A stretch of 31,005 bases of DNA from the IMG/VR virus record IMGVR_UViG_2671180986_000015. One strand, written 5' to 3'. The notes beneath the pieces are model-generated. The model saw only the letters and a program-made list of their open reading frames with translations. It had not been told where the DNA came from and did no database searches. The translations under genes and the position numbers were made by a program. The stretch comes from a virus. Lineage: Duplodnaviria > Heunggongvirae > Uroviricota > Caudoviricetes. Below, piece after piece: positions 1-31,005 of the stretch. The number at the start of each line of letters is the position of its first letter. Position 1 is the first letter of the stretch.

Positions 1-564
1 TTATGCGCTGGCTGCTTTCTGAGGTAGATTTAAGTGATCGCCCTTAGCTTCGGACAACGCGTAAATCTCTCTAACCTTTTCGTCTGGCAAATTACCAAGG
101 CTTAACGCTATGGCTCTACGAACTCCAACTAGAGCGTGCAACTCTTGGATGTGCTCATCCAGAAGAATGAGTAATTGCTCCGCTCCTTTTCTCCCAAGAA
201 CATCAGCTACTTGTTGTTTTTCTTGTGGTTTAAGAAATGACAAGAACATTAGAATTTGAGCATCAACATTATCCGCATTCTCTTTTTTGGGTTCTTTGGA
301 ATCTTTTAGTTCAACATCACCCTCTCCCGTCATGAGCCATTCCAAGGTAACATTTTCGCTTTCTGCTATCTTTTTTAACTGATGCGGGCGTGGTATCGGT
401 GCGTAATCCCGCCTGTTGTAATAATTTTTTAAAGTGCCTTCATTGATCCCCCATGCCCGAGCAGCCGCATTTCTTGAAGGGTATCGTTCTACTAACCTAA
501 AGATTCTTTCGATAATCGGTTCTTTTCCATCGGCAGGAAAAGAACCTTGGGGTGCTTTTCTCAT
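1..564 (-). CDS. Phage repressor (at the Mu c position), HTH N-terminal region plus leucine-rich C-terminal region
   Basis: Minus-strand ORF ending with TAA at 1-3. Start placed at the internal ATG (564-562) which has an AAGGA Shine-Dalgarno about 8 nt upstream; the track start at 621 lies in AT-rich DNA with no RBS. HTH-like segment NAAARAWGINEGTLKNYY. Divergent from ner across an operator-like spacer, as for c/ner in Mu. Product assignment is positional plus motif, not searched. Confidence 0.6.
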   Translation of the reverse strand: MRKAPQGSFPADGKEPIIERIFRLVERYPSRNAAARAWGINEGTLKNYYNRRDYAPIPRPHQLKKIAESENVTLEWLMTGEGDVELKDSKEPKKENADNVDAQILMFLSFLKPQEKQQVADVLGRKGAEQLLILLDEHIQELHALVGVRRAIALSLGNLPDEKVREIYALSEAKGDHLNLPQKAASA

Positions 565-677
565 TCTTGGTTCCTTTCTATCTAATTCATTGATAAATAA
601 TGAAATTAAAAAATAAACCATAAAAACACCAAAGAACCCTTTACAAGGAATCTTTGGTATCTTAATCTTTATCCATA

Positions 678-699
678 CGGATATCCGACCGGATATCCG
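678..699. promoter_or_regulatory. Two tandem copies of the perfect 10-bp palindrome CGGATATCCG (678-687 and 690-699), candidate operator sites
   Basis: Read directly: cggatatccg ac cggatatccg, lying between the divergent repressor and ner genes where Mu-like phages carry the repressor/Ner operators and the early promoter. Confidence 0.4.
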
Positions 700-728
700 C
701 GCGGGTAATTTTGTAGGTTAAAGGAAAG

Positions 729-980
729 ATGAGACAAAGAGAAGATAGTGACCGCGATTGGCCTTCGCTGAAGATTCAGCTGGCGCTCAAAGATAACGGG
801 TGGTCTTCCTTCCGGGAGCTTTCACTCCATGCTGGTTATGCTCAGGATTCACTGAAAGCGGTAGTTCGCACACCAAACAAAAAATACGAACGCGTAATTT
901 CTGACGCTATAGGTGTACCGCCAGAAATCATCTGGCCCAGCCGGTATCGTAACGATGGATTTATCAGGAAGGTGTCGTGA
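729..980 (+). CDS. ner: Ner-family DNA-binding protein (Ner/Nlp)
   Basis: 83-aa ORF immediately left of the transposase; contains RDW near the N-terminus and the IWPSRY motif that I recall from Mu Ner; AAGGA upstream of the ATG. Confidence 0.8.
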   Translation: MRQREDSDRDWPSLKIQLALKDNGWSSFRELSLHAGYAQDSLKAVVRTPNKKYERVISDAIGVPPEIIWPSRYRNDGFIRKVS

Positions 981-981
981 T

Positions 982-3078
982 ATGCAGTCGTACGTTACCG
1001 TAAATGACCTGCTCGGCGTACCAGGAATGCCAGCCACCACAAAAGGCATCCGACAGGCGTTACAGCGTTTTTCTCGTGATCTTGGTGACGTTAGTCGCCG
1101 TCGGGAAGGCACAAAAGCCATTGAGTACCACATTGATTGTCTGCCTGAAATAACACGAAAGGCACTGCGTGAACGCTATGTGGAACAGCTGGTGGCTACA
1201 GAGAACAATGTTTCTGAAGTGAAAGCTGTTACCAGAAAAACACGCAATCCTGACGCTGTCCAGGCAATCGAAGCATATCGCGGTTCTCCACAACTGATGG
1301 AAGAACGCCTGAATGCGCTGACCGAAAACCAGCGCCGGGTATCTGAAGCAAGAGCTGCGCTGGTGGTGGAAGTGCTGAAGCTGGAAAGCGCCGGTAACCT
1401 CGGGCGACTGAAAGCCATTAACTTTCTTGTTGAAAAAGCCCGTAAAGGTGAGCTGCCGGAGCGCCTGCAACAGGCCGCAGTTAACGCCAATGCAAAACGT
1501 GGCGCTAATCGTACTATCAGCCGCGATCCACTTTACCAGTGGGTTCTGAAATACAACCAGTCGCAGAACGCCGCCGAACGGCTGCTGTTACTGGCACCGG
1601 GAAAACGCGACGAAATAAAACCGGAAGAAATCAGCTGGCTGCCTGAATTTCTGGCGCAGTATCGGCAGGTGAACGGCAGACCCATGTCAGAAGCCTACGA
1701 GGATTTTGTCGCAGAATGGCAGCGTCGCCATGCGGACGAACCGTACATGCTGGAGGTGATGCCTTCCTATGATGTTGTCCGGTATGCCATGAAAAAACTG
1801 CCGGAAGTGGTGAGACAAAAAGGGCGCGTTACCGGCAGTGAATACCGTCAGCTTGAAGGATTCACCCGCCGCGACTGGACAGCTATGCCGGTGAATTATG
1901 TCTGGATTGGTGACGGTCACGGTATGAAGCTGAAATGTGCGCATCCGATCCACGGGCGTCCATTCTCACCGGAAGTCACGTTTGTGATCGATGGTGGAAC
2001 ACGGTTTGTTGTTGGCTGGAGTCTTGACCTTGCCGAAAACGTGTTCGCCGTTGCCGGTGCGATACAGCACGGCATTCGCAACCACGGAAAACCGTTCCTG
2101 TATTACTCGGATAACGGTTCCGGTGAAACGGCTGACATGCTGGACAAAGAGGTCGTGGGTATTCTGCCACGCCTGGGGATTAAACACCCTACCGGTATTG
2201 CCGGTAATCCACAGGGACGCGGCATTATTGAACGCCTGAACCGGACACTGCCGATGCGTATAGCCAGGAGGTATCGCACCTATTTTGGCAAGGGTGCTGA
2301 CCGGGAATCGTTGCGTGTACTTAACCGTGATCTGCGTTCAGCGTTTAACGCCCTGCAACAGGACAAGCCTCTGAACGACCGCCAGAAAGCGGCAATGCGC
2401 GAGCTGCCATCGTGGGCGGAGCTTATTGAGGCTATTCGTGAAGGCGTGGAATGGTACAACAACCGCCCGCATTCTGAGCTGCCGATGAAACCGAACGGAC
2501 GGCATTACAGCCCGACAGAGTTCAGAAAAAAACGCCTGGCAGAAGAAGACACCGAAATTGAGTGGCTGAGTGATCTTGAGCTGCGCGACATGTTCCGCCC
2601 AATGGTGGAACGACCGGTAAGACGCTGCGAAATTCAGTGGCTGAACAATATTTACTACGCGCCGGAGTTGCGTGACGAACACGGTCGCAAAGTGCTTATC
2701 AGTTATGACATTCATGACGCCGAGCGAATTACGGTACGTCGCAAGGACGGCAGCTTTATCTGTGAGGCGATATGGAACGGCAATAAACGCGCAGCCTTTG
2801 CTGTCAGTGCTGAATATCACAAACAACAGCAGCGTATTAAAGGAATGCGCAAACGCGCTGAGGAAAAAATTCGTGATGCTGAAGATGAAGGTATTCAGAT
2901 TCTGGAACACAAACAGGCTGAACCCTGGCTGAGTAATGTTTATCGCCCGGTTGGTAATGTGGTGGCAGTTCAGCAACCGGAATATGAAGAAGAGCATGAC
3001 GAAGAATTTGAACGCGATTTCCGGCTGGGGATGCAAAAACTTTTTGCCATGCAGGAAGAAGATGATCCGCTGGCCTGA
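982..3078 (+). CDS. A: Mu-type DDE transposase (MuA-like)
   Basis: 698 aa from ATG 982 (MQSYVTVNDLLGVPGMP, winged-helix-like N-terminus); the track start at 913 would overlap ner. Large multi-domain protein with central catalytic-core-like region (WIGDGHG ... YYSDNGSG ... GRGIIERLNRTL), placed between ner and a AAA+ ATPase as in Mu. Confidence 0.88.
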   Translation: MQSYVTVNDLLGVPGMPATTKGIRQALQRFSRDLGDVSRRREGTKAIEYHIDCLPEITRKALRERYVEQLVATENNVSEVKAVTRKTRNPDAVQAIEAYRGSPQLMEERLNALTENQRRVSEARAALVVEVLKLESAGNLGRLKAINFLVEKARKGELPERLQQAAVNANAKRGANRTISRDPLYQWVLKYNQSQNAAERLLLLAPGKRDEIKPEEISWLPEFLAQYRQVNGRPMSEAYEDFVAEWQRRHADEPYMLEVMPSYDVVRYAMKKLPEVVRQKGRVTGSEYRQLEGFTRRDWTAMPVNYVWIGDGHGMKLKCAHPIHGRPFSPEVTFVIDGGTRFVVGWSLDLAENVFAVAGAIQHGIRNHGKPFLYYSDNGSGETADMLDKEVVGILPRLGIKHPTGIAGNPQGRGIIERLNRTLPMRIARRYRTYFGKGADRESLRVLNRDLRSAFNALQQDKPLNDRQKAAMRELPSWAELIEAIREGVEWYNNRPHSELPMKPNGRHYSPTEFRKKRLAEEDTEIEWLSDLELRDMFRPMVERPVRRCEIQWLNNIYYAPELRDEHGRKVLISYDIHDAERITVRRKDGSFICEAIWNGNKRAAFAVSAEYHKQQQRIKGMRKRAEEKIRDAEDEGIQILEHKQAEPWLSNVYRPVGNVVAVQQPEYEEEHDEEFERDFRLGMQKLFAMQEEDDPLA

Positions 3079-3110
3079 ATAAAAAAACAGTCCGCGGGAA
3101 CGGACTGTTA

Positions 3111-3151
3111 NNNNNNNNNNNNNNNNNNNNNNNNNNNNNNNNNNNNNNNNN
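3111..3151. other. N-masked run (41 nt) in the A-B intergenic region
   Basis: Literal n characters. Confidence 1.
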
Positions 3152-3178
3152 CTGATTTGAAATAACCGAGGAAATACT

Positions 3179-4162
3179 ATGACTGATATTGATGATGTTT
3201 TCAACACTATTAACGCTTTGATTAACGAGGGCGACAAGTCTCAGGAAGATANNNNNNNNNNNNNNNNNNNNNNNNNNNAAGATATTGCTGATGAAGCCGG
3301 AATGTCTCCGGCAACACTCTCGGCTCTGCGTAAAGGAGAGTACAACGGTAATGTCGAAGGTATGCATGACAAATTACAGAAATGGTATCAGGTCTGGCAG
3401 AAGGGACAGAACTTGTCAGGTACCCCTGGTGTTGTGAAGACCCAGACATTTTGTGATTTGCATGAGCTGTTTAAAACAGTGCGCTCACTCGGGATTATCA
3501 GTGTCGTTGTTGGCGTACCGGGTGTCGGAAAAACCTTTGCTGCCCGGGAATATTGTCGCAGGACAGCTAATGCCTGGATGGTGACTCTTGCTCCGGCACA
3601 TTCGAGCGTAACGGAATGCCTCCTTGAAATAGCATATGCGCTGGAAATTAATAATCCGGGAAGAAATAAGGGGAATATAACCCGCGCCATTCGCAGAAAA
3701 CTGGGTGGTGGTAAAGAAACCAGTGGCCGTGTTAACCCCCTTCTGATTATTGATGAAGCTGATCACTTAAGTGTGGATGGTCTGGAGCAATTACGCGCCA
3801 TTCAGGATGCCACTGGCGTGGGGATGGTTTTAATTGGCAACCCGAAACAGATGGCGGATGCCACCCGTCGTGGGACTGATGAACTGGCCCGTCTGTTCAG
3901 CCGTTTTGCCATGACAAAACAACTGCGCAAAGTAAAAAAGACCGATGTGATGGCTGTAGCCAAAGCATGGGGAGTAACACAGGAAGATGAGCTGGACCTG
4001 CTGATGAGGGTAGCCGAAAAGCCCGGGGGATTGCGTGTATTAACTCACACACTGAATCATGCGTGGCTGGCGGCAAAAGGTGCAGGCACATCCCTGAATA
4101 AAAGTCACATTAAAGCGGCTTTTAAGGAGGCTTACAGCAACCCCAGGTTACTGAACTGGTAG
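3179..4162 (+). CDS. B: MuB-like AAA+ ATPase (transposition target DNA activator)
   Basis: Walker A GVPGVGKT and Walker B LLIIDEADHL; GAGG RBS before ATG 3179; directly downstream of the transposase. Interrupted by a 27-nt N-run (3252-3278). Confidence 0.85.
   Translation: MTDIDDVFNTINALINEGDKSQEDXXXXXXXXXXDIADEAGMSPATLSALRKGEYNGNVEGMHDKLQKWYQVWQKGQNLSGTPGVVKTQTFCDLHELFKTVRSLGIISVVVGVPGVGKTFAAREYCRRTANAWMVTLAPAHSSVTECLLEIAYALEINNPGRNKGNITRAIRRKLGGGKETSGRVNPLLIIDEADHLSVDGLEQLRAIQDATGVGMVLIGNPKQMADATRRGTDELARLFSRFAMTKQLRKVKKTDVMAVAKAWGVTQEDELDLLMRVAEKPGGLRVLTHTLNHAWLAAKGAGTSLNKSHIKAAFKEAYSNPRLLNW
3252..3278. other. N-masked run (27 nt) inside B
   Basis: Literal n characters. Confidence 1.
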
Positions 4163-4177
4163 TAAAGGACATAAACC

Positions 4178-4405
4178 ATGATGTCACGAAATATAAAAAT
4201 GGCAACGGATGCGCAGAACTGGTTACAGGCGCACGGGAGTCACGTAAATGAATCATATCTCGGCGTGGCGCGTCCGGTACTTGAAATCACCTGCCCACCA
4301 CCGGAGCTGGTCAGAAACGCCGTCAGGATTATGGAGCATAAATCAGGGGTTGCCCGTTCAGTATGGACGGCCCGCCTTAATGGCTGCCAGATTATCTGGC
4401 GTTAA
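4178..4405 (+). CDS. Hypothetical small early protein (75 aa) at the position kil occupies in Mu
   Basis: ATG 4178 with AAGGA 8 nt upstream; first gene after B. Function not recognisable from sequence. Confidence 0.5.
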
Positions 4406-4437
4406 TAACGGCTTATTTATTTGTGAGGAATAACAAA

Positions 4438-4701
4438 ATGGCAAAAGTAATTATTGAAATTAAAAATACAGTATCTGGAATTAAAGGACTGAATTTGCGC
4501 ACCAGCATTGCGGTGGACGGTAGTGCGGAACTGGACGGTGATGAGGGTACACTTGCTGGCATGGTGGCGTTACTGGTGCTTAATAAAAGCCAGAAAATAA
4601 TTAATGAGTCAGCCCATGAAGCTATCGAGATTTTGAAAAACGATAGTGTCATCACCGGTGGCCGTGTCACTGAAATGGCTGTTGAAAAAACATGCCACTG
4701 A
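4438..4701 (+). CDS. Hypothetical early protein (87 aa)
   Basis: ATG 4438 with GAGGAA 7 nt upstream; AT-rich coding region; no recognisable motif. Confidence 0.5.
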   Translation: MAKVIIEIKNTVSGIKGLNLRTSIAVDGSAELDGDEGTLAGMVALLVLNKSQKIINESAHEAIEILKNDSVITGGRVTEMAVEKTCH

Positions 4702-4715
4702 AAGGAACGCTGACA

Positions 4716-5135
4716 ATGAACGTCAAAATCCGAAATGAAATCCGGGCATTAATTCGGATTAAAGAGCGTAATAACAATGGTGGAGACTTGCGCGAATTTA
4801 TTTGTGCGCGCGAAGTTGAGGGGTATGGCGAAAAGACTTACCTGATTGCATTTGACCATTACAGCATTTGTGCGCGTTATTGCGGAGAGGCGGTATTCCG
4901 CGCCATTACGTTTGGCAATGCCTTCAATGTGGATTTATGGGAATACGTCATGGACCGCGAATACATCTGCGCGTCAGACCCGAAAGCCCGTGAAATGTGG
5001 CAGCGTATCTGGCGCGATTACCGGTTAATGGCAAAAGGCTGGGCGCGCTGCTGTTATTCCTCGCTTGTCCTGAAAGCGGTTCAGTTATCGCTGCGGCATA
5101 TTCCGGCATCACTGCGCGAGCCTCTGTTGTACTGA
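4716..5135 (+). CDS. Hypothetical early protein, cysteine-containing (139 aa)
   Basis: ATG 4716 with AAAGGA 9 nt upstream, start 15 nt after the previous stop. Several Cys residues (CAREVEGYG, SICARYCGE, YICASD, ARCCYSS), possible metal-binding; no family recognised. Confidence 0.5.
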   Translation: MNVKIRNEIRALIRIKERNNNGGDLREFICAREVEGYGEKTYLIAFDHYSICARYCGEAVFRAITFGNAFNVDLWEYVMDREYICASDPKAREMWQRIWRDYRLMAKGWARCCYSSLVLKAVQLSLRHIPASLREPLLY

Positions 5136-5147
5136 GTGGTGACCGGA

Positions 5148-5435
5148 ATGACGTGTAATCGTAAACGCTGGTCACGCGAAGACCGGGAATTTATCGAAGC
5201 CAGTGTCGGAAAAATGACCGTCGAGGAAATGGCGAAAAAACTGAAAGTTGCCCCAACCGCCCTACAGGCACATGCCAGAAGGCACGGAATATCGTTGTGT
5301 GCATACCAGGTCAGTGAGCACGACAAATATTTATGCCGTGAACTTTATAAAGAAGGGCTGGCTATTCATGTGATAGCCCAAAAGATGGAATTAAGCAATC
5401 GTGCTGTATCCGGCATTGTATACAGTGAATATTAA
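5148..5435 (+). CDS. Hypothetical early protein with two HTH-like segments (95 aa)
   Basis: ATG 5148 (GTG 5136 is an alternative); segments MTVEEMAKKLKVAPTALQAHARRHGIS and LAIHVIAQKMELSNRAVSGIV look like helix-turn-helix motifs. Weak RBS. Confidence 0.45.
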   Translation: MTCNRKRWSREDREFIEASVGKMTVEEMAKKLKVAPTALQAHARRHGISLCAYQVSEHDKYLCRELYKEGLAIHVIAQKMELSNRAVSGIVYSEY

Positions 5436-5453
5436 TTAACAGGAGCTTTATTT

Positions 5454-5978
5454 ATGGCTAAACCCGCAAAACGAATCAGGAACGCCGCAGCGGCTTATGT
5501 TCCGCAATCCCGCGATGCCGTGGTATGTGATATCCGCCGGATTGGGGACCTGCAACGCGAAGCAGCACGACTTGAAACGGAAATGAATGACGCTATCGCT
5601 GAGATTACGGAGAAATACGCCTCACAGATTGCACCGCTTAAAACCAGTATCGAAACCCTTTCAAAAGGCGTTCAGGGATGGTGTGAAGCGAACCGTGACG
5701 AACTGACGAACGGCGGCAAGGTGAAGACGGCAAACCTGGTAACCGGTGATGTGTCATGGCGTCAGCGCCCACCATCAGTAAGTATTCGCGGTGTGGATGC
5801 GGTGATGGAAACACTGGAGCGTCTTGGCCTTCAACGCTTTATTCGCACGAAACAGGAAATCAACAAGGAAGCGATTTTACTGGAGCCGAAAGCAGTCGCA
5901 GGTGTCGCCGGAATTACAGTTAAATCAGGCATTGAAGATTTTTCTATTATTCCGTTTGAACAGGATGCCGGTATTTAA
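5454..5978 (+). CDS. gam: Host-nuclease inhibitor Gam (Mu Gam family, Ku-like DNA end binding)
   Basis: 174 aa MAKPAKRIRNAAAAYVPQ...SGIEDFSIIPFEQDAGI; about 90 percent identical to the Mu Gam sequence as I recall it. Identity estimate is from memory, not an alignment. Confidence 0.93.
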   Translation: MAKPAKRIRNAAAAYVPQSRDAVVCDIRRIGDLQREAARLETEMNDAIAEITEKYASQIAPLKTSIETLSKGVQGWCEANRDELTNGGKVKTANLVTGDVSWRQRPPSVSIRGVDAVMETLERLGLQRFIRTKQEINKEAILLEPKAVAGVAGITVKSGIEDFSIIPFEQDAGI

Positions 5979-6075
5979 TACCACGACGAATATTTAATTA
6001 ATTCACTTTCTTTTAATTATGGCGCGATGCGTCAGGGGATTGCTCGCGCCTGAATCAGGACCAGAGGAAATGAAT

Positions 6076-6624
6076 ATGAAAGCATATGCTTATTTTAAAC
6101 TGAGTGACGCAGCCGCTAACGGTTATACGATTCGCTGGCTGAAAGATGTTTCTGTTAAGCGTGACAAAATCATCTGCTCATTGCAGCGTGCGTTTGGCGC
6201 AGACGGTGTTTCCCTTGTCAGTAACAGAGGGTATGAACGGGTTGAATGTATCTGGATGAATCAATTAGCGCCGGAATTATGGCGTGGTAAATCAGACGGA
6301 CTGTTTATTGGTGGATTTCAGTTTTATGGCGTTGTACCGGATATAACAACACCGGAAGGCCGAAACAATGCGACGCTTATTCAGGAACATGAAGAGCAAC
6401 TCCGGAAATATCCCACATTCCCGGTCTGGTTGTGTAATGAACTCGGGGTTGATGTTGTACCCAACATGTTTGATCTCAAATCAGTCTGGACGATGCACCA
6501 CAGCCGTGACGGATTCGGCATTTTGTTTGAGGTGTGCCTGCTGGATGGTGAGGTTAAGGGACCGGTTCCTGCCGAATGCCAGCGCATTAAACATTCTGAA
6601 TTTGTGGCACTGACGGAGGAATAA
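6076..6624 (+). CDS. Hypothetical early protein (182 aa)
   Basis: ATG 6076 has GAGGA 7 nt upstream; ATG 6070 is an alternative. No family recognised. Confidence 0.55.
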   Translation: MKAYAYFKLSDAAANGYTIRWLKDVSVKRDKIICSLQRAFGADGVSLVSNRGYERVECIWMNQLAPELWRGKSDGLFIGGFQFYGVVPDITTPEGRNNATLIQEHEEQLRKYPTFPVWLCNELGVDVVPNMFDLKSVWTMHHSRDGFGILFEVCLLDGEVKGPVPAECQRIKHSEFVALTEE

Positions 6625-6627
6625 CCG

Positions 6628-7167
6628 GTGATTGATGCAAAAGTTCTGAACGGTGTCAGCACATTATTACGGGCTTACGGACGTCTGACCTGTGGTGTTC
6701 TGGCGGACAAAATGAGGATGCCGGTCTCTGCAATGGTGTATTTCCTGCGTGATGCGGTTGATGCCGGAGTGCTGACTGAACTGAACGGCTTTTACGACGT
6801 TCCGCGCTCCCGGGCAGAGCCGCCTGCCGGGCGAAATTCAACGGAGCACCCCGATGTTGATGGTGCGCAATGGTGCACGTTCCGCCGCTCTTTGCCCTGG
6901 CTGGAAGGCAATGCCATTCCGGCACTGGCAAAAGAATTTGCGACAGGCGTACTGACCTGCGAGTCGGTTTACATCGTTGCTGAAGTGGATGACGAGATGT
7001 GTAAACAGGGAATGCCCCGTTTTGTGATGGCTTATATCGATATCCGGCTGGGTCGTTTTATTTGTGGCTCCAGTGGCTGGAATATCACCGACCACGTCCT
7101 GCGCTATCTCATTCTTGATTATTCACCGGTTCCGGCGGAAACACAGGAAATCAGCGAGCATGATTAA
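6628..7167 (+). CDS. Hypothetical early protein (179 aa)
   Basis: GTG 6628 start with GGAGGA 7 nt upstream, 3 nt after the previous stop. No family recognised. Confidence 0.55.
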   Translation: MIDAKVLNGVSTLLRAYGRLTCGVLADKMRMPVSAMVYFLRDAVDAGVLTELNGFYDVPRSRAEPPAGRNSTEHPDVDGAQWCTFRRSLPWLEGNAIPALAKEFATGVLTCESVYIVAEVDDEMCKQGMPRFVMAYIDIRLGRFICGSSGWNITDHVLRYLILDYSPVPAETQEISEHD

Positions 7168-7335
7168 GTCAACTGGCTTTGTCCTGCTGGTTGGCACCTG
7201 CGGAAATGATGCCTGCGATGCCATTCCGGTAACGGAAAAAAATCTGGCCCACAGAGCAGACATGTATGCAGGTGATGGAGCGCATACAAAAACGTTATCC
7301 CAATGAAATCTTTTATTGCGAAGAGGTATTACGAA

Positions 7336-7650
7336 ATGAATAAACCAGAGAATAAAGAAATGAAATTCACACCAGTTAATATTGATGACGTCATGGCTAA
7401 TTTAAGGATGCTGGAACGTATGCATGATATTGTTAAATATGGTATTGAGCATGACCTCACCGCCAGAGAAGTCCGGAGCATTATCAACCGTGAAATGAAC
7501 CAGGTGGAAGCTGCCGTGGCGCTACAAAATGAAGCAGCCCGCGAGGAATACATTCGTCGCAGGCTGGGACTATCAAATAAAGATATTCTTACGGATGCTC
7601 AGATGGCTGAGGCTTTTGATATTCATCAGAATCTTGGTCTAACAAACTGA
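7336..7650 (+). CDS. Hypothetical protein (104 aa) in an AT-rich segment
   Basis: ATG 7336 with AGAGG 9 nt upstream; the 5-prime half is about 30 percent GC against about 55 percent for the window. Charged, helical-looking product. Confidence 0.5.
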   Translation: MNKPENKEMKFTPVNIDDVMANLRMLERMHDIVKYGIEHDLTAREVRSIINREMNQVEAAVALQNEAAREEYIRRRLGLSNKDILTDAQMAEAFDIHQNLGLTN

Positions 7651-7855
7651 TGGTATCAGTGATTAGCTGTGATATTTGCAGGATGGGATTATTCGTTGTT
7701 CTCAATGCCGGAGCCTCTGCCGCTCCGCTTGCTGCGGCTTCGAGGATCGTTTTGCCTTCTTCTGCGGTAATTAGCCCCTTTCTGACAAGGAGTATCAGCA
7801 ACCTTGAGGCAATGACATACCCTGCAACATCATAAGGCTGTTCACTGTTTTTCAT
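7589..7855 (-). CDS. Hypothetical minus-strand small protein (88 aa), convergent with and overlapping the 3-prime end of 7336..7650
   Basis: Reverse-strand ATG at 7855-7853 preceded by AGAGGA with a 7-nt spacer. Product MKNSEQPYDVAGYVIASRLLILLVRKGLITAEEGKTILEAAASG... Codon usage is mediocre and a competing + strand ORF (7650..7835) exists, so the call is tentative. Confidence 0.35.
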   Translation of the reverse strand: MKNSEQPYDVAGYVIASRLLILLVRKGLITAEEGKTILEAAASGAAEAPALRTTNNPILQISQLITDTISLLDQDSDEYQKPQPSEHP

Positions 7856-7928
7856 AAAAAGTTTCCTCTGTTTAGTGAGTGGATTCTGGCGGTGTTGCCG
7901 CACCGCCCCCTTTTCTGGAGGTACGATA

Positions 7929-8480
7929 ATGAATCGCACATCCCTGATTAAATTAATTCATGTCGCCCGTCGTGATCTACAACTCGACGATGACACTTAC
8001 CGCGCCTTTCTGGTGCAGCACACGGGCAAAACCAGTTGCCGCGAGCTGTCCGTTGCACAACTGGAACGTGTGCTCGATGCCATGAAAGAGCGCGGTTTTA
8101 AGAAGCAGAAAAAACATCCCCGCCGTCGCTTTAAGGGGCATGTCACACCGCGCGAGAAGATTTATAAAATCTGGCAGCAGATGTTCCTTGATGGTTTCGT
8201 CTCCGATATCAGCGACGCTGCGCTGGACAAATACGTTGAACGCCTGACGGCCAGACGTAATGGCGGTCAGGGTGTTTCCACGCTGGCCTGGTGTCACGGG
8301 GAATCGTTGCATGTTGTGCTCGAAACGCTCAAACAGTGGCATATGCGCTGCATCCGGGAAGCCTTTGCCCGACATGGTGTGCCTTTACCTGTGAGCGAAA
8401 CCGGGCGGAAGCTGCGCGGCTATGATGCACTGACCAGTGCATATGCCCGCGCACGAAACAGCGGGAGAATTGCTGTATGA
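7929..8480 (+). CDS. gemA: GemA-like protein (Mu gp16 family)
   Basis: ATG 7929 with GGAGG 7 nt upstream (MNRTSLIKLIHVARRDLQLDDDTYRAF...); N-terminal motif and position immediately upstream of mor match Mu gemA as I recall it. Confidence 0.65.
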   Translation: MNRTSLIKLIHVARRDLQLDDDTYRAFLVQHTGKTSCRELSVAQLERVLDAMKERGFKKQKKHPRRRFKGHVTPREKIYKIWQQMFLDGFVSDISDAALDKYVERLTARRNGGQGVSTLAWCHGESLHVVLETLKQWHMRCIREAFARHGVPLPVSETGRKLRGYDALTSAYARARNSGRIAV

Positions 8481-8926
8481 AACAGATGAAAGAGCAGGAT
8501 TTATTCGAAGACTTCCGGGACGACAGCGTTCTGGAATACCTTAACGATTACCAGGAAAACACGGCTTATCCGGCGTTACTTTCTGAACTGAACGCACTGC
8601 TGCGTAAAGAGCTGGCCCGGATTGGCGCAGACCCTGCCCATTCCCTTGAGCTGGTTGTGGCGATTTGTCGCTATATCGGCGGGATGCAGGTTTATGTTCC
8701 GAGGGGGAATATTCTGGAGAATCTTGTCCGGGATATGCGTATCTGGCGTGATTTTAACGGCCATAATATTCCTGAACTGGTTCAGCGTTACGGGGTGACG
8801 TATAAAACCGTCTACAAGGCCATCAAGCGGATGCGGCGTCTGGAGTGTAATAAATACCAGCCGGATTTGTTTTACCACTCCCCGAACCTGCCTCACCCCG
8901 TTCGTCGTCCGCCACGACGTCCTTAA
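8477..8926 (+). CDS. mor: Mor/C-family transcription activator
   Basis: Start overlaps the gemA stop (ATGA). Contains PALLSELNALLRKELARIGADPAHSLELVVAICRYIGGMQVYVPRG and the C-terminal HTH YGVTYKTVYKAIKRMRR, characteristic of Mu Mor as I recall it. Confidence 0.88.
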   Translation: MKQMKEQDLFEDFRDDSVLEYLNDYQENTAYPALLSELNALLRKELARIGADPAHSLELVVAICRYIGGMQVYVPRGNILENLVRDMRIWRDFNGHNIPELVQRYGVTYKTVYKAIKRMRRLECNKYQPDLFYHSPNLPHPVRRPPRRP

Positions 8927-8933
8927 TCAATGA

Positions 8934-8956
8934 AGCCGGTAAATCCGGCTTTTTTT
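8934..8956 (+). terminator. Intrinsic terminator after mor
   Basis: Hairpin AGCCGG-TAAAT-CCGGCT immediately followed by a T7 run, starting 8 nt after the mor stop. Confidence 0.6.
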
Positions 8957-9011
8957 ATGCCTCCGGCACCATGAAGCAGACCACGTTTAAATCTGCTTCA
9001 CAGGTGCTTTT

Positions 9012-9599
9012 ATGGAAAATCAAAAATTCTCCCCGGCCTTTGAGTATGCGCTGAATTTTATTCTGCGTCCCGATATCGAAGGCGTCTATGTCAATGACCC
9101 CACTGACCGTGGCGGCGAAACCAGATACGGCATTTCTGACCGCCGCGACGGTGTGATTGACGGCAAAACCGATGTCAGCGGCGACGGTAAACCGGATACC
9201 CGCATCAGGGATTTAACCCGCGAACAGGTCGCGCAGATTTACTGGCGCGATTACTGGCTGCCTGCCGGATGTGACCAGTGGCCTGATGGCGTGGCGATGT
9301 TTGTGTTCGATGCGGCGGTTCAGCATGGCGTTAAAAAAGCTATCAGGATTTTGCAGGAAGCCGCTGATGTGGATGCTGACGGCATCATCGGTCCGCGTAC
9401 CCGTAAGGCAGTGAGCCTGTCCACCCCGGACTGGTTGCTGACCCGCTGCATTGTCCGTCGTTCCCGCTTTTATGCCGACATCATCAAATCCAAACCTGCC
9501 CAGGGCAAATACCTGAACGGCTGGTTTAACCGCATGGAGAAAGTGACCGACGCCTGTCTGGAAATTATCGACAACGTGTCGTCCGTCACGCGGGGATGA
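9012..9599 (+). CDS. Putative endolysin, GH108-like muramidase with peptidoglycan-binding domain
   Basis: N-terminal motif VYVNDPTDRGGETRYGI typical of GH108-family lysozymes; no N-terminal transmembrane or signal segment; first gene of the lysis/late block; AGGTG RBS. Confidence 0.75.
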   Translation: MENQKFSPAFEYALNFILRPDIEGVYVNDPTDRGGETRYGISDRRDGVIDGKTDVSGDGKPDTRIRDLTREQVAQIYWRDYWLPAGCDQWPDGVAMFVFDAAVQHGVKKAIRILQEAADVDADGIIGPRTRKAVSLSTPDWLLTRCIVRRSRFYADIIKSKPAQGKYLNGWFNRMEKVTDACLEIIDNVSSVTRG

Positions 9600-9671
9600 T
9601 ATGGCAAAGGCTGGGATGCCTCGCTGAGAGCCGGGCGGCGTGACCGCCTGCGTCAGGAGGTTTTACATCGT

Positions 9672-9827
9672 ATGGCCGGAGGTCCGCCCCCGAAACCGCT
9701 GGACTATACCGGTCATGACGGCACACACGCCAGCCACTACATGCGTGGCTGGAACACCGTGGATACACGGGACATTTTCTGGCAGTGCCAGAAGTACAAG
9801 GAAAAACTCAATGCACAGAATGAATAG
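9672..9827 (+). CDS. Candidate small ORF (51 aa) in the lysin frame downstream of the lysin TGA
   Basis: ATG 9672 preceded by AGGAGG (9655-9660, 11-nt spacer); good codon usage; ends at TAG 9825-9827 overlapping the start of the next gene. See findings for alternatives. Confidence 0.3.
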   Translation: MAGGPPPKPLDYTGHDGTHASHYMRGWNTVDTRDIFWQCQKYKEKLNAQNE

Positions 9828-10221
9828 TCTTTTTGTTCGCGTTATTTACTCCCGCTTTATGTTGTGCCAGTGGTCGTTTCTGGGGCTGTCGGCAGTCCTT
9901 TTTCTGGCGAGCTGTTTTGCCGGATGGCAGGCGTTTGCGGTCATGGTGCTGGCATACGGCGCGACACTCTGCCTGATTCACAGTTTCCAGCTGGGCAACG
10001 TACCTTATCGCCTGCAACCCAAAAGGCGTTTCCGGGCCGCCTCCCTTCGAATTGTCGTGTGGTCATGGGTGGTCTGGGTCGTTGGTTTTTTCATGCTGAC
10101 ATTCGGCCTTCTTTATCTGAAGGAGCCTTATCAGCTGGCGTTCTGGCTGGGCGGTATCTTTTGTGCGGCACTTTATAAACATCAGCGCCGTTTTCATAAG
10201 GGGGATTCATGGACCCGTTAA
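9811..10221 (+). CDS. Membrane protein with 3-4 predicted transmembrane segments, lysis-module member (holin candidate)
   Basis: ATG 9811 (or 9820) with AAGGA upstream; hydrophobic stretches FLGLSAVLFLASCFAGWQAFAVMVLAYGATLCLI, IVVWSWVVWVVGFFMLTFGLLYL, LAFWLGGIFCAALY. The longer GTG-9640 version in the ORF track was rejected on codon usage. Confidence 0.5.
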   Translation: MHRMNSLFVRVIYSRFMLCQWSFLGLSAVLFLASCFAGWQAFAVMVLAYGATLCLIHSFQLGNVPYRLQPKRRFRAASLRIVVWSWVVWVVGFFMLTFGLLYLKEPYQLAFWLGGIFCAALYKHQRRFHKGDSWTR

Positions 10222-10817
10222 CCCTTTCAGGCATCGCCTCCGTTCTGCTGAAAGCCGGGCCGGGGCTGATTCGTTCCGTCGGGCGCTGGTTTGGTGGCAG
10301 CACATCTGCCGCCGCTGACTCGGTGGCCGGTATGGTGGAAAGCGTCCGGGAAAGCCTGCCGGTGGCTGAACAGCAACGCATTCTGGAACAAAAACTGGTG
10401 ATGCTGTCACCGGAGCAACTGGTGCAGCTGGAAACCCTGAAAGTCCAGCTGCAACAGCTGGAGGTGGAGCGGCAGAAGCTGGTGCTGGCTGACCAGCAGG
10501 CCGCTCACCACGAACAACAGGAAACCATCCGCAACGGTGACAACGCCACGGACAGCTATGTGCGCCAGACGCGCCCGTTGCTGGCCCGTCTGTCCTGTTA
10601 CAGCAGTCTGGCCTATGTGCTGTTGCTCTCCTGTGGCCAGATTGCCGGTGCGGTTGCCGGTGCGAACGGTATCACGCTGCATATGCCGTCACCGGACTGG
10701 GATATCACGCTGATGTTGTTTACCCCGGCGCTGGGCTATCTCGGGGTAAGAACCCTTGACGGCTTTGCCCGTTACAGCAAATCGAGCTGTCACAAAATAT
10801 CAGCGGGGCCGAAATGA
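10209..10817 (+). CDS. Coiled-coil protein with C-terminal transmembrane segments (holin-like or lysis-associated)
   Basis: ATG 10209 overlapping the previous gene end; central heptad-like Q/L-rich region (LVQLETLKVQLQQLEVERQKLVLADQQ) followed by hydrophobic segments LAYVLLLSCGQIAGAVAG and ITLMLFTPALGYLGV. Confidence 0.5.
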   Translation: MDPLTLSGIASVLLKAGPGLIRSVGRWFGGSTSAAADSVAGMVESVRESLPVAEQQRILEQKLVMLSPEQLVQLETLKVQLQQLEVERQKLVLADQQAAHHEQQETIRNGDNATDSYVRQTRPLLARLSCYSSLAYVLLLSCGQIAGAVAGANGITLHMPSPDWDITLMLFTPALGYLGVRTLDGFARYSKSSCHKISAGPK

Positions 10818-11041
10818 CCGATGAAACCGACCGCATCAGTGAAGTGGTTTTAAACGAACGTCAGGACGTCGTTAACGCCTGGCTGATGCGGATAAAAGAA
10901 GCACCCCACAGTCGGGGCTTCTGCAATGACTGCGGTAACGTTATTCCGGCACAGCGCATTGCGGTGCTGCCGGATGTGGTGACCTGTATTGACTGCCAGC
11001 AGGCGCGGGAACGCAGGAGGAAGACGTGTCCTGGGAAGTGA
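10814..11041 (+). CDS. TraR/DksA-family C4 zinc-finger protein
   Basis: 75 aa with CNDCGNVIPAQRIAVLPDVVTCIDCQ (CxxC-17-CxxC), the TraR/DksA-type zinc finger pattern; start overlaps the previous stop (ATGA). Confidence 0.75.
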   Translation: MTDETDRISEVVLNERQDVVNAWLMRIKEAPHSRGFCNDCGNVIPAQRIAVLPDVVTCIDCQQARERRRKTCPGK

Positions 11042-11331
11042 TCCGGGCCAACTGGCCTGTTTTATGGGCGCTGTTGATGACAGCAATAAACCTGATTCAG
11101 CTGATTCTGGCGAAGACTTACGTCAAACGCGAAGAGTTTGATTCGCTGCGTTCCCGCGTGTCGGTGATGGAAGGCCTGGTGAATCAGTTACCCGACCGCA
11201 ATGAATTTCACCGCCTGCAACTGGATATCAGCAACCTGCGGGGTGAAATCAAAGAGCTGGGGCCATCCATCCGCCAGGTATCCCGCATCAGCGATTTGTT
11301 ATTAGAGAACGAATTAAAGGAAAAAAATTAA
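11026..11331 (+). CDS. N-terminally membrane-anchored coiled-coil protein (i-spanin-like topology)
   Basis: GTG 11026 with AGGAGG 5 nt upstream; N-terminal hydrophobic segment WPVLWALLMTAINLIQLIL followed by a charged helical region. Confidence 0.55.
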   Translation: MSWEVIRANWPVLWALLMTAINLIQLILAKTYVKREEFDSLRSRVSVMEGLVNQLPDRNEFHRLQLDISNLRGEIKELGPSIRQVSRISDLLLENELKEKN

Positions 11332-11624
11332 TGGCGATGAAAGAGATCCTCACTGAAGACCGTCGTCTGGTGTTGCTGCGTTCCCTGCTGGACTGTGGCG
11401 ACAGCGCGAATGAATCCGTGTTGCAGACCTGCCTTCAGGCCTACGGTCATAAGGTATCCCGTGATGTGGTGCGCACCCAGCTTGCATGGCTGCGCGAGCA
11501 GGGGCTGGTTCGTCTGTCTGATGTGGGCGGCTGTTACGTGGCTGAAATCACCGGCAGCGGCGAGGATGTGGCAAACGGCCTGTCCGGTGTGCCGGGCGTT
11601 AAAAAACCCCGTGCGAGGGACTGA
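11331..11624 (+). CDS. Hypothetical protein at the Mu gp26 position, possible winged-helix DNA binding
   Basis: ATG 11331 overlapping the previous stop; 97 aa; lies directly upstream of the terminase region. Confidence 0.55.
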   Translation: MAMKEILTEDRRLVLLRSLLDCGDSANESVLQTCLQAYGHKVSRDVVRTQLAWLREQGLVRLSDVGGCYVAEITGSGEDVANGLSGVPGVKKPRARD

Positions 11625-11626
11625 AC

Positions 11627-11887
11627 ATGGCCCGAAAACTGAAGCCGTTAAGTCGTGGAGAACGGGCCGTCGTGCGGCAGCTGGCGTACTGCCTTGTGCT
11701 GGCAGACATTGAGCAAAACGCCATTGTCCGTGCATACGAAAAACATACAGGAAAGCCCTGGAACCCGGATGCACCGGATACCCCCGTGAAACGTGCCCTG
11801 CGTTCATCACCGGCATATGCGCGGCTGTGGAAGCTGCCAGGTAAGGATATTCAGTCCGTTCGTGAAGAAATATACGCTGGTCTGAAA
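11627..11887 (+). CDS. 5-prime fragment of a gp27-position gene (possible terminase small subunit), truncated by masking
   Basis: ATG 11627 with GAGGGA 6 nt upstream; ORF runs into the N-run at 11888. Functional call is positional only. Confidence 0.45.
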
Positions 11888-12798
11888 NNNNNNNNNNNNN
11901 NNNNNNNNNNNNNNNNNNNNNNNNNNNNNNNNNNNNNNNNNNNNNNNNNNNNNNNNNNNNNNNNNNNNNNNNNNNNNNNNNNNNNNNNNNNNNNNNNNNN
12001 NNNNNNNNNNNNNNNNNNNNNNNNNNNNNNNNNNNNNNNNNNNNNNNNNNNNNNNNNNNNNNNNNNNNNNNNNNNNNNNNNNNNNNNNNNNNNNNNNNNN
12101 NNNNNNNNNNNNNNNNNNNNNNNNNNNNNNNNNNNNNNNNNNNNNNNNNNNNNNNNNNNNNNNNNNNNNNNNNNNNNNNNNNNNNNNNNNNNNNNNNNNN
12201 NNNNNNNNNNNNNNNNNNNNNNNNNNNNNNNNNNNNNNNNNNNNNNNNNNNNNNNNNNNNNNNNNNNNNNNNNNNNNNNNNNNNNNNNNNNNNNNNNNNN
12301 NNNNNNNNNNNNNNNNNNNNNNNNNNNNNNNNNNNNNNNNNNNNNNNNNNNNNNNNNNNNNNNNNNNNNNNNNNNNNNNNNNNNNNNNNNNNNNNNNNNN
12401 NNNNNNNNNNNNNNNNNNNNNNNNNNNNNNNNNNNNNNNNNNNNNNNNNNNNNNNNNNNNNNNNNNNNNNNNNNNNNNNNNNNNNNNNNNNNNNNNNNNN
12501 NNNNNNNNNNNNNNNNNNNNNNNNNNNNNNNNNNNNNNNNNNNNNNNNNNNNNNNNNNNNNNNNNNNNNNNNNNNNNNNNNNNNNNNNNNNNNNNNNNNN
12601 NNNNNNNNNNNNNNNNNNNNNNNNNNNNNNNNNNNNNNNNNNNNNNNNNNNNNNNNNNNNNNNNNNNNNNNNNNNNNNNNNNNNNNNNNNNNNNNNNNNN
12701 NNNNNNNNNNNNNNNNNNNNNNNNNNNNNNNNNNNNNNNNNNNNNNNNNNNNNNNNNNNNNNNNNNNNNNNNNNNNNNNNNNNNNNNNNNNNNNNNNN
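11888..12798. other. N-masked run (911 nt)
   Basis: Literal n characters; hides the end of the gp27-like gene and the start of the large terminase. Confidence 1.
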
Positions 12799-14043
12799 CG
12801 GCACTGACCGCATCACTGAAGAAGGAAAACGGCGGGCGCGATCACTTTTACATCGGTTCGAACAAGGAGATGGCCCGCGAATTTATCGACGCCGTGGCGA
12901 TGTGGGCAAAAGCGTTTAATGCAGCCGCGGAAGAAATCCGCGAGGAAGTGATCACCGACGAAGACAAGGACATTCTGACGTTCGTCGTGTACTTCGCCAG
13001 CGGATTTAAGGTCAAGGCGCTGTCCAGTAATCCGGGCAACATTCGCGGGATGCAGGGGAATGTCACCATCGACGAAGCGGCGTTTCATGAAAAGCTGGAT
13101 GAGGTACTCAAGGCGGTCACACCACTGACCACGTGGGGCGGTAAGGTTCGCCTTATCTCCACCCATGACGGCGTGGACAACCCGTTTAACCAGCTGATTC
13201 AGGAAAGCCGCGCGGGCAAAAAAGATTACCGTATTCACACCATCACGCTGGATGACGCCTGTAATGACGGGCTGTACCGGCGTATCTGTCAGGTGCGCGG
13301 CATGGTGTGGTCACCGGAAGCCGAGGTGGAATGGAAAGAAGGCCTGCTGCGAAATACCGCCACCCGCGAAGATGCGCTGGAGGAGTATTACTGCGTCCCG
13401 AAAAACGGCGGCGGCACGTATATCCCCCGCTCACTGCGTGAACGTGCGGCCCGTGGCACCGGAAAAGTGTTGCGCTTTACCGGCACACCGGAATTTAACG
13501 CACTGACGGAAGGCCAGCGCCGGGCAGAGATCAGGGAATGGCTGGAAACGGTGGTGCGCCCTGAGCTGGAAAAACTCCCGAAGAATCTGCGCCACTGTCT
13601 GGGGGAAGACTTTGCGCGTTCGGGTGACCTGACCGTGCTGGCCCCGGTGACGGTGAACGACGACACCACCCGCGAGGTGCCGTTTCTGGTTGAGCTTGCC
13701 AATGTGCCGTTTAAACAGCAGGAGCAGGTGCTGTTCTGGCTTTGCGATCGTCTGCCCCGTCGTGACGGTATCAAAATGGATGCGCGGGGTAATGGTCAGT
13801 ATCTGGCAGAACAGGCGGCAGAACGATACGGCGACGAGGTGGAACAGGTGATGCTGTCCGTGGCGTTCTACCGCGAAAACATGCCCCGTTTCCGTGCGGC
13901 GTTTGAAGATGATGAGCTGATCCTTCCGAAGCATGAAGATGTGATCAATGACCTCGGGGCCATTCAGTTACTGCGTGGCGTTCCCGGTATTGACGATGCC
14001 CGTACTAAAGGCAGTGATGGCCGCAAGCGTCACGGCGACGCCG
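12799..14043 (+). CDS. Terminase large subunit (internal fragment, both ends masked)
   Basis: Frame is open from the first unmasked base; large ORF immediately upstream of the portal gene; Mu gp28 position. The N-terminal ATPase motifs are hidden in the masked run, so the call rests on size, position and general similarity. Confidence 0.75.
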
Positions 14044-14159
14044 NNNNNNNNNNNNNNNNNNNNNNNNNNNNNNNNNNNNNNNNNNNNNNNNNNNNNNNNN
14101 NNNNNNNNNNNNNNNNNNNNNNNNNNNNNNNNNNNNNNNNNNNNNNNNNNNNNNNNNNN
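14044..14159. other. N-masked run (116 nt)
   Basis: Literal n characters. Confidence 1.
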
Positions 14160-14234
14160 GGCGAAACCGGAAGAAGGCAACGCGCGCCGCCAGATGAAGC
14201 TGACACGCGGCCTGAAAAATGAGGGAGGTTTACT

Positions 14235-15845
14235 GTGNNNNNNNNNNNNNNNNNNNNNNNNNNNNNNNNNNNNNNNNNNNNNNNNNNNNNNNNNNNNNNN
14301 NNNNNNNNNNNNNNNNNNNNNNNNNNNNNNNNNNNNNNNNNNNNNNNNNNNNNNNNNNNNNNNNNNNNNNNNNNNNNNNNNNNNNNNNNNNNNNNNNNNN
14401 NNNNNNNNNNNNNNNNNNNNNNNNNNNNNNNNNNNNNNNNNNNNNNNNNNNNNNNNNNNNNNNNNNNNNNNNNNNNNNNNNNNNNNNNNNNNNNNNNNNN
14501 NNNNNNNNNNNNNNNNNNNNNNNNNNNNNNNNNNNNNNNNNNNNNNNNNNNNNNNNNNNNNNNNNNNNNNNNNNNNNNNNNNNNNNNNNNGGTGGCCGCC
14601 AGTGATGACGATGCCGACGTGCAGCTGGCGGACGCCATCCGTGCGCTGATGGAAGCCCCGCAAATCCCCGAACTGATGTTTGATTTGCTCGACGGGCTGG
14701 GAAAAGGCGTGGCGGTCTGTGAAATCCTGTGGGACACCCGCAACAACCACTGGATGCCCCGTGATTATGAGTGGGTTGATCCCCGTTTTCTGAAAGCCGA
14801 AAAGCCCACGCTGCGCCAGTTCCGCCTGCTGACGGACGATGAACCGGTGGATGGCGTACCGCTGACACCGGGAAAATTCATTGTTCACCAGCCGCGTCTG
14901 AAATCCGGTCTGCCGCTGCGTAACGGTCTGGCCCGTCTGGTGGCTGTGATGTACATGCTGAAATCCTTTACCGTGCGCGACTGGTGGGCATTTGCGGAAA
15001 AATTCGGCATTCCGGTTACGGTGGGGAAATACGGTCCCAACGCCACGGAGGAGCAAATCCGCGTGCTGATTGATGCGATTGCCTCCATTGCCTCGGATGC
15101 CGGGTGTGCCATTCCGCAGTCCATGCAACTGGAGATGCAGGAAACCGCCAGCCGGAATAACGGCGGCGCACTGTTCCGTGAAATGGCGGAATGGTGCGAT
15201 GCGCAAATCAGTAAGGCTGTGCTGGGGCAGACCATGACCACGGATAACGGCAGTTCGCGTTCACAGGCGGACGTGCACAATCAGGTGCGCATGGACATTG
15301 TGCGCTGGGACGCGCGACAGCTGGCTAACACGCTGAATGAATATCTGGTGCGGCCCTACATCGAGGCCAACTACGGGCCACAGGCGCACTACCCCCGTGT
15401 TGTTCTGCGTATCAGTGAAGCCGAAGATCTGAAGGCGCTGACGGATGCTCTGGTGCCGCTGATTGACCGGGGGATGCGGGTTCAGGAATCGGAGCTGCGG
15501 GACCGGTTCGGCCTGGCTGAGCCAGACGAAGGGGCTGATGTTCTGCATCCGGTTTCCGCCGGGATGCCGGGTGATATGGCGATGAACCGCGAGCGCGTCG
15601 CCCTGAACAGGGAACACCCCGACGAACTGGCACAGATGGTGGATGATGCCCTGCGTGACTGGCAGAAAACCGGCGAGGCGTTCACGAACCCGGTGCTGAC
15701 ACTGGCGCAGGAGTGCGACAGTTTTGATGACTTTCTGAAACGCCTGCCTGAGCTTCAGGAAACGCTGAACGCGGACGACTTTGCCCTGCAACTGGCGGAG
15801 GTGTGCTTTAAGGCGCGTGCGCTGGGAGACACTGCTCATGCGTGA
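14235..15845 (+). CDS. Portal protein (Mu gp29-like)
   Basis: GTG 14235 preceded by GAGGGAGG; long ORF whose visible part is 14591-15845; its stop overlaps the start of the F-like gene. The 5-prime end and frame are uncertain because of the masked run at 14238-14590. Confidence 0.75.
   Translation: MXXXXXXXXXXXXXXXXXXXXXXXXXXXXXXXXXXXXXXXXXXXXXXXXXXXXXXXXXXXXXXXXXXXXXXXXXXXXXXXXXXXXXXXXXXXXXXXXXXXXXXXXXXXXXXXXXXXXXXVAASDDDADVQLADAIRALMEAPQIPELMFDLLDGLGKGVAVCEILWDTRNNHWMPRDYEWVDPRFLKAEKPTLRQFRLLTDDEPVDGVPLTPGKFIVHQPRLKSGLPLRNGLARLVAVMYMLKSFTVRDWWAFAEKFGIPVTVGKYGPNATEEQIRVLIDAIASIASDAGCAIPQSMQLEMQETASRNNGGALFREMAEWCDAQISKAVLGQTMTTDNGSSRSQADVHNQVRMDIVRWDARQLANTLNEYLVRPYIEANYGPQAHYPRVVLRISEAEDLKALTDALVPLIDRGMRVQESELRDRFGLAEPDEGADVLHPVSAGMPGDMAMNRERVALNREHPDELAQMVDDALRDWQKTGEAFTNPVLTLAQECDSFDDFLKRLPELQETLNADDFALQLAEVCFKARALGDTAHA
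14238..14590. other. N-masked run (353 nt) inside the portal gene
   Basis: Literal n characters. Confidence 1.
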
Positions 15846-16206
15846 AACCCTCATCCCGAAAGAGGCGCTGGCGTGGCTGAAGGCGAAGAAGCTGCGCCCC
15901 GGTTTTGATTACCGGGATGTATGGCGGGAAGAGCACCGGAACAGCTTCACGGTGGCAAAAATGCTGCAACTGGATTTGTTGTCGGATGTGAAAGCCCTTG
16001 TGGAAGACGCCCTGCAAAGCGGGCAGACGTTCAGCGAGTTCCGGGAGATGCTGCAACCGTTGCTGATAAAACGCGGATGGTGGGGCGTACAGGAGATGGA
16101 TGATCCGCTGACGGGTGAAACCCGCACCGTGCAACTGGGCAGCGACCGCCGCCTCCGCACGATTTTTGATACCAACATGCGCACCGCCCGCGCGGCGGGC
16201 CAGTGG
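15838..16206 (+). CDS. Head morphogenesis protein, Mu F-like (5-prime fragment)
   Basis: ATG 15838 overlapping the portal stop (MRETLIPKEALAWLKAKKLRPGFDYRDVWREEHRNSFTVAKM...); runs into masked sequence at 16207. Confidence 0.75.
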
Positions 16207-16450
16207 NNNNNNNNNNNNNNNNNNNNNNNNNNNNNNNNNNNNNNNNNNNNNNNNNNNNNNNNNNNNNNNNNNNNNNNNNNNNNNNNNNNNNNNNNNNNNN
16301 NNNNNNNNNNNNNNNNNNNNNNNNNNNNNNNNNNNNNNNNNNNNNNNNNNNNNNNNNNNNNNNNNNNNNNNNNNNNNNNNNNNNNNNNNNNNNNNNNNNN
16401 NNNNNNNNNNNNNNNNNNNNNNNNNNNNNNNNNNNNNNNNNNNNNNNNNN
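16207..16450. other. N-masked run (244 nt)
   Basis: Literal n characters. Confidence 1.
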
Positions 16451-16467
16451 ACCATTCACACCGAAGC

Positions 16468-16876
16468 NNNNNNNNNNNNNNNNNNNNNNNNNNNNNNNNN
16501 NNNNNNNNNNNNNNNNNNNNNNNNNNNNNNNNNNNNNNNNNNNNNNNNNNNNNNNNNNNNNNNNNNNNNNNNNNNNNNNNNNNNNNNNNNNNNNNNNNNN
16601 NNNNNNNNNNNNNNNNNNNNNNNNNNNNNNNNNNNNNNNNNNNNNNNNNNNNNNNNNNNNNNNNNNNNNNNNNNNNNNNNNNNNNNNNNNNNNNNNNNNN
16701 NNNNNNNNNNNNNNNNNNNNNNNNNNNNNNNNNNNNNNNNNNNNNNNNNNNNNNNNNNNNNNNNNNNNNNNNNNNNNNNNNNNNNNNNNNNNNNNNNNNN
16801 NNNNNNNNNNNNNNNNNNNNNNNNNNNNNNNNNNNNNNNNNNNNNNNNNNNNNNNNNNNNNNNNNNNNNNNNNNNN
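16468..16876. other. N-masked run (409 nt)
   Basis: Literal n characters; only a 17-nt island (16451-16467) separates it from the previous run. Confidence 1.
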
Positions 16877-16910
16877 TGACCGTCGGTAACCCCAGACGAC
16901 GGAGACTGAC

Positions 16911-17935
16911 ATGCAACCGGAACTGCTGGCGCTGTGTTTTTCCCTGCCAGAACCCATCCCTGAGCTGACACCCGCTCAACTGCCGGAATGGCTTGAACTC
17001 GTTCCTGCGGGTGAGTTCACCGGGCGCGATGGCCGGACGTGGATGAACCGCAATCCACATGAGGTGGTTGCCCGTTCGTCCGACATCAACATTCCGGTGG
17101 ACATTGAACATGCCACCGAAATTAAAGGCCCGCGGGGTGAAGAGGCTCCGGCGTATGGCTGGGTGGAAGCACTGCGGGTGACGGACAGCGGCACCATTGA
17201 AGGGCGTGTTGTCTGGAGTGAGTCCGCCCGGTGGATGCTGAGCGAGCGCCGCTACCGCTATTACAGCCCGGCGTTTTTCCATGACGCAGACGGTGCGGTG
17301 ACNNNNNNNNNNNNNNNNNNNNNNNNNNNNNNNNNNNNNNNNNNNNNNNNNNNNNNNNNNNNNNNNNNNNNNNNNNNNNNNNNNNNNNNNNNNNNNNNNN
17401 NNNNNNNNNNNNNNNNNNNNNNNNNNNNNNNNNNNNNNNNNNNNNNNNNNNNNNNNNNNNNNNNNNNNNNNNNNNNNNNNNNNNNNNNNNNNNNNNNNNN
17501 NNNNNNNNNNNNNNNNNNNNNNNNNNNNNNNNNNNNNNNNNNNNNNNNNNNNNNNNNNNNNNNNNNNNNNNNNNNNNNNNNNNNNNNNNNNNNNNNNNNN
17601 NNNNNNNNNNNNNNNNNNNNNNNNNNNNNNNNNNAGAAAAACGCCTTCAGCAACTGGAAGAGAAGGAAGCCGAGGCGCTTGTGGATGCGGCCATCGGGGC
17701 CGGAAAAGTCGCCCCGGCAAACCGTGACATGTTCCTTGCCACCTGCCGCACGGAAGAAGGCCGCAAACAGTTTGCGGAGTACACCAAAGGTGCACAGCCG
17801 CTGGTTAACAACGACAAGCCCAGCCAGGGCAAGGATAAACCCGCGCAGACACTGACCGATGCCGAACTGGCGATGTGTCGCAGCATGGGGATTACCGGGG
17901 AAGAGTTCCTCGCCGCTAAACCGAAACAGGAGTAA
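16911..17935 (+). CDS. Protease/scaffold protein, Mu I/Z-like
   Basis: ATG 16911 with GGAGA upstream. After the masked run the reading frame resumes (EKRLQQLEEKEAEALVDAAIGAGKV...) and ends at TAA 17933-17935, 7 nt before the major head gene. The frame relation across the gap is unknown. Confidence 0.7.
17303..17634. other. N-masked run (332 nt) inside the protease/scaffold gene
   Basis: Literal n characters. Confidence 1.
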
Positions 17936-17942
17936 GTAACAC

Positions 17943-18848
17943 ATGTCACAGACTATCAGTTCTGAAATCCTTCATGCACTGACCACCTGCCTGAGCGCCG
18001 CCTTTACTCGTGGACTGAGTGGTGTCGAACCGCAGTGGAATCGTATTGCTTCTGAGGTGCCGAGTTCGTCCGCCTCCAACACTTACGGCTGGATGAAAGA
18101 TTTACCGGACATCAAAGAATGGGTCGGTGAGCGTCAGCTGGCAACGCTGGACGGTTATGGTTACACCATCACCAACAAACTCTGGGAAAGTTCCATTCGC
18201 GTTAAGCGTGAACACATTGAAGATGACCAGATTGGTCAGTACAGCATTACCGCCGAACGCTATGGCCGTATGACTGCTGTGTTCCCGGACAAGCTGTGTT
18301 ACGCCCTGTTGTGTGCCGGTTTTAACACCCTGTGCTTTGACGGCCAGAACTTCTTTGATGAAGACCACCCGCTGGGTGACGGTACGTACAGCAACGTTGT
18401 CGGCACCCCGGCATCAGACAAGGGCGAACCGTGGTTCCTGATTGATGAGTCGCAGGTGCTGAAACCCATCATCTGGCAGACGCGACGCGCCTTTAAGTTT
18501 GAAGCCCTGGACGATCTGAACAGCGAGCACACCTTCAAGAACCACGAGTTCCTGTACGGCGTGGACGGTCGCTGTAATGCGGGCTTCGGCTTCTGGCAGA
18601 CCGCCGTCGGTTCCCATGCAGCACTGACGGTGGAGAACTACAAAAAAGCCAATGAGTTGCTGCGGGGCATGAAGGGCACCAACGGTGAGCCGCTGGGCAT
18701 CCGCCCGACCACCCTTGTGGTGGGGCCGAAAAACCGTGCGGACGCGAAGCTCATTATTGACGCCATGCTGGTTAACGGCGGCGATTCCAACATCTGGTAC
18801 AAGGATGTGAAGATCGTGGACAGCCCGTACATCACCACCCCGGCATAA
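17943..18848 (+). CDS. Major head subunit (Mu T-like)
   Basis: 301 aa; directly follows the protease/scaffold gene and is followed by hairpins; AGGAG upstream. Confidence 0.85.
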   Translation: MSQTISSEILHALTTCLSAAFTRGLSGVEPQWNRIASEVPSSSASNTYGWMKDLPDIKEWVGERQLATLDGYGYTITNKLWESSIRVKREHIEDDQIGQYSITAERYGRMTAVFPDKLCYALLCAGFNTLCFDGQNFFDEDHPLGDGTYSNVVGTPASDKGEPWFLIDESQVLKPIIWQTRRAFKFEALDDLNSEHTFKNHEFLYGVDGRCNAGFGFWQTAVGSHAALTVENYKKANELLRGMKGTNGEPLGIRPTTLVVGPKNRADAKLIIDAMLVNGGDSNIWYKDVKIVDSPYITTPA

Positions 18849-18919
18849 CCCGTCATCCGTAAACCGCAGTTAAAAGGTGCTGTGAATGCCCTTTTAACTG
18901 CCTTTTAAAAGGCAGAGTC

Positions 18920-19231
18920 ATGAGTGAAAAAGCAGAAACCAAAGGCGCGAAAGCCGCAAAGAACAGCGCTGCACAGGAAAACCCGGCACCGCTGGCAGAC
19001 GTTATTGTGGCTGACGGTCAGGCGAATGAACCACGTCCGGCTGAAGACCCGGTTGCTGTACAGGGTGACGCCCCTGTCCGGCTGAACGTCAGGGCCGTGT
19101 CTGAAAACGGGTTCTGGCGCTGTGGCCGTTTCTGGTCACATATCGGTGAGGATGTGGCGGTGAGCGCTGCGGTTGCCACCCGCCTGATGGCAGAGCCGAA
19201 TCTGATTGTCCGGGAAGCGGAGAAAGGCTGA
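18920..19231 (+). CDS. Hypothetical head-region protein (Mu gp35 position)
   Basis: ATG 18920; 103 aa, acidic and Ala/Pro-rich N-terminus; function unknown. Confidence 0.55.
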   Translation: MSEKAETKGAKAAKNSAAQENPAPLADVIVADGQANEPRPAEDPVAVQGDAPVRLNVRAVSENGFWRCGRFWSHIGEDVAVSAAVATRLMAEPNLIVREAEKG

Positions 19232-19668
19232 TGGGATACATCACGCAGGAAGACCTGTTACGCGCGGACGGCAATCTTGTCTGGAACATGGCGATTAACC
19301 GGGAAACCAACGGGCTGGATGAAGACAAAATCCGTCAGGCCATCAGTGATGCGGAAGCGGAAATTGATTCGTTTCTGTCCCGCCGCTACCAGCTGCCGCT
19401 GGGGGTGACGGAAATCCCGCGCCCGCTGCAACGCGTGGCGGTATCGCTGGCGTTTTACTGGTTATCAGAGCGTGACAATCAAATCACGGAGCTGATCCAG
19501 AAACGCTACGACGACGCCATTAAAACCCTGCGTGAAATGGCGAACGGCACCCGTGACCTGGGCCTGCCGACGTATGCCACCCCGGCAGAAACCGACAACG
19601 GGAAAATTATTGTGGTGGGTGCCAATGCCCGGCTGTTCACCCGTAACAACCTGAAAGGGGTGCTGTGA
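19231..19668 (+). CDS. Mu gp36-like protein (DUF1320-type, head-tail joining candidate)
   Basis: ATG 19231 overlapping the previous stop; 145 aa; position after the major head gene. Confidence 0.6.
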   Translation: MGYITQEDLLRADGNLVWNMAINRETNGLDEDKIRQAISDAEAEIDSFLSRRYQLPLGVTEIPRPLQRVAVSLAFYWLSERDNQITELIQKRYDDAIKTLREMANGTRDLGLPTYATPAETDNGKIIVVGANARLFTRNNLKGVL

Positions 19669-20210
19669 TGGGGATTTCTGTACAGGTCAGCGGTGACCAG
19701 CGTCTGGAGGATATCCGCCGCGCCGTTGAAAAGCTGGCAGAGGGTTCATTGCAGTCAGAGCTGCTGGAAAGCATCGGTGCGGTGGTGGAATCACAGACCC
19801 GCCGCCGCATCATCGATGAGAAAACCAGTCCGGCCAGCGTTCGCCACCCGGACTGGTCTGACGGGTACAAAAAGACCCGCCACGGCAACCAGAGTCTGCT
19901 GCGCGGTGAAGGCCATCTGCTGGAGAGTATCCAGTACATCGTGGAAAACCGCGTGGTGCGTATCGGTTCACCGCTGGATTATGCCCGCATCATGAATGAC
20001 GGCTTTTCCGGCAGCGTGCCGGTCAGCGCCCACAAACGGCTTATCTCGCAGTGTTTCGGGCGGGCGCTGAAATATCCGGTCTGGCAGACCGTCGGTGCAC
20101 ATCACCGCATGATGAACATTCCGCAACGTGAATTTCTGGGGCTGTCTTCTGCCAGCCAGCAGGAGCTGCAACAGGTTATCAGTCATTTCTGGAAGGAGGT
20201 TCTGCCATGA
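19668..20210 (+). CDS. Virion morphogenesis / tail completion protein (Mu G / P2 S-like)
   Basis: ATG 19668 with AAAGGGG 7 nt upstream; motif QTRRRIIDEKTSP resembles the virion morphogenesis family. Confidence 0.6.
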   Translation: MGISVQVSGDQRLEDIRRAVEKLAEGSLQSELLESIGAVVESQTRRRIIDEKTSPASVRHPDWSDGYKKTRHGNQSLLRGEGHLLESIQYIVENRVVRIGSPLDYARIMNDGFSGSVPVSAHKRLISQCFGRALKYPVWQTVGAHHRMMNIPQREFLGLSSASQQELQQVISHFWKEVLP

Positions 20211-20818
20211 CAGAACAACGCCCTGAACTGCGCACACCGGGGAGCACCGTTGCGGCCGCAGAGCGCATTGTGGCCTGGCTGCAGACGGCCCTTCAGGGGG
20301 ACACCCCCGACCGGGCTGATGTGGTGGAGCGTCACATCGGCCAGTTCAACAGCACGGATGAAGTGAAACGCTATCTGTCCGGTCGCACCGGCTGTATCCG
20401 GGTAGCTGCCCTGCGTGTCCGGGATATCAACCCGCGCGGCGGGCTGTCCGGTCTGGTTACCTGGGTGGCTTACATCATGGCGACGGATTCGTGGGGGTAC
20501 TCCCGCGACGTGCGCTGTGAAGTGCTGGCCGGGAAGGTGATCAAACGCCTGCTGTCGTCGGATGCCACCGGGGGCATGGGGGCTGAACGTATGGCCGCTG
20601 ATGTGCGGGCAGACAACATTTACTCCGTCAGCCTCGACGGGCTGGGTGTCACCATGTGGGCGGTGACGTGGGAGCAGGAATTCCGGCTGGATGAAGAGAT
20701 TGATCTCGCCGCGCTCCCTGATTTCCTGCGCCTCGGGGCAACGCTGCGCTGCGGCGAACACACTGAAATTAACGACGTGATCCATGTACGGGGTGACGAT
20801 GGAACAGAAACTGATTAA
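20207..20818 (+). CDS. Mu gp37-like structural protein (DUF1834-type)
   Basis: ATG 20207 with GGAGG upstream, overlapping the previous stop; 203 aa; lies between the morphogenesis gene and the sheath. Confidence 0.55.
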   Translation: MTEQRPELRTPGSTVAAAERIVAWLQTALQGDTPDRADVVERHIGQFNSTDEVKRYLSGRTGCIRVAALRVRDINPRGGLSGLVTWVAYIMATDSWGYSRDVRCEVLAGKVIKRLLSSDATGGMGAERMAADVRADNIYSVSLDGLGVTMWAVTWEQEFRLDEEIDLAALPDFLRLGATLRCGEHTEINDVIHVRGDDGTETD

Positions 20819-20984
20819 GCCAGCGCGGGAAAACGTCCGTGTCCGTAAACCGGATGGCGCACATTTATCCCCGGAAGGGGAACGTCTCAACGTCTGCGCT
20901 TACTGGCTGCGCCGTGAAGCCGAGGGAGATGTGGAAATAACCACACTTCCGAAAAATAACAACAAAACCAGAGGGAAAAAATAA
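20799..20984 (+). CDS. Small protein, Mu gp38-like (DUF2635-type)
   Basis: 61 aa MEQKLIKPARENVRVRKPDGAHLSPEGERLNVCAYWLRREAEGDV...; immediately upstream of the sheath gene. Start chosen at ATG 20799 rather than the overlapping track start. Confidence 0.55.
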   Translation: MEQKLIKPARENVRVRKPDGAHLSPEGERLNVCAYWLRREAEGDVEITTLPKNNNKTRGKK

Positions 20985-22459
20985 TGTCGCTGGGTTCCAT
21001 TCCTGATGATATCCGCGTCCCGCTTGTCTGGATCGATATCGACAATTCACAGGCGCTGGAGGGTGCATCCGCGCAAAGCCGAAAAATTCTGGTCATGGGC
21101 CATGCGGTATCGTCCGGCAGCGCAGACGCCCTGTCACTGACCCGCATCACCAGTGACAGCCAGGCAGACCAGCTTTATGGCAAAGGGTCGATGCTGGCTG
21201 AAATGCTCAAAATGCTGCGTCGTGCCAACACGTACACGGAAACCTGGGCGATGCCGGTTGCCGCTCCTGAAGGCGCTGCCGCAAAAGCCACGCTGACCGT
21301 GCTGGGTACAGCGACCGAAGCCGGAACGGTGGCACTGCTGATTAACGGTGTGTCCGTTCAGGTGAGCGTGAGCGCCGGGGATACGAAGGAAAACATTGCA
21401 AAAGCCATTGCTGATGCGGTGACGAAAAAGCCTGCCACGCAGGTGGCCGCTGCGGTGAAGGATGATGCCACGGATACCGTGGAGCTGACCGTGAACTGGC
21501 ACGGCGTCACCGGCAACGGTGCCGACGTTCGCCTGAACTACCACACCGGTGAAGCCTTCCCGGCAGGTGTGAAGGTGACCGCAACCGCGTTTACCGGCGG
21601 CACCGGGACACCGGAAATGGCAGACGCCGTTGCGGCCATCGGCCCGGAGTGGTTTACCGATATCATCGCCCCGTTCACCGACACGAAAAGCCTGAACACC
21701 CTGCGTGATGAACTGCTGAACCGCTGGGGGCCGCTCAAAATGATGGAAGCGCAGCTGTGGACGGCGTTTCGTGGCACACACGGGGAAACCGGCACGTTTG
21801 GTGAAACCCGCAATGACTGGCTGATTAGCTGTATCGGCACCAACCTGTCACCGCACCCGGCGTGGATGTGGGCCGCGTCATACGGCGCAACGGCAGCGTA
21901 TCACCTTGCCATTGACCCGGCGCGACCGCTTCAGACGCTGGTCCTGACCGGCATTCTGCCGCCTGCGCGTAATGTTCGCTGGGATATGCCGGAGCGTAAT
22001 CTGCTGCTGCATGACGGCATTGCCACGCACATGGTGGACGCCGGGGATAACGTCTGCATCGAGCGCGAAATCACCATGTACCGGGTTAACCAGTACGGTG
22101 ATGCGGATGTGTCGTACCTGGATGTGCAGTCACCCGCCACGCTGGGCCGTATCCGTTACATCATCAAGAACCGTTTCACGAACCGTTATCCGCGCCACAA
22201 GCTGGCGGATGATGACGTGCTGGACTCGCTGGATGCGGGGCAGCCGGTGATGACGCCGAAGCTGTGCACCGCAGAACTGCTGGATATCTGCCAGACCGAA
22301 CTTCTCCCGGCGGGCCTTGTGGAGAACTTCAGCGATTACAAAGACACGCTTCAGGTGACACGTGACAGCAGTGATAAAAACCGCCTGAACTTTATCTGCC
22401 ACCCGAATCTGGTGAACCAGCTGCGTGTGCTGGCAGGCCTGATTCAGTTCAAGCTTTAA
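20984..22459 (+). CDS. Tail sheath protein (Mu L-like)
   Basis: 491 aa; GAGGGA RBS; followed by a small tube-sized gene, the standard contractile-tail order. Confidence 0.88.
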   Translation: MSLGSIPDDIRVPLVWIDIDNSQALEGASAQSRKILVMGHAVSSGSADALSLTRITSDSQADQLYGKGSMLAEMLKMLRRANTYTETWAMPVAAPEGAAAKATLTVLGTATEAGTVALLINGVSVQVSVSAGDTKENIAKAIADAVTKKPATQVAAAVKDDATDTVELTVNWHGVTGNGADVRLNYHTGEAFPAGVKVTATAFTGGTGTPEMADAVAAIGPEWFTDIIAPFTDTKSLNTLRDELLNRWGPLKMMEAQLWTAFRGTHGETGTFGETRNDWLISCIGTNLSPHPAWMWAASYGATAAYHLAIDPARPLQTLVLTGILPPARNVRWDMPERNLLLHDGIATHMVDAGDNVCIEREITMYRVNQYGDADVSYLDVQSPATLGRIRYIIKNRFTNRYPRHKLADDDVLDSLDAGQPVMTPKLCTAELLDICQTELLPAGLVENFSDYKDTLQVTRDSSDKNRLNFICHPNLVNQLRVLAGLIQFKL

Positions 22460-22468
22460 GGGGGCCAC

Positions 22469-22825
22469 ATGGCAAAAATTCTTGGTATGGCGACCATTCG
22501 CGTGAATGGCCGCGAAATTAAAACCGAGGGGAAATCCACGCTGAATCCGGGCGGCTTCAGCCGCACCCAGCATATGGGCGGCGGCAAGGTCTGGGGTATC
22601 TCCAGCAAGATGGCCTCGCCGTCCATCAAGGTAACCATTGCGGCGGCAGCGGATATGGACGTGATTGAAATCAGCAGCTGGGAAGATGTCACGGTGATGT
22701 TCTACGGCGACAACGGCCTGAACTACATGATGACGGGTTCCGCCACGGATAACCCGGCAGAGCTGGACGAGGATTCCGGCACCATCAGTGCCAACTTTAT
22801 CGGTGAAAAATGCGTGAAGGTGTGA
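22469..22825 (+). CDS. Tail tube protein (Mu M-like)
   Basis: 118 aa immediately after the sheath gene. Confidence 0.8.
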   Translation: MAKILGMATIRVNGREIKTEGKSTLNPGGFSRTQHMGGGKVWGISSKMASPSIKVTIAAAADMDVIEISSWEDVTVMFYGDNGLNYMMTGSATDNPAELDEDSGTISANFIGEKCVKV

Positions 22826-22826
22826 C

Positions 22827-23222
22827 ATGGCCGCAATGGAATTTGAACTGAAACACGGGCTTCTGACCGGCAAAGGCACGGCAGATGAAACCCTGCATAA
22901 AACCGTGAAACTGCGCGAACTGACCGCCAGTGATGTGATTGATGCGCAACTGGCCGCAGAACGCGTCGTCATGGGCGGGAACGGAAAGGCGGTGGCCTAC
23001 TGTTCTGAGGTGCTGATGGGACTGGAGATGATGCGCCGTCAGGTTGCGTCAATCGGTAATATCCCCGGCCCGCTGGACATGAAACAGCTGCGAATGCTCC
23101 ACCCGGCAGACCTTGAGCTTATCAGCACGAAAGCGGCTGTGCTGGATGACATGCTTGAGGAGGTGGCAACGCGGGGGCGAACTGATGCCGCTGGCGTCGG
23201 CACTGATGAACCTGCTGGTTAA
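22827..23222 (+). CDS. Tail assembly chaperone (Mu gp41-like)
   Basis: 131 aa between the tube and tape measure genes; an overlapping +1 frame ORF extends to 23322. Confidence 0.7.
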   Translation: MAAMEFELKHGLLTGKGTADETLHKTVKLRELTASDVIDAQLAAERVVMGGNGKAVAYCSEVLMGLEMMRRQVASIGNIPGPLDMKQLRMLHPADLELISTKAAVLDDMLEEVATRGRTDAAGVGTDEPAG

Positions 23223-23322
23223 CCTGTCTTCGCGATTCAGCATTCAGTACCTGGAACAGCTGCCCCTGCGGCAGCTGTTCCGCCTGATAAAGCAACTGGA
23301 GAAACAGCATGGCAACAGGTAA
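23113..23322 (+). CDS. Overlapping +1 frame ORF, candidate frameshift extension of the tail assembly chaperone
   Basis: Open +1 frame overlapping the chaperone 3-prime end and ending 14 nt inside the tape measure gene; the GGG GGC GA context at 23172-23180 includes a rare CGA codon in the zero frame. Confidence 0.3.
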   Translation: MSLSARKRLCWMTCLRRWQRGGELMPLASALMNLLVNLSSRFSIQYLEQLPLRQLFRLIKQLEKQHGNR

Positions 23323-25102
23323 CCGTCTCAGCACGGAAATCATGATCAACCTTGCCGGGAACCTGACCGCCAAAGCCCGGCAGTATGGCGCGAATATGTC
23401 GCAGTTCGCCCGGAATAACCAGAAAGCCATGCGCCTGGTCAAAGCCACAACGGAGGCCGCAGGACGCGGCCTTGATACGCTTGGTAACCGCTACACGGCA
23501 ATGATAGCCGGGCTTGGCAGTAGTCTTACCATCAAACAGGTTGCCGATTTTGATGCGCAGATGCGCCGGATGGGTACGGATGCCCAGTTAACCACTGAAC
23601 AGGTAAAGACGCTTCACGACAAAATCAGGGATGTATCGAACCAGAAAGATATTCGTATTGATGCTTCTGCGCTTGGTCAGGGGGCCAGCGAACTTCTGGG
23701 GAAAACCGGTGATTATCAGTATGTGGTGGACAACCTCCGCAACATGGGGTTGATGATGCAGGCGTTCGGTGTTGACGGACAGGTTGCAGCCGGGATGATG
23801 GCGCAGTTCTGGGAAAAAGGTGTCCGGGGCGCTGATGCGGTCAGCAACACAATGGACAGGTTGTATGCACAGTTCGCGGTGGGTTCTGTCAGCGTTGCTG
23901 ATGTTGCCCGCGCGGCCCCGAAACTGTTTTCCATCATTCAGGATCAGGGACCGGAAGCCATTGCGCAGATGGGGGCATTTGCTCAGGTGTTTGCCAAAAA
24001 CAAAGGCAGCATTGATGAGACAGTGACCAGTATTCAGGCCATGTATGCCTCCCTGTCGGACAAAAAGAACATTGAGTTCCTGAAAAAAAACGGCATTGAC
24101 GTTTTTGTCAAAGGCACAAAAGACATCAAAAAGCCCTATGAGCTGATGATGGAAATCCTTAAACGGGCCAAATACGACCCGCTGAAACTTCAGGATGTGT
24201 TTGATCTGACCGGAATGCAGGGGATTAAGGCGCTGCTTAACCCTGAAAACCGGCAACTGATGGAACAAATGATTTACGGCACGATTGAGCTGGGTTCCAC
24301 GCAAAAGGCCGCACAGACCAATGCCGAAGGCTTTAATGCCGCAATACAGTCACTGAATAACGAATGGCAACGTTTTGCTGAAGGGCAACTGGCAAAGCCC
24401 GTTCAGGACCTGGCGGATGCGCTCAACAGCGTGGACCAGAACACTGCCCAGAACTGGTTGCAGGTCGGTAAATATATGGCGATCGCGCTGGGCGGCATTA
24501 TCGCCATCAGAAAGACGTATCAGTTCGGTAAAACCATCCACGACATCATGAATCCCAAAGGGAAAGGCAAAGGGATACCCGGCAGCATTACGGATGTTTT
24601 CGGCTCCGGTGTGATGCCGGTTTATGTGGTCAATATGGGCAGTGGCGGGATGAAGGGTAATACCGGCGGTCTGCCGGATGCGCCGGATTCATCGCGCAAT
24701 CCCCGTAACTCCCGCAACCCACGTGGGCCAAAGACGCCAGCGCTGGTTACACCACAAACTGCATCAGGATTTAATCTCCTTGACATGGTGCTCTCTGCTT
24801 TCCCTAAGAACAAAGAGGAAGCAGATGCGTTAATCGCACGGGTTCAGGAAAACAACAACCGCCCGACGGTATGGACGGATATCAGGAACTGGTTTAACTC
24901 TCTGGAAAAAAAGAATATTGCCGACCCGCGACCGTGGGCTGGTATGCAACCCACTCAGAATTATCCTTTCCTTCCGCAACAATTGCAGGGGGAAATCCGT
25001 GTGGTGGTGGAAGGTGATGCCCGCGTGAAAAGCGTCAGAGTGGATCAACCCGGCGTCAGACTCAGTGCGCAGGCTGGCGTCACCAGCGTGGAGCAGGGTT
25101 AA
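23309..25102 (+). CDS. Tail tape measure protein
   Basis: 597 aa, Ala/Gln/Met-rich helical protein with a hydrophobic segment (YMAIALGGIIAI) and a short tandem peptide repeat (NPRNSRNPRG), in the canonical position after the chaperone. Confidence 0.85.
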   Translation: MATGNRLSTEIMINLAGNLTAKARQYGANMSQFARNNQKAMRLVKATTEAAGRGLDTLGNRYTAMIAGLGSSLTIKQVADFDAQMRRMGTDAQLTTEQVKTLHDKIRDVSNQKDIRIDASALGQGASELLGKTGDYQYVVDNLRNMGLMMQAFGVDGQVAAGMMAQFWEKGVRGADAVSNTMDRLYAQFAVGSVSVADVARAAPKLFSIIQDQGPEAIAQMGAFAQVFAKNKGSIDETVTSIQAMYASLSDKKNIEFLKKNGIDVFVKGTKDIKKPYELMMEILKRAKYDPLKLQDVFDLTGMQGIKALLNPENRQLMEQMIYGTIELGSTQKAAQTNAEGFNAAIQSLNNEWQRFAEGQLAKPVQDLADALNSVDQNTAQNWLQVGKYMAIALGGIIAIRKTYQFGKTIHDIMNPKGKGKGIPGSITDVFGSGVMPVYVVNMGSGGMKGNTGGLPDAPDSSRNPRNSRNPRGPKTPALVTPQTASGFNLLDMVLSAFPKNKEEADALIARVQENNNRPTVWTDIRNWFNSLEKKNIADPRPWAGMQPTQNYPFLPQQLQGEIRVVVEGDARVKSVRVDQPGVRLSAQAGVTSVEQG

Positions 25103-26376
25103 TGACAACGAGCAACGGTAAATGGGACTGGCTGCGCGACGCCTCGTTTCGTGGCGTCCCCTTCTTTCTGGTGGATACGGAGGGCACCGGTGGTCGTCGT
25201 GCCATTCCCCGTGCTTATCCCCGGCGTGAAACCGCCTGGACGGATGATAACGGGGCCGTTCCGGGGCAACAGCAGATTAACGCAAAGCTGCCAGGTAAAA
25301 ACTTCCGGGATGATTTAAACGCCCTTTTAGATGCGCTCAATACCCCCGGCCCCGGCGAGCTTGTCCACCCGTGGTTCGGGATACAGACCGTACAGGTTGG
25401 CAAGGTCACCCATCGCCTCAGCACGGAGGAAGACGGCATTGCGTATGTCACCTTTGAAGTGTTTGAGGCAGGCGAGCGCCTGTTCCCGTCTGCGGCGGAT
25501 AACACGCAGCAGGAAGTGCTGACAGGCATTGATGCGGTGAAAGCCGCCATTGACGATGGCGACTGGTTCGGCGCACTCGACGGGCTGGGTGACATGGCCG
25601 ACAGTTTTCTGGCCGATATGGAAAACCTTGTGGCTAACCTGCCCACGTTACCGGCAGCACTGAATCAGTGGATGGACAGGCTGAAGCATTTTAAGGCGAT
25701 GGCCGGAACTCTCATTGCCACACCGGGGCGTCTGGTCAGTGAGCTGTCAGCACGGGTGGAAGATATTGCGGGCCTTGTGACGGAACCACCCGAAGCACTG
25801 GCGGTTTACACGACATTACGCAACCAGTGGGCCGGAGAACGTGCCAGGCAGATTGCCACCGGCGCACTGCCGGAAGATATCACCGTGAAGCCCGGCAGCG
25901 TGGCAGACGGCAACCCCGGCTTTGCCATCGGGCTGTCACCGGATTATCAGCCGGTATCTGACAGCCTGCAAAAGAACATTGACGACTTCCGCCAGGTGGT
26001 TGTGCTGGGAGCCCTGCTGGGACAGGCCAGTGCCGTGGCCTCGATGACGTTCGATACCCGTGATGCGGCGTTATCTGCCGGTGACACGCTGGCGGCTGAA
26101 CTGCATGAGCAGGCGGTGGCGGCGGTGGAAAACAACCAGCGGACATTGTGGCGAACGCTGCGCGATTTACGGCAGGCCGTGATTACGGATGCCCGCGAGC
26201 GTGCCGCCCGTCTGCCGGAAACCCGGCAGGTGACGCTGACCACAACCACCTCTGCCGCATTGCTGGCATGGCGCGAGCATGGTGACACACGCCGACGGGA
26301 TGAAATCGTGCAGCGTAACCGCCTGCGTCATCCGTCATTCATCCTGCCGACGCAACCTGTGGAGATCACCGACTGA
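25102..26376 (+). CDS. DNA circularisation protein (Mu N-like)
   Basis: 424 aa; start overlaps the tape measure stop; position between tape measure and baseplate genes. Confidence 0.8.
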   Translation: MTTSNGKWDWLRDASFRGVPFFLVDTEGTGGRRAIPRAYPRRETAWTDDNGAVPGQQQINAKLPGKNFRDDLNALLDALNTPGPGELVHPWFGIQTVQVGKVTHRLSTEEDGIAYVTFEVFEAGERLFPSAADNTQQEVLTGIDAVKAAIDDGDWFGALDGLGDMADSFLADMENLVANLPTLPAALNQWMDRLKHFKAMAGTLIATPGRLVSELSARVEDIAGLVTEPPEALAVYTTLRNQWAGERARQIATGALPEDITVKPGSVADGNPGFAIGLSPDYQPVSDSLQKNIDDFRQVVVLGALLGQASAVASMTFDTRDAALSAGDTLAAELHEQAVAAVENNQRTLWRTLRDLRQAVITDARERAARLPETRQVTLTTTTSAALLAWREHGDTRRRDEIVQRNRLRHPSFILPTQPVEITD

Positions 26377-27446
26377 TGGAATCCGTGATTCTTACCGTTG
26401 ACGGCAAACTGTGGGAAGGCTGGACGGAAATGTCCGTCAGCCGTTCCCTGAAGGCGATTGCCGGTGAGTTTGAACTCAGTGTGACAACCCGCTGGTCAGC
26501 GGCGGCACCGCGCGTGATTCGTGAGGGGCAACCCTGCACGGTCAGGCTGGGCGCGGATACCGTGCTGACGGGGTATATCGATGATTTTATTCCCGGCTAT
26601 GACGCTGAAAACGTGGAGATTCGCGTCATGGGGCGCGATAAAACCGGCGACCTGGTGGACTGCTCTGTGGTGCATTCGTCCGGGAAATGGAAAGGCGTGC
26701 GGCTTGAACAGGTGGCGGCTGATGTCTGCCGCCCGTTCGGGATAACCGTCATCACGGAAACCCCGACCGGGGAGGCATTTGCGTCTGTCGTTCTGGAACA
26801 GGGTGAAACGGGCTTTGAACTGCTCGACCGGCTGGCAAAACAGCGCGGCGTTCTGCTGACGTCTGACGGCGCGGGTAACCTGATTATCACCCGCGCCTCT
26901 TCCGTTCGCGCGGGCGTGTCACTGGTGCTGGGAAAAAATATCCTCGCCGCCCGTGGGCGCTTCAGCTGGCGGGAGCGTAACAGCCAGTACATCATCAAGG
27001 GCACCACCAGTGCCGGTGGCAAACTGTGGGACAGCCAGCCTGCCCCGATGGTGGGCGGTCGCCAGTACATCACCGAAGACCCGGAAATTAACCGTTACCG
27101 CCCGCGCATTCTGGTCAATGAAGACAGCCTGACCGTGGGCGGGGCCAGCATTCGCGGGGAATGGTACAAAGCCCGGATGCTGGGAGAGTCCCGCACGACG
27201 GAAATCACGGTGGCAGGCTGGCGCGAACAGGGCGACAGCGGCCCGCTGTGGCAGACCAACCGCCTTGTCGATATCGACGACAGCATTCAGAACCTGAAAA
27301 CCACCTGGCTGATATCCGGGGTGACATGGACGGATGGCGCACAGGGGAGGATGACGGTTCTGGCGCTGGTTCCGCCTGAATCACTGGACATGCCGGAAAT
27401 GAAAGCGAAGACGAAAAAAACAAAGGCGGTGGCCACATGGGATTAA
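26376..27446 (+). CDS. Baseplate hub / tail protein (Mu P-like)
   Basis: 356 aa; start overlaps the previous stop; canonical position. Confidence 0.8.
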   Translation: MESVILTVDGKLWEGWTEMSVSRSLKAIAGEFELSVTTRWSAAAPRVIREGQPCTVRLGADTVLTGYIDDFIPGYDAENVEIRVMGRDKTGDLVDCSVVHSSGKWKGVRLEQVAADVCRPFGITVITETPTGEAFASVVLEQGETGFELLDRLAKQRGVLLTSDGAGNLIITRASSVRAGVSLVLGKNILAARGRFSWRERNSQYIIKGTTSAGGKLWDSQPAPMVGGRQYITEDPEINRYRPRILVNEDSLTVGGASIRGEWYKARMLGESRTTEITVAGWREQGDSGPLWQTNRLVDIDDSIQNLKTTWLISGVTWTDGAQGRMTVLALVPPESLDMPEMKAKTKKTKAVATWD

Positions 27447-27973
27447 ACGCAATTGCCCGCCGCCTGCGACTGATGGTTGACCGCGCTGTTGTCCGCCTGG
27501 TGTCTGACGGTCTGGCACGGCAGAACCTGCAAATTCAGACGCTGGCAGATGCCACCGATGACGACGTGGAACGCTTCCAGAACTACGGGTTTACGTCCGT
27601 TCCGCCGGAAGGTTCTGAAGCCATTGTGCTGGCCGTTGGCGGACGGCGTGACGGGCTGGTTGCCATCGCGGTGGAAGACAAGCGATGTCGCCCGAAAGGA
27701 CTGTCCCCCGGCGATGTCAGGGTGTATCACCGGGACGGCAAATCACACATCACCCTGAAGGAAAACGGCGTCATTGAAATCACAGGAGAACAGGTAGACG
27801 TTTCAGGGAAAACGGTAAATCTCACCGCCGACGAATTGCTGAATATTATCGGTAAACAAATGAAATTCGTCGGTCCCTGTGAATTTACTGAAGATGTCAG
27901 AATCAAGGGTAAATCATTCAGCGAACACATTCATAAGGACGGCGACAATGAGAAGACATCACCGCCCGTATGA
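27437..27973 (+). CDS. Baseplate assembly protein V-like (Mu gp45-like spike)
   Basis: 178 aa, overlapping starts and stops on both sides. Confidence 0.75.
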   Translation: MGLNAIARRLRLMVDRAVVRLVSDGLARQNLQIQTLADATDDDVERFQNYGFTSVPPEGSEAIVLAVGGRRDGLVAIAVEDKRCRPKGLSPGDVRVYHRDGKSHITLKENGVIEITGEQVDVSGKTVNLTADELLNIIGKQMKFVGPCEFTEDVRIKGKSFSEHIHKDGDNEKTSPPV

Positions 27974-28422
27974 CGACAGAAATCCGCTGGAATAACATGC
28001 TCTCACGGGGTGACATCACCGTCACCCATAACGGCCTCTCACGGGATGAGGGGCTGGTCACTCAGGTTCTTATCTGCCTTTTCACCGATGCCCGCGCTGA
28101 TGACGATGATGTCATTCCTGACGGCTCCGGCGACCCGCGCGGCTGGCCGGGCGACACGTACAGCGATTTTTCGTGGGGTTCCCGCCTGTGGCTGCTTGAG
28201 CGTGAAAAGCTGACGGAAGATGTCCGCCTGCGCGTGGAAGATTACGCGCGGCTGTCCATGCAGCCGCTTCTGCATGCCGGTTACACCCGTAACGCCACCG
28301 TCACGGCCAGCATCATCATTCCTGACCGTATTGCCTTTCTGGTGGTGTTAACCCGCCCGGACAAAACCACACTCAGAATCGAAATCACCCGTCGATGGGA
28401 GGCCACCATTAATGCCGTATGA
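27970..28422 (+). CDS. Baseplate protein, Mu gp46-like (gpW-type)
   Basis: 150 aa immediately before the baseplate J-like gene. Confidence 0.75.
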   Translation: MTTEIRWNNMLSRGDITVTHNGLSRDEGLVTQVLICLFTDARADDDDVIPDGSGDPRGWPGDTYSDFSWGSRLWLLEREKLTEDVRLRVEDYARLSMQPLLHAGYTRNATVTASIIIPDRIAFLVVLTRPDKTTLRIEITRRWEATINAV

Positions 28423-29488
28423 AATCCCCACGCTGGGCAAACTGATTGCCGACGGCGAAAAAGATATTGCGTATGAACTCGGCCTGCAAAAGCTGCCGCC
28501 TGTCAGTGTTGAGCAGGCGCTGAACGTGTCATTCAGCAGTCAGGTCCGGGATTTATACGACCATCAGAGCTGGATTAAGGACCAGATAATCCCGTCCACC
28601 ACGTCTGATGATGAAACCATTATCAAAACAGCAAAGTATGAAGGGGTTATCCGCAAGCAGGCCACCTTTGCCAGCGGGCGGGTGACCTTCACCAGTCAGT
28701 CCCCCCTTCCGGCAGAAACCCGGATGCAGTCCGACACGAACCAGGTGTATCAGGTACTCACGTCCGGCGAGGTGCAGGACGGCGAGGTCACCGTCATCGT
28801 GCAGGCTGAAGAAGCCGGTGTGGCGGGCAATCTTGCTGCCGGTGCCGTACTCACCCTGCTGTCCCCGCTGCCCGGAACGGCCAGCACAGGCGCGGTGGCT
28901 GAAGGTGGCATCACCGGTGGCGCAGACACTGAATCCATCGCAGCGCTGCTGGACCGTCTGCTGTATGTGCGCCGCAATCCACCGACAGGCGGCGCGTTGC
29001 ATGACTACGTGATATGGGCGCGTGAAGTGCCGGGCGTCAGCCGCGCGTGGGCGTGGGATGCATGGCACGGCCCCGGCACGGTCGGGCTGGCATGGCTTTA
29101 TGATGACCGGGAAAACATCGTGCCAACCCGCGAAGATCTGAAGACAATGGAGCAGTATCTGTTCTGCCACAAACACCCGGCCACGGGCGTGATGGTGGGC
29201 AAACCGGGCGGCATTGAGGTCTGGCCGGTACAGGTCAGGCTGAAGAAAGTCAGCATATCCATCCGTCTGACACCGGACAGCCTGGCGAACAGGAGCGCCG
29301 TCCGGGCAAACCTGACCGCGTTACAGAAGACACTGGCACCCGGTCAGACGCTGCCGGTGTCCTCGCTGCGCACGGCCATCGGTATGACGTCCGGCATCAC
29401 GGATTACTTCCTTAACATCGGGGAGGACACCACCAGTGATGTGGATGAGCTTATCACCATCGGGGAGGTGACATGGCTCACAGCGTGA
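28412..29488 (+). CDS. Baseplate J-like protein (Mu gp47-like)
   Basis: 358 aa in the baseplate wedge position. Confidence 0.8.
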   Translation: MPYEIPTLGKLIADGEKDIAYELGLQKLPPVSVEQALNVSFSSQVRDLYDHQSWIKDQIIPSTTSDDETIIKTAKYEGVIRKQATFASGRVTFTSQSPLPAETRMQSDTNQVYQVLTSGEVQDGEVTVIVQAEEAGVAGNLAAGAVLTLLSPLPGTASTGAVAEGGITGGADTESIAALLDRLLYVRRNPPTGGALHDYVIWAREVPGVSRAWAWDAWHGPGTVGLAWLYDDRENIVPTREDLKTMEQYLFCHKHPATGVMVGKPGGIEVWPVQVRLKKVSISIRLTPDSLANRSAVRANLTALQKTLAPGQTLPVSSLRTAIGMTSGITDYFLNIGEDTTSDVDELITIGEVTWLTA

Positions 29489-30057
29489 CGGAATGGCTGG
29501 CCGCACTGCAACAGGTCATGCCACGGGGTAAGGCATGGCCGCGTGATAACGACGCGGATTTAAACCGCTTTTTAAGGGCGCTTGCAGAACGTTTAAACCG
29601 CACTGAATACGACGCCTCGCGTCTGCATGTGGAGATGCGCCCGGAAACCACGCTCCGGCTGCTGCCGGAGTGGGAGCAGTATCTGGCGCTGCCGGAATGC
29701 GGAATTGCCCCCACCACCAGGGAAGCCCGCCGCCGTGCCGTGGTGGAGAAATACCGTCGCAGGGGCGGGCTGGCAACCTGGCAGACTGAAGCCGCAGCAG
29801 CGGCGCTGGGCTTCACCATTAAGGTGACAGCCGTTCTGCCGCACCACTGTCTGCGCGACTGCATGTATCCGCTGCATCCGGCGCGGTATCGCTGGATGCT
29901 GAAAGTGAACGTCCCGGGTAAAGATGCCGGGCGGTTTACCTGTATTGATGGCGTCATGACACCATTAATCAGCGAACGCCCCCGTGAGCTGGAATGCCTG
30001 CTGAAGCATTACCGGCTGGCGGGCACGGAATATGAATATTATTACACCGGAGAATAA
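29473..30057 (+). CDS. Tail protein, Mu gp48-like (P2 gpI-type)
   Basis: 194 aa; GGAGG RBS; last baseplate gene before the fiber. Confidence 0.75.
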   Translation: MAHSVTEWLAALQQVMPRGKAWPRDNDADLNRFLRALAERLNRTEYDASRLHVEMRPETTLRLLPEWEQYLALPECGIAPTTREARRRAVVEKYRRRGGLATWQTEAAAAALGFTIKVTAVLPHHCLRDCMYPLHPARYRWMLKVNVPGKDAGRFTCIDGVMTPLISERPRELECLLKHYRLAGTEYEYYYTGE

Positions 30058-30060
30058 TTT

Positions 30061-31005
30061 ATGTTTTATGTGGATAACCCGACGGGTGTGCCGGTAATGC
30101 CACCTGTCGCGGCAGAATTAAGCAAAACAACGCTTTATTTCACCGAAGGCGGGAACGGTATTCCGCCCACCTATCCGGGGCCGGACTGGTTTAATATTAT
30201 TCAGTCTGAATTACTGGAAATACTCCGGCAGGCAAATATCAAACCGGATAAAAACACAACCAACCAGATTATGACGGCGCTGAAAAAGCTGTTTATTACG
30301 AACAGTGGTTCAGCCGGTGCTATTGCCGGATTAACCGGTCAGAATAATACATTCCCGTATTTTACCGGCAAAGACACAATGGCATTAACACCGCTCAGTG
30401 CTTTTGTGCGCGGTATTCTCGGCAAAGAGAGTGCAACAGATTTTGCAGATGCACTGAAAGTCATAAAACAATCAGGCGGCACGATGACAGGAGAGCTGAA
30501 AATCCGTGGTGTTAATGCGCTGAGGATTTTCAACGAAGCTTTTGGCCTGATTTTTCGTCGTTCGGAAGAGTGCCTGCACCTTATCCCTACCAGTGAAGGT
30601 CAGGGCGAGAATGGCGATATTGGCCCCCTGCGTCCGTTCACCATTAATCTGCGGACGGGTGAAATATCCATGTCGCATAAAGTGTCTGTTGGCGGTGGTT
30701 CGCAGGTCAATGGTGCGCTGGGTATCGGCGTTCAGAACGCCCTGGGGGGGAATTCAATTGTTCTTGGTGATAATGACACCGGATTCAAACAGAATGGTGA
30801 TGGCCTGCTGGATGTTTATGCCAATAGCGTGCATGTGTTGCGTTTTCAGAGTGGCAGTATCCAGAGTAATAAAGCTGTAAACGTTACAGGACGGGTAACA
30901 CCGTCAGACTACGGAAACTTTGATGCCCGTTACCAGCAGCGAAATGGTGGCGTGCAGGATGTGCGGTATGGTTATGAAATGTATTACACCCCCGGCAGTA
31001 ACACC
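30061..31005 (+). CDS. Tail fiber protein, 5-prime part (runs off the window end)
   Basis: ATG 30061, frame open for 315 codons to the window edge, so absent from the ORF track; Gly/Ser/Asn-rich stretch (SVGGGSQVNGALGIGVQNALGGNSIVLGDNDTGF) typical of fibre proteins. Confidence 0.7.
   Translation, partial: MFYVDNPTGVPVMPPVAAELSKTTLYFTEGGNGIPPTYPGPDWFNIIQSELLEILRQANIKPDKNTTNQIMTALKKLFITNSGSAGAIAGLTGQNNTFPYFTGKDTMALTPLSAFVRGILGKESATDFADALKVIKQSGGTMTGELKIRGVNALRIFNEAFGLIFRRSEECLHLIPTSEGQGENGDIGPLRPFTINLRTGEISMSHKVSVGGGSQVNGALGIGVQNALGGNSIVLGDNDTGFKQNGDGLLDVYANSVHVLRFQSGSIQSNKAVNVTGRVTPSDYGNFDARYQQRNGGVQDVRYGYEMYYTPGSNT

Follow-up and report, generated by a model that had tools for sequence, protein, structure and literature searches.

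Ner is a Cro-like early regulator of transposable phages, and some chromosomal regulators, such as Nlp/SfsB, EnrR and CdeR, belong to the same family. In phage Mu, the Ner operator is composed of 12-bp repeats with the consensus ANPyTAPuCTAAGT; the leftward promoter Pc starts inside the Ner site, and the repressor site O3 overlaps it. The GenBank record of Mu annotates the Ner-binding region from the start of the early promoter Pe to just before ner. In phage D108, the perfect repeats CCGTGAGCTAC-N8-GTAGCTCACGG (positions 996-1025 of that genome) end 24 bp before ner, and we take them to be the Ner site that was reportedly footprinted by Kukolj and coworkers in 1989. A structural view of the family is provided by EnrR of Edwardsiella (PDB 7F9H/7F9I), a monomer of which two copies pack on the short, continuous, TA-rich palindrome CTATAG (PMC9023278).

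The whole stretch of DNA analysed here, of 31,005 bp and hereafter called the window, carries a divergent pair of regulatory genes at its left end. The c-type repressor gene occupies 1..573 on the minus strand and encodes 190 aa from the ATG at 573. Its N-terminal HTH is CI-like, with a weak Pfam match to Phage_CI_repr (17.6 bits, below the cut-off), and the comparison of the repressor with Mu c gave no meaningful similarity. Because of this lack of similarity, and because the repressor has only this weak CI-type HTH match, the phage of the window is, judging from its sequence, almost certainly heteroimmune to Mu. On the plus strand, ner (729..980) encodes an 83-aa protein with the Pfam domain HTH_35 (E = 1e-13), which matches the structures of Mu Ner (PDB 1NEQ, E = 5.7e-7) and EnrR (7F9H, E = 6.4e-6) and is 35% identical to Mu Ner; it is the putative binder of the array described below. 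The MuA-like transposase gene (982-3078) comes after ner, and residues 10-133 of its product form the Mu DNA-binding domain, which the repressor lacks. A MuB-like gene (3179-4162) follows. Runs of N mask several segments (3111-3151, 3252-3278, 11888-12798, 14044-14159, 14238-14590, 16207-16450, 16468-16876 and 17303-17634), among them parts of the MuA-like gene, at its end, and of the MuB-like gene, at its start.

Prophages of E. coli FDAARGOS_943 and VL40 carry the region with 100% and 99.9% identity, respectively. Over the semi-essential early region (4178-8428 of the window), the identity to Mu, SfMu and Mu-like phages of Yersinia is 87-90%. The c-ner region, on the other hand, had no close match in the phage collection, where the best one was Pseudomonas phage VW-6B with 69.7% identity. 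Since the segment 4178-8428 is near Mu and SfMu and the c-ner-A segment is not, the window can be described as a relative of Mu whose immunity and transposase module is a different one, and these identities indicate that there is mosaicism between 1-4177 and 4178-8428.

In the spacer between the two regulatory genes, the 10-bp palindrome CGGATATCCG is present in two exact copies (678-687 and 690-699, without assigned strand), with AC between them at 688-689 and a 12-bp register; the sequence TATCCATACGGATA lies at 670-683. A previous sequence-only reading of this DNA had pointed to two identical perfect palindromes 2 bp apart and to a third, overlapping near-palindrome, all placed between the divergent repressor and ner, and this description proved correct in each of its parts. 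The palindromes belong to a larger array (668..709, no strand), composed of four half-sites, A to D, in the 12-bp register, which forms an imperfect dyad of about 40 bp centred at 688/689 and is a putative Ner operator. Half-site A (TTTATCC, 668..674, plus strand) adjoins the -10 hexamer of the early promoter, at about -7 to -1 of Pe, and forms the dyad TATCC-ATAC-GGATA (670-683) with unit B, which is the conserved core GGATATCC of the first palindrome (679-686). Unit C is the same core in the second palindrome (691-698) and forms the dyad TATCC-GCGC-GGGTA (694-707) with half-site D (GGGTAAT, 703..709, plus strand). The orientation of the half-sites alternates, and the array is equally readable as three overlapping TATCC-N4-GGATA dyads. 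In a repeat search, its arms were found at 669-687 and 690-708, with 19 nt each and 79% complementarity.

An exact search of the 31,005-bp window found the 10-mer at the two array positions only, and its copies are the sole identical pair among the 17 perfect 10-bp palindromes of the window. When the 155-bp intergenic region was shuffled 20,000 times, an identical pair of 10-bp palindromes at most 30 bp apart appeared 13 times; with the whole window shuffled 200 times, such a pair appeared three times. When one mismatch was allowed, TATCC-N4-GGATA matched the window at 670-683, 682-695 and 694-707 and at one other place (30237), against an expected number of 0.31. The latter, the sole match outside the array, has one mismatch and reads TATCAAACCGGATA (30237-30250). 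An unbiased scan of IMG/VR with the pattern GGATATCC-N4-GGATATCC returned 60 matches, of which four adjoin ner and the others are unrelated and mostly in coding sequence; with so few matches beside ner, the bare motif is not a general mobile element. A metagenome scan with the three-unit pattern returned 13 matches, six of them in known L004-type phages and seven chance-like, and revealed no new combinations.

Relatives of the locus were gathered by BLAST against phage and E. coli collections, by protein-guided scans of genome and viral contigs, and by a pattern scan of metagenomes. The last 90 bp of 32 distinct c-ner spacers were then aligned without gaps. Invariant columns in these 32 relatives were T668 and T670 in half-site A (with C674 near-invariant); G680, A681, C685 and C686 in unit B; T694, A695, C697 and C698 in unit C; and T706, A707 and A708 in half-site D. 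The spacers at 675-678, 687-689 and 699-701 vary. Half-site D is GGATAAC in most relatives and GGGTAAT in the window. Position 684 is T in the window and A or C in most relatives, and position 693 is A in the window and T in most of them. The search of relatives that had been suggested for the motif thus found the half-sites in all 32 loci but the perfect palindromes replaced in most of them, where unit B is GGATAACC and unit C is GGTTATCC, two mutual mirror images of which neither is self-palindromic. It follows that the dyad symmetry is conserved and not the perfect 10-bp palindrome: the self-palindromes are peculiar to one or two subgroups, whereas the dyad array of four half-sites is the conserved property. 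The alignment supports the view that the array is a real conserved element of the protein-binding type.

The early promoter Pe (640..668, plus strand) was revealed by phylogenetic footprinting as a sigma-70 type promoter with the -35 hexamer TTTACA (640-645), a 17-bp spacer and the -10 hexamer TAATCT (663-668). Its columns T640, A664 and T668 are invariant in the 32 relatives, the last two being positions 2 and 6 of the -10; the -35 is TTTACA in the window and TTGAyw in the relatives. Promoter prediction around 640-730, which had been proposed for this locus, gave a divided result. A scan of 400-1000 for promoters and terminators called none in the window, where Pe scores 8/12, but promoters were called at the homologous position in two relatives (TTGACA-17-TATTCT in L124 and TTGACA-17-TATGCT in L151). 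Pe is therefore recovered through its conservation and through the promoter calls in relatives. We infer a transcription start at about 675. The array opens with the final base of the Pe -10 hexamer and closes 20 bp before the ATG of ner (729), and with this start it would span about -7 to +34 of Pe.

For the opposite direction, no convincing conserved promoter of c was found among the relatives within the array or to its right. Three leftward candidates picked by eye, a -10 TAACCT at 720-715, the hexamer CAAAAT (713-708) with a -35 TTGTCT (737-732), and TTGTAA-18-TATGGT arranged back to back with Pe, were weak and not conserved across the relatives. The leader at 710-726 is conserved nearly like the half-sites. 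It reads TTTTTAGGATAG in most relatives and TTTTGTAGGTTAA in the window, with T711, T712, T714, A715, G716, T719 and A720 invariant. Candidate roles are a fifth half-site resembling GGATA, a -10 on the minus strand (TAnCCT) and a signal for translation.

The array and the D108 Ner operator have in common that they lie between the early promoter and ner, end about 20-25 bp before the ner ATG, are dyad-symmetric and adjoin the gene for a Ner-family HTH protein; by analogy, the expected role, repression of early and repressor transcription, would also be shared. They differ in build, since the D108 operator has two 11-bp inverted repeats with 8 bp between them and arms 19 bp apart from centre to centre, whereas in the window four half-sites follow one another every 12 bp, or three dyads of 14 bp overlap, and the sequence is unrelated (CCGTGAGCTAC versus GGATATCC). 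In addition, the D108 repressor is of the Mu/D108 type and that of the window has a CI-like HTH, and binding of Ner was shown for D108, whereas for the array of the window it is predicted from sequence comparison. In Mu, the position of the Ner site relative to Pe and ner is the same as that of the array, and Pe has the same -35 (TTTACA) and the same 17-bp spacer. The Ner proteins of Mu and of the window are homologous, but the repeats of their sites differ in sequence and arrangement, and Pc of Mu starts inside the Ner site, while in the window no leftward promoter was located. The array showed no sequence resemblance to the Ner sites of Mu or D108; the earlier remark that the motif differs from the Mu operator is borne out and applies to the D108 sequence as well. 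This is expected, because Ner of the window shares only 35% identity with that of Mu, and the Mu and D108 sites also differ from each other.

More distantly, the locus resembles lambda Cro/OR, in which a small early HTH protein acts on dyads that overlap the divergent or convergent promoters of the switch and turns off synthesis of the repressor. The operators of lambda are common to Cro and CI, whereas in the window, as in Mu, the two regulators apparently have separate families of sites. EnrR belongs to the Ner family, like Ner of the window, and its packing may serve as a model of how two Ner monomers would sit on each GGATATCC unit. Unlike the phage protein, EnrR is a chromosomal regulator associated with the nucleoid, and its AT-rich consensus is loose (PMC9023278). 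Its base-contacting residues Arg47 and Arg55 align with Asp40 and Thr48 of the window Ner, so the chemistry of recognition must differ.

Natural exchanges of modules among the relatives separate the array from the repressor. Between the window and L001, Ner is 98% identical and the array is identical from T669 to A708, whereas the repressors are 46% identical, with the helix INEGTLKNYY in the former and ININTLQSYF in the latter, and the inverted repeat at the -35 differs too. In L127 versus L129/L134, a swap found again in metagenomes for L127 and L129, and in L151 versus L152, Ner and the array are likewise shared while the repressor HTH and the -35 repeat differ. The viral contigs L177-L180 present one Ner, one array and the same downstream gene, but each of the four has its own repressor N-terminal domain and its own inverted repeat around a TTTACA -35; going by these sequences, this is a clear example of immunity-module exchange. 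The reverse swap was observed between L012 and L186, whose repressor HTHs are nearly the same, with 48% identity between the Ner proteins and with different arrays. In L194, the repressor has a C-terminal GDSM motif and, judged by eye from this motif, looks like the S24/LexA type; its Ner has a related helix (QDSLKTALRT), and GATAACC occurs twice upstream of ner.

Pairwise comparisons agree with these cases. Identity of the array correlated with that of Ner (Spearman rho 0.57), of the MuA N-terminus (0.48) and of the repressor HTH (0.24); for the -35 region, the corresponding values were 0.04, 0.25 and 0.46. The array is thus shown by these comparisons to be co-inherited with ner and not with the repressor, with the physical linkage of array and ner, 20 bp apart, as a confounding factor. 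The sequence-only reading had interpreted the palindromes as operators of the lysis-lysogeny switch and as a sign of a distinct repressor specificity, and hence of heteroimmunity. A conserved element in the switch region stands, but it covaries with ner and not with the repressor. The second part does not hold, as the identical array accompanies the 46%-identical repressor with a different HTH helix in L001; likewise, the motif had been expected to be kept with near-identical repressors, and the arrays of L012 and L186 differ.

A finer covariation was detected inside the array. It concerns residue 12 of Ner, encoded at 762-764 of the window. All 11 loci that have T684/A693 encode Pro there, and all 21 loci in which 684 is A or C and 693 is T encode His. 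Pro12 was seen in two Ner backgrounds sharing 54% identity, the second of which is 70-74% identical to His-type Ners. The residue of EnrR that aligns with this position, His20, contacts the DNA backbone in the crystal (PMC9023278). Apart from residue 12, the search for a simple code between the Ner recognition helix and the half-site variants gave nothing clean.

A second family of repeats covers the region to the left of the array. An inverted repeat flanks the -35 of Pe (620..666, no strand), with arms at 620-641 and 645-666 of 22 nt and 77% complementarity; it lies outside the array and is a candidate repressor operator. In the swap cases, its sequence switches with every change of repressor while ner and the array stay. 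Other candidate repressor sites are the GGTTCTTTT/AAAGAACC repeats (518..578, no strand), located at the 5' end of c and its ribosome-binding site: a perfect 11-nt inverted repeat is inside c (518-528/536-546), and further copies are at 551-560 and 569-578. Exact copies of AAAGAACC number four in the 31-kb window, all within 290-638, one of them at 290-297. In the relatives, the right half-site is GGTAyTTTT (GTGTTTTT in L011) with repressors of the '...TLxSYF' type and GKTTCTTTT in most of those of the '...TLxNYY' type. This covariation of the -35 repeat family with the repressor points to two separate site families, as in Mu, and the operators for immunity are more likely the AAAGAACC/GGTTCTTT repeats at 518-660 than the array.

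Two further features accompany these repeats. The inverted repeat at 518-546 is also coding sequence on the minus strand (GSFP..GKEP of the repressor) and encodes the conserved peptides GSF and KEP, whose conservation may be driven by the DNA sites instead of protein function. In the AT-rich segment between the start of c and the -35 inverted repeat, the minus-strand sequence TATCAATGAATTA (583-595) fits the IHF consensus WATCARNNNNTTR; in Mu, an IHF site lies between O1 and O2.

Three other roles were considered for the array. A function as operator of the c-type repressor, either the main one or a low-affinity third site like Mu O3, setting the specificity of immunity, appears quite improbable. 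The array is well placed for it, in the c-ner spacer with half-site A abutting the Pe -10, and O3 overlaps the Ner site in Mu; besides, the repressor HTHs of the closest relatives are 56-74% identical over 70 aa, and a shared secondary site is conceivable. However, one and the same array is found with repressors of 46% identity whose presumed recognition helices are INEGTLKNYY and ININTLQSYF, and with four repressors in L177-L180, whereas nearly the same repressor HTH goes with different arrays in L012 and L186. A separate repeat family (AAAGAACC/GGTTCTTT, or GGTAyTTTT with the 'SYF' repressors) lies around the -35 and covaries with the repressor, and array identity follows the repressor HTH with a rho of 0.24 against 0.57 for Ner. 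Very little credence can be given to a site for the N-terminal domain of MuA, that is, a transpositional enhancer, or for a host factor such as DnaA. The Mu transpositional enhancer overlaps the operators; in the window, MuA has the Mu DNA-binding domain and the repressor lacks it, and an enhancer need not coincide with the repressor operators. The correlation of array identity with the MuA N-terminus is moderate (rho 0.48), but between the window and L002, which have the inner units B and C in common and Ner proteins 84% identical, the MuA N-termini are only about 50% identical, and MuA of L002 is nearer to that of L142, whose array differs. As for DnaA, the 9-mer TTATCCATA at 669-677 is one mismatch away from the DnaA box consensus TTATCCACA, but its 3' positions (675-677) fall in a spacer that varies among the relatives, and the likeness is probably a coincidence of the TTATCC half-site. 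Closely spaced dyads are, moreover, typical of small HTH regulators.

The inverted repeats might also act in RNA, as a hairpin of the early leader or of the leftward c transcript with a role in attenuation, stability or translation. Units B and C would form a 9-bp stem, 675-735 folds with a minimum free energy of -14.9 kcal/mol, and the change from T684/A693 to A684/T693 keeps complementarity; in L151, a weak terminator-like call was obtained on the minus strand. This role is nevertheless highly improbable. The fold gave a z of -1.34, and 22 of 200 shuffled sequences fold equally well; the scan of 400-1000 called no terminator in the window; and the complementarity of B and C is broken in several relatives, for example those with GATACCC/AGTTATCC and GACAACC/GCTTATCC. 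Half-site A is as conserved as the rest yet lies upstream of the Pe start adopted here, and the full element is in neither transcript.

We consider it likely, from the comparisons above, that the array is a Ner operator which represses Pe and probably also leftward transcription of the repressor gene. Its tie to Ner is argued on the grounds that an operator, to remain functional, has to move together with the protein that reads it, and that the array demonstrably has no such tie to the repressor; Ner would then be the protein that binds it. In position, architecture and co-inheritance, the array appears as a Ner operator would; its sequence is new, and its layout of four half-sites with a 12-bp spacing differs from those of Mu and D108. 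Ner expressed from Pe would assemble on the array, being probably monomeric in solution and oligomerising on the DNA, by analogy with D108 Ner and EnrR. Bound from the -10 to about +34, it would occlude or block RNA polymerase at Pe, which corresponds to negative autoregulation of early transcription. Ner on the array would probably also stop the leftward transcription of the repressor, leading to lytic commitment as in Mu; we infer this control of c by analogy, with both the existence and the position of a leftward c promoter assumed from Mu.

The array may take up four monomers, with a single one on each half-site, or as many as six, if each self-palindromic unit holds two. A more detailed version of the Ner operator, speculative and rather unlikely to be right as a whole, joins several steps. 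Four to six Ner molecules would bind cooperatively on three overlapping dyads spaced by 12 bp, with two of them packed in the manner of EnrR on each GGATATCC. The change of His12 to Pro, near the start of helix 1, would retune the preference for the central base pair, from GATAACC/GGTTATCC to GATATCC/GGATATCC. The occupied array would work as a two-way roadblock between the early and repressor promoters, placed face to face, and Ner with the array, on one side, and the repressor with the -35 inverted repeat, on the other, would form independently exchangeable modules.

This analysis assigns, in concrete and testable terms, two operator families in a group of Mu-like prophages that is widespread and uncharacterised, with hosts in E. 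coli, Shigella, Serratia, Pantoea and Pseudomonas. The most conspicuous palindrome of the c-ner spacer would not be the determinant of immunity, which matters when superinfection immunity is predicted from sequence. In addition, the 32 distinct arrays, the module swaps and the covariation of Pro or His at residue 12 with the bases of the array form a data set for DNA recognition in the Ner family, which is poorly defined. The general picture of the Mu switch is unchanged, and the result would be expected in principle by a Mu specialist; what it adds is that two exchangeable regulatory modules are cleanly told apart.

The more distant ner genes (L186, L189, L053 and L177-L180) are preceded, at the same position, by other repeat or dyad arrays of about 40 bp, and the sequence of the array appears to change with the type of Ner. 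L186 has CTTASC units about 13 bp apart, some 80 nt upstream of ner; L189 has nested GTGTTAC/GCGCAA palindromes upstream of ner; and the array of L177-L180 reads ACCGATAAGC...GATTATCGG...GATAAAC.

Follow-up and report, generated by a model that had tools for sequence, protein, structure and literature searches.

Orthologues of the Mu early genes kil, gnarl2, gp8 and gp9 in a probable semi-essential region of a Mu/SfMu-type transposable prophage

In the genome records of phage Mu and Shigella phage SfMu, the early genes follow the order B, kil (Mup05), gp6/E5, gp7/E6, gp8/E7, gp9/E8 and gam. Deletion of the semi-essential region in MuBam brings host viability after infection back to 100% (Jang et al., PMC3325207). 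Expression of Mu kil makes E. coli cells spherical, and because rods become spheres, elongation appears to be inhibited by Mu Kil (Waggoner et al. 1989, as summarized in PMC3961180). Mu Kil is unrelated in sequence to the Kil proteins of lambda and Rac, both of which inhibit FtsZ (Haeusser et al., PMC3961180). The database label 'septation inhibition' for Kil is at odds with the reported spherical-cell phenotype. Mu E6/Mup07 has been named gnarl2 (orf63) (Silas et al., bioRxiv 10.1101/2023.04.06.535777; Nat Commun 2025, PMC12373910). Its expression in ECOR1 and ECOR22 causes a downshift of O-antigen bands and raises T5 infection 10^5-6-fold, and AP-MS on Gnarl2 revealed no clear partner (PMC12373910). 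Mu gp8 (NP_050612.1) is UDP0119 in the 200-gene library that Silas et al. used with wild E. coli hosts, and Mu gp6 is annotated there as 'Zn finger' (UDP0137). The genes with a phenotype in the preprint are orf7, 24, 48, 63, 92, 98, 116, 126, 143, 145, 148 and 184; UDP0119 and UDP0137 occur neither in the phenotype lists nor in the preprint text (10.1101/2023.04.06.535777). We take the absence of Mu gp8 from the phenotype list as weak negative evidence that extends only to the hosts and phages of that screen. Kil and gp9 were probably outside this library, since they were not found in the preprint supplements. Searches by locus tag, accession and classical gene names retrieved no experimental literature on Mu gp9/E8, and nothing on Mu gp8 beyond the Silas et al. 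papers.

We compared these systems with a 31,005-nucleotide stretch of viral DNA (IMG/VR record IMGVR_UViG_2671180986_000015; hereafter the window). It carries the left end of a transposable prophage of Mu type, with a repressor gene on the minus strand (1-621), ner (729-980) and a transposase gene that ends at 3078. A gene for a Mu B-type transposition ATPase (3179..4162, plus strand; Pfam Phage-MuB_C 1.3e-23, AAA_22 2.3e-17) and gam, which encodes a host nuclease inhibitor (5454..5978, plus strand; Pfam Phage_Mu_Gam 1.9e-43), bound the block under study. Between them lie four tightly packed plus-strand ORFs, as an earlier note on this DNA had described, encoding products of 75 aa (kil, 4178..4405), 87 aa (gnarl2, 4438..4701), 139 aa (gp8, 4716..5135) and 95 aa (gp9, 5148..5435). 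In a megablast search of positions 4100-5500 against phage genomes, SfMu matched at 96.5% and Mu at 91.6%, and the nucleotide identity of the block to SfMu, Mu, D108 and Yersinia Mu-like phages is 89-96%.

Each of the four products is 86-99% identical to an annotated Mu/SfMu protein encoded in the same order. Kil shares 68 of its 75 residues with Mu Kil and equally with SfMu Kil (91%), and is covered by the phrog_2743 'Kil protein' profile from residue 1 to 75 of 75 (7e-42). The gnarl2 product is 84/87 identical (97%) to Mu NP_050611.1 and matches phrog_10252 over its full length (2.9e-55). For gp8, 126 of 139 residues are identical to Mu gp8 (91%) and 137 of 139 to SfMu gp8 (99%), with phrog_3690 matching residues 1-139 of 139 (9.1e-93). 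gp9 is 92/95 identical to SfMu gp9 (97%) and, when read from a GTG at 5136, 85/99 identical to Mu gp9 (86%); it matches phrog_323 ('transcriptional regulator, D5-like') at 4.3e-26. Of the flanking products, Gam shares 91% identity with its Mu homologue and 97% with that of SfMu, and B has only 41% amino acid identity to Mu B, yet 99% to its counterpart in the E. coli VL40 prophage. Scans of Pfam, NCBIfam and PADLOC returned nothing significant for Kil, gp7 and gp8; the Pfam copy that we scanned does not contain the PF26843 model, and Kil is unmatched there. All 61 of the Kil homologues carry a precomputed PF26843 Kil_protein assignment.

The four genes had been considered uncharacterised and assignable to no family. 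As protein alignments to Mu/SfMu agree with the PHROG profile matches, the block can be assigned, and its orthology to Mu and its gene order are direct observations. They bear out the proposal that the block corresponds to the kil/semi-essential region of Mu, of which it forms the beginning. We conclude that it is very probably the promoter-proximal portion of the early semi-essential region in a transposable prophage of the Mu/SfMu type, encoding four catalogued Mu gene orthologues. Two of the four, Kil and Gnarl2, are clear homologues of characterised proteins from the semi-essential region of Mu, and by the standard set in the earlier note this refutes the claim of novelty.

The four ORFs are genuine protein-coding genes of an early operon under purifying selection, as full-length orthologues of all four products exist in Mu, SfMu and D108 and dN/dS values against Mu range from 0.11 to 0.29 (kil 0.12, gnarl2 0.29, gp8 0.11, gp9 0.17; gam 0.11). 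This selection is likewise observed directly. The listed gnarl2 ORF begins at an upstream GTG (4423), and the ATG at 4438 yields the 87-aa product. The 139-aa gp8 starts at the ATG at 4716, and an earlier ATG at 4692 is not preceded by a Shine-Dalgarno sequence. For gp9, the alternative GTG at 5136 corresponds to the start of Mu gp9. The ribosome binding sites, all reported as good, are so for the first three genes (AAAGGA for kil, GAGGA for gnarl2, AAAGGA for gp8), and that of gp9 is weaker (GGTGA). From B through gam, the intergenic gaps measure 15, 32, 14, 12 and 18 nt. We found neither terminator-like sites nor coding-strand promoter-like sites within 3900-6200; the sole promoter-like match in the block is on the minus strand, fewer than expected from shuffled sequences. 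The Rfam search of the whole window matched no RNA family. The block would be co-transcribed with A and B in a long early operon.

The kil gene follows B directly, an order that is shared by Mu, SfMu, D108 and all 67 kil loci of our census. By analogy to the Mu protein, Kil would kill cells in which Mu replication is blocked and turn rods into spheres, which would point to a block of cell elongation. The suggestion that Kil is an undescribed inhibitor did not hold up; a classical, non-defence killing of the host with spherical cells is already on record (Waggoner et al. 1989, as cited in PMC3961180).

In Mu, SfMu and D108, gp6/E5 is located between kil and gp7 and encodes a 76-aa Cys-rich, zinc-ribbon-like protein with CxxC-type pairs. 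Aligned to Mu/SfMu, the window has ~212 bp less DNA in this slot, and a 32-nt spacer (4406..4437) is found instead of gp6. E. coli VL40, with a prophage that matches the block at 98.7% identity, carries the identical spacer, and so does RM11911, there ahead of another allele of gene 7. A private deletion of gp6 was rejected on the basis of this identical 32-nt junction. The gp6-less layout is thus a recurrent natural variant, as the same spacer occurs in other E. coli prophages.

We surveyed the interval between B and gam in 67 kil-containing IMG/VR contigs. The most frequent layouts are kil-6-7'-8-9 (16 loci) and the Mu type, kil-6-7-8-9 (10 loci), followed by two gp6-less layouts, the window type kil-7-8-9 with the gp7 allele (9 of 67) and kil-7'-8-9 with the gp7' allele (9 more), and by kil-7'-9 (5 loci); the remainder are poorer layouts in distant lineages. 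The gp7' allele occupies the gp7 slot in D108-type phages and encodes an 89-aa protein (phrog_2230) that is barely similar to gp7 (pairwise E 0.001). By HMM, kil, gp8 and gp9 are found together in 44 of the 67 loci, kil and gp9 in 9, and kil alone in 14. gp9 overlaps the kil stop in four distant lineages. Among 5,426 complete E. coli genomes, 92 have a match to the interval, in several coverage classes. Other genera with a Gam of the Mu type, among them Gilliamella, Haemophilus and Brenneria, had no detectable copy of any of the four genes. Since layouts vary among the 67 loci and the genes are undetectable in other Gam-bearing genera, the block is a lineage-specific, cassette-like accessory region with catalogued contents. 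Whether gp6 is present is independent of which of the alleles gp7 and gp7' is carried, and gp8 is optional; the interval thus offers natural variants for dissecting Mu early functions.

NP_050611.1 is the Mu CDS that we aligned to gnarl2, and its NC_000929.1 coordinates (4784..5047) and sequence agree with the Silas et al. supplements. Gnarl2, which has no recognisable enzyme domain, would shorten or otherwise alter the O-antigen in wild E. coli, probably by interfering with a host LPS/O-antigen enzyme. Such a surface change would affect superinfecting or re-adsorbing phages. For Gnarl2 as for Kil, the phenotype is carried over to the window from experiments on the Mu protein and is to be expected here by analogy.

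The roles that we infer for gp8 and gp9 are less direct. A search of 5.8 billion proteins with gp8 returned enterobacterial Mu-prophage proteins of at least 69% identity, plus fragments, and nothing else. An exhaustive HMM search of 1.84 billion cluster representatives gave, besides fragments, a single full-length cluster and two remote relatives at 28-32% identity (P0059, E 1.5e-6; P0060, E 8e-4), both confirmed as phrog_3690 members (4.9e-10 and 8.6e-8, respectively). Scanning IMG/VR with the gp8 profile recovered close relatives only (at least 78% identity), and the profile and sequence searches of Pfam, NCBIfam, PADLOC and PDB gave no match. An apparent 40%-identical relative (P0024) proved to be a frameshifted copy and not a distant homologue. 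Judged by these searches, gp8 forms a narrow orphan family, almost without relatives outside enterobacterial Mu-like phages. Its AlphaFold model, calculated from an 11-sequence alignment, has a pLDDT of 43.5, and for this reason allows no fold assignment. Our best guess is that gp8 would be a cytoplasmic orphan protein acting in the same host-takeover module as Kil.

A closer relationship between the two proteins has to be considered, in which gp8 works with Kil and tunes its toxicity, for instance as a modulator, chaperone or antidote, instead of acting as an effector of its own. The genes for P0059 and P0060, the only remote gp8 relatives in the HMM search, come directly after B and run into the beginning of a PF26843 kil gene, with overlaps of 11 nt and 4 nt, respectively. 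This location immediately upstream of kil, with an overlap indicative of translational coupling that is seen despite the low identity to gp8, points to a functional connection of some kind between gp8 and Kil. The recurrence of kil, gp8 and gp9 in the 44 loci is in line with it, and gp8 is never found without gp9 among the 67. On the other hand, gp8 is missing from 23 of the 67 kil loci, including E. coli prophages with a 91% identical Kil; gp8 is thus dispensable for kil-carrying phages and Kil needs no gp8, which leaves the two remote contigs as the basis for a partnership. In the window, gp7 separates gp8 from kil, in Mu both gp7 and gp6 do, only two remote cases show the adjacency, and early-region genes all lie close to one another in any case. 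We regard a Kil partnership of gp8 as unlikely.

gp9 had been noted for two HTH-like segments in a 95-aa product, and structure prediction agrees. The AlphaFold model (14-sequence alignment, pLDDT 79.3) contains two three-helix bundles, comprising residues 10-45 and 57-93, with a linker between them. In a Foldseek search against the PDB, the bipartite DNA-binding domain of Tc3 (1u78) was found with a probability of 0.98 and an E value of 0.054, the CRISPR-repeat-binding protein Cbp1 (2lvs) was matched as well, and no match reached E<=0.001. The fold matches comprise the DNA-binding domains of GcrA, Tc3, IstA, Myb and Cbp1; the fold is a very widespread one and the statistical support is weak, and they would identify an HTH protein rather than a specific function. 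In BFVD, numerous uncharacterised phage proteins of ~100 aa share the two-bundle architecture of gp9. A match of gp9 to RmlA at E ~1, from the PDB sequence search, was rejected as chance, and probably explains why one phage record bears the out-of-place label 'dTDP-glucose pyrophosphorylase'. Scans of Pfam, NCBIfam and PADLOC gave sub-threshold HTH matches for gp9, PDB sequence searches with the block proteins, gp9 included, found no significant similarity to any solved structure, and a sequence comparison of gp9 with the transposase of this phage showed no similarity. Homologues are confined to enterobacterial Mu-like prophages, the lowest identity being 47% in Citrobacter. The fold class of gp9 is read directly from these comparisons. 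On the strength of the model, gp9 is a double HTH protein that probably binds DNA, most likely at a bipartite site, and may act as a small regulator or as a DNA-site blocker.

The position of the block next to gam had also led to the proposal that it encodes undescribed inhibitors of host defence, directed at RecBCD-like nucleases, restriction-modification, CBASS or retrons. There are reasons to take this seriously: Gam is a known nuclease inhibitor, the interval is cassette-like and variable among Mu-like prophages, as anti-defence and accessory loci are, the neighbouring gnarl2 has a counter-barrier phenotype, and a narrow orphan family such as gp8 is typical of fast-evolving accessory genes. 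The proposal is partly right in that gp7/E6 is Gnarl2, which has a published phenotype of the counter-defence type, a weakened O-antigen barrier (PMC12373910). However, Kil and Gnarl2 are already described and have other activities, and in practice the proposal comes down to gp8 and/or gp9. For these, Mu gp8 was part of the 200-gene library and is missing from the genes listed as lethal or sensitising, gp9 has the look of an ordinary DNA-binding protein in its model, and dN/dS values of 0.11-0.17 indicate ordinary purifying selection, not arms-race diversification. A PADLOC scan of the four products against its defence library gave no significant match. We hold undescribed defence inhibitors in the block to be quite improbable. 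Taken together, there is a small chance that gp8 is a dedicated Kil partner or that gp8/gp9 inhibits a defence system absent from the hosts screened so far.

The 139-aa product had further been described as a Cys-rich, possibly metal-binding protein. gp8 indeed has six cysteines and two histidines among its 139 residues, with C52-x3-C56 as one pair of cysteines and C112-C113 as another. Among 11 full-length relatives, C52 and C56 are the only invariant cysteines, with C30 replaced by F, C85 by S and C112/C113 by G/T/I, and no gp8 cysteine is kept in P0059 and P0060. As cysteine conservation fails in close and remote relatives, as no zinc-finger or metal-binding Pfam model matches, and as the Cys-rich, zinc-ribbon-like gene of the region is gp6/E5, which the 'Cys-rich' label would fit better, yet which is absent here, a metal center in gp8 is unsupported and highly unlikely, and we have removed the idea.

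The content of the block is already known: its genes are catalogued Mu early genes, and the effects of Kil and Gnarl2 on the host have been published. Its discovery value is small because of this 86-99% identity to catalogued genes and because both phenotypes are in print, and questions about targets and function belong to Mu itself and not to the window. The sole new lead is the adjacency of gp8 and kil in remote Mu-like phages, which is weak and can be tested cheaply. If a partnership were real, Kil and gp8, possibly together with the double-HTH protein gp9, would form a small, previously unrecognised cell-shape takeover module.

We finally compared the individual proteins with their described counterparts. 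Kil in the window and Mu Kil are of equal length, are each encoded by the gene that directly follows B, and have the conserved RPxLExxxPPxEL and GCxIIWR motifs in common; they differ at 7 of 75 positions, including Y39C, a change relative to both Mu and SfMu. Gnarl2 carries three substitutions with respect to Mu Gnarl2 (R18L, G70S and S74G) in an otherwise similar neighbourhood, and its gene directly follows kil in the window, since gp6, which lies between them in Mu, is absent. gp8 resembles Mu and SfMu gp8 over its full length, with no notable difference. gp9 and Tc3/Cbp1 are alike in that two tri-helical HTH units are joined by a linker, and the first unit of gp9 superposes on the GcrA DNA-binding domain (5yiu) with 1.4 A over 47 residues. 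gp9 differs in having no catalytic or oligomerisation domain, and the likeness is one of fold class only. Aqs1 is a small protein whose gene lies among the early genes of a Mu-like phage. In the Pseudomonas transposable phage DMS3, Aqs1 inhibits type IV pili (PMC13436744). Aqs1 and Gnarl2 are both phage proteins that alter a host surface structure serving as a phage receptor, pili in the case of Aqs1 and O-antigen in the case of Gnarl2, a likeness of function alone that implies no sequence relationship.

The window carries a mosaic prophage, whose B protein (3179-4162) shares only 41% identity with Mu B but 99% with the B protein of the prophage in E. coli VL40. We compared positions 1-25000 of the window with deposited phages by megablast, and found that only ~16-20% of these first 25 kb is matched by any phage. 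SfMu and Mu match the segment 4178-8428, and Klebsiella phage Kp4866-3 matches the segment 14624-23511 (73.6%). Given this low coverage, the late region of the prophage appears to be poorly represented among sequenced phages. Masked runs of N (3111-3151, 3252-3278, 11888-12798, 14044-14159, 14238-14590, 16207-16450, 16468-16876 and 17303-17634) break up the B gene, its junction with A and a number of late genes; they give rise to X residues in the ORF translations, and ORF calls that span them are unreliable.

Gene 7, located between B and gam, comes in two allelic forms that are close in length but barely related in sequence, the Mu-type Gnarl2 (87 residues; 4438-4701 in the window) and the D108-type gp7' (89 residues; phrog_2230). 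We compared the window gene with the gp7' copies of D108 (positions 973-1242 in our D108 locus) and of E. coli RM11911 (1766-2035 in the corresponding locus). The first five codons (MAKVI) are common to both alleles, and the pairwise match between the two proteins is weak (E 0.001). The choice of allele assorts independently of the presence of gp6, a gene found between kil and gene 7 in Mu, SfMu and D108.

A 61-residue ORF (4248-4433, plus strand) overlaps kil in another frame. A database protein labelled Kil (P0116) changes into this frame after residue 53. P0116 looks like a frameshifted copy, and the overlapping frame is no evidence for a second gene.

Downstream of gam, the segment 6019-7167 contains a 179-residue ORF whose Pfam match is to the C-terminal domain of Mu Gp11 (PF25754, 3.3e-39), and a 201-residue ORF for which a Pfam scan returned no match. 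The equivalent region of the VL40 prophage is annotated as several short ORFs and one frameshifted pseudogene. A 116-residue ORF on the opposite strand of the early region (7589-7939, minus) resembles Mu gp15, with which it shares the motif QPYDVAGY.IAS near the N terminus. Mu gp15 (NP_050619.1) is likewise a reverse-strand gene (8162..7896 in Mu), and corresponds to entry UDP0085 in the accessory-gene library of Silas et al. (bioRxiv 10.1101/2023.04.06.535777; PMC12373910).

In four distant Mu-like IMG/VR contigs, a gp9-type double-HTH gene lies directly 3' of kil with an overlap of ~22 nt (3489-4018 in L134 and L135; about 3306-3851 in L143 and L144), and no gp6, gp7 or gp8 separates the two. 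Remote gp8-like genes (28-32% identity) are found between B and kil in two metagenomic Mu-like contigs, where they overlap the kil start codon (L034, 1754-2324; L035, 554-1107). These two contigs share the gp8/kil family pair with Mu, but the gene order differs.

Follow-up and report, generated by a model that had tools for sequence, protein, structure and literature searches.

The window, by which we mean the whole stretch of 31,005 nucleotides analyzed here, is a Mu-like prophage of Escherichia coli in which a leftward repressor gene lies upstream of a rightward early operon (Table 1). Inside that operon, between the gp14 homolog and gemA, lies an ORF that is read in the opposite direction. 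It runs on the minus strand from an ATG at 7855..7853 to a TAA stop at 7591..7589, its product begins MKNSEQPYDVAGYVIASRLLILLVRKGLITAEEGK, and QPYDVAGYVIASR is a stretch of its sequence. This gene, referred to as gp15 after its counterpart in phage Mu, converges with gp14, together with which it is usually found, and diverges from gemA, the start codons of gp15 and gemA lying 73 nt apart. The 3.5 kb flanking the ORF match SfMu, Mu, D108, and several Yersinia Mu-like phages, and a 661-nt segment spanning the locus is 100% identical to that of E. coli FDAARGOS_943.

Table 1. Features at and around the gp15 locus. Positions are those of the window unless another record is named.
Feature	Position	Strand	Basis or remark
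Repressor	1..621	-	Upstream of the rightward early operon
DUF5420-protein homolog	6019..6624	+	Early operon
gp11-family gene	6628..7167	+	Early operon
gp14 homolog, convergent partner of gp15	7336..7650 (PGAP start 7303)	+	phrog_6075
gp15/gp14 convergent overlap, 62 nt	7589..7650	both	gp15 C-terminal tail (~20 codons) against gp14 3' end
gp15-family CDS, 88 aa	7589..7855	-	phrog_8747, PGAP annotation, frame conservation, dN/dS
61-aa ORF, equivalent of Mu_54, judged a shadow ORF	7650..7835	+	Antisense frame, wobble positions in common with gp15
gp15 non-overlapping body and RBS, ~225 nt	7652..7876	both	Mu counterpart (224 nt) precisely absent in vB_YpM_3
Shine-Dalgarno AGAGGA	7864..7869	-	8 nt before the gp15 ATG
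GC-rich hairpin GGCGGTG-N6-CACCGCC, then T-rich run	7888..7917 (hairpin 7888..7907)	+	Directly upstream of the gemA RBS
gemA, divergent neighbor of gp15	7929..8480	+	PF06252
mor	8477..8926	+	PF08765
gp15-family ORF of D108, 119 aa, unannotated, RBS AAGGA	NC_013594.1 7853..8212 (= L029 1054..1413)	-	Family profile

A preliminary description of the window, made from its letters only, had singled out this small minus-strand ORF, located within the rightward early operon, as the one leftward gene besides the repressor that seemed credible. The ORF is present as described, and the claim that it is a gene is supported by conservation of its frame across lineages, as set out below. The AGAGGA motif that the description had placed 7 nt before the start codon is also there, with a spacing of 8 nt, and the convergent overlap with gp14, given as about 60 nt, measures 62 nt. 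Purine-rich ribosome-binding sites precede the gene in other lineages as well: AAGGA is the site in D108 and the L022 type, AAGGAG that of L033, and GAGAGGA that of Mu, and the Salmonella type has the complement of CCTTC. The overlap with gp14 amounts to 20, 45, 53, 56, or 62 nt depending on the lineage, and the two genes always meet tail to tail. In the window, 108 ORFs are 80 aa or longer, and many of them shadow real genes, so that the length of an ORF proves nothing and the reality of gp15 rests on comparative evidence.

Beyond the repressor and gp15, no credible leftward gene was found in the Mu stretch covered by the window. A 628-aa antisense ORF (15909..17795, minus strand), which extends across the minor-head and protease genes and has no PHROG match, presumably shadows those genes, although its length is unusual for a window whose GC content is about 50%. 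Upstream of gp14, a gp13-like gene at about 7160..7343 (plus strand) is a frameshifted pseudogene according to the PGAP annotation of the identical E. coli locus (L021 461..644), and the window prophage may thus carry at least one decayed early gene.

The intergenic stretch between gp15 and gemA contains a GC-rich hairpin, the top terminator-like site of the region. The hairpin is kept in all Mu-like lineages examined, including those that lack gp15; in nine variants 100% of its cells are paired, with compensatory changes at two of the pairs. Its minus strand has no T-run, and it looks like an intrinsic terminator of the plus strand. In Mu, the annotation of AF083977 places a "semi-early promoter" over the same stretch. 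The structure may act as a partial terminator or attenuator that gates read-through into gemA-mor, or it may be a 5' stem-loop of a gem transcript. The gem operon is expressed in lysogens according to literature cited in PMC3820752. Next to the hairpin, the nucleotides that separate the gemA start codon from its Shine-Dalgarno sequence (7918..7931, plus strand; GGAGGTACGAT[A/C]ATG) hardly vary, even among lineages whose neighboring genes have diverged by about 50%.

Family membership and coding strand

The profile search recommended for the 88-aa product returned phrog_8747 (E 7.1e-26, residues 1-86), followed by phrog_32893 (E 4.5e-8), and phmmer against representative sequences gave an E-value of 4.8e-18. 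The product is identical to RefSeq WP_072035588.1, which PGAP annotates in the identical E. coli locus. Judged by sequence, the gene is an ortholog of phage Mu gp15 (Mup15, NP_050619; "F-134" in M64097) and of SfMu gp16, and its call is not new, since the gene is already annotated as a member of the Mu gp15 family. It resembles Mu gp15 and SfMu gp16 in its length of 88 aa, its slot, its strand, the type of its RBS, and its overlap of about 60 nt with gp14. At the protein level, identity to Mu gp15 is 54% (tblastn, 87 of 88 residues, E 1e-18) and to SfMu gp16 52% over the full length. The window protein represents a distinct allele lineage relative to these two, with residues ~38-60 strongly diverged. 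The same slot and orientation are found in Mu, SfMu, vB_YpM_Tongde, E. coli W, and Salmonella prophages. As the synteny of related prophages confirms, the gene order is always gp14-gp15-gemA and gp15 is always opposed to the early operon.

More distant members of the family occupy the slot in other Mu-like elements. In D108, the 376-bp gap between gp14 and gemA, which is unannotated, holds a divergent gp15-family ORF whose core, FGITGFMLVGNLMIKLIENGVINMHDAYDIIRNT, aligns to the window core YDVAGYVIASRLLILLVRKGLITAEEGKTILEAA; the proteins of L033 and Citrobacter belong to the D108 type. Together with the L022-type homologs, these proteins match the family profile with E-values of 1e-20 to 1e-26, and they share slot, orientation, RBS, and the helix-turn-helix core with the window protein, to which they are 15-31% identical with the core motif kept. 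The D108-type proteins differ from it in carrying an acidic N-terminal extension of about 30 aa as well as another third helix and tail. A family-profile search of 5.8 billion proteins and a full HMMER search of 1.84 billion representatives located the family only in enterobacterial Mu-like elements. Two of the seven full-HMMER matches, an ankyrin-repeat protein and a second repetitive protein, were judged to be false positives inflated by their repeats. A word-indexed search with the single protein recovered near-identical proteins only, and a search of genome contigs for the family gave no matches. The searchable literature on Mu gp15 yielded no data on expression, peptide, phenotype, or function.

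The two main records of Mu disagree on which strand codes at this position. NC_000929 carries gp15 at 7896..8162 on the minus strand, while AF083977 carries Mu_54 at 7960..8127 on the plus strand. In the current, re-annotated version of AF083977, which was updated around 2022 (acknowledged in PMC9239132), the leftward gp15 is no longer annotated. The plus-strand reading holds that Mu_54, represented in the window by the 61-aa ORF, is the real gene, translationally coupled to gp14 through the overlapping TGATG, and that the minus-strand ORF is its shadow. Besides the record itself, it has in its favor an ATG that overlaps the gp14 stop codon and a frame that is open in the window and Mu types, with a dN/dS below 1 that it owes to the wobble positions in common with the minus frame. 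Since the two frames have their third codon positions in common, codon periodicity cannot separate them. They were instead compared across six lineages, namely the window, Mu, Salmonella (P0004, L024), L022, D108, and L033 types, and dN/dS was estimated by the Nei-Gojobori method over the non-overlapping codons, with seven informative comparisons and two near-identical pairs that are uninformative.

The minus frame is open in all six lineages, and each of its ATG codons has a purine-rich RBS upstream. The plus frame, in contrast, is broken by in-frame stops in four of them (the Salmonella, L022, D108, and L033 types), and even between the window and Mu its stop shifts, giving 61 and 55 aa, respectively. 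Between diverged lineages, dN/dS is clearly below 1 only in the minus frame, where it ranges from 0.18 to 0.48, and in the antisense frame that shares its wobble positions; the other four frames give values of ~0.6-1.8. Six of the seven informative comparisons give the minus frame the lower dN/dS, for example 0.32 vs. 0.54 between the window and Mu and 0.46 vs. 0.90 between Mu and the L022 type, the exception being the window and L024. Amino acid identity and mean BLOSUM62 score are higher in the minus frame in each of the six between-lineage comparisons (window and Mu: 53% vs. 43% and 2.62 vs. 1.72). No PHROG family matches the plus-strand product at E <= 1, and the sole Pfam match, YjbT at E 0.037, is at chance level and far below threshold. 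In addition, AF083977 credits Mu_54 with an RBS of only 3 nt, and an antisense frame that is open in two of six lineages is within rough expectation for chance. The preliminary description had allowed that the plus-strand ORF might be the conserved frame; the conserved frame is instead the reverse one, open and under purifying selection in six diverged lineages. Mu_54 as a real gene is already largely refuted by these results, and we consider it very improbable. A third reading, in which neither strand codes and the ORF arose fortuitously within a 3' UTR of the early operon or an antisense-RNA spacer, agrees with promoter scans that found none (see below). However, the differences between the window and Mu cluster at one codon position (23/19/35), the minus-frame dN/dS is that of a constrained frame, and ORF, start codon, and RBS are kept at 15-50% protein identity. 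This substitution pattern refutes a non-coding stretch, to which we assign next to no probability. The comparative evidence thus favors the leftward gp15 as the coding gene and Mu_54 as a shadow ORF.

The protein and its variable slot

The gp15 product is acidic, with a pI of about 4.6. Two AlphaFold runs, based on alignments of 10 and 13 sequences, both gave three helices, at approximately residues 10-25, 31-47, and 61-78. The models have a mean pLDDT of 71, with values of 84-89 in residues 11-40 and low confidence at the N-terminus and in the tail, from residue ~80 onward. In fold class, gp15 is a small, soluble, acidic three-helix protein. The tail, encoded where the ORF enters sequence antisense to the 3' end of gp14, is acidic and proline-rich and is probably disordered. 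The core conserved in the family is a helix-turn-helix hairpin with the pattern [FY]D[IV]A[AG][FY]..[AG].L...L..[KN]G.I...[ED]...I.

The hydrophobic N-proximal segment pointed out in the preliminary description, YVIASRLLILLVRKGLI, does exist, but it does not span a membrane. It has R and K inside it, and its best 19-residue Kyte-Doolittle mean in the window protein is 1.51 against the usual transmembrane cut-off of about 1.6 (0.94-1.51 across four lineages), so that it is better described as an amphipathic helix. For the same reasons, a transmembrane protein or an exclusion protein of the Sie or Imm kind was considered and rejected. A DNA-binding regulator was also set aside on account of the acidic pI, which is weak evidence.

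Part of the core resembles the SHOCT domain, a type of oligomerization or interaction motif. SHOCT_2 (PF20612) and SHOCT-like_DUF2089-C (PF22746) are short helix-turn-helix domains with L..KG.IT.EE, as in gp15, and in 5 of 10 family members SHOCT-type Pfam models give sub-threshold matches centered on KG.IT.EE. None of the scores attains the gathering threshold (PF22746 reaches 17.5 bits against a threshold of 27 bits, and the best E-value for SHOCT_2 is 0.057). Furthermore, SHOCT is by definition a short C-terminal domain, whereas the motif in gp15 is N-proximal, at residues 23-40 of 88. The relation is therefore one of resemblance and not of membership. In PADLOC-DB, four members of the family had no defense-model match at E <= 1, a sequence-profile search of the PDB with gp15 gave nothing below E 0.38, and Rfam returned only chance snoRNA matches. 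The family's confinement to enterobacterial Mu-like phages leaves little comparative leverage on what gp15 does.

The presence of gp15 varies between otherwise collinear relatives. In the Yersinia phage vB_YpM_3 and its relatives, 224 nt are lost with a TGAT microhomology at the junction, while gp14 and the hairpin before gemA are retained. In L030, a single deletion (~877..900) has joined gp14 codon 6 to gp15 codon 5 in antisense, leaving the gp15 RBS and the hairpin in place, and in L032 an unrelated gene sits in the gp14-gp15 slot and both genes are absent. On this comparison gp15 is an accessory cassette. It is also dispensable for lytic growth, given that vB_YpM_3 is an isolated phage that grows without it. 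The 224-nt indel contains the body of the gp15 ORF and its RBS and nothing else, which leaves no room for a promoter, so that the module that comes and goes does not bring a promoter of its own.

Several copies of the gene are altered at the 3' end. In L028, a Salmonella copy, an insertion-sequence transposase (3236..4444; Transposase_mut, PF00872) lies in the 3' end of the gp15 homolog and replaces its C-terminal tail (protein P0005). The L022-type database copies P0019 to P0023 have their N-terminal ~43 residues in common, and their C-terminal halves are frameshifted and unrelated. The frameshifts suggest either constraint on the N-terminal domain alone or decay of these copies. With tails replaced or frameshifted in both L028 and the L022 type, the N-terminal ~45 residues appear to be the constrained part of the protein. 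A second opposite-strand accessory slot exists between gemA and mor, where the Salmonella prophages L024 and L025 have an extra 111-aa gene opposed to the early operon (2052..2387), plus a 63-aa gene.

Expression and possible roles

The gp15 gene, including its RBS, is wholly antisense to the early transcript from Pe, and a leftward promoter near the gemA start is therefore required. The preliminary description had suggested looking for one within 7856-7930, and neither of the two scans found it there. A consensus scan of 6000..10500 detected no sigma-70-like promoter on the minus strand. A position-weight scan of the 260 nt upstream of gp15 in six lineages gave best scores of 5.6-7.4, where shuffled sequence yields best scores with a median of 6.8, and no position was common between lineages. 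Scans of this kind leave room for a weak or activator-dependent promoter. By eye, nothing upstream of gp15 resembles the region downstream of mor, which contains the middle promoter of Mu. Just to the left of 7589 there is no convincing leftward terminator, the nearest leftward hairpin with a T-run being a weak one at 7261..7247, about 330 nt past the gp15 stop. The composition of gp15 is not foreign, its GC content of 0.47 comparing with 0.42 in gp14 and 0.54 in gemA.

Morons of temperate, lambda-like phages, as defined in the work of Hendrix and Juhala, resemble gp15 in that they are extra genes between two genes of an operon, variably present and opposed to that operon. They are unlike it in that no own promoter, convincing terminator, or deviant composition was detected for gp15. 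Of the features expected of a moron expressed from the lysogen, gp15 thus shows presence and absence between collinear relatives; an own promoter, a convincing terminator, foreign composition, and a defense match were looked for and not found. A parallel in layout comes from the transposable Pseudomonas phage Fc02, in which olg1/sie1, set against gene 10, is antisense to early-operon genes, is transcribed in the lysogen, and confers superinfection exclusion, the opposite-strand gene being silenced when Pe fires (PMC9936078). As with gp15, a small gene of a transposable phage lies antisense to early-operon genes. The Fc02 genes, however, adjoin the repressor and have a repressor-side promoter, whereas gp15 is about 7 kb into the operon with no promoter identified, and there is no sequence similarity between gp15 and the Fc02 exclusion genes.

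The explanation that we favor, and hold as a whole to be reasonably probable, is that gp15 is a real ortholog of Mu gp15, an accessory gene made when early transcription is low, whose product binds other proteins. A promoter at or inside the 5' end of gemA, either weak or dependent on a factor, would drive its leftward transcription. The protein would accumulate only while early transcription stays low, as it does in the lysogen or in the first moments of infection, and from the layout of the locus we infer that the lysogen may express it. During lytic growth, convergent transcription and the formation of an RNA duplex would shut gp15 off, and mutual interference between gp15 and the early transcript, which had been raised in the preliminary description, is plausible from the geometry. 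The protein most likely binds another protein of host or phage, with gp14, GemA, and Mor as candidates, and would be unlikely to bind DNA or to sit in the membrane. The idea of a binding protein draws on size, charge, and motif, because the only matches of fold searches are Mu's own ORF, de novo designs, and helical bundles of a generic kind.

An alternative possibility, and the main open rival, is that gp15 belongs to the lytic cycle, with leftward transcription that begins only upon induction, for instance at an activator-dependent promoter, and with a product that acts during lytic growth, possibly as an anti-defense or host-takeover factor. Small acidic phage proteins often inhibit host proteins, and the absence of a sigma-70-like promoter fits dependence on an activator. 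The neighboring genes gam and gemA have functions in host DNA ends and repair (PMC12407980), which also counts toward a lytic role. Such a gene would nonetheless have to work head-on against the strongest early transcription unit, with its whole mRNA complementary to the early transcript; its upstream region is, by eye, unlike the region downstream of mor, and vB_YpM_3 grows without it. On balance, we consider a lytic role unlikely. It is also conceivable that gp14 and gp15 form one antisense-coupled cassette whose members silence each other, in the manner of a toxin-antitoxin pair or of a switch that gates read-through into gemA-mor. In six lineages the two genes are found together and have diverged in step, and their 3' ends overlap in every case (by 20-62 nt). 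A single deletion removed both of them in L030, L032 has neither, and the conserved terminator-like hairpin follows the pair before gemA. Yet gp14 persists alone in vB_YpM_3 and its relatives, so that it is not toxic by itself in that setting, and neither protein matches a known toxin, antitoxin, or defense family. This makes a mutually silencing cassette decidedly unlikely in our estimation.

As the outcome of a scan, gp15 is ordinary: a hypothetical gene, already annotated, that is conserved in six diverged lineages. Mu, however, is a reference phage whose two main records conflict on the coding strand, and the comparative evidence presented here favors gp15. The resolution of the conflict between gp15 and Mu_54 is thus a by-product of the analysis, as are the unannotated homolog in D108 and the conserved terminator-like hairpin before gemA. 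A more far-reaching possibility, which is speculative and in our judgment rather unlikely, is that gp15 and gp14 constitute an unrecognized antisense-coupled switch of Mu-like phages, in which synthesis of gp15 would be restricted to times when the early promoter is quiet and either its protein or head-on transcription towards the hairpin would limit leaky read-through into gemA-mor. If such a switch exists, it would stabilize lysogeny, or the lysogen would gain a conversion or exclusion phenotype.

Follow-up and report, generated by a model that had tools for sequence, protein, structure and literature searches.

A predicted Pm-type promoter with a covarying RNA helix precedes the late genes of a Mu-like Escherichia coli prophage without a C gene

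The stretch of viral DNA analysed in this study (31,005 nucleotides, IMG/VR record IMGVR_UViG_2671180986_000015, hereafter the window) is a Mu-like prophage of Escherichia coli. Its genes are arranged in the order c, ner, A, B, ..., gam, gemA and mor, followed by those for lysis, packaging, head and tail, and the gemA-mor region is approximately 73% identical to Mu. Positions 7800-10300 show 99.9% identity to a prophage in E. coli FDAARGOS_943 and are matched in 77 of 5,426 complete E. coli genomes. Runs of N mask positions 3111-3151, 3252-3278, 11888-12798, 14044-14159, 14238-14590, 16207-16450, 16468-16876 and 17303-17634. The mor gene (8477-8926) encodes 149 amino acids and ends with TAA at 8924-8926. 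The next gene (9012-9599) encodes an endolysin with GH108 and PG_binding_3 domains (Pfam PF05838, 2e-23, and PF09374, 2e-17; PHROG 315, endolysin); direct reading of the sequence gives a Shine-Dalgarno (SD) element AGGTG at 9002-9006 and the start codon ATG at 9012-9014. From the mor stop at 8926 to the lysin ATG at 9012 there are 85 bp, as the first-pass annotation of this DNA had stated. Both genes and all elements given below for this spacer and for the cassette of gene I lie on the plus strand. Judged from the sequence, the endolysin gene is very probably the opening gene of a Mor-dependent operon. The gp18 homologue behind it (9601-9828) is frameshifted and reads ATGGCAAAGG as compared to ATGGGCAAAGG in the 99.9% identical prophage, one G fewer, which marks either a pseudogene or an error in sequencing.

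The early, middle and late cascade of Mu, in which Mor and then C are the activators, is the textbook model for transposable phages. In agreement with the first-pass annotation, a single Mor/C-family protein was found in the window when its six frames were searched by phmmer with the Mor and C proteins of Mu and the window protein as queries. This protein matches the Mor family profile PF08765 with 104.3 bits (cut-off 24.9) over residues 31-131, spanning the dimerisation, beta-linker and C-terminal helix-turn-helix (HTH) regions, and matches PHROG 532 with 8.5e-41. Its identity to Mu Mor is 62%, and to Mu C 33%. In the recognition helix, TVYKAIKRMRR stands against TVYKAIRRMRR in Mu Mor, a K/R change only, and against QIYQIIARQRK in Mu C. 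By sequence it is a Mor orthologue of the Mor subtype and not of the C subtype. The protein carries EQDLF at its N-terminus and QPDLF at its C-terminus, where YQPDLF is followed by a Pro/Arg-rich tail YHSPNLPHPVRRPPRRP (8860-8923). QPDLF is found in Mu C, whereas Mu Mor has QPSLL at that place, so that the window protein differs from Mu Mor by a C-like C-terminal motif and by the tail; QPDLF or QLDLF is present in most Mors of the C-less lineage described below. QPDLF has been reported as the C-terminal clamp-binding-motif consensus of the Mor/MuC family, and activation of the Mor/C type involves sigma-70 RNA polymerase plus the beta clamp (PMC12867686).

The spacer between mor and the lysin gene had been described as holding only an intrinsic terminator (8934-8956) and a 9-bp inverted repeat. 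The terminator-like hairpin is present, but it overlaps a Mor site of the Mu Pm type, a T-tract and a -10-like hexamer. The hairpin GAAGCCGG-TAAAT-CCGGCTTT (8932-8952) has an 8-bp stem with five G-C pairs and a 5-nt loop and runs directly into seven T residues (8950-8956), which are the features of an intrinsic (Rho-independent) terminator; the element 8932-8956 is thus predicted to be terminator-like, and the homologous element in the Mu record is annotated as the early-operon terminator within Pm. Positions 8926-8972 of the window align without gaps to Mu Pm, and the alignment covers the Mor site, the T7 run and the hexamer. The predicted Mor-binding site AATGA-AGCCGG-TAAAT (8929-8944; -51 to -36 of the putative promoter) shares 13 of 16 positions with the Mu site AGTAA-AGCCGG-TTAAT. 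As in Mu, two 5-bp inverted repeats flank the G/C hexamer spacer AGCCGG, and the 16-bp site overlaps the terminator hairpin of the early operon; the half-sites differ (AATGA/TAAAT versus AGTAA/TTAAT in Mu), and the symmetry of the repeats is 3/5 in the window versus 4/5 in Mu. In both phages the mor gene lies just upstream, after gemA, and the T-tract, here at -30 to -24, replaces a -35 hexamer. The -10-like hexamer CACCAT (8967-8972) is a weak match to TATAAT (three of six positions) and sits at an offset of +25 to +30 from the hairpin centre, the identical distance to that of TATCCT in Mu Pm; the centre of the Mor site is 30.5 bp upstream of it (-43.5 from +1). Among 56 unique cassette variants from relatives the position of the hexamer is fixed, with a consensus CAnnnT followed by G, and its A at position 2 and T at position 6 are conserved. 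Colinearity with Mu Pm places the putative +1 at 8980.

These assignments depend on the coordinates of Mu Pm, which were fixed from published footprint and KMnO4 data and then transferred to the window. The Mor site of Mu Pm was taken as defined in PMC4287176 and PMC4390567. The KMnO4-reactive T residues of the bottom strand at -12, -4, -1, +1, +3 and +4 (PMC4287176) fit A residues of the top strand only if +1 is Mu position 9224 (position 1725 of our Mu locus L001), and consequently TATCCT is the -10 hexamer and AGTAA-AGCCGG-TTAAT is the Mor site at -51 to -36. The mutated bases -57G and -54A (PMC4390567) agree with the same assignment. A Mor site centred on the terminator hairpin was rejected, as it would be off by 5.5 bp; the KMnO4 and footprint positions put the site on the left arm and loop. 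Across relatives, HTH residues vary with the left half-site, FN occurring with A(G/A)TAA and YK with AATGA, and this co-variation supports Mor as the reader of these boxes. A C box (TTAT-N5-6-ATAA / CCATAACCCC), which would be expected approximately 35-55 bp before a start, was not found in 8927-9011. At the level of sequence, the 85-bp spacer combines terminator and promoter in one cassette homologous to the Mu middle promoter Pm, with predicted Mor binding; it has the make-up that defines a Pm-type promoter and lacks that of a C-type late promoter.

A second cassette is present upstream of the head gene I (protease/scaffold). It contains an exact copy of the 25-nt core GAAGCCGGTAAATCCGGCTTTTTTT and a hexamer CATACT at the same offset, and is seen unmasked in the 99.9% identical prophage (locus L002, 28837-28921). 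In the window the N-run 16468-16876 hides its Mor box and T-tract, and for this reason the second cassette, which alters how the entire regulatory scheme is read, was not visible to the first-pass annotation; the visible tail (16877-16913) comprises the last base of the -10 hexamer, a hairpin CCGTCG/CGACGG, the SD and the ATG of gene I. A scan with a position weight matrix (PWM) found two Mor-type cassettes only, before the lysin gene and before gene I, and no further Mor-box promoter, in front of the tail or the com/mom genes, came up with the PWM or in a mismatch scan. A match to the Mor box with two mismatches at 25904-25922, inside gene N, was discarded for its wrong spacing to any -10 and its lack of a T-tract, and TAACCCCAGA before gene I was discarded as a C box, since its place within the hairpin loop, approximately 20 nt from the ATG, does not give the spacing of a C box. 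Gene N itself carries at 25904-25950 a string GGCAACCCCGGCTTT...GATTATCA resembling the Mu PP region GCCATAACCCCGG...TATCCT at a similar place in the gene, with other spacing; in a phage without a C gene this may be a relic or merely conserved coding sequence.

The first-pass annotation proposed a search for a C homolog beyond the window. None was found: besides mor, six-frame phmmer detected no Mor/C ORF in the window, and none in the remainder of the 99.9% identical E. coli prophage (locus L003), a part that encodes tail fibres, com and a mom-like gene. Likewise, no C gene was found in approximately 60 relatives whose sequence extends beyond its expected position. A Mor-box scan of viral contigs gave at least 120 stretches. 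Approximately 75 IMG/VR loci have the C-less layout GemA-Mor-cassette-GH108-gp18-TraR, approximately 13 the classical Mu layout cassette-gp18-gp19-C-lys and approximately nine an intermediate layout cassette-GH108-gp18-C-lys, e.g. Yersinia phage vB_YpM_5; as these loci were retrieved by the Mor-box motif itself, the counts do not give the frequency with which the box is absent. Many of the C-less loci carry a second cassette approximately 7.7 kb downstream, between F and I. The C-less layout is also found in a deposited phage genome, that of Klebsiella phage Kp4866-3. Ten enterobacterial genome loci were retrieved by Mor similarity alone and are free of the bias of Mor-box retrieval. All ten, from Pluralibacter, Raoultella, Klebsiella, Serratia, Kluyvera and Brenneria, have the C-less layout, and in all ten the cassette lies directly 5' of the lysin gene and 350-550 bp away from mor. 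Such gaps of 350-550 bp between mor and cassette are seen in loci L128-L137 and L006; the window has no insert. In E. coli 54214 a moron of low GC content (locus L004, 2585-3064) separates mor from the cassette and encodes a protein of 159 amino acids with a signal-peptide-like N-terminus, belonging to PHROG 38744, of which the function is not known. The cassette thus stays with the lysin gene while morons and gaps part it from mor, which indicates that it belongs to the lysin operon. An apparent MuC-like protein upstream of the cassette in 20 loci proved to be an artefact of blastx hit ordering; after non-redundant parsing these proteins were Mor orthologues.

With C gene and C-type Plys absent and Pm-type promoters in front of late genes, the cascade would run from early genes through Mor directly to late genes. 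Mor would bind 8929-8944, overlapping the left arm and loop of the terminator hairpin, and together with sigma-70 RNA polymerase would initiate RNA synthesis near 8980, with the weak CACCAT as -10 hexamer. Transcripts from this promoter would run on into the genes for lysin, holin-like protein, packaging and head, and the second cassette would restart transcription before gene I, at the place of the C-dependent PI of Mu. We consider it quite probable, on the grounds of sequence homology, that a Pm-type Mor promoter drives the late genes. Of the two possibilities raised in the first-pass annotation, direct control of late genes by Mor is therefore well supported, by the Pm homologue, its second copy, the Mor-like protein and the absence of C, including in dozens of relatives. 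The other, that a different factor takes the role of C, need not be invoked for lysis and head, where the Mor cassettes would suffice, and keeps its place only for tail and mom, where no Mor-type promoter was found. The tail genes and com/mom may be read from the gene-I promoter or by something else.

A distinctly unlikely variant of this second possibility is that Mor activates a middle operon only, and that a protein of this operon outside the Mor/C family is the true late activator. Candidates would be the TraR/DksA C4 zinc-finger protein (10814-11041; PF01258, 9.9e-11) and a gp26-like protein (11331-11624). The TraR/DksA gene lies inside the putative Mor-dependent operon and tracks the C-less layout, being present in nearly all C-less relatives and absent from Mu-type loci, and the lack of any detected Mor-type promoter for tail or mom genes would also fit. 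However, the head operon of gene I, which is C-dependent in Mu, has an exact Mor-box cassette, so lysis, packaging and head genes require no second activator, and no repeated candidate site was found besides the Mor box. To our knowledge, TraR/DksA proteins work via the secondary channel of RNA polymerase and not as promoter-specific DNA binders. The protein could modulate late transcription through that channel, although the data do not require it.

That a Mu-type phage lost C by deletion and left this prophage as a defective derivative, unable to express its late genes, is extremely unlikely. The frameshift of the gp18 homologue in the window and the IS elements flanking the near-identical prophage would be in line with such decay. 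Yet the C-less layout occurs with intact genes in the approximately 75 viral contigs, in six genera and in one deposited phage genome, and a simple deletion would have left C-type boxes at PI, where a Mor-type promoter is found.

The prophage differs from Mu in several respects. In Mu, the operon read from Pm comprises gp18-gp19-gp20-C and ends before Plys; in the window the predicted promoter has the endolysin gene and late genes immediately behind it, and PI is replaced by a second Pm-type copy. With the C-dependent promoters of Mu (Plys, PI, PP and Pmom) the prophage shares predicted activator-dependent promoters before the lysin gene and gene I, without a -35 hexamer and with a terminator in front; it differs by the absence of a C gene, by boxes of the Mor type and by the lack of any detected equivalent of PP or Pmom. 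The Yersinia Muvirus of the vB_YpM_5 type has the same Mor-cassette-GH108-gp18 module directly after mor but keeps C (99% identical to Mu C) and, further downstream, the SAR endolysin of Mu, and its GH108 gene is therefore a middle gene. From its gene order, this layout looks like an evolutionary intermediate between Mu and the C-less lineage. The vB_YpM_5 locus (L005, 4141-6069) thus carries two genes of endolysin type, a GH108 gene 72% identical to the window lysin and a SAR endolysin gene after C.

The other element named in the first-pass annotation, a perfect 9-bp inverted repeat (TGAAGCAGA, 8972-8980, and TCTGCTTCA, 8992-9000) with an 11-nt spacer, ending 11 nt before the ATG, was found exactly as described. 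It is the only such repeat in the window even if three mismatches are allowed (0.01 expected). The repeat (8972-9000) lies at approximately -8 to +21 of the putative promoter. An inverted repeat follows the G after the hexamer in all 56 unique cassette variants, each time at this place and with differing sequence; examples of the arms are GAAGCAGA/TCTGCTTC, GGAAG/CTTCC, GGGATT/AATCCC, AGAAGG/CCTTCT, TGAAAGTG/CACTTTCA and GTCCGTC/GACGGAC. An alignment of 21 representative leaders with MAFFT and RNAalifold gave no consensus structure, the variable arms being unaligned, and for this reason an arm-energy permutation test of cognate versus non-cognate arms was used instead. For this inner helix, cognate arms pair with -9.55 kcal/mol versus -5.19 kcal/mol for non-cognate arms in 19 families, a value reached by none of 20,000 permutations. 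A search of Rfam gave no match above any gathering score.

The first-pass annotation had offered two roles for this dyad. As an activator site it is not supported: the predicted activator site is the terminator region, and the dyad sequence is not conserved in relatives. More generally, it is very unlikely that the dyad is a DNA operator for a dimeric activator or repressor overlapping the transcription start. A perfect 9-bp repeat with half-sites 20 bp apart from centre to centre, i.e. on one face of the DNA helix, and covering -8 to +21, would suit such a protein. But at least 19 unrelated arm pairs replace the dyad in close relatives with conserved Mor box, Mor and neighbour genes, and the dyad occurs once in the prophage, the gene-I cassette having another stem. 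As the sequence varies while the pairing persists, an RNA structure is favoured over a protein operator, and the helix is under selection.

Folding of the RNA extends the helix. In both MFE and centroid structures of the window, an outer helix is formed by a 5' strand UCCGGCACC (8962-8970), upstream of the putative +1, and the positions 9003-9008 (GGUGCU, Shine-Dalgarno) and 9014-9016 (G of AUG plus GA); GGCACC pairs with GGUGCU, and UCC with the G of AUG and GA. This outer tier covaries as well (CGGCAC/GUGCCG, GGGCAC/GUGCCC, CCGGAA/UUCCGG, AUGCCUGC/GCAGGCAU), with -10.75 kcal/mol for cognate versus -8.77 kcal/mol for non-cognate strands in 24 families, again reached by 0 of 20,000 permutations. 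Mu Pm has a corresponding element, CCUGUGAUGA at -10 to -1, which pairs with UCAUCAUGGG over the AUG of gp18. As the 5' strands lie upstream of the putative +1, mRNA initiated by Mor would lack them, and the helix would form only on RNA that reads through the terminator.

The second role proposed, a hairpin in the 5' UTR controlling lysin translation, thus stands in part: a selected helix exists and pairs with SD and AUG, but its 5' arm lies upstream of the putative start. It is quite unlikely that the dyad is a true 5'-UTR hairpin of the Mor-dependent lysin mRNA, serving as a stabiliser or in translational control, with the start further upstream. The helix is strongly selected and adjoins the SD, and +1 is placed here by analogy with Mu. 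Against this, 56 of 56 variants, Mu included, keep the same spacing between Mor box and hexamer and between hexamer and helix, the mapped start of Mu lies 8 nt after the hexamer and puts the 5' arm at -10 to -1, and no alternative -10 was found 7 nt upstream of the helix.

Read-through RNA of the window folds with -22.8 kcal/mol (z = -4.06, matched by 0 of 200 shuffles), whereas promoter-initiated RNA folds with -5.7 kcal/mol (z = -0.48). The mean cost of opening the ribosome-binding site (RBS; -16 to +12) over the 56 variants is 15.9 kcal/mol on read-through RNA versus 8.1 on promoter-initiated RNA and 9.6 with the upstream segment shuffled, with p <= 0.05 in 44 of the 56 variants; for the window type it is 20.0 versus 7.6 kcal/mol, reached by none of 60 shuffles. 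Other measures respond less. The unpaired probability of the SD hexamer is no different in read-through RNA (0.37; window type 0.33) and in promoter-initiated RNA (0.33; window type 0.29), and the mean unpaired probability from SD to AUG differs modestly only (0.32 vs 0.48). The main gene-I cassette is no more costly to open on read-through RNA (11.0 vs 11.9), and its fold z-score of -0.74 is not significant.

Inhibition by fold-back of externally initiated transcripts is known from IS10/Tn10 and IS50, in which the RBS is sequestered by a helix whose 5' strand lies ahead of the start site of the element itself, so that only read-through RNA is silenced and mRNA from this start site can be translated. 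A similar arrangement may operate here. Early transcripts carrying mor would end at the hairpin and T-tract; in RNA leaking through, the 5' strands at 8962-8980, i.e. the core promoter, would pair with the lysin SD and AUG and with the bases just ahead of them in a helix of two or three tiers, with the 9-bp dyad as inner tier. Translation of such RNA would be weak, and Rho termination or decay would probably follow, while the leader of Mor-initiated mRNA would be open and translatable. Silencing of an operon through a block of its first gene needs polarity, which we assume. Based on the folding model, we give even odds that the helix serves to silence read-through transcripts by folding back. 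The arrangement proposed here differs from that of IS10 and IS50 in that it concerns an internal phage terminator-promoter junction instead of a transposon end; moreover, the 5' strand here is the core promoter itself (-18 to +1) and the helix is multi-tiered. A broader proposal, which we advance with slightly more doubt than confidence, is that Mor-type promoters including Mu Pm carry a built-in anti-RBS, their -18 to +1 segment being complementary to, and co-evolving with, the translation-initiation region of the first gene.

The helix on read-through RNA might instead be a processing or decay site for RNase III or, in types with a U-run behind it, a back-up terminator. Its 15-18 bp in two or three tiers with internal loops would suit RNase III, and UUUU follows the outer stem in the window type (GGUGCUUUUAUG) and in the L018 type. 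In most variants, however, no U-run follows the helix, and the outer tier consistently takes in SD or AUG, which points to translation. We consider this reading unlikely as the main role of the helix; it is compatible with fold-back silencing and does not exclude it. Taken as a whole, a two-step cascade through Pm-type cassettes combined with a fold-back helix is the explanation we favour, with some reserve.

If fold-back silencing applies, terminator-promoter junctions would be doubly insulated, with leaked transcripts silent and only activator-initiated mRNA read. A single activator, Mor, could then time lysis and head genes safely without the C step in the C-less lineage. Working as proposed, the covarying helix would insulate operon junctions by simple means; the heavily studied Mu Pm has such a helix too, apparently never noted there. 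We found no description in the literature of Mor-box promoters at late operons or of an anti-RBS helix embedded in a promoter. The prophage is a common one, and six other enterobacterial genera have the C-less layout, which indicates that a widespread sister lineage manages with Mor as sole activator and has Pm-type promoters at its late operons instead. Such a lineage provides a natural experiment on why Mu needs C. Single Mor/C genes are widely annotated in Mu-like phages, and caution is advised, since for a single Mor/C gene in a Mu-like prophage position alone is a poor basis for the label C or middle operon regulator.

Further inverted repeats were observed elsewhere in the prophage. Two adjacent strong hairpins (CAGTTAAAAGG/CCTTTTAACTG and CTGCCTTTT/AAAAGGCAG; 18867-18915) lie in the 71-bp gap 3' of the major capsid gene and are probably a stabiliser of the mRNA 3' end or an attenuator. 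At 23253-23281 a perfect 12-bp inverted repeat GGAACAGCTGCC/GGCAGCTGTTCC occupies an apparent gap after the tail-assembly chaperone gene; the equivalent place in Mu encodes a programmed frameshift extension. Past the end of the window, before com (locus L003, 7158-7185, minus strand of the locus), a perfect 11-bp palindrome GACGATCGATA-N6-TATCGATCGTC with four GATC sites is followed by a -10-like motif TATCCTG, without a Mor box, an arrangement which by analogy recalls the Dam/OxyR control of Mu mom.

Follow-up and report, generated by a model that had tools for sequence, protein, structure and literature searches.

A frameshifted copy of the phage Mu gp18 gene, very probably a pseudogene, behind the endolysin gene of a Mu-like prophage

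Positions 9601-9827 of the window (the whole stretch of viral DNA analysed here, 31,005 nt in length) very probably hold a separate small gene, a homologue of gp18 (E18) of bacteriophage Mu, which has been frameshifted by a deletion of one base pair at codon 2 and is now an ordinary prophage pseudogene. The gp18 family, made up of small soluble proteins of about 75 aa, is already catalogued. The case bears on annotation: the proper description of the locus is a Mu gp18-family pseudogene with a frameshift, and it would be wrong to annotate it as a 51-aa hypothetical protein (as in several Shigella sonnei records), as part of a 193-aa membrane protein starting at GTG 9640, or as a recoding event. 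It also illustrates how a one-base deletion beside a stop codon can mimic readthrough. The features of the region are collected in Table 1.

Table 1. Coordinates of the endolysin gene, the displaced gp18 gene and their neighbours, and of the N runs in the window.
Feature	Positions	Strand	Evidence and remarks
Mor-family transcription activator	8477-8926	+	Pfam Mor, E=4.3e-30; annotated by RefSeq in the locus that is 99.8% identical; precedes the module, as in Mu
GC hairpin and T-run after mor, AAGCCGGTAAATCCGGCTTTTTTTA	8930-8957	+	terminator-like match at 8932-8952; corresponds to the start of the Mu Pm region
GH108 endolysin, complete, 195 aa	9012-9599	+	stop TGA 9597-9599; Glyco_hydro_108, 2e-23; PG_binding_3, 2.2e-17, residues 110-175; phrog_315 endolysin
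Native gp18 start, ATG 9601-9603, now an 8-codon out-of-frame ORF (MAKAGMPR) ending at TGA 9625-9627	9601-9627	+	ATG aligns with the starts of WP_000515806.1 and Mu gp18
Site of the 1-bp deletion	9603-9604	+	from alignments: GGG in relatives (ATGGGC), GG in the window (ATGGC, 9601-9605)
Body of the Mu gp18 homologue, codons 2-75 and TAG	9603-9827	+	no start codon of its own; shifted into the lysin frame
AGGAGG (9655-9660) and ATG 9672-9674	9655-9674	+	Gln-Glu-Val codons (CAG GAG GTT) and Met25 of gp18
136-aa membrane protein, in the position of Mu gp19	9811-10221	+	WP_005144138.1; phrog_12596, E=2.2e-53
202-aa holin-like protein, three transmembrane segments	10209-10817	+	phrog_1544, E=6e-59; weak GTA_holin_3TM, E=0.0027, below the Pfam cut-off
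N runs	3111-3151, 3252-3278, 11888-12798, 14044-14159, 14238-14590, 16207-16450, 16468-16876, 17303-17634		

A homologue of Mu gp18 follows the endolysin gene

In a search of phage genomes, window positions 9603-9807 matched gene 18 (E18) of Mu, D108 and SfMu at about 71% DNA identity, the similarity to Mu starting at position 9603. Restoration of a single G yields a protein of 75 aa (MGKGWDASLRAGRRDRLRQEVLHRMAGG...NAQNE, opening with MGKGWDAS) that is identical to the RefSeq protein WP_000515806.1, shares 66% identity over 68 residues with Mu gp18 (BLASTP, E=5e-35) and matches phrog_2121 over its full length (residues 1-73, E=2.2e-37). PF26867 (Phage_Mu_gp18) is assigned, in the precomputed annotation of the protein collection, both to the 51-aa ORF discussed below and to all homologues; the 75-aa protein had no match in our local Pfam-A, a copy that does not contain the gp18 model. 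By BLASTP, phrog_2121 and PF26867 alike the similarity to Mu gp18 covers the whole length, and the context is also that of Mu-like phages, the gene being located after those for GemA and Mor and overlapped at its 3' end by the start of the membrane-protein gene. What the locus lacks is an intact ORF with the invariant MGKGW start, since ATG 9601 is out of frame with codons 2-75. It is a disrupted member of Phage_Mu_gp18 (PF26867)/phrog_2121 and not a functional one.

Mu gp18 (E18, Mup18, NP_050622.1) has the same MGKGW N-terminus as the homologue in the window, and in both phages the gene is found 3' of mor and of a hairpin at the start of the Mu middle-promoter region. The distance from the gp18 ATG to the start of the downstream membrane-protein gene is 211 nt in Mu and in the intact locus of Escherichia coli FDAARGOS_943, and 210 nt in the window because of the 1-bp deletion. 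The neighbouring genes differ. In Mu, gene 18 is a 72-aa ORF directly after mor with no lysin upstream, whereas in the window a GH108 endolysin lies between mor and gp18; downstream of gp18, Mu has gp19, gp20 and C, and the window has the 136-aa membrane protein, the holin-like protein with three transmembrane segments and TraR. Between the 136-aa membrane protein and Mu gp19 no similarity was detectable (E=0.65).

A one-base deletion uncouples the start codon from the gene body

In this group of prophages the gp18 ATG is usually found one base past the lysin TGA (TGAtATGGGCAAAGGCTGG), and gp18 and lysin are read in different frames. WP_000515806.1 is the intact 75-aa orthologue in Mu-like prophages of E. 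coli and Shigella; these relatives read TGA T ATG GGC AAA GGC TGG where the window reads TGA T ATG GCA AAG GCT GG, and the missing G is the sole difference within 9560-9850. The loci of E. coli FDAARGOS_943 and VL40, which are 99.8% identical to the window, carry the extra G together with a RefSeq 75-aa CDS (WP_000515806.1) from the ATG equivalent to 9601, and against both of them the window aligns in two frames with a single 1-bp gap, the pattern by which homology-based annotation such as PGAP recognises a frameshift pseudogene from a close intact homologue. When complete E. coli genomes were searched, 47 records contained the stretch, and in 40 of these the match length fits the intact form, with one additional base in two records, 10 in 37 (a 9-nt insertion in the lysin plus one base) and 11 in one; the other seven aligned to the first 364 query bases only and lie outside this judgement by match length. 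Unlike the loci encoding WP_000515806.1, the allele in the window cannot give a full-length product.

The junction was read in E. coli and Shigella prophages, in Serratia, in a Klebsiella phage, in a Yersinia Muvirus and in a metagenomic relative. In all of them gp18 has its own start (ATG GGN AAR GGN TGG), which overlaps the lysin stop or follows closely behind it and is never in the lysin frame. Relatives from E. coli and Shigella (L002-L004, junction TGAtATG) have a frame offset of 1 from the lysin, as does the Yersinia Muvirus vB_YpM_5, where lysin and gp18 overlap by 8 nt; the offset is 2 in the Klebsiella phage Kp4866-3 (TGAgcATG), in the Serratia prophages (TAAgcaccATG, a 5-nt spacer) and in the distant metagenomic relative L009 (TAATG overlap); for Mu, with no lysin upstream of gp18, an offset is not applicable. 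Judged from these junctions, a frame shared by lysin and gp18 is unique to the deletion allele.

The comparison points to a simple course of events. Intact gp18 lies one base off the lysin frame, and the loss of one G by the start codon puts codons 2-75 into that frame without the ATG. Ribosomes starting at AUG 9601, or terminating on the lysin, would then make an 8-residue peptide and stop, and codons 2-75 would go untranslated, or would at most be weakly translated from Met25. The remaining 74 codons are intact but have no start, and they stand in the lysin frame by accident; the impression of a frame that stays open beyond the lysin stop arises because these displaced gp18 codons happen to share that frame. 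The native start codon and the body of the gene are no longer joined in one frame, and from the alignments and the structure model described below the gp18 allele is most likely null, which would make it a prophage pseudogene. The downstream membrane-protein gene (ATG 9811) is closely preceded by a purine-rich stretch of its own, AAGGAAAAA, and need not suffer from the deletion.

The open frame downstream of the lysin stop

A first-pass annotation, made from the sequence alone, had noticed that the lysin ORF (9012-9599) stops at TGA 9597-9599 and that the same frame continues without a stop to TAG 9825-9827, with a codon usage that looks coding. Both observations are correct, the continuation comprising 75 sense codons. 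The openness of the frame alone is unremarkable: estimated from the stop-codon frequency, a run of 75 or more open codons has a probability of about 0.06, and six others of the 23 window genes are likewise open for at least 75 codons beyond their own stops. The part that goes beyond chance is the codon-usage signal. Scored as log2-odds per codon with a table derived from the 23 genes, the codons of 9600-9671 (n=24) reach +0.255 when read in frame with the lysin; the two remaining frames give -0.08 and -0.41. Segments of 24 codons from real genes have a mean of +0.386 (sd 0.194) in frame and of -0.276 (sd 0.227) off frame, and only 1.3% of the off-frame segments reach +0.255. The signal at 9600-9671 is there because a real gene, the gp18 homologue, is present, and coding sequence extends over the whole of 9600-9827, taking in the 24 codons ahead of ATG 9672 that had been suspected to be coding.

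The ORF of 193 aa from GTG 9640 in the neighbouring frame exists as listed, and the codon scores bear out the suspicion that it is a spurious extension of the membrane protein, the overlapping part of its frame scoring as non-coding. Counted 5' from its ATG, the membrane-protein frame, at 9628-10221 in the window, is open across gp18 for about 60 codons in the relatives from E. coli and Shigella (L002-L004). The open part is shorter in the Klebsiella phage, with 45 codons, and in Mu, with 22.

The conserved N-terminus and the 51-aa ORF

ATG 9672 is indeed the first ATG, GTG or TTG in the frame and is preceded at a distance of 11 nt by AGGAGG, and the ORF that it opens yields the 51-aa peptide quoted in the first-pass annotation. 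The proposal that this peptide is the gene does not hold, as ATG 9672 is an internal codon, number 25, of a 75-aa protein and is Val in Mu and most homologues. As coding sequence, CAGGAGGTT does not vary among Mu and all the relatives; at codon 25 Mu has GTC (Val), and the family as a whole has V, M, E or L. The apparent ribosome-binding site and start at 9655-9674 are best seen as a by-product of the coding sequence, because AGGAGG is part of the invariant Gln-Glu-Val codons and Met25 is unconserved.

By alignment, the N-terminus is the best-conserved part of the gp18 family. Invariant in 15 homologues are M1, G2, K3, G4, W5, G12, R16, E20, V21, H23 and R24; MGK-x-W is retained even in relatives that match only at E values of about 1e-10 to 1e-4, and all 18 of the 18 matches in phage records start at residue 1. 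For gp18 codons 1-24 compared with Mu, vB_YpM_5 and Kp4866-3, pS is 0.66-0.85 and pN 0.10-0.14 (pN/pS about 0.1-0.2), and this low pN relative to pS indicates strong purifying selection in the gp18 frame. An AlphaFold2 model of gp18 (pLDDT 84.5) has helices at residues 4-26, 43-52 and 56-74, and a product starting at Met25 would, on this model, be without the entire conserved N-terminal helix 1.

We consider it unlikely that the 51-aa ORF from ATG 9672 is a functional truncated gp18 of this lineage that keeps helices 2 and 3. The ORF is undamaged, its AGGAGG is a strong Shine-Dalgarno-like element, and it is called in several assemblies, even in that of S. sonnei Moseley, where the 75-aa frame is intact. 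Yet the 11-nt spacing exceeds the optimum, the start codon and the AGGAGG are accounted for by gp18 coding sequence as described above, and the fragment would be without 11 invariant positions out of 24 as well as helix 1. The exact 51-aa ORF has been deposited from several S. sonnei assemblies. In Moseley (L004 1429-1656, AGRD01000092.1) the gp18 frame of 75 aa differs by one synonymous change, CTG>CTA, and the record annotates only the 51-aa ORF, which there is a start-site mis-annotation.

Support for the deletion in other assemblies

The same G is missing in S. sonnei GCA_001253895.1 (L005), which has one substitution relative to the window, and in the Logan assembly of run ERR025752 (L006), which matches the window at 100% identity across 1719 nt. 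We count the deletion as confirmed in these two outside assemblies; six further similar contigs, five of them like L005 and one like the intact Moseley sequence, are not included in this count. The exact intact protein occurs on 165 contigs versus 6-9 contigs for the 51-aa form, and 75-aa members of the same cluster are found under other Shigella names (P0008, S. sonnei; P0007, S. boydii). The intact 75-aa copies in these two entries and in Moseley fit a polymorphism between lineages. Because it is also present in other S. sonnei assemblies, the deletion is probably, as far as the assembled sequences tell, a genuine mutation of one S. sonnei sub-lineage.

It is unlikely that the missing G is instead a sequencing or assembly error, in which case the gene would be intact in the real genome and there would be no biological feature to explain. 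The site is a homopolymer, and the databases contain other seemingly frameshifted copies, some of them poor-looking, such as P0062 with several frame changes and the E. coli 06-00048 plasmid with its deletion in a C run. The window itself contains eight N runs (2433 N in total), which suggest a draft or masked source, and a small share of doubt is left to this reading because of these runs and because the window is assembled sequence. A run of three G, however, is not a typical site of short-read errors, and the recurrence of the deletion in a GenBank S. sonnei assembly and in an independent Logan assembly, together with the polymorphism seen in the intact copies, speaks against an artefact. 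ORFs listed across the N runs of the window are artefacts.

A similar case is known from E. coli 06-00048, where a member of the same gene family on plasmid pCFSAN004178P_01 (GJ11_RS29070) is broken by a 1-bp homopolymer deletion and is called 'frameshifted' by PGAP. The event is independent of the one described here, as it affects a CCCCC run at codons 29-31 and the deletion in the window a GGG run at codons 1-2. The Mu-like element of 06-00048 is located on a plasmid record of 136 kb, with the broken gp18 at 561-811 of the extracted locus (L015).

Readthrough, slippage and a split lysin

Readthrough of TGA 9597, which would produce a lysin with a 75-residue C-terminal extension, had been offered as an explanation of the open frame, and among the stop codons of E. 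coli UGA leaks most readily. Only in the window allele do the two ORFs share one frame, uninterrupted by a further stop, and we regard readthrough as very improbable. Instead of a conserved stop followed by an in-frame extension, the relatives have either TGA or TAA as the lysin stop (TAA in Serratia and in the distant metagenomic relative L009) and a junction ranging between an overlap of 8 nt and a spacer of 5 nt, and every examined relative with a lysin upstream has the downstream gene shifted by 1 or 2 against the lysin frame. When orthologous Mu-like prophages are aligned, the frame of 9600-9827 is thus shifted relative to that of the lysin, which is the outcome that the first-pass annotation had itself named as counting against its reading. 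Moreover, Mu has gp18 without an upstream lysin, and in the lysin cluster (520 members) the proteins are 195-198 aa long among the members listed. If a fusion were made at all, it would be in trace amounts, as a side effect of a recent deletion.

Programmed frameshifting or transcriptional slippage at the G run, by which full-length gp18 would be restored, appears less probable still. The deletion does lie in a short G run immediately past the start codon, but known slippage signals are far longer than a run of two G, and in the relatives no recoding is needed because their GGG is in frame. Scans of 8800-10400 for terminator-like elements and Rfam families flagged nothing at 9600-9650, and no Rfam family reached threshold anywhere in 8800-10400.

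Least credible of all is an ancestral lysin of greater length that was cut in two by a nonsense mutation, for which only the frame shared in the window would speak, whereas GH108 and PG_binding_3 are complete before the stop (ending at residue 175 of 195), the lysins of close E. coli and Shigella relatives end in ...TRG followed by TGA at the equivalent position, and the supposed extension is homologous to a free-standing gene of Mu. The suspicion that a longer ORF had been broken by mutation was right for gp18, with its 1-bp deletion, and mistaken for the lysin, with its complete domains. On the sequences compared, we take both the split lysin and readthrough to be refuted, and the frameshifted gp18 remains as the preferred reading.

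The endolysin-gp18 module

The gene order in the window is GemA, Mor, the hairpin, GH108 endolysin, gp18, the 136-aa membrane protein, the 202-aa holin-like protein, a TraR/DksA zinc finger protein and DUF2730. Among the loci compared for the module (window 9012-11331; L009-L014), those of Serratia have the same order, and in the distant metagenomic phage (L009-L011) it is kept from the GH108 endolysin onward, the lysin being preceded there by a KAP_NTPase gene or an ORF of 838 aa and not by GemA and Mor. The small protein encoded after gp18 ranges from 92 to 136 aa and is membrane-spanning in Shigella and Serratia; the 92-aa product at this position in L009-L011 has no hydrophobic stretch. 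In the window the start of the membrane-protein gene overlaps the end of gp18 by 17 nt and is in the +1 frame of intact gp18. The GTA_holin_3TM family is called outright in L009, and the exact lysin sequence of the window is found on 177 contigs. The recurrence of this module from Shigella through Serratia to a distant metagenomic phage indicates that gp18 is more tightly linked to an endolysin than Mu suggests, and in many Mu-like prophages it is tightly linked to both GH108 endolysin and holin-like genes. The 90%-identity cluster of the 136-aa membrane protein also lists many members of 202 aa, although the two proteins of the window differ, possibly as an artefact of the clustering.

The hairpin after mor differs in a single loop base (T in Mu and vB_YpM_5, A in the window) and is otherwise identical in Mu, vB_YpM_5 and E. 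coli PSS-15. The primer 'nt9163', used for cloning of Mu Pm, contains the hairpin sequence, and the hairpin lies within the cloned Mu middle-promoter fragment (PMC9239132). Since the hairpin of the window is near-identical to that at the start of this Mu fragment, it is plausible by analogy that a Mor-dependent promoter drives expression here, and as the hairpin is contained in the cloned fragment, the endolysin may be a Mor-dependent middle gene in this prophage.

In searches bearing on the function of gp18, neither its fold nor its sequence significantly matched a characterised protein. The AlphaFold2 model had no significant match in the PDB, where low-TM RNA polymerase omega chains were the best hits (E=0.64), nor in BFVD (best E=0.71), and a profile search of PDB sequences with gp18 returned a match at chance level only (E=0.071). 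In the literature searched we found no functional study of gp18, which is named only within cloned fragments in a paper on Mu lysis (PMC9239132). A natural fusion of gp18 with a holin, suggested by the phrog_2121 profile of 284 positions, was considered and dropped, as an exhaustive profile search found nearly all of the 26 representatives to be free-standing proteins of 70-110 aa. In that profile gp18 occupies positions 3-75 and the 202-aa holin-like protein positions 91-273, and the profile probably merges neighbouring genes. The sole match of 205 aa, P0066, consists of gp18 residues 1-32 fused by a frameshift into the downstream membrane-protein frame.

Gene order allows one to speculate, rather doubtfully, that gp18 might belong to the lysis cassette as a soluble member, perhaps one that regulates the holin-like or membrane proteins or the endolysin. 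It is found directly after the GH108 endolysin, with its end overlapping the start of the next gene, in E. coli, Shigella, Serratia and the metagenomic relative, in which gp18 was recognised by profile search only (E=4.7e-10). If such a role were true, the S. sonnei deletion would amount to a naturally occurring knock-out in which prophage lysis is altered or disabled, and natural null alleles of gp18 could in any case be used in the search for a phenotype. A second arrangement of lysis genes is seen in vB_YpM_5 (L007 1473-3401), which has a GH108 lysin between mor and gp18 and the classical Mu-type lysozyme (RrrD) after C, that is, two different endolysin genes.

What the first reader, a model, noticed from the sequence alone, without database searches (positions are those of the whole stretch)
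10814..11041. TraR/DksA-type zinc-finger gene embedded in the lysis/late module
The C4 zinc-finger pattern is clear in the sequence. TraR/DksA-like proteins act on RNA polymerase through the secondary channel. One sitting at the head of the late region, in a phage that lacks a separate C activator at the usual place, is a plausible modulator of host or late transcription. Mu itself does not carry this gene at that position, as far as I recall.
Basis: partly seen in the sequence, partly recalled or inferred. Interest (0 to 1): 0.45.

Follow-up and report, generated by a model that had tools for sequence, protein, structure and literature searches.

The report
TraR-type RNA polymerase regulator in Mu-like prophage
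This is a real, already annotated gene for a small TraR-type zinc-finger protein that most likely binds the host RNA polymerase, and its place in the lysis cassette is the normal one for this group of Mu-like prophages, so it is ordinary but experimentally unstudied.

Summary
Window 10814..11041 (+) encodes a 75-aa protein with CxxC-17-CxxC. It passes Pfam zf-dskA_traR (41.9 bits against a cut-off of 24.9) and matches PHROG_54 over its full length. Its best solved relative is F-plasmid TraR bound to RNA polymerase.

It keeps the residues shown experimentally to matter in TraR: D3, D6, R48, the 31-residue tip-to-zinc spacing and the C-terminal helix. Two things differ. A8 is Ile, as is tolerated in the functional P2 Orf82. 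The three beta'Si3 contacts E46/R49/K50 are A/I/A.

dN/dS is 0.09-0.40. The window is an E. coli Mu-like prophage, and RefSeq already names this protein "TraR/DksA C4-type zinc finger protein".

The gene is the fifth gene of the endolysin operon, not its head. It is translationally coupled to a 202-aa membrane protein upstream and to a DUF2730 (Mu gp25 "releasin" family) gene downstream. That arrangement holds in 78 of 79 related viral loci.

Only one Mor/C-family activator is present, directly upstream of the operon, so TraR need not stand in for C. Mu has a 64-aa zinc-ribbon gene (gp24) in the same slot that lacks the TraR determinants.

Verdict: a new member of a known kind, of modest interest.

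The parts
10814..11041 (+). TraR-family gene (75 aa): N-terminal helix with D3/D6 tip, C4 zinc knuckle, C-terminal helix
   Evidence: Pfam PF01258 E=1e-10; PHROG_54 E=5e-18; F TraR is the best PDB hit by sequence and by fold; AF2 model pLDDT 78 with H3-27, zinc knuckle, H59-71; dN/dS 0.09-0.40; RefSeq WP_000129102.1 'TraR/DksA C4-type zinc finger protein' in a 99.8% identical prophage
10209..10817 (+). Upstream partner gene (202 aa, membrane protein, PHROG_1544, weak GTA-holin-3TM similarity); its TGA overlaps the TraR ATG (ATGA)
   Evidence: hydrophobic segment 134-152. The homolog lies directly upstream of TraR in nearly all 80 viral loci. The Pfam GTA_holin_3TM hit is below the gathering score (18.7 against 24.8 bits), so the holin call is tentative.
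11026..11331 (+). Downstream partner gene, DUF2730 (Mu gp25 'releasin' family): N-terminal TM helix plus coiled coil; GTG start overlaps the last 16 nt of TraR; AGGAGG Shine-Dalgarno at 11015..11020 lies inside the TraR coding sequence
   Evidence: Pfam PF10805 E=9e-30; 18 of 19 non-redundant downstream neighbours are DUF2730; 78 of 79 DUF2730-seeded loci have TraR upstream; releasin function shown for Mu gp25 in PMC9239132; sequence read
9012..9599 (+). First gene of the operon: GH108 endolysin with PG_binding_3 domain and no N-terminal TM/SAR segment
   Evidence: Pfam PF05838 E=2e-23 and PF09374 E=2e-17; PHROG_315 endolysin; no hydrophobic segment
9811..10221 (+). 136-aa hydrophobic protein (PHROG_12596) within the lysis cassette, between the endolysin and the 202-aa protein
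   Evidence: RefSeq CDS WP_005144138.1 in the near-identical prophage
8477..8926 (+). The only Mor/C-family activator gene in the window, the probable activator of the operon that contains the TraR gene
   Evidence: Pfam PF08765 E=4e-30; PHROG_532 late transcriptional activator; 61% identical to Mu Mor and 32% to Mu C, with no second copy by tblastn
8932..8960 (+). Hairpin plus T-run after the Mor gene: a terminator-like element about 27/33 identical to Mu's mor/Pm junction, so the likely end of the early transcript and part of a Mor-dependent promoter for the lysis operon
   Evidence: Terminator scan; sequence; alignment with Mu and Kp4866-3. A Mor dimer binds an inverted repeat centred at -43.5 of Pm (PMC4390567). 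The promoter assignment is an inference.
11331..11624 (+). gp26-like gene (PHROG_436; RefSeq 'VpaChn25_0724 family phage protein'), the next gene of the same tightly packed operon

Best explanation
The gene encodes a short-form TraR-family protein. It has one long N-terminal helix with an acidic tip, a C4 zinc knuckle and a C-terminal helix. By homology it binds host RNA polymerase without binding DNA. The helix enters the secondary channel so that D3 and D6 reach the active-site region. R48 contacts the beta' rim helices and the C-terminal helix contacts the beta lobe/Si1. The expected result is ppGpp-independent inhibition of promoters with short-lived open complexes (rRNA and ribosomal-protein promoters), which diverts polymerase and resources to the phage, as shown for lambda Orf73 and four other homologs. 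Here the gene has no promoter of its own. It is co-transcribed and translationally coupled within the endolysin-to-terminase operon that follows the single Mor-type activator gene, so the protein appears only after Mor-dependent transcription starts, together with the lysis and head proteins. Shown here: family membership, conserved determinants, fold, selection, operon position and synteny. Inferred: RNAP binding, inhibition of host promoters and timing of expression.
For: Family and fold. Determinants defined in PMC9239242 and PMC6970531: D3 and D6 are present; R48 is invariant; P45, P53, Q62 and E66 are conserved. The spacing from tip Asp to first Cys is 31 residues, the same as F TraR and 43 of 55 clade members. 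A8 is Ile, but P2 Orf82 also lacks A8 and still binds RNAP, inhibits rrnB P1 (IC50 250 nM) and complements a dksA deletion. All five homologs tested in that paper bound RNAP and inhibited rrnB P1. Purifying selection. Operon placement: ATGA and 16-nt overlaps, no sigma-70-like promoter in 8300..11900, contiguous CDSs in RefSeq. The host is E. coli, whose RNAP carries the Si1 and Si3 insertions that TraR uses.
Against: No experiment exists for any member of the Mu-like clade (literature searches). The beta'Si3 contact triad E46/R49/K50 is A46/I49/A50 here and A-or-P/L/A in the clade consensus, and P43 is Val (P43A weakens RNAP binding in TraR). So affinity and the balance between activation and inhibition may differ from F TraR. 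All characterised phage homologs sit in early or regulatory regions, not in a lysis cassette. Making a host-transcription inhibitor this late leaves less time for it to matter. The near-obligate coupling to two membrane proteins is not explained by this model.
Confidence: 0.7

Rival explanations
1. Partner-dependent or lysis-coupled TraR. The protein acts in a complex with one of its translationally coupled neighbours, either the cytoplasmic coiled coil of the DUF2730 releasin-family protein or the 202-aa membrane protein. Either the partner potentiates or sequesters its action on RNAP, as QisA does for TraR of phage VP882, or the zinc-ribbon protein itself tunes the timing of lysis.
For: The triad 202-aa protein / TraR / DUF2730 is almost invariant: 78 of 79 DUF2730-seeded loci and 18 of 19 non-redundant TraR-seeded loci, with overlapping start and stop codons. 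It extends to Rheinheimera and Motilimonas, and TraR plus DUF2730 to Edwardsiella, Methyloversatilis, Vibrio and Shewanella. VP882 TraR forms a complex with the product of the co-transcribed gene qisA, which greatly strengthens growth arrest. The hydrophobic residue at position 49 tracks the DUF2730 context: 52 of 54 in the clade, against mostly Arg outside that context. Mu keeps a zinc-ribbon gene in the same slot although the TraR determinants are gone.
Against: Conserved adjacency in a compact phage operon is common without physical interaction. The Mu lysis study that defined gp25 as a releasin does not mention gp24 at all. QisA is not shown to be related to either neighbour. DksA itself has Leu at the position equivalent to 49, so that residue needs no special explanation.
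Confidence: 0.12
2. One reading: the protein is a co-activator of the phage's own late promoters, compensating for the missing C protein by changing RNAP kinetics at Mor-dependent promoters.
For: Only one Mor/C-family gene is present. TraR strongly activates F-plasmid promoters needed for conjugation in vitro, and the authors note that some homologs might regulate promoters on their own phages.
Against: The gene lies inside the operon it would have to switch on, so it could at most give positive feedback. The Si3-contact residues linked to activation are all absent. [quoted passage not shown] Shewanella phage MuM16-2 and Vibrio phage martha also annotate a single Mor-type activator in the stretches examined, in the same gene order, which fits a two-step cascade that needs no extra factor.
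Confidence: 0.1
3. A zinc-ribbon protein that has drifted away from RNAP regulation and now has another role or none, as may have happened to Mu gp24.
For: Not all C4 zinc-finger proteins classed as TraR/DksA act like DksA. Mu gp24 in the same slot lacks D3/D6, R48 and the C-terminal helix.
Against: Unlike gp24, the window protein retains every core determinant, and these are invariant or nearly so across 54 distinct clade members (D6, R48 and Q62 in 54/54, E66 in 53/54). dN/dS is well below 1.
Confidence: 0.08

Closest known systems
TraR of the E. coli F plasmid (73 aa; PDB 5W1S, 6N57)
   Same: Same length class and architecture. Collinear alignment of residues 2-70 with 2-70. D3, D6, the four Cys with identical spacing, P45, R48, P53, Q62 and E66 are shared, and the tip-to-zinc distance of 31 residues is identical.
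   Different: About 34% identity. A8 is Ile, P43 is Val, and the beta'Si3 contact triad E46/R49/K50 is A/I/A. It is encoded in a phage lysis/late operon rather than a conjugation operon.
Lambda Orf73, P2 Orf82, VHML Orf8, VP882 Orf61 and X. bovienii Gp34 (experimentally tested phage TraR homologs, PMC9239242)
   Same: Phage-borne short TraR proteins. P2 Orf82 shares the missing A8 and is still active. The proposed role, reprogramming host transcription for phage production, is the same.
   Different: The four whose context is described are encoded in early or regulatory regions. The window gene is in the endolysin-terminase operon behind the Mor-type activator. The paper states that all tested homologs have equivalents of both R48 and R49; the window protein has only R48.
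TraR of phage VP882 with its partner QisA (bioRxiv 10.64898/2026.07.27.740977)
   Same: A phage TraR that is co-transcribed with an adjacent gene of unknown function. It is a precedent that a TraR can work as a complex.
   Different: The VP882 genes are under the cI-repressed PR promoter. No relationship between QisA and the window's neighbours was shown, and no interaction has been tested here.
E. coli DksA (151 aa)
   Same: Same zinc-knuckle and C-terminal-helix module. The hydrophobic residue after R48 (Ile here) matches DksA's R-L. The acidic tip is analogous.
   Different: DksA has a two-helix coiled coil and needs ppGpp. The window protein has a single helix and no room for the ppGpp site-2 residues.
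Mu gp24 (64 aa, hypothetical protein, NP_050628.1)
   Same: Same genomic slot, immediately upstream of the DUF2730 gene. CxxCG-17-CxxC with identical spacing. hhalign aligns it in register with the TraR profile (P=2e-4, probability 47%). The modelled zinc knuckle superposes on DksA-family knuckles at 0.6-1.0 A, and TraR is its top PDB hit, though not significantly (E=0.28).
   Different: It fails Pfam PF01258. The tip reads E3/N6 rather than D3/D6. It has no R48 and no C-terminal helix, and its N-terminal helix is about 10 residues shorter. With the Cys fixed, 7.6% of shuffles score as well against the TraR profile, so homology is unproven.
KS10 gp7 (Burkholderia transposable phage), Vibrio phage martha 12B12 VPCG_00028, Shewanella phage MuM16-2 p23, Klebsiella phage Kp4866-3
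   Same: DksA/TraR zinc-finger genes in Mu-like phages, between the lysis genes and the small terminase subunit gene.
   Different: 30-49% identity for the three found by tblastn; KS10 was not found by that search. None has been characterised experimentally.

Membership tests
TraR family (short-form TraR/DksA, Pfam PF01258) | C4 zinc-binding motif CxxC-(17)-CxxC and a profile score above the curated cut-off | tested here: met
   C37, C40, C58, C61. PF01258 scores 41.9 bits against a cut-off of 24.9, E=9.9e-11. PHROG_54 E=5e-18.
TraR family (short-form TraR/DksA, Pfam PF01258) | TraR-like length (~73 aa) with a single N-terminal helix, a globular zinc domain and a C-terminal helix | tested here: met
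   75 aa. AF2 model (pLDDT 78) has H3-27, a zinc knuckle and H59-71. The best fold match is TraR 6n57_M over 71 columns, TM about 0.5.
TraR family (short-form TraR/DksA, Pfam PF01258) | The two N-terminal aspartates of the DxxDxA motif (D3, D6), required for function in TraR and lambda Orf73 | tested here: met
   The protein starts MTDETD. D6 is present in 54/54 and D3 in 45/54 clade members. The requirement is from PMC9239242.
TraR family (short-form TraR/DksA, Pfam PF01258) | Alanine of the DxxDxA motif (A8) | tested here: not met
   I8 in the window protein. Ile occurs in 12 of 54 clade members and 14 of 97 short homologs. P2 Orf82 also lacks A8 and is functional with about 5-fold lower activity.
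TraR family (short-form TraR/DksA, Pfam PF01258) | R48, which contacts the beta' rim helices at the mouth of the secondary channel | tested here: met
   R48 is present and invariant in alignment A1 and in 54/54 clade members.
TraR family (short-form TraR/DksA, Pfam PF01258) | beta'Si3 interface residues E46, R49 and K50, which contribute to activation but not inhibition | tested here: not met
   A46, I49 and A50 in the window protein; clade consensus A-or-P46, L49, A50. Roles of these residues are from PMC6970531. DksA has Leu at the position equivalent to 49.
TraR family (short-form TraR/DksA, Pfam PF01258) | Helix length that places the acidic tip at the active site (tip Asp to first Cys = 31 residues in F TraR) | tested here: met
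   31 residues in both the window protein and F TraR.
TraR family (short-form TraR/DksA, Pfam PF01258) | Direct binding to RNAP, ppGpp-independent inhibition of rrnB P1, and complementation of a dksA deletion | not testable with these tools
   These need biochemistry and genetics. No published test of any Mu-like clade member was found.
DksA proper | Two-helix coiled coil carrying the ppGpp site-2 residues; length about 150 aa | tested here: not met
   75 aa with a single N-terminal helix. The DksA alignment covers only the zinc domain and C-terminal helix, residues 31-72 against 108-149.
Mor/C family of Mu transcription activators (PF08765) | Mor-family fold with a C-terminal helix-turn-helix that binds promoter DNA | tested here: not met
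   The TraR-like protein has no PF08765 match. The only Mor-family gene in the window is 8477..8926.
Orthology with Mu gp24 | Same slot upstream of the DUF2730 gene, plus sequence or fold similarity beyond the cysteine spacing | tested here: inconclusive
   Same slot. hhalign P=2e-4 and probability 47%. Cys-fixed shuffles reach the score in 153 of 2000 trials. TraR is the top fold hit but with E=0.28.

The most novel reading that the evidence does not exclude
The Mu-like-phage TraR proteins form a distinct subfamily. They keep the inhibitory core (D3/D6, R48, C-terminal helix) but have replaced the beta'Si3 contact triad, and they are locked in a translationally coupled triad with a holin-like membrane protein and the DUF2730 releasin-family protein. 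In this reading the TraR works with, or is held at the membrane by, one of these partners, so that shut-off of host transcription is coupled to the lysis programme. This would be a second example, in a different phage group and a different regulatory phase, of the partner-dependent TraR action just reported for VP882 QisA-TraR. Mu gp24 would then be a remnant that kept only the partner-binding zinc ribbon.
Probability: 0.12. Interest if true: 0.6.

Novelty: new member of a known kind. Interest (0 to 1): 0.28.

Why it matters
TraR homologs are the best-understood example of mobile elements reprogramming host RNA polymerase without ppGpp, but every one tested so far is expressed early or from a regulatory region. 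This clade is widespread. The operon segment around the gene (window 8400..11700) is found in about 50 of 5,426 complete E. coli genomes, and TraR relatives occur in many IMG/VR Mu-like contigs and in Klebsiella, Vibrio, Shewanella and Rheinheimera. It would be the first case of a TraR made from the lysis/late operon, and it naturally lacks the Si3 contacts. It is therefore a ready-made natural variant for asking whether inhibition alone is what phages need. In practical terms the result is a correct annotation with a refined context, not a discovery.

Tried and rejected
1. The search for related loci with the broad TraR alignment A1 and the broad DUF2730 alignment A3 failed because no stretch was conserved enough. 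It was repeated with the tighter alignments A2 and A5.

2. I looked for an own promoter for the gene. There is no sigma-70-like site in 8300..11900. This fits activator-dependent transcription but does not prove it.

3. I considered the terminator-like hairpin at 11044..11059, just after the TraR stop, as an attenuator. It has a weak 6-bp stem, lies inside the DUF2730 coding sequence, and the scan over-calls (14 found against 2.2 expected). I did not pursue it.

4. I tested whether Mu gp24 is a TraR homolog in five ways: Pfam (no hit), hhalign (P=2e-4), Cys-fixed shuffles (not significant), an AF2 model and a fold search (TraR top, E=0.28). The result is inconclusive, so it is not claimed.

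5. I considered the idea that hydrophobic residue 49 marks an activation-defective protein. This was softened because DksA itself has Leu there.

6. I tried to place the -10 element and start site of the Pm-like promoter by eye from the Mu alignment. This was not reliable, so only the junction homology is reported.

7. I searched for a second Mor/C gene with Mu Mor, Mu C and the window's own Mor protein by tblastn. None was found in the unmasked sequence. The masked N-runs lie in the transposase, terminase, portal and head regions, not where C would be.
Full report
OBSERVATION. The ORF at 10814..11041 (+) is real: 75 codons from ATG to TGA. It encodes MTDETDRISEVVLNERQDVVNAWLMRIKEAPHSRGFCNDCGNVIPAQRIAVLPDVVTCIDCQQARERRRKTCPGK, with cysteines at 37, 40, 58 and 61. 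It passes Pfam zf-dskA_traR (PF01258, E=9.9e-11, 41.9 bits against a gathering score of 24.9). It matches PHROG_54 'DksA-like zinc-finger protein' over essentially its whole length (E=5e-18). Among solved structures the best sequence match is F-plasmid TraR, aligned collinearly at residues 2-70 to 2-70 (5w1s_M, E=5.7e-7), followed by YbiI and DksA. An AlphaFold2 model built on 80 homologs (mean pLDDT 78) has a helix at 3-27, a zinc knuckle and a helix at 59-71. Its best PDB fold match is TraR in the RNAP-bound cryo-EM structure 6n57, followed by DksA and DksA2. Against 11 distinct alleles from related prophages, dN/dS is 0.09-0.40. No other ORF in the six-frame translation of the window matches the TraR profile.

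WHERE THE WINDOW COMES FROM. The window is a Mu-like transposable prophage. It carries a repressor, transposase A and B, Gam, a gp16/GemA-family gene, a Mor-family gene, lysis genes, terminase, portal, head and tail genes. The region 8400..11700 is 99.8% identical to a prophage in E. coli FDAARGOS_943. It is found in 50 of 5,426 complete E. coli genomes. RefSeq already names the protein 'TraR/DksA C4-type zinc finger protein' (WP_000129102.1). The protein database holds near-identical entries named C4-type zinc finger TraR from Shigella sonnei and E. coli.

ANATOMY OF THE NEIGHBOURHOOD. The single Mor-family gene (8477..8926) is followed by a strong hairpin and T-run (8932..8960) and a gap of about 60 bp. 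Then comes a run of abutting or overlapping genes:
- a GH108 endolysin (9012..9599);
- two small ORFs, including a 136-aa hydrophobic protein (9811..10221);
- a 202-aa membrane protein (10209..10817, PHROG_1544, with only sub-threshold similarity to GTA 3-TM holins);
- the TraR gene;
- a DUF2730 gene (11026..11331);
- a gp26-like gene (11331..11624), then the terminase genes.

The stop codon of the 202-aa gene overlaps the TraR start (ATGA at 10814..10817). The GTG start of the DUF2730 gene lies 16 nt before the TraR stop, and its AGGAGG lies inside the TraR coding sequence. No sigma-70-like promoter is detected anywhere in 8300..11900. The TraR gene is therefore an internal, translationally coupled member of the endolysin operon, about 1.8 kb from its start, and not at its head. 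DUF2730 is the family of Mu gp25, shown to be a 'releasin' required for release of Mu's SAR endolysin (PMC9239132). 'Embedded in the lysis module' is therefore accurate.

HOW GENERAL IS THE ARRANGEMENT. A scan of IMG/VR with a TraR alignment gave 186 confirmed relatives, of which 80 loci were kept. In nearly all of them a ~200-aa ORF ends on the TraR start and a ~100-aa ORF overlaps its end. Of 19 non-redundant downstream ORFs, 18 are DUF2730. The upstream ORFs form one family, 6 of 19 with weak GTA-holin similarity. Starting instead from DUF2730, 78 of 79 window-type loci have a TraR-profile hit immediately upstream; the one exception is cut by a contig end. The same order is annotated in Vibrio phage martha 12B12 and Shewanella phage MuM16-2. 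A dksA/traR gene in the equivalent place was noted for Burkholderia phage KS10 in 2008. In species-representative genomes the triad, or TraR plus DUF2730, recurs in Rheinheimera, Motilimonas, Edwardsiella and Methyloversatilis. The position is thus the norm for this clade and not a peculiarity of this prophage.

MU ITSELF. Mu has gp24 (64 aa, 'hypothetical protein') in exactly this slot, directly upstream of gp25/DUF2730. All 17 Mu-proper loci from IMG/VR carry it. Its sequence has CxxCG-17-CxxC with the same spacing as TraR, and an N-terminus MNEDQNRA. It does not pass Pfam. hhalign places its zinc ribbon in register with the TraR profile (P=2e-4, probability 47%). However, when the cysteines are held fixed, 153 of 2000 shuffles score as well. 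A model (pLDDT 76) shows a shorter N-terminal helix (3-17), the same knuckle pattern and almost no C-terminal helix. Its top PDB hit is again TraR, but with E=0.28, and its knuckle superposes on DksA-family knuckles at 0.6-1.0 A. gp24 therefore occupies the same position and may be a degenerate relative. It lacks D3/D6, R48 and the C-terminal helix, the features whose absence goes with lack of DksA-like function in other proteins. It misses that the slot is occupied by a zinc ribbon.

FUNCTIONAL DETERMINANTS. The Gourse and Darst laboratories defined three elements (PMC9239242, PMC6970531). These are the N-terminal DxxDxA tip that reaches the active site, a zinc domain whose R48 binds the beta' rim helices and whose E46/R49/K50 contact beta'Si3, and a C-terminal helix that contacts beta Si1.
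- Kept in the window protein: D3, D6, R48, P45, P53, Q62, E66 and the helices.
- Kept spacing: the distance from the tip Asp to the first Cys is 31 residues, as in F TraR.
- First deviation: A8 is Ile. P2 Orf82 also lacks A8, yet it binds RNAP as well as TraR, inhibits rrnB P1 with about 5-fold lower potency and complements a dksA deletion.
- Second deviation: the Si3 triad is A46/I49/A50, and P43 is Val. In TraR the single substitutions E46A, R49A and K50A leave inhibition nearly intact but halve activation, and P43A weakens binding.

Across 54 distinct proteins from the Mu-like context, D6, R48 and Q62 are invariant and E66 is present in 53. The triad is consistently A-or-P/L/A. Homologs outside a DUF2730 context mostly carry Arg-Arg. 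DksA itself has Arg-Leu at 48-49, so the hydrophobic residue is DksA-like and is not proof of an activation defect.

MOST LIKELY MECHANISM. By homology, the protein binds E. coli RNAP in the secondary channel and inhibits rRNA and ribosomal-protein promoters without ppGpp, freeing polymerase and resources for the phage. This was shown for lambda Orf73, which slows host growth and raises burst size, and for four other homologs. Its capacity to activate is uncertain. It is made only once the Mor-dependent operon is on, together with the lysis and packaging proteins. Family, fold, determinants, selection and operon structure are shown here. RNAP binding, promoter effects and timing are inferred. 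Confidence is about 0.7.

THE 'MISSING C' ARGUMENT. tblastn with Mu Mor, Mu C and the window's own Mor protein finds one Mor/C gene only, 61% identical to Mor and 32% to C. So there is indeed no separate C. However, the hairpin and T-run after this gene are about 27/33 identical to the sequence just after Mu mor and unlike the Mu C-lys junction. In Mu, the mor-gp18 gap holds the middle promoter Pm, where a Mor dimer binds an inverted repeat centred at -43.5. The simplest reading is a shortened cascade in which the Mor-type protein directly drives the lysis/late operon. Shewanella phage MuM16-2 and Vibrio phage martha likewise annotate a single Mor-type activator in the stretches examined, in the same gene order. 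Nothing requires the TraR protein to replace C. [quoted passage not shown] A feedback effect on phage promoters cannot be excluded (about 0.1).

A MORE INTERESTING POSSIBILITY. A July 2026 preprint shows that TraR of phage VP882 forms a complex with the product of the adjacent co-transcribed gene qisA. This strongly enhances growth arrest and still depends on the DxxDxA motif. The near-obligate, translationally coupled triad found here could reflect a comparable partnership with the DUF2730 coiled coil or the 202-aa membrane protein, coupling transcription shut-off to the lysis programme. So could the persistence of a bare zinc ribbon in Mu. I could not test this with the tools available, and conserved adjacency alone is weak evidence (about 0.12).

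VERDICT. The finding is a correctly recognised TraR-family gene, already annotated as such, in the usual position for its phage clade. It is a new, uncharacterised member of a known kind. Its modest interest comes from its late/lysis-operon context and its natural loss of the Si3 contacts. Interest 0.28.

Noticed in passing
window 8932..8960 and 8477..8926: The hairpin and T-run after the only Mor/C-family gene (GAAGCCGGTAAATCCGGCTTTTTTTATGCC) are about 27/33 identical to the sequence right after Mu mor (the early terminator / Pm region) and to Klebsiella phage Kp4866-3, and unlike Mu's C-lys junction. The endolysin operon therefore seems to be driven directly by a Pm-like, Mor-dependent promoter, with Mu's middle operon (gp18-20, C) absent.
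   Followed up: partly
L001 3025..3219 (Mu NC_000929 11524..11718, gp24): Mu gp24, annotated hypothetical, is a 64-aa CxxCG-17-CxxC zinc-ribbon protein in the slot that TraR occupies in other Mu-like phages. It may be a degenerate TraR relative, but homology is not statistically demonstrable. One database variant (P0167) has lost the fourth cysteine.
   Followed up: yes
window ~9603 (G-run just after the ATG at 9601): The window lacks one G relative to the 99.8% identical E. coli FDAARGOS_943 prophage (ATGGGC becomes ATGGC). This frameshifts the 75-aa gene that follows the endolysin at codon 2. Only a 51-aa ORF from an internal ATG (9672..9827) remains. It may be a sequencing error or a real inactivation of a small lysis-cassette gene.
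   Followed up: partly
window 11044..11059: A weak terminator-like hairpin (CGGGCCAACTGGCCTG followed by TTTTAT) starts 3 nt after the TraR stop codon, inside the DUF2730 coding sequence. It is probably chance, because the scan over-calls in this region (14 found against 2.2 expected).
   Followed up: no
window 3111..3151, 3252..3278, 11888..12798, 14044..14159, 14238..14590, 16207..16450, 16468..16876, 17303..17634: Runs of N mask parts of the transposase, terminase, portal and head region. ORFs listed across them, such as 11627..12919, are artefacts of the masking.
   Followed up: no
window 10209..10817 and homologs in L005-L084: The 202-aa protein upstream of TraR (PHROG_1544) is highly conserved, with many near-invariant residues, an N-terminal amphipathic region, a coiled-coil-like middle and C-terminal hydrophobic segments. 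It has only sub-threshold similarity to GTA 3-TM holins. It may be the holin of these phages, whose GH108 endolysin has no SAR or signal segment.
   Followed up: partly
L186, L190, L193, L195-L198 compared with L005-L084 and L184-L189: The residue after the invariant R48 tracks genomic context. It is Leu, Ile or Val in 52 of 54 TraR proteins next to DUF2730. It is mostly Arg (the F-TraR state) in homologs without a DUF2730 neighbour (Neisseria, Deefgea, Undibacterium, Burkholderiales). The sequences are not phylogenetically independent.
   Followed up: partly
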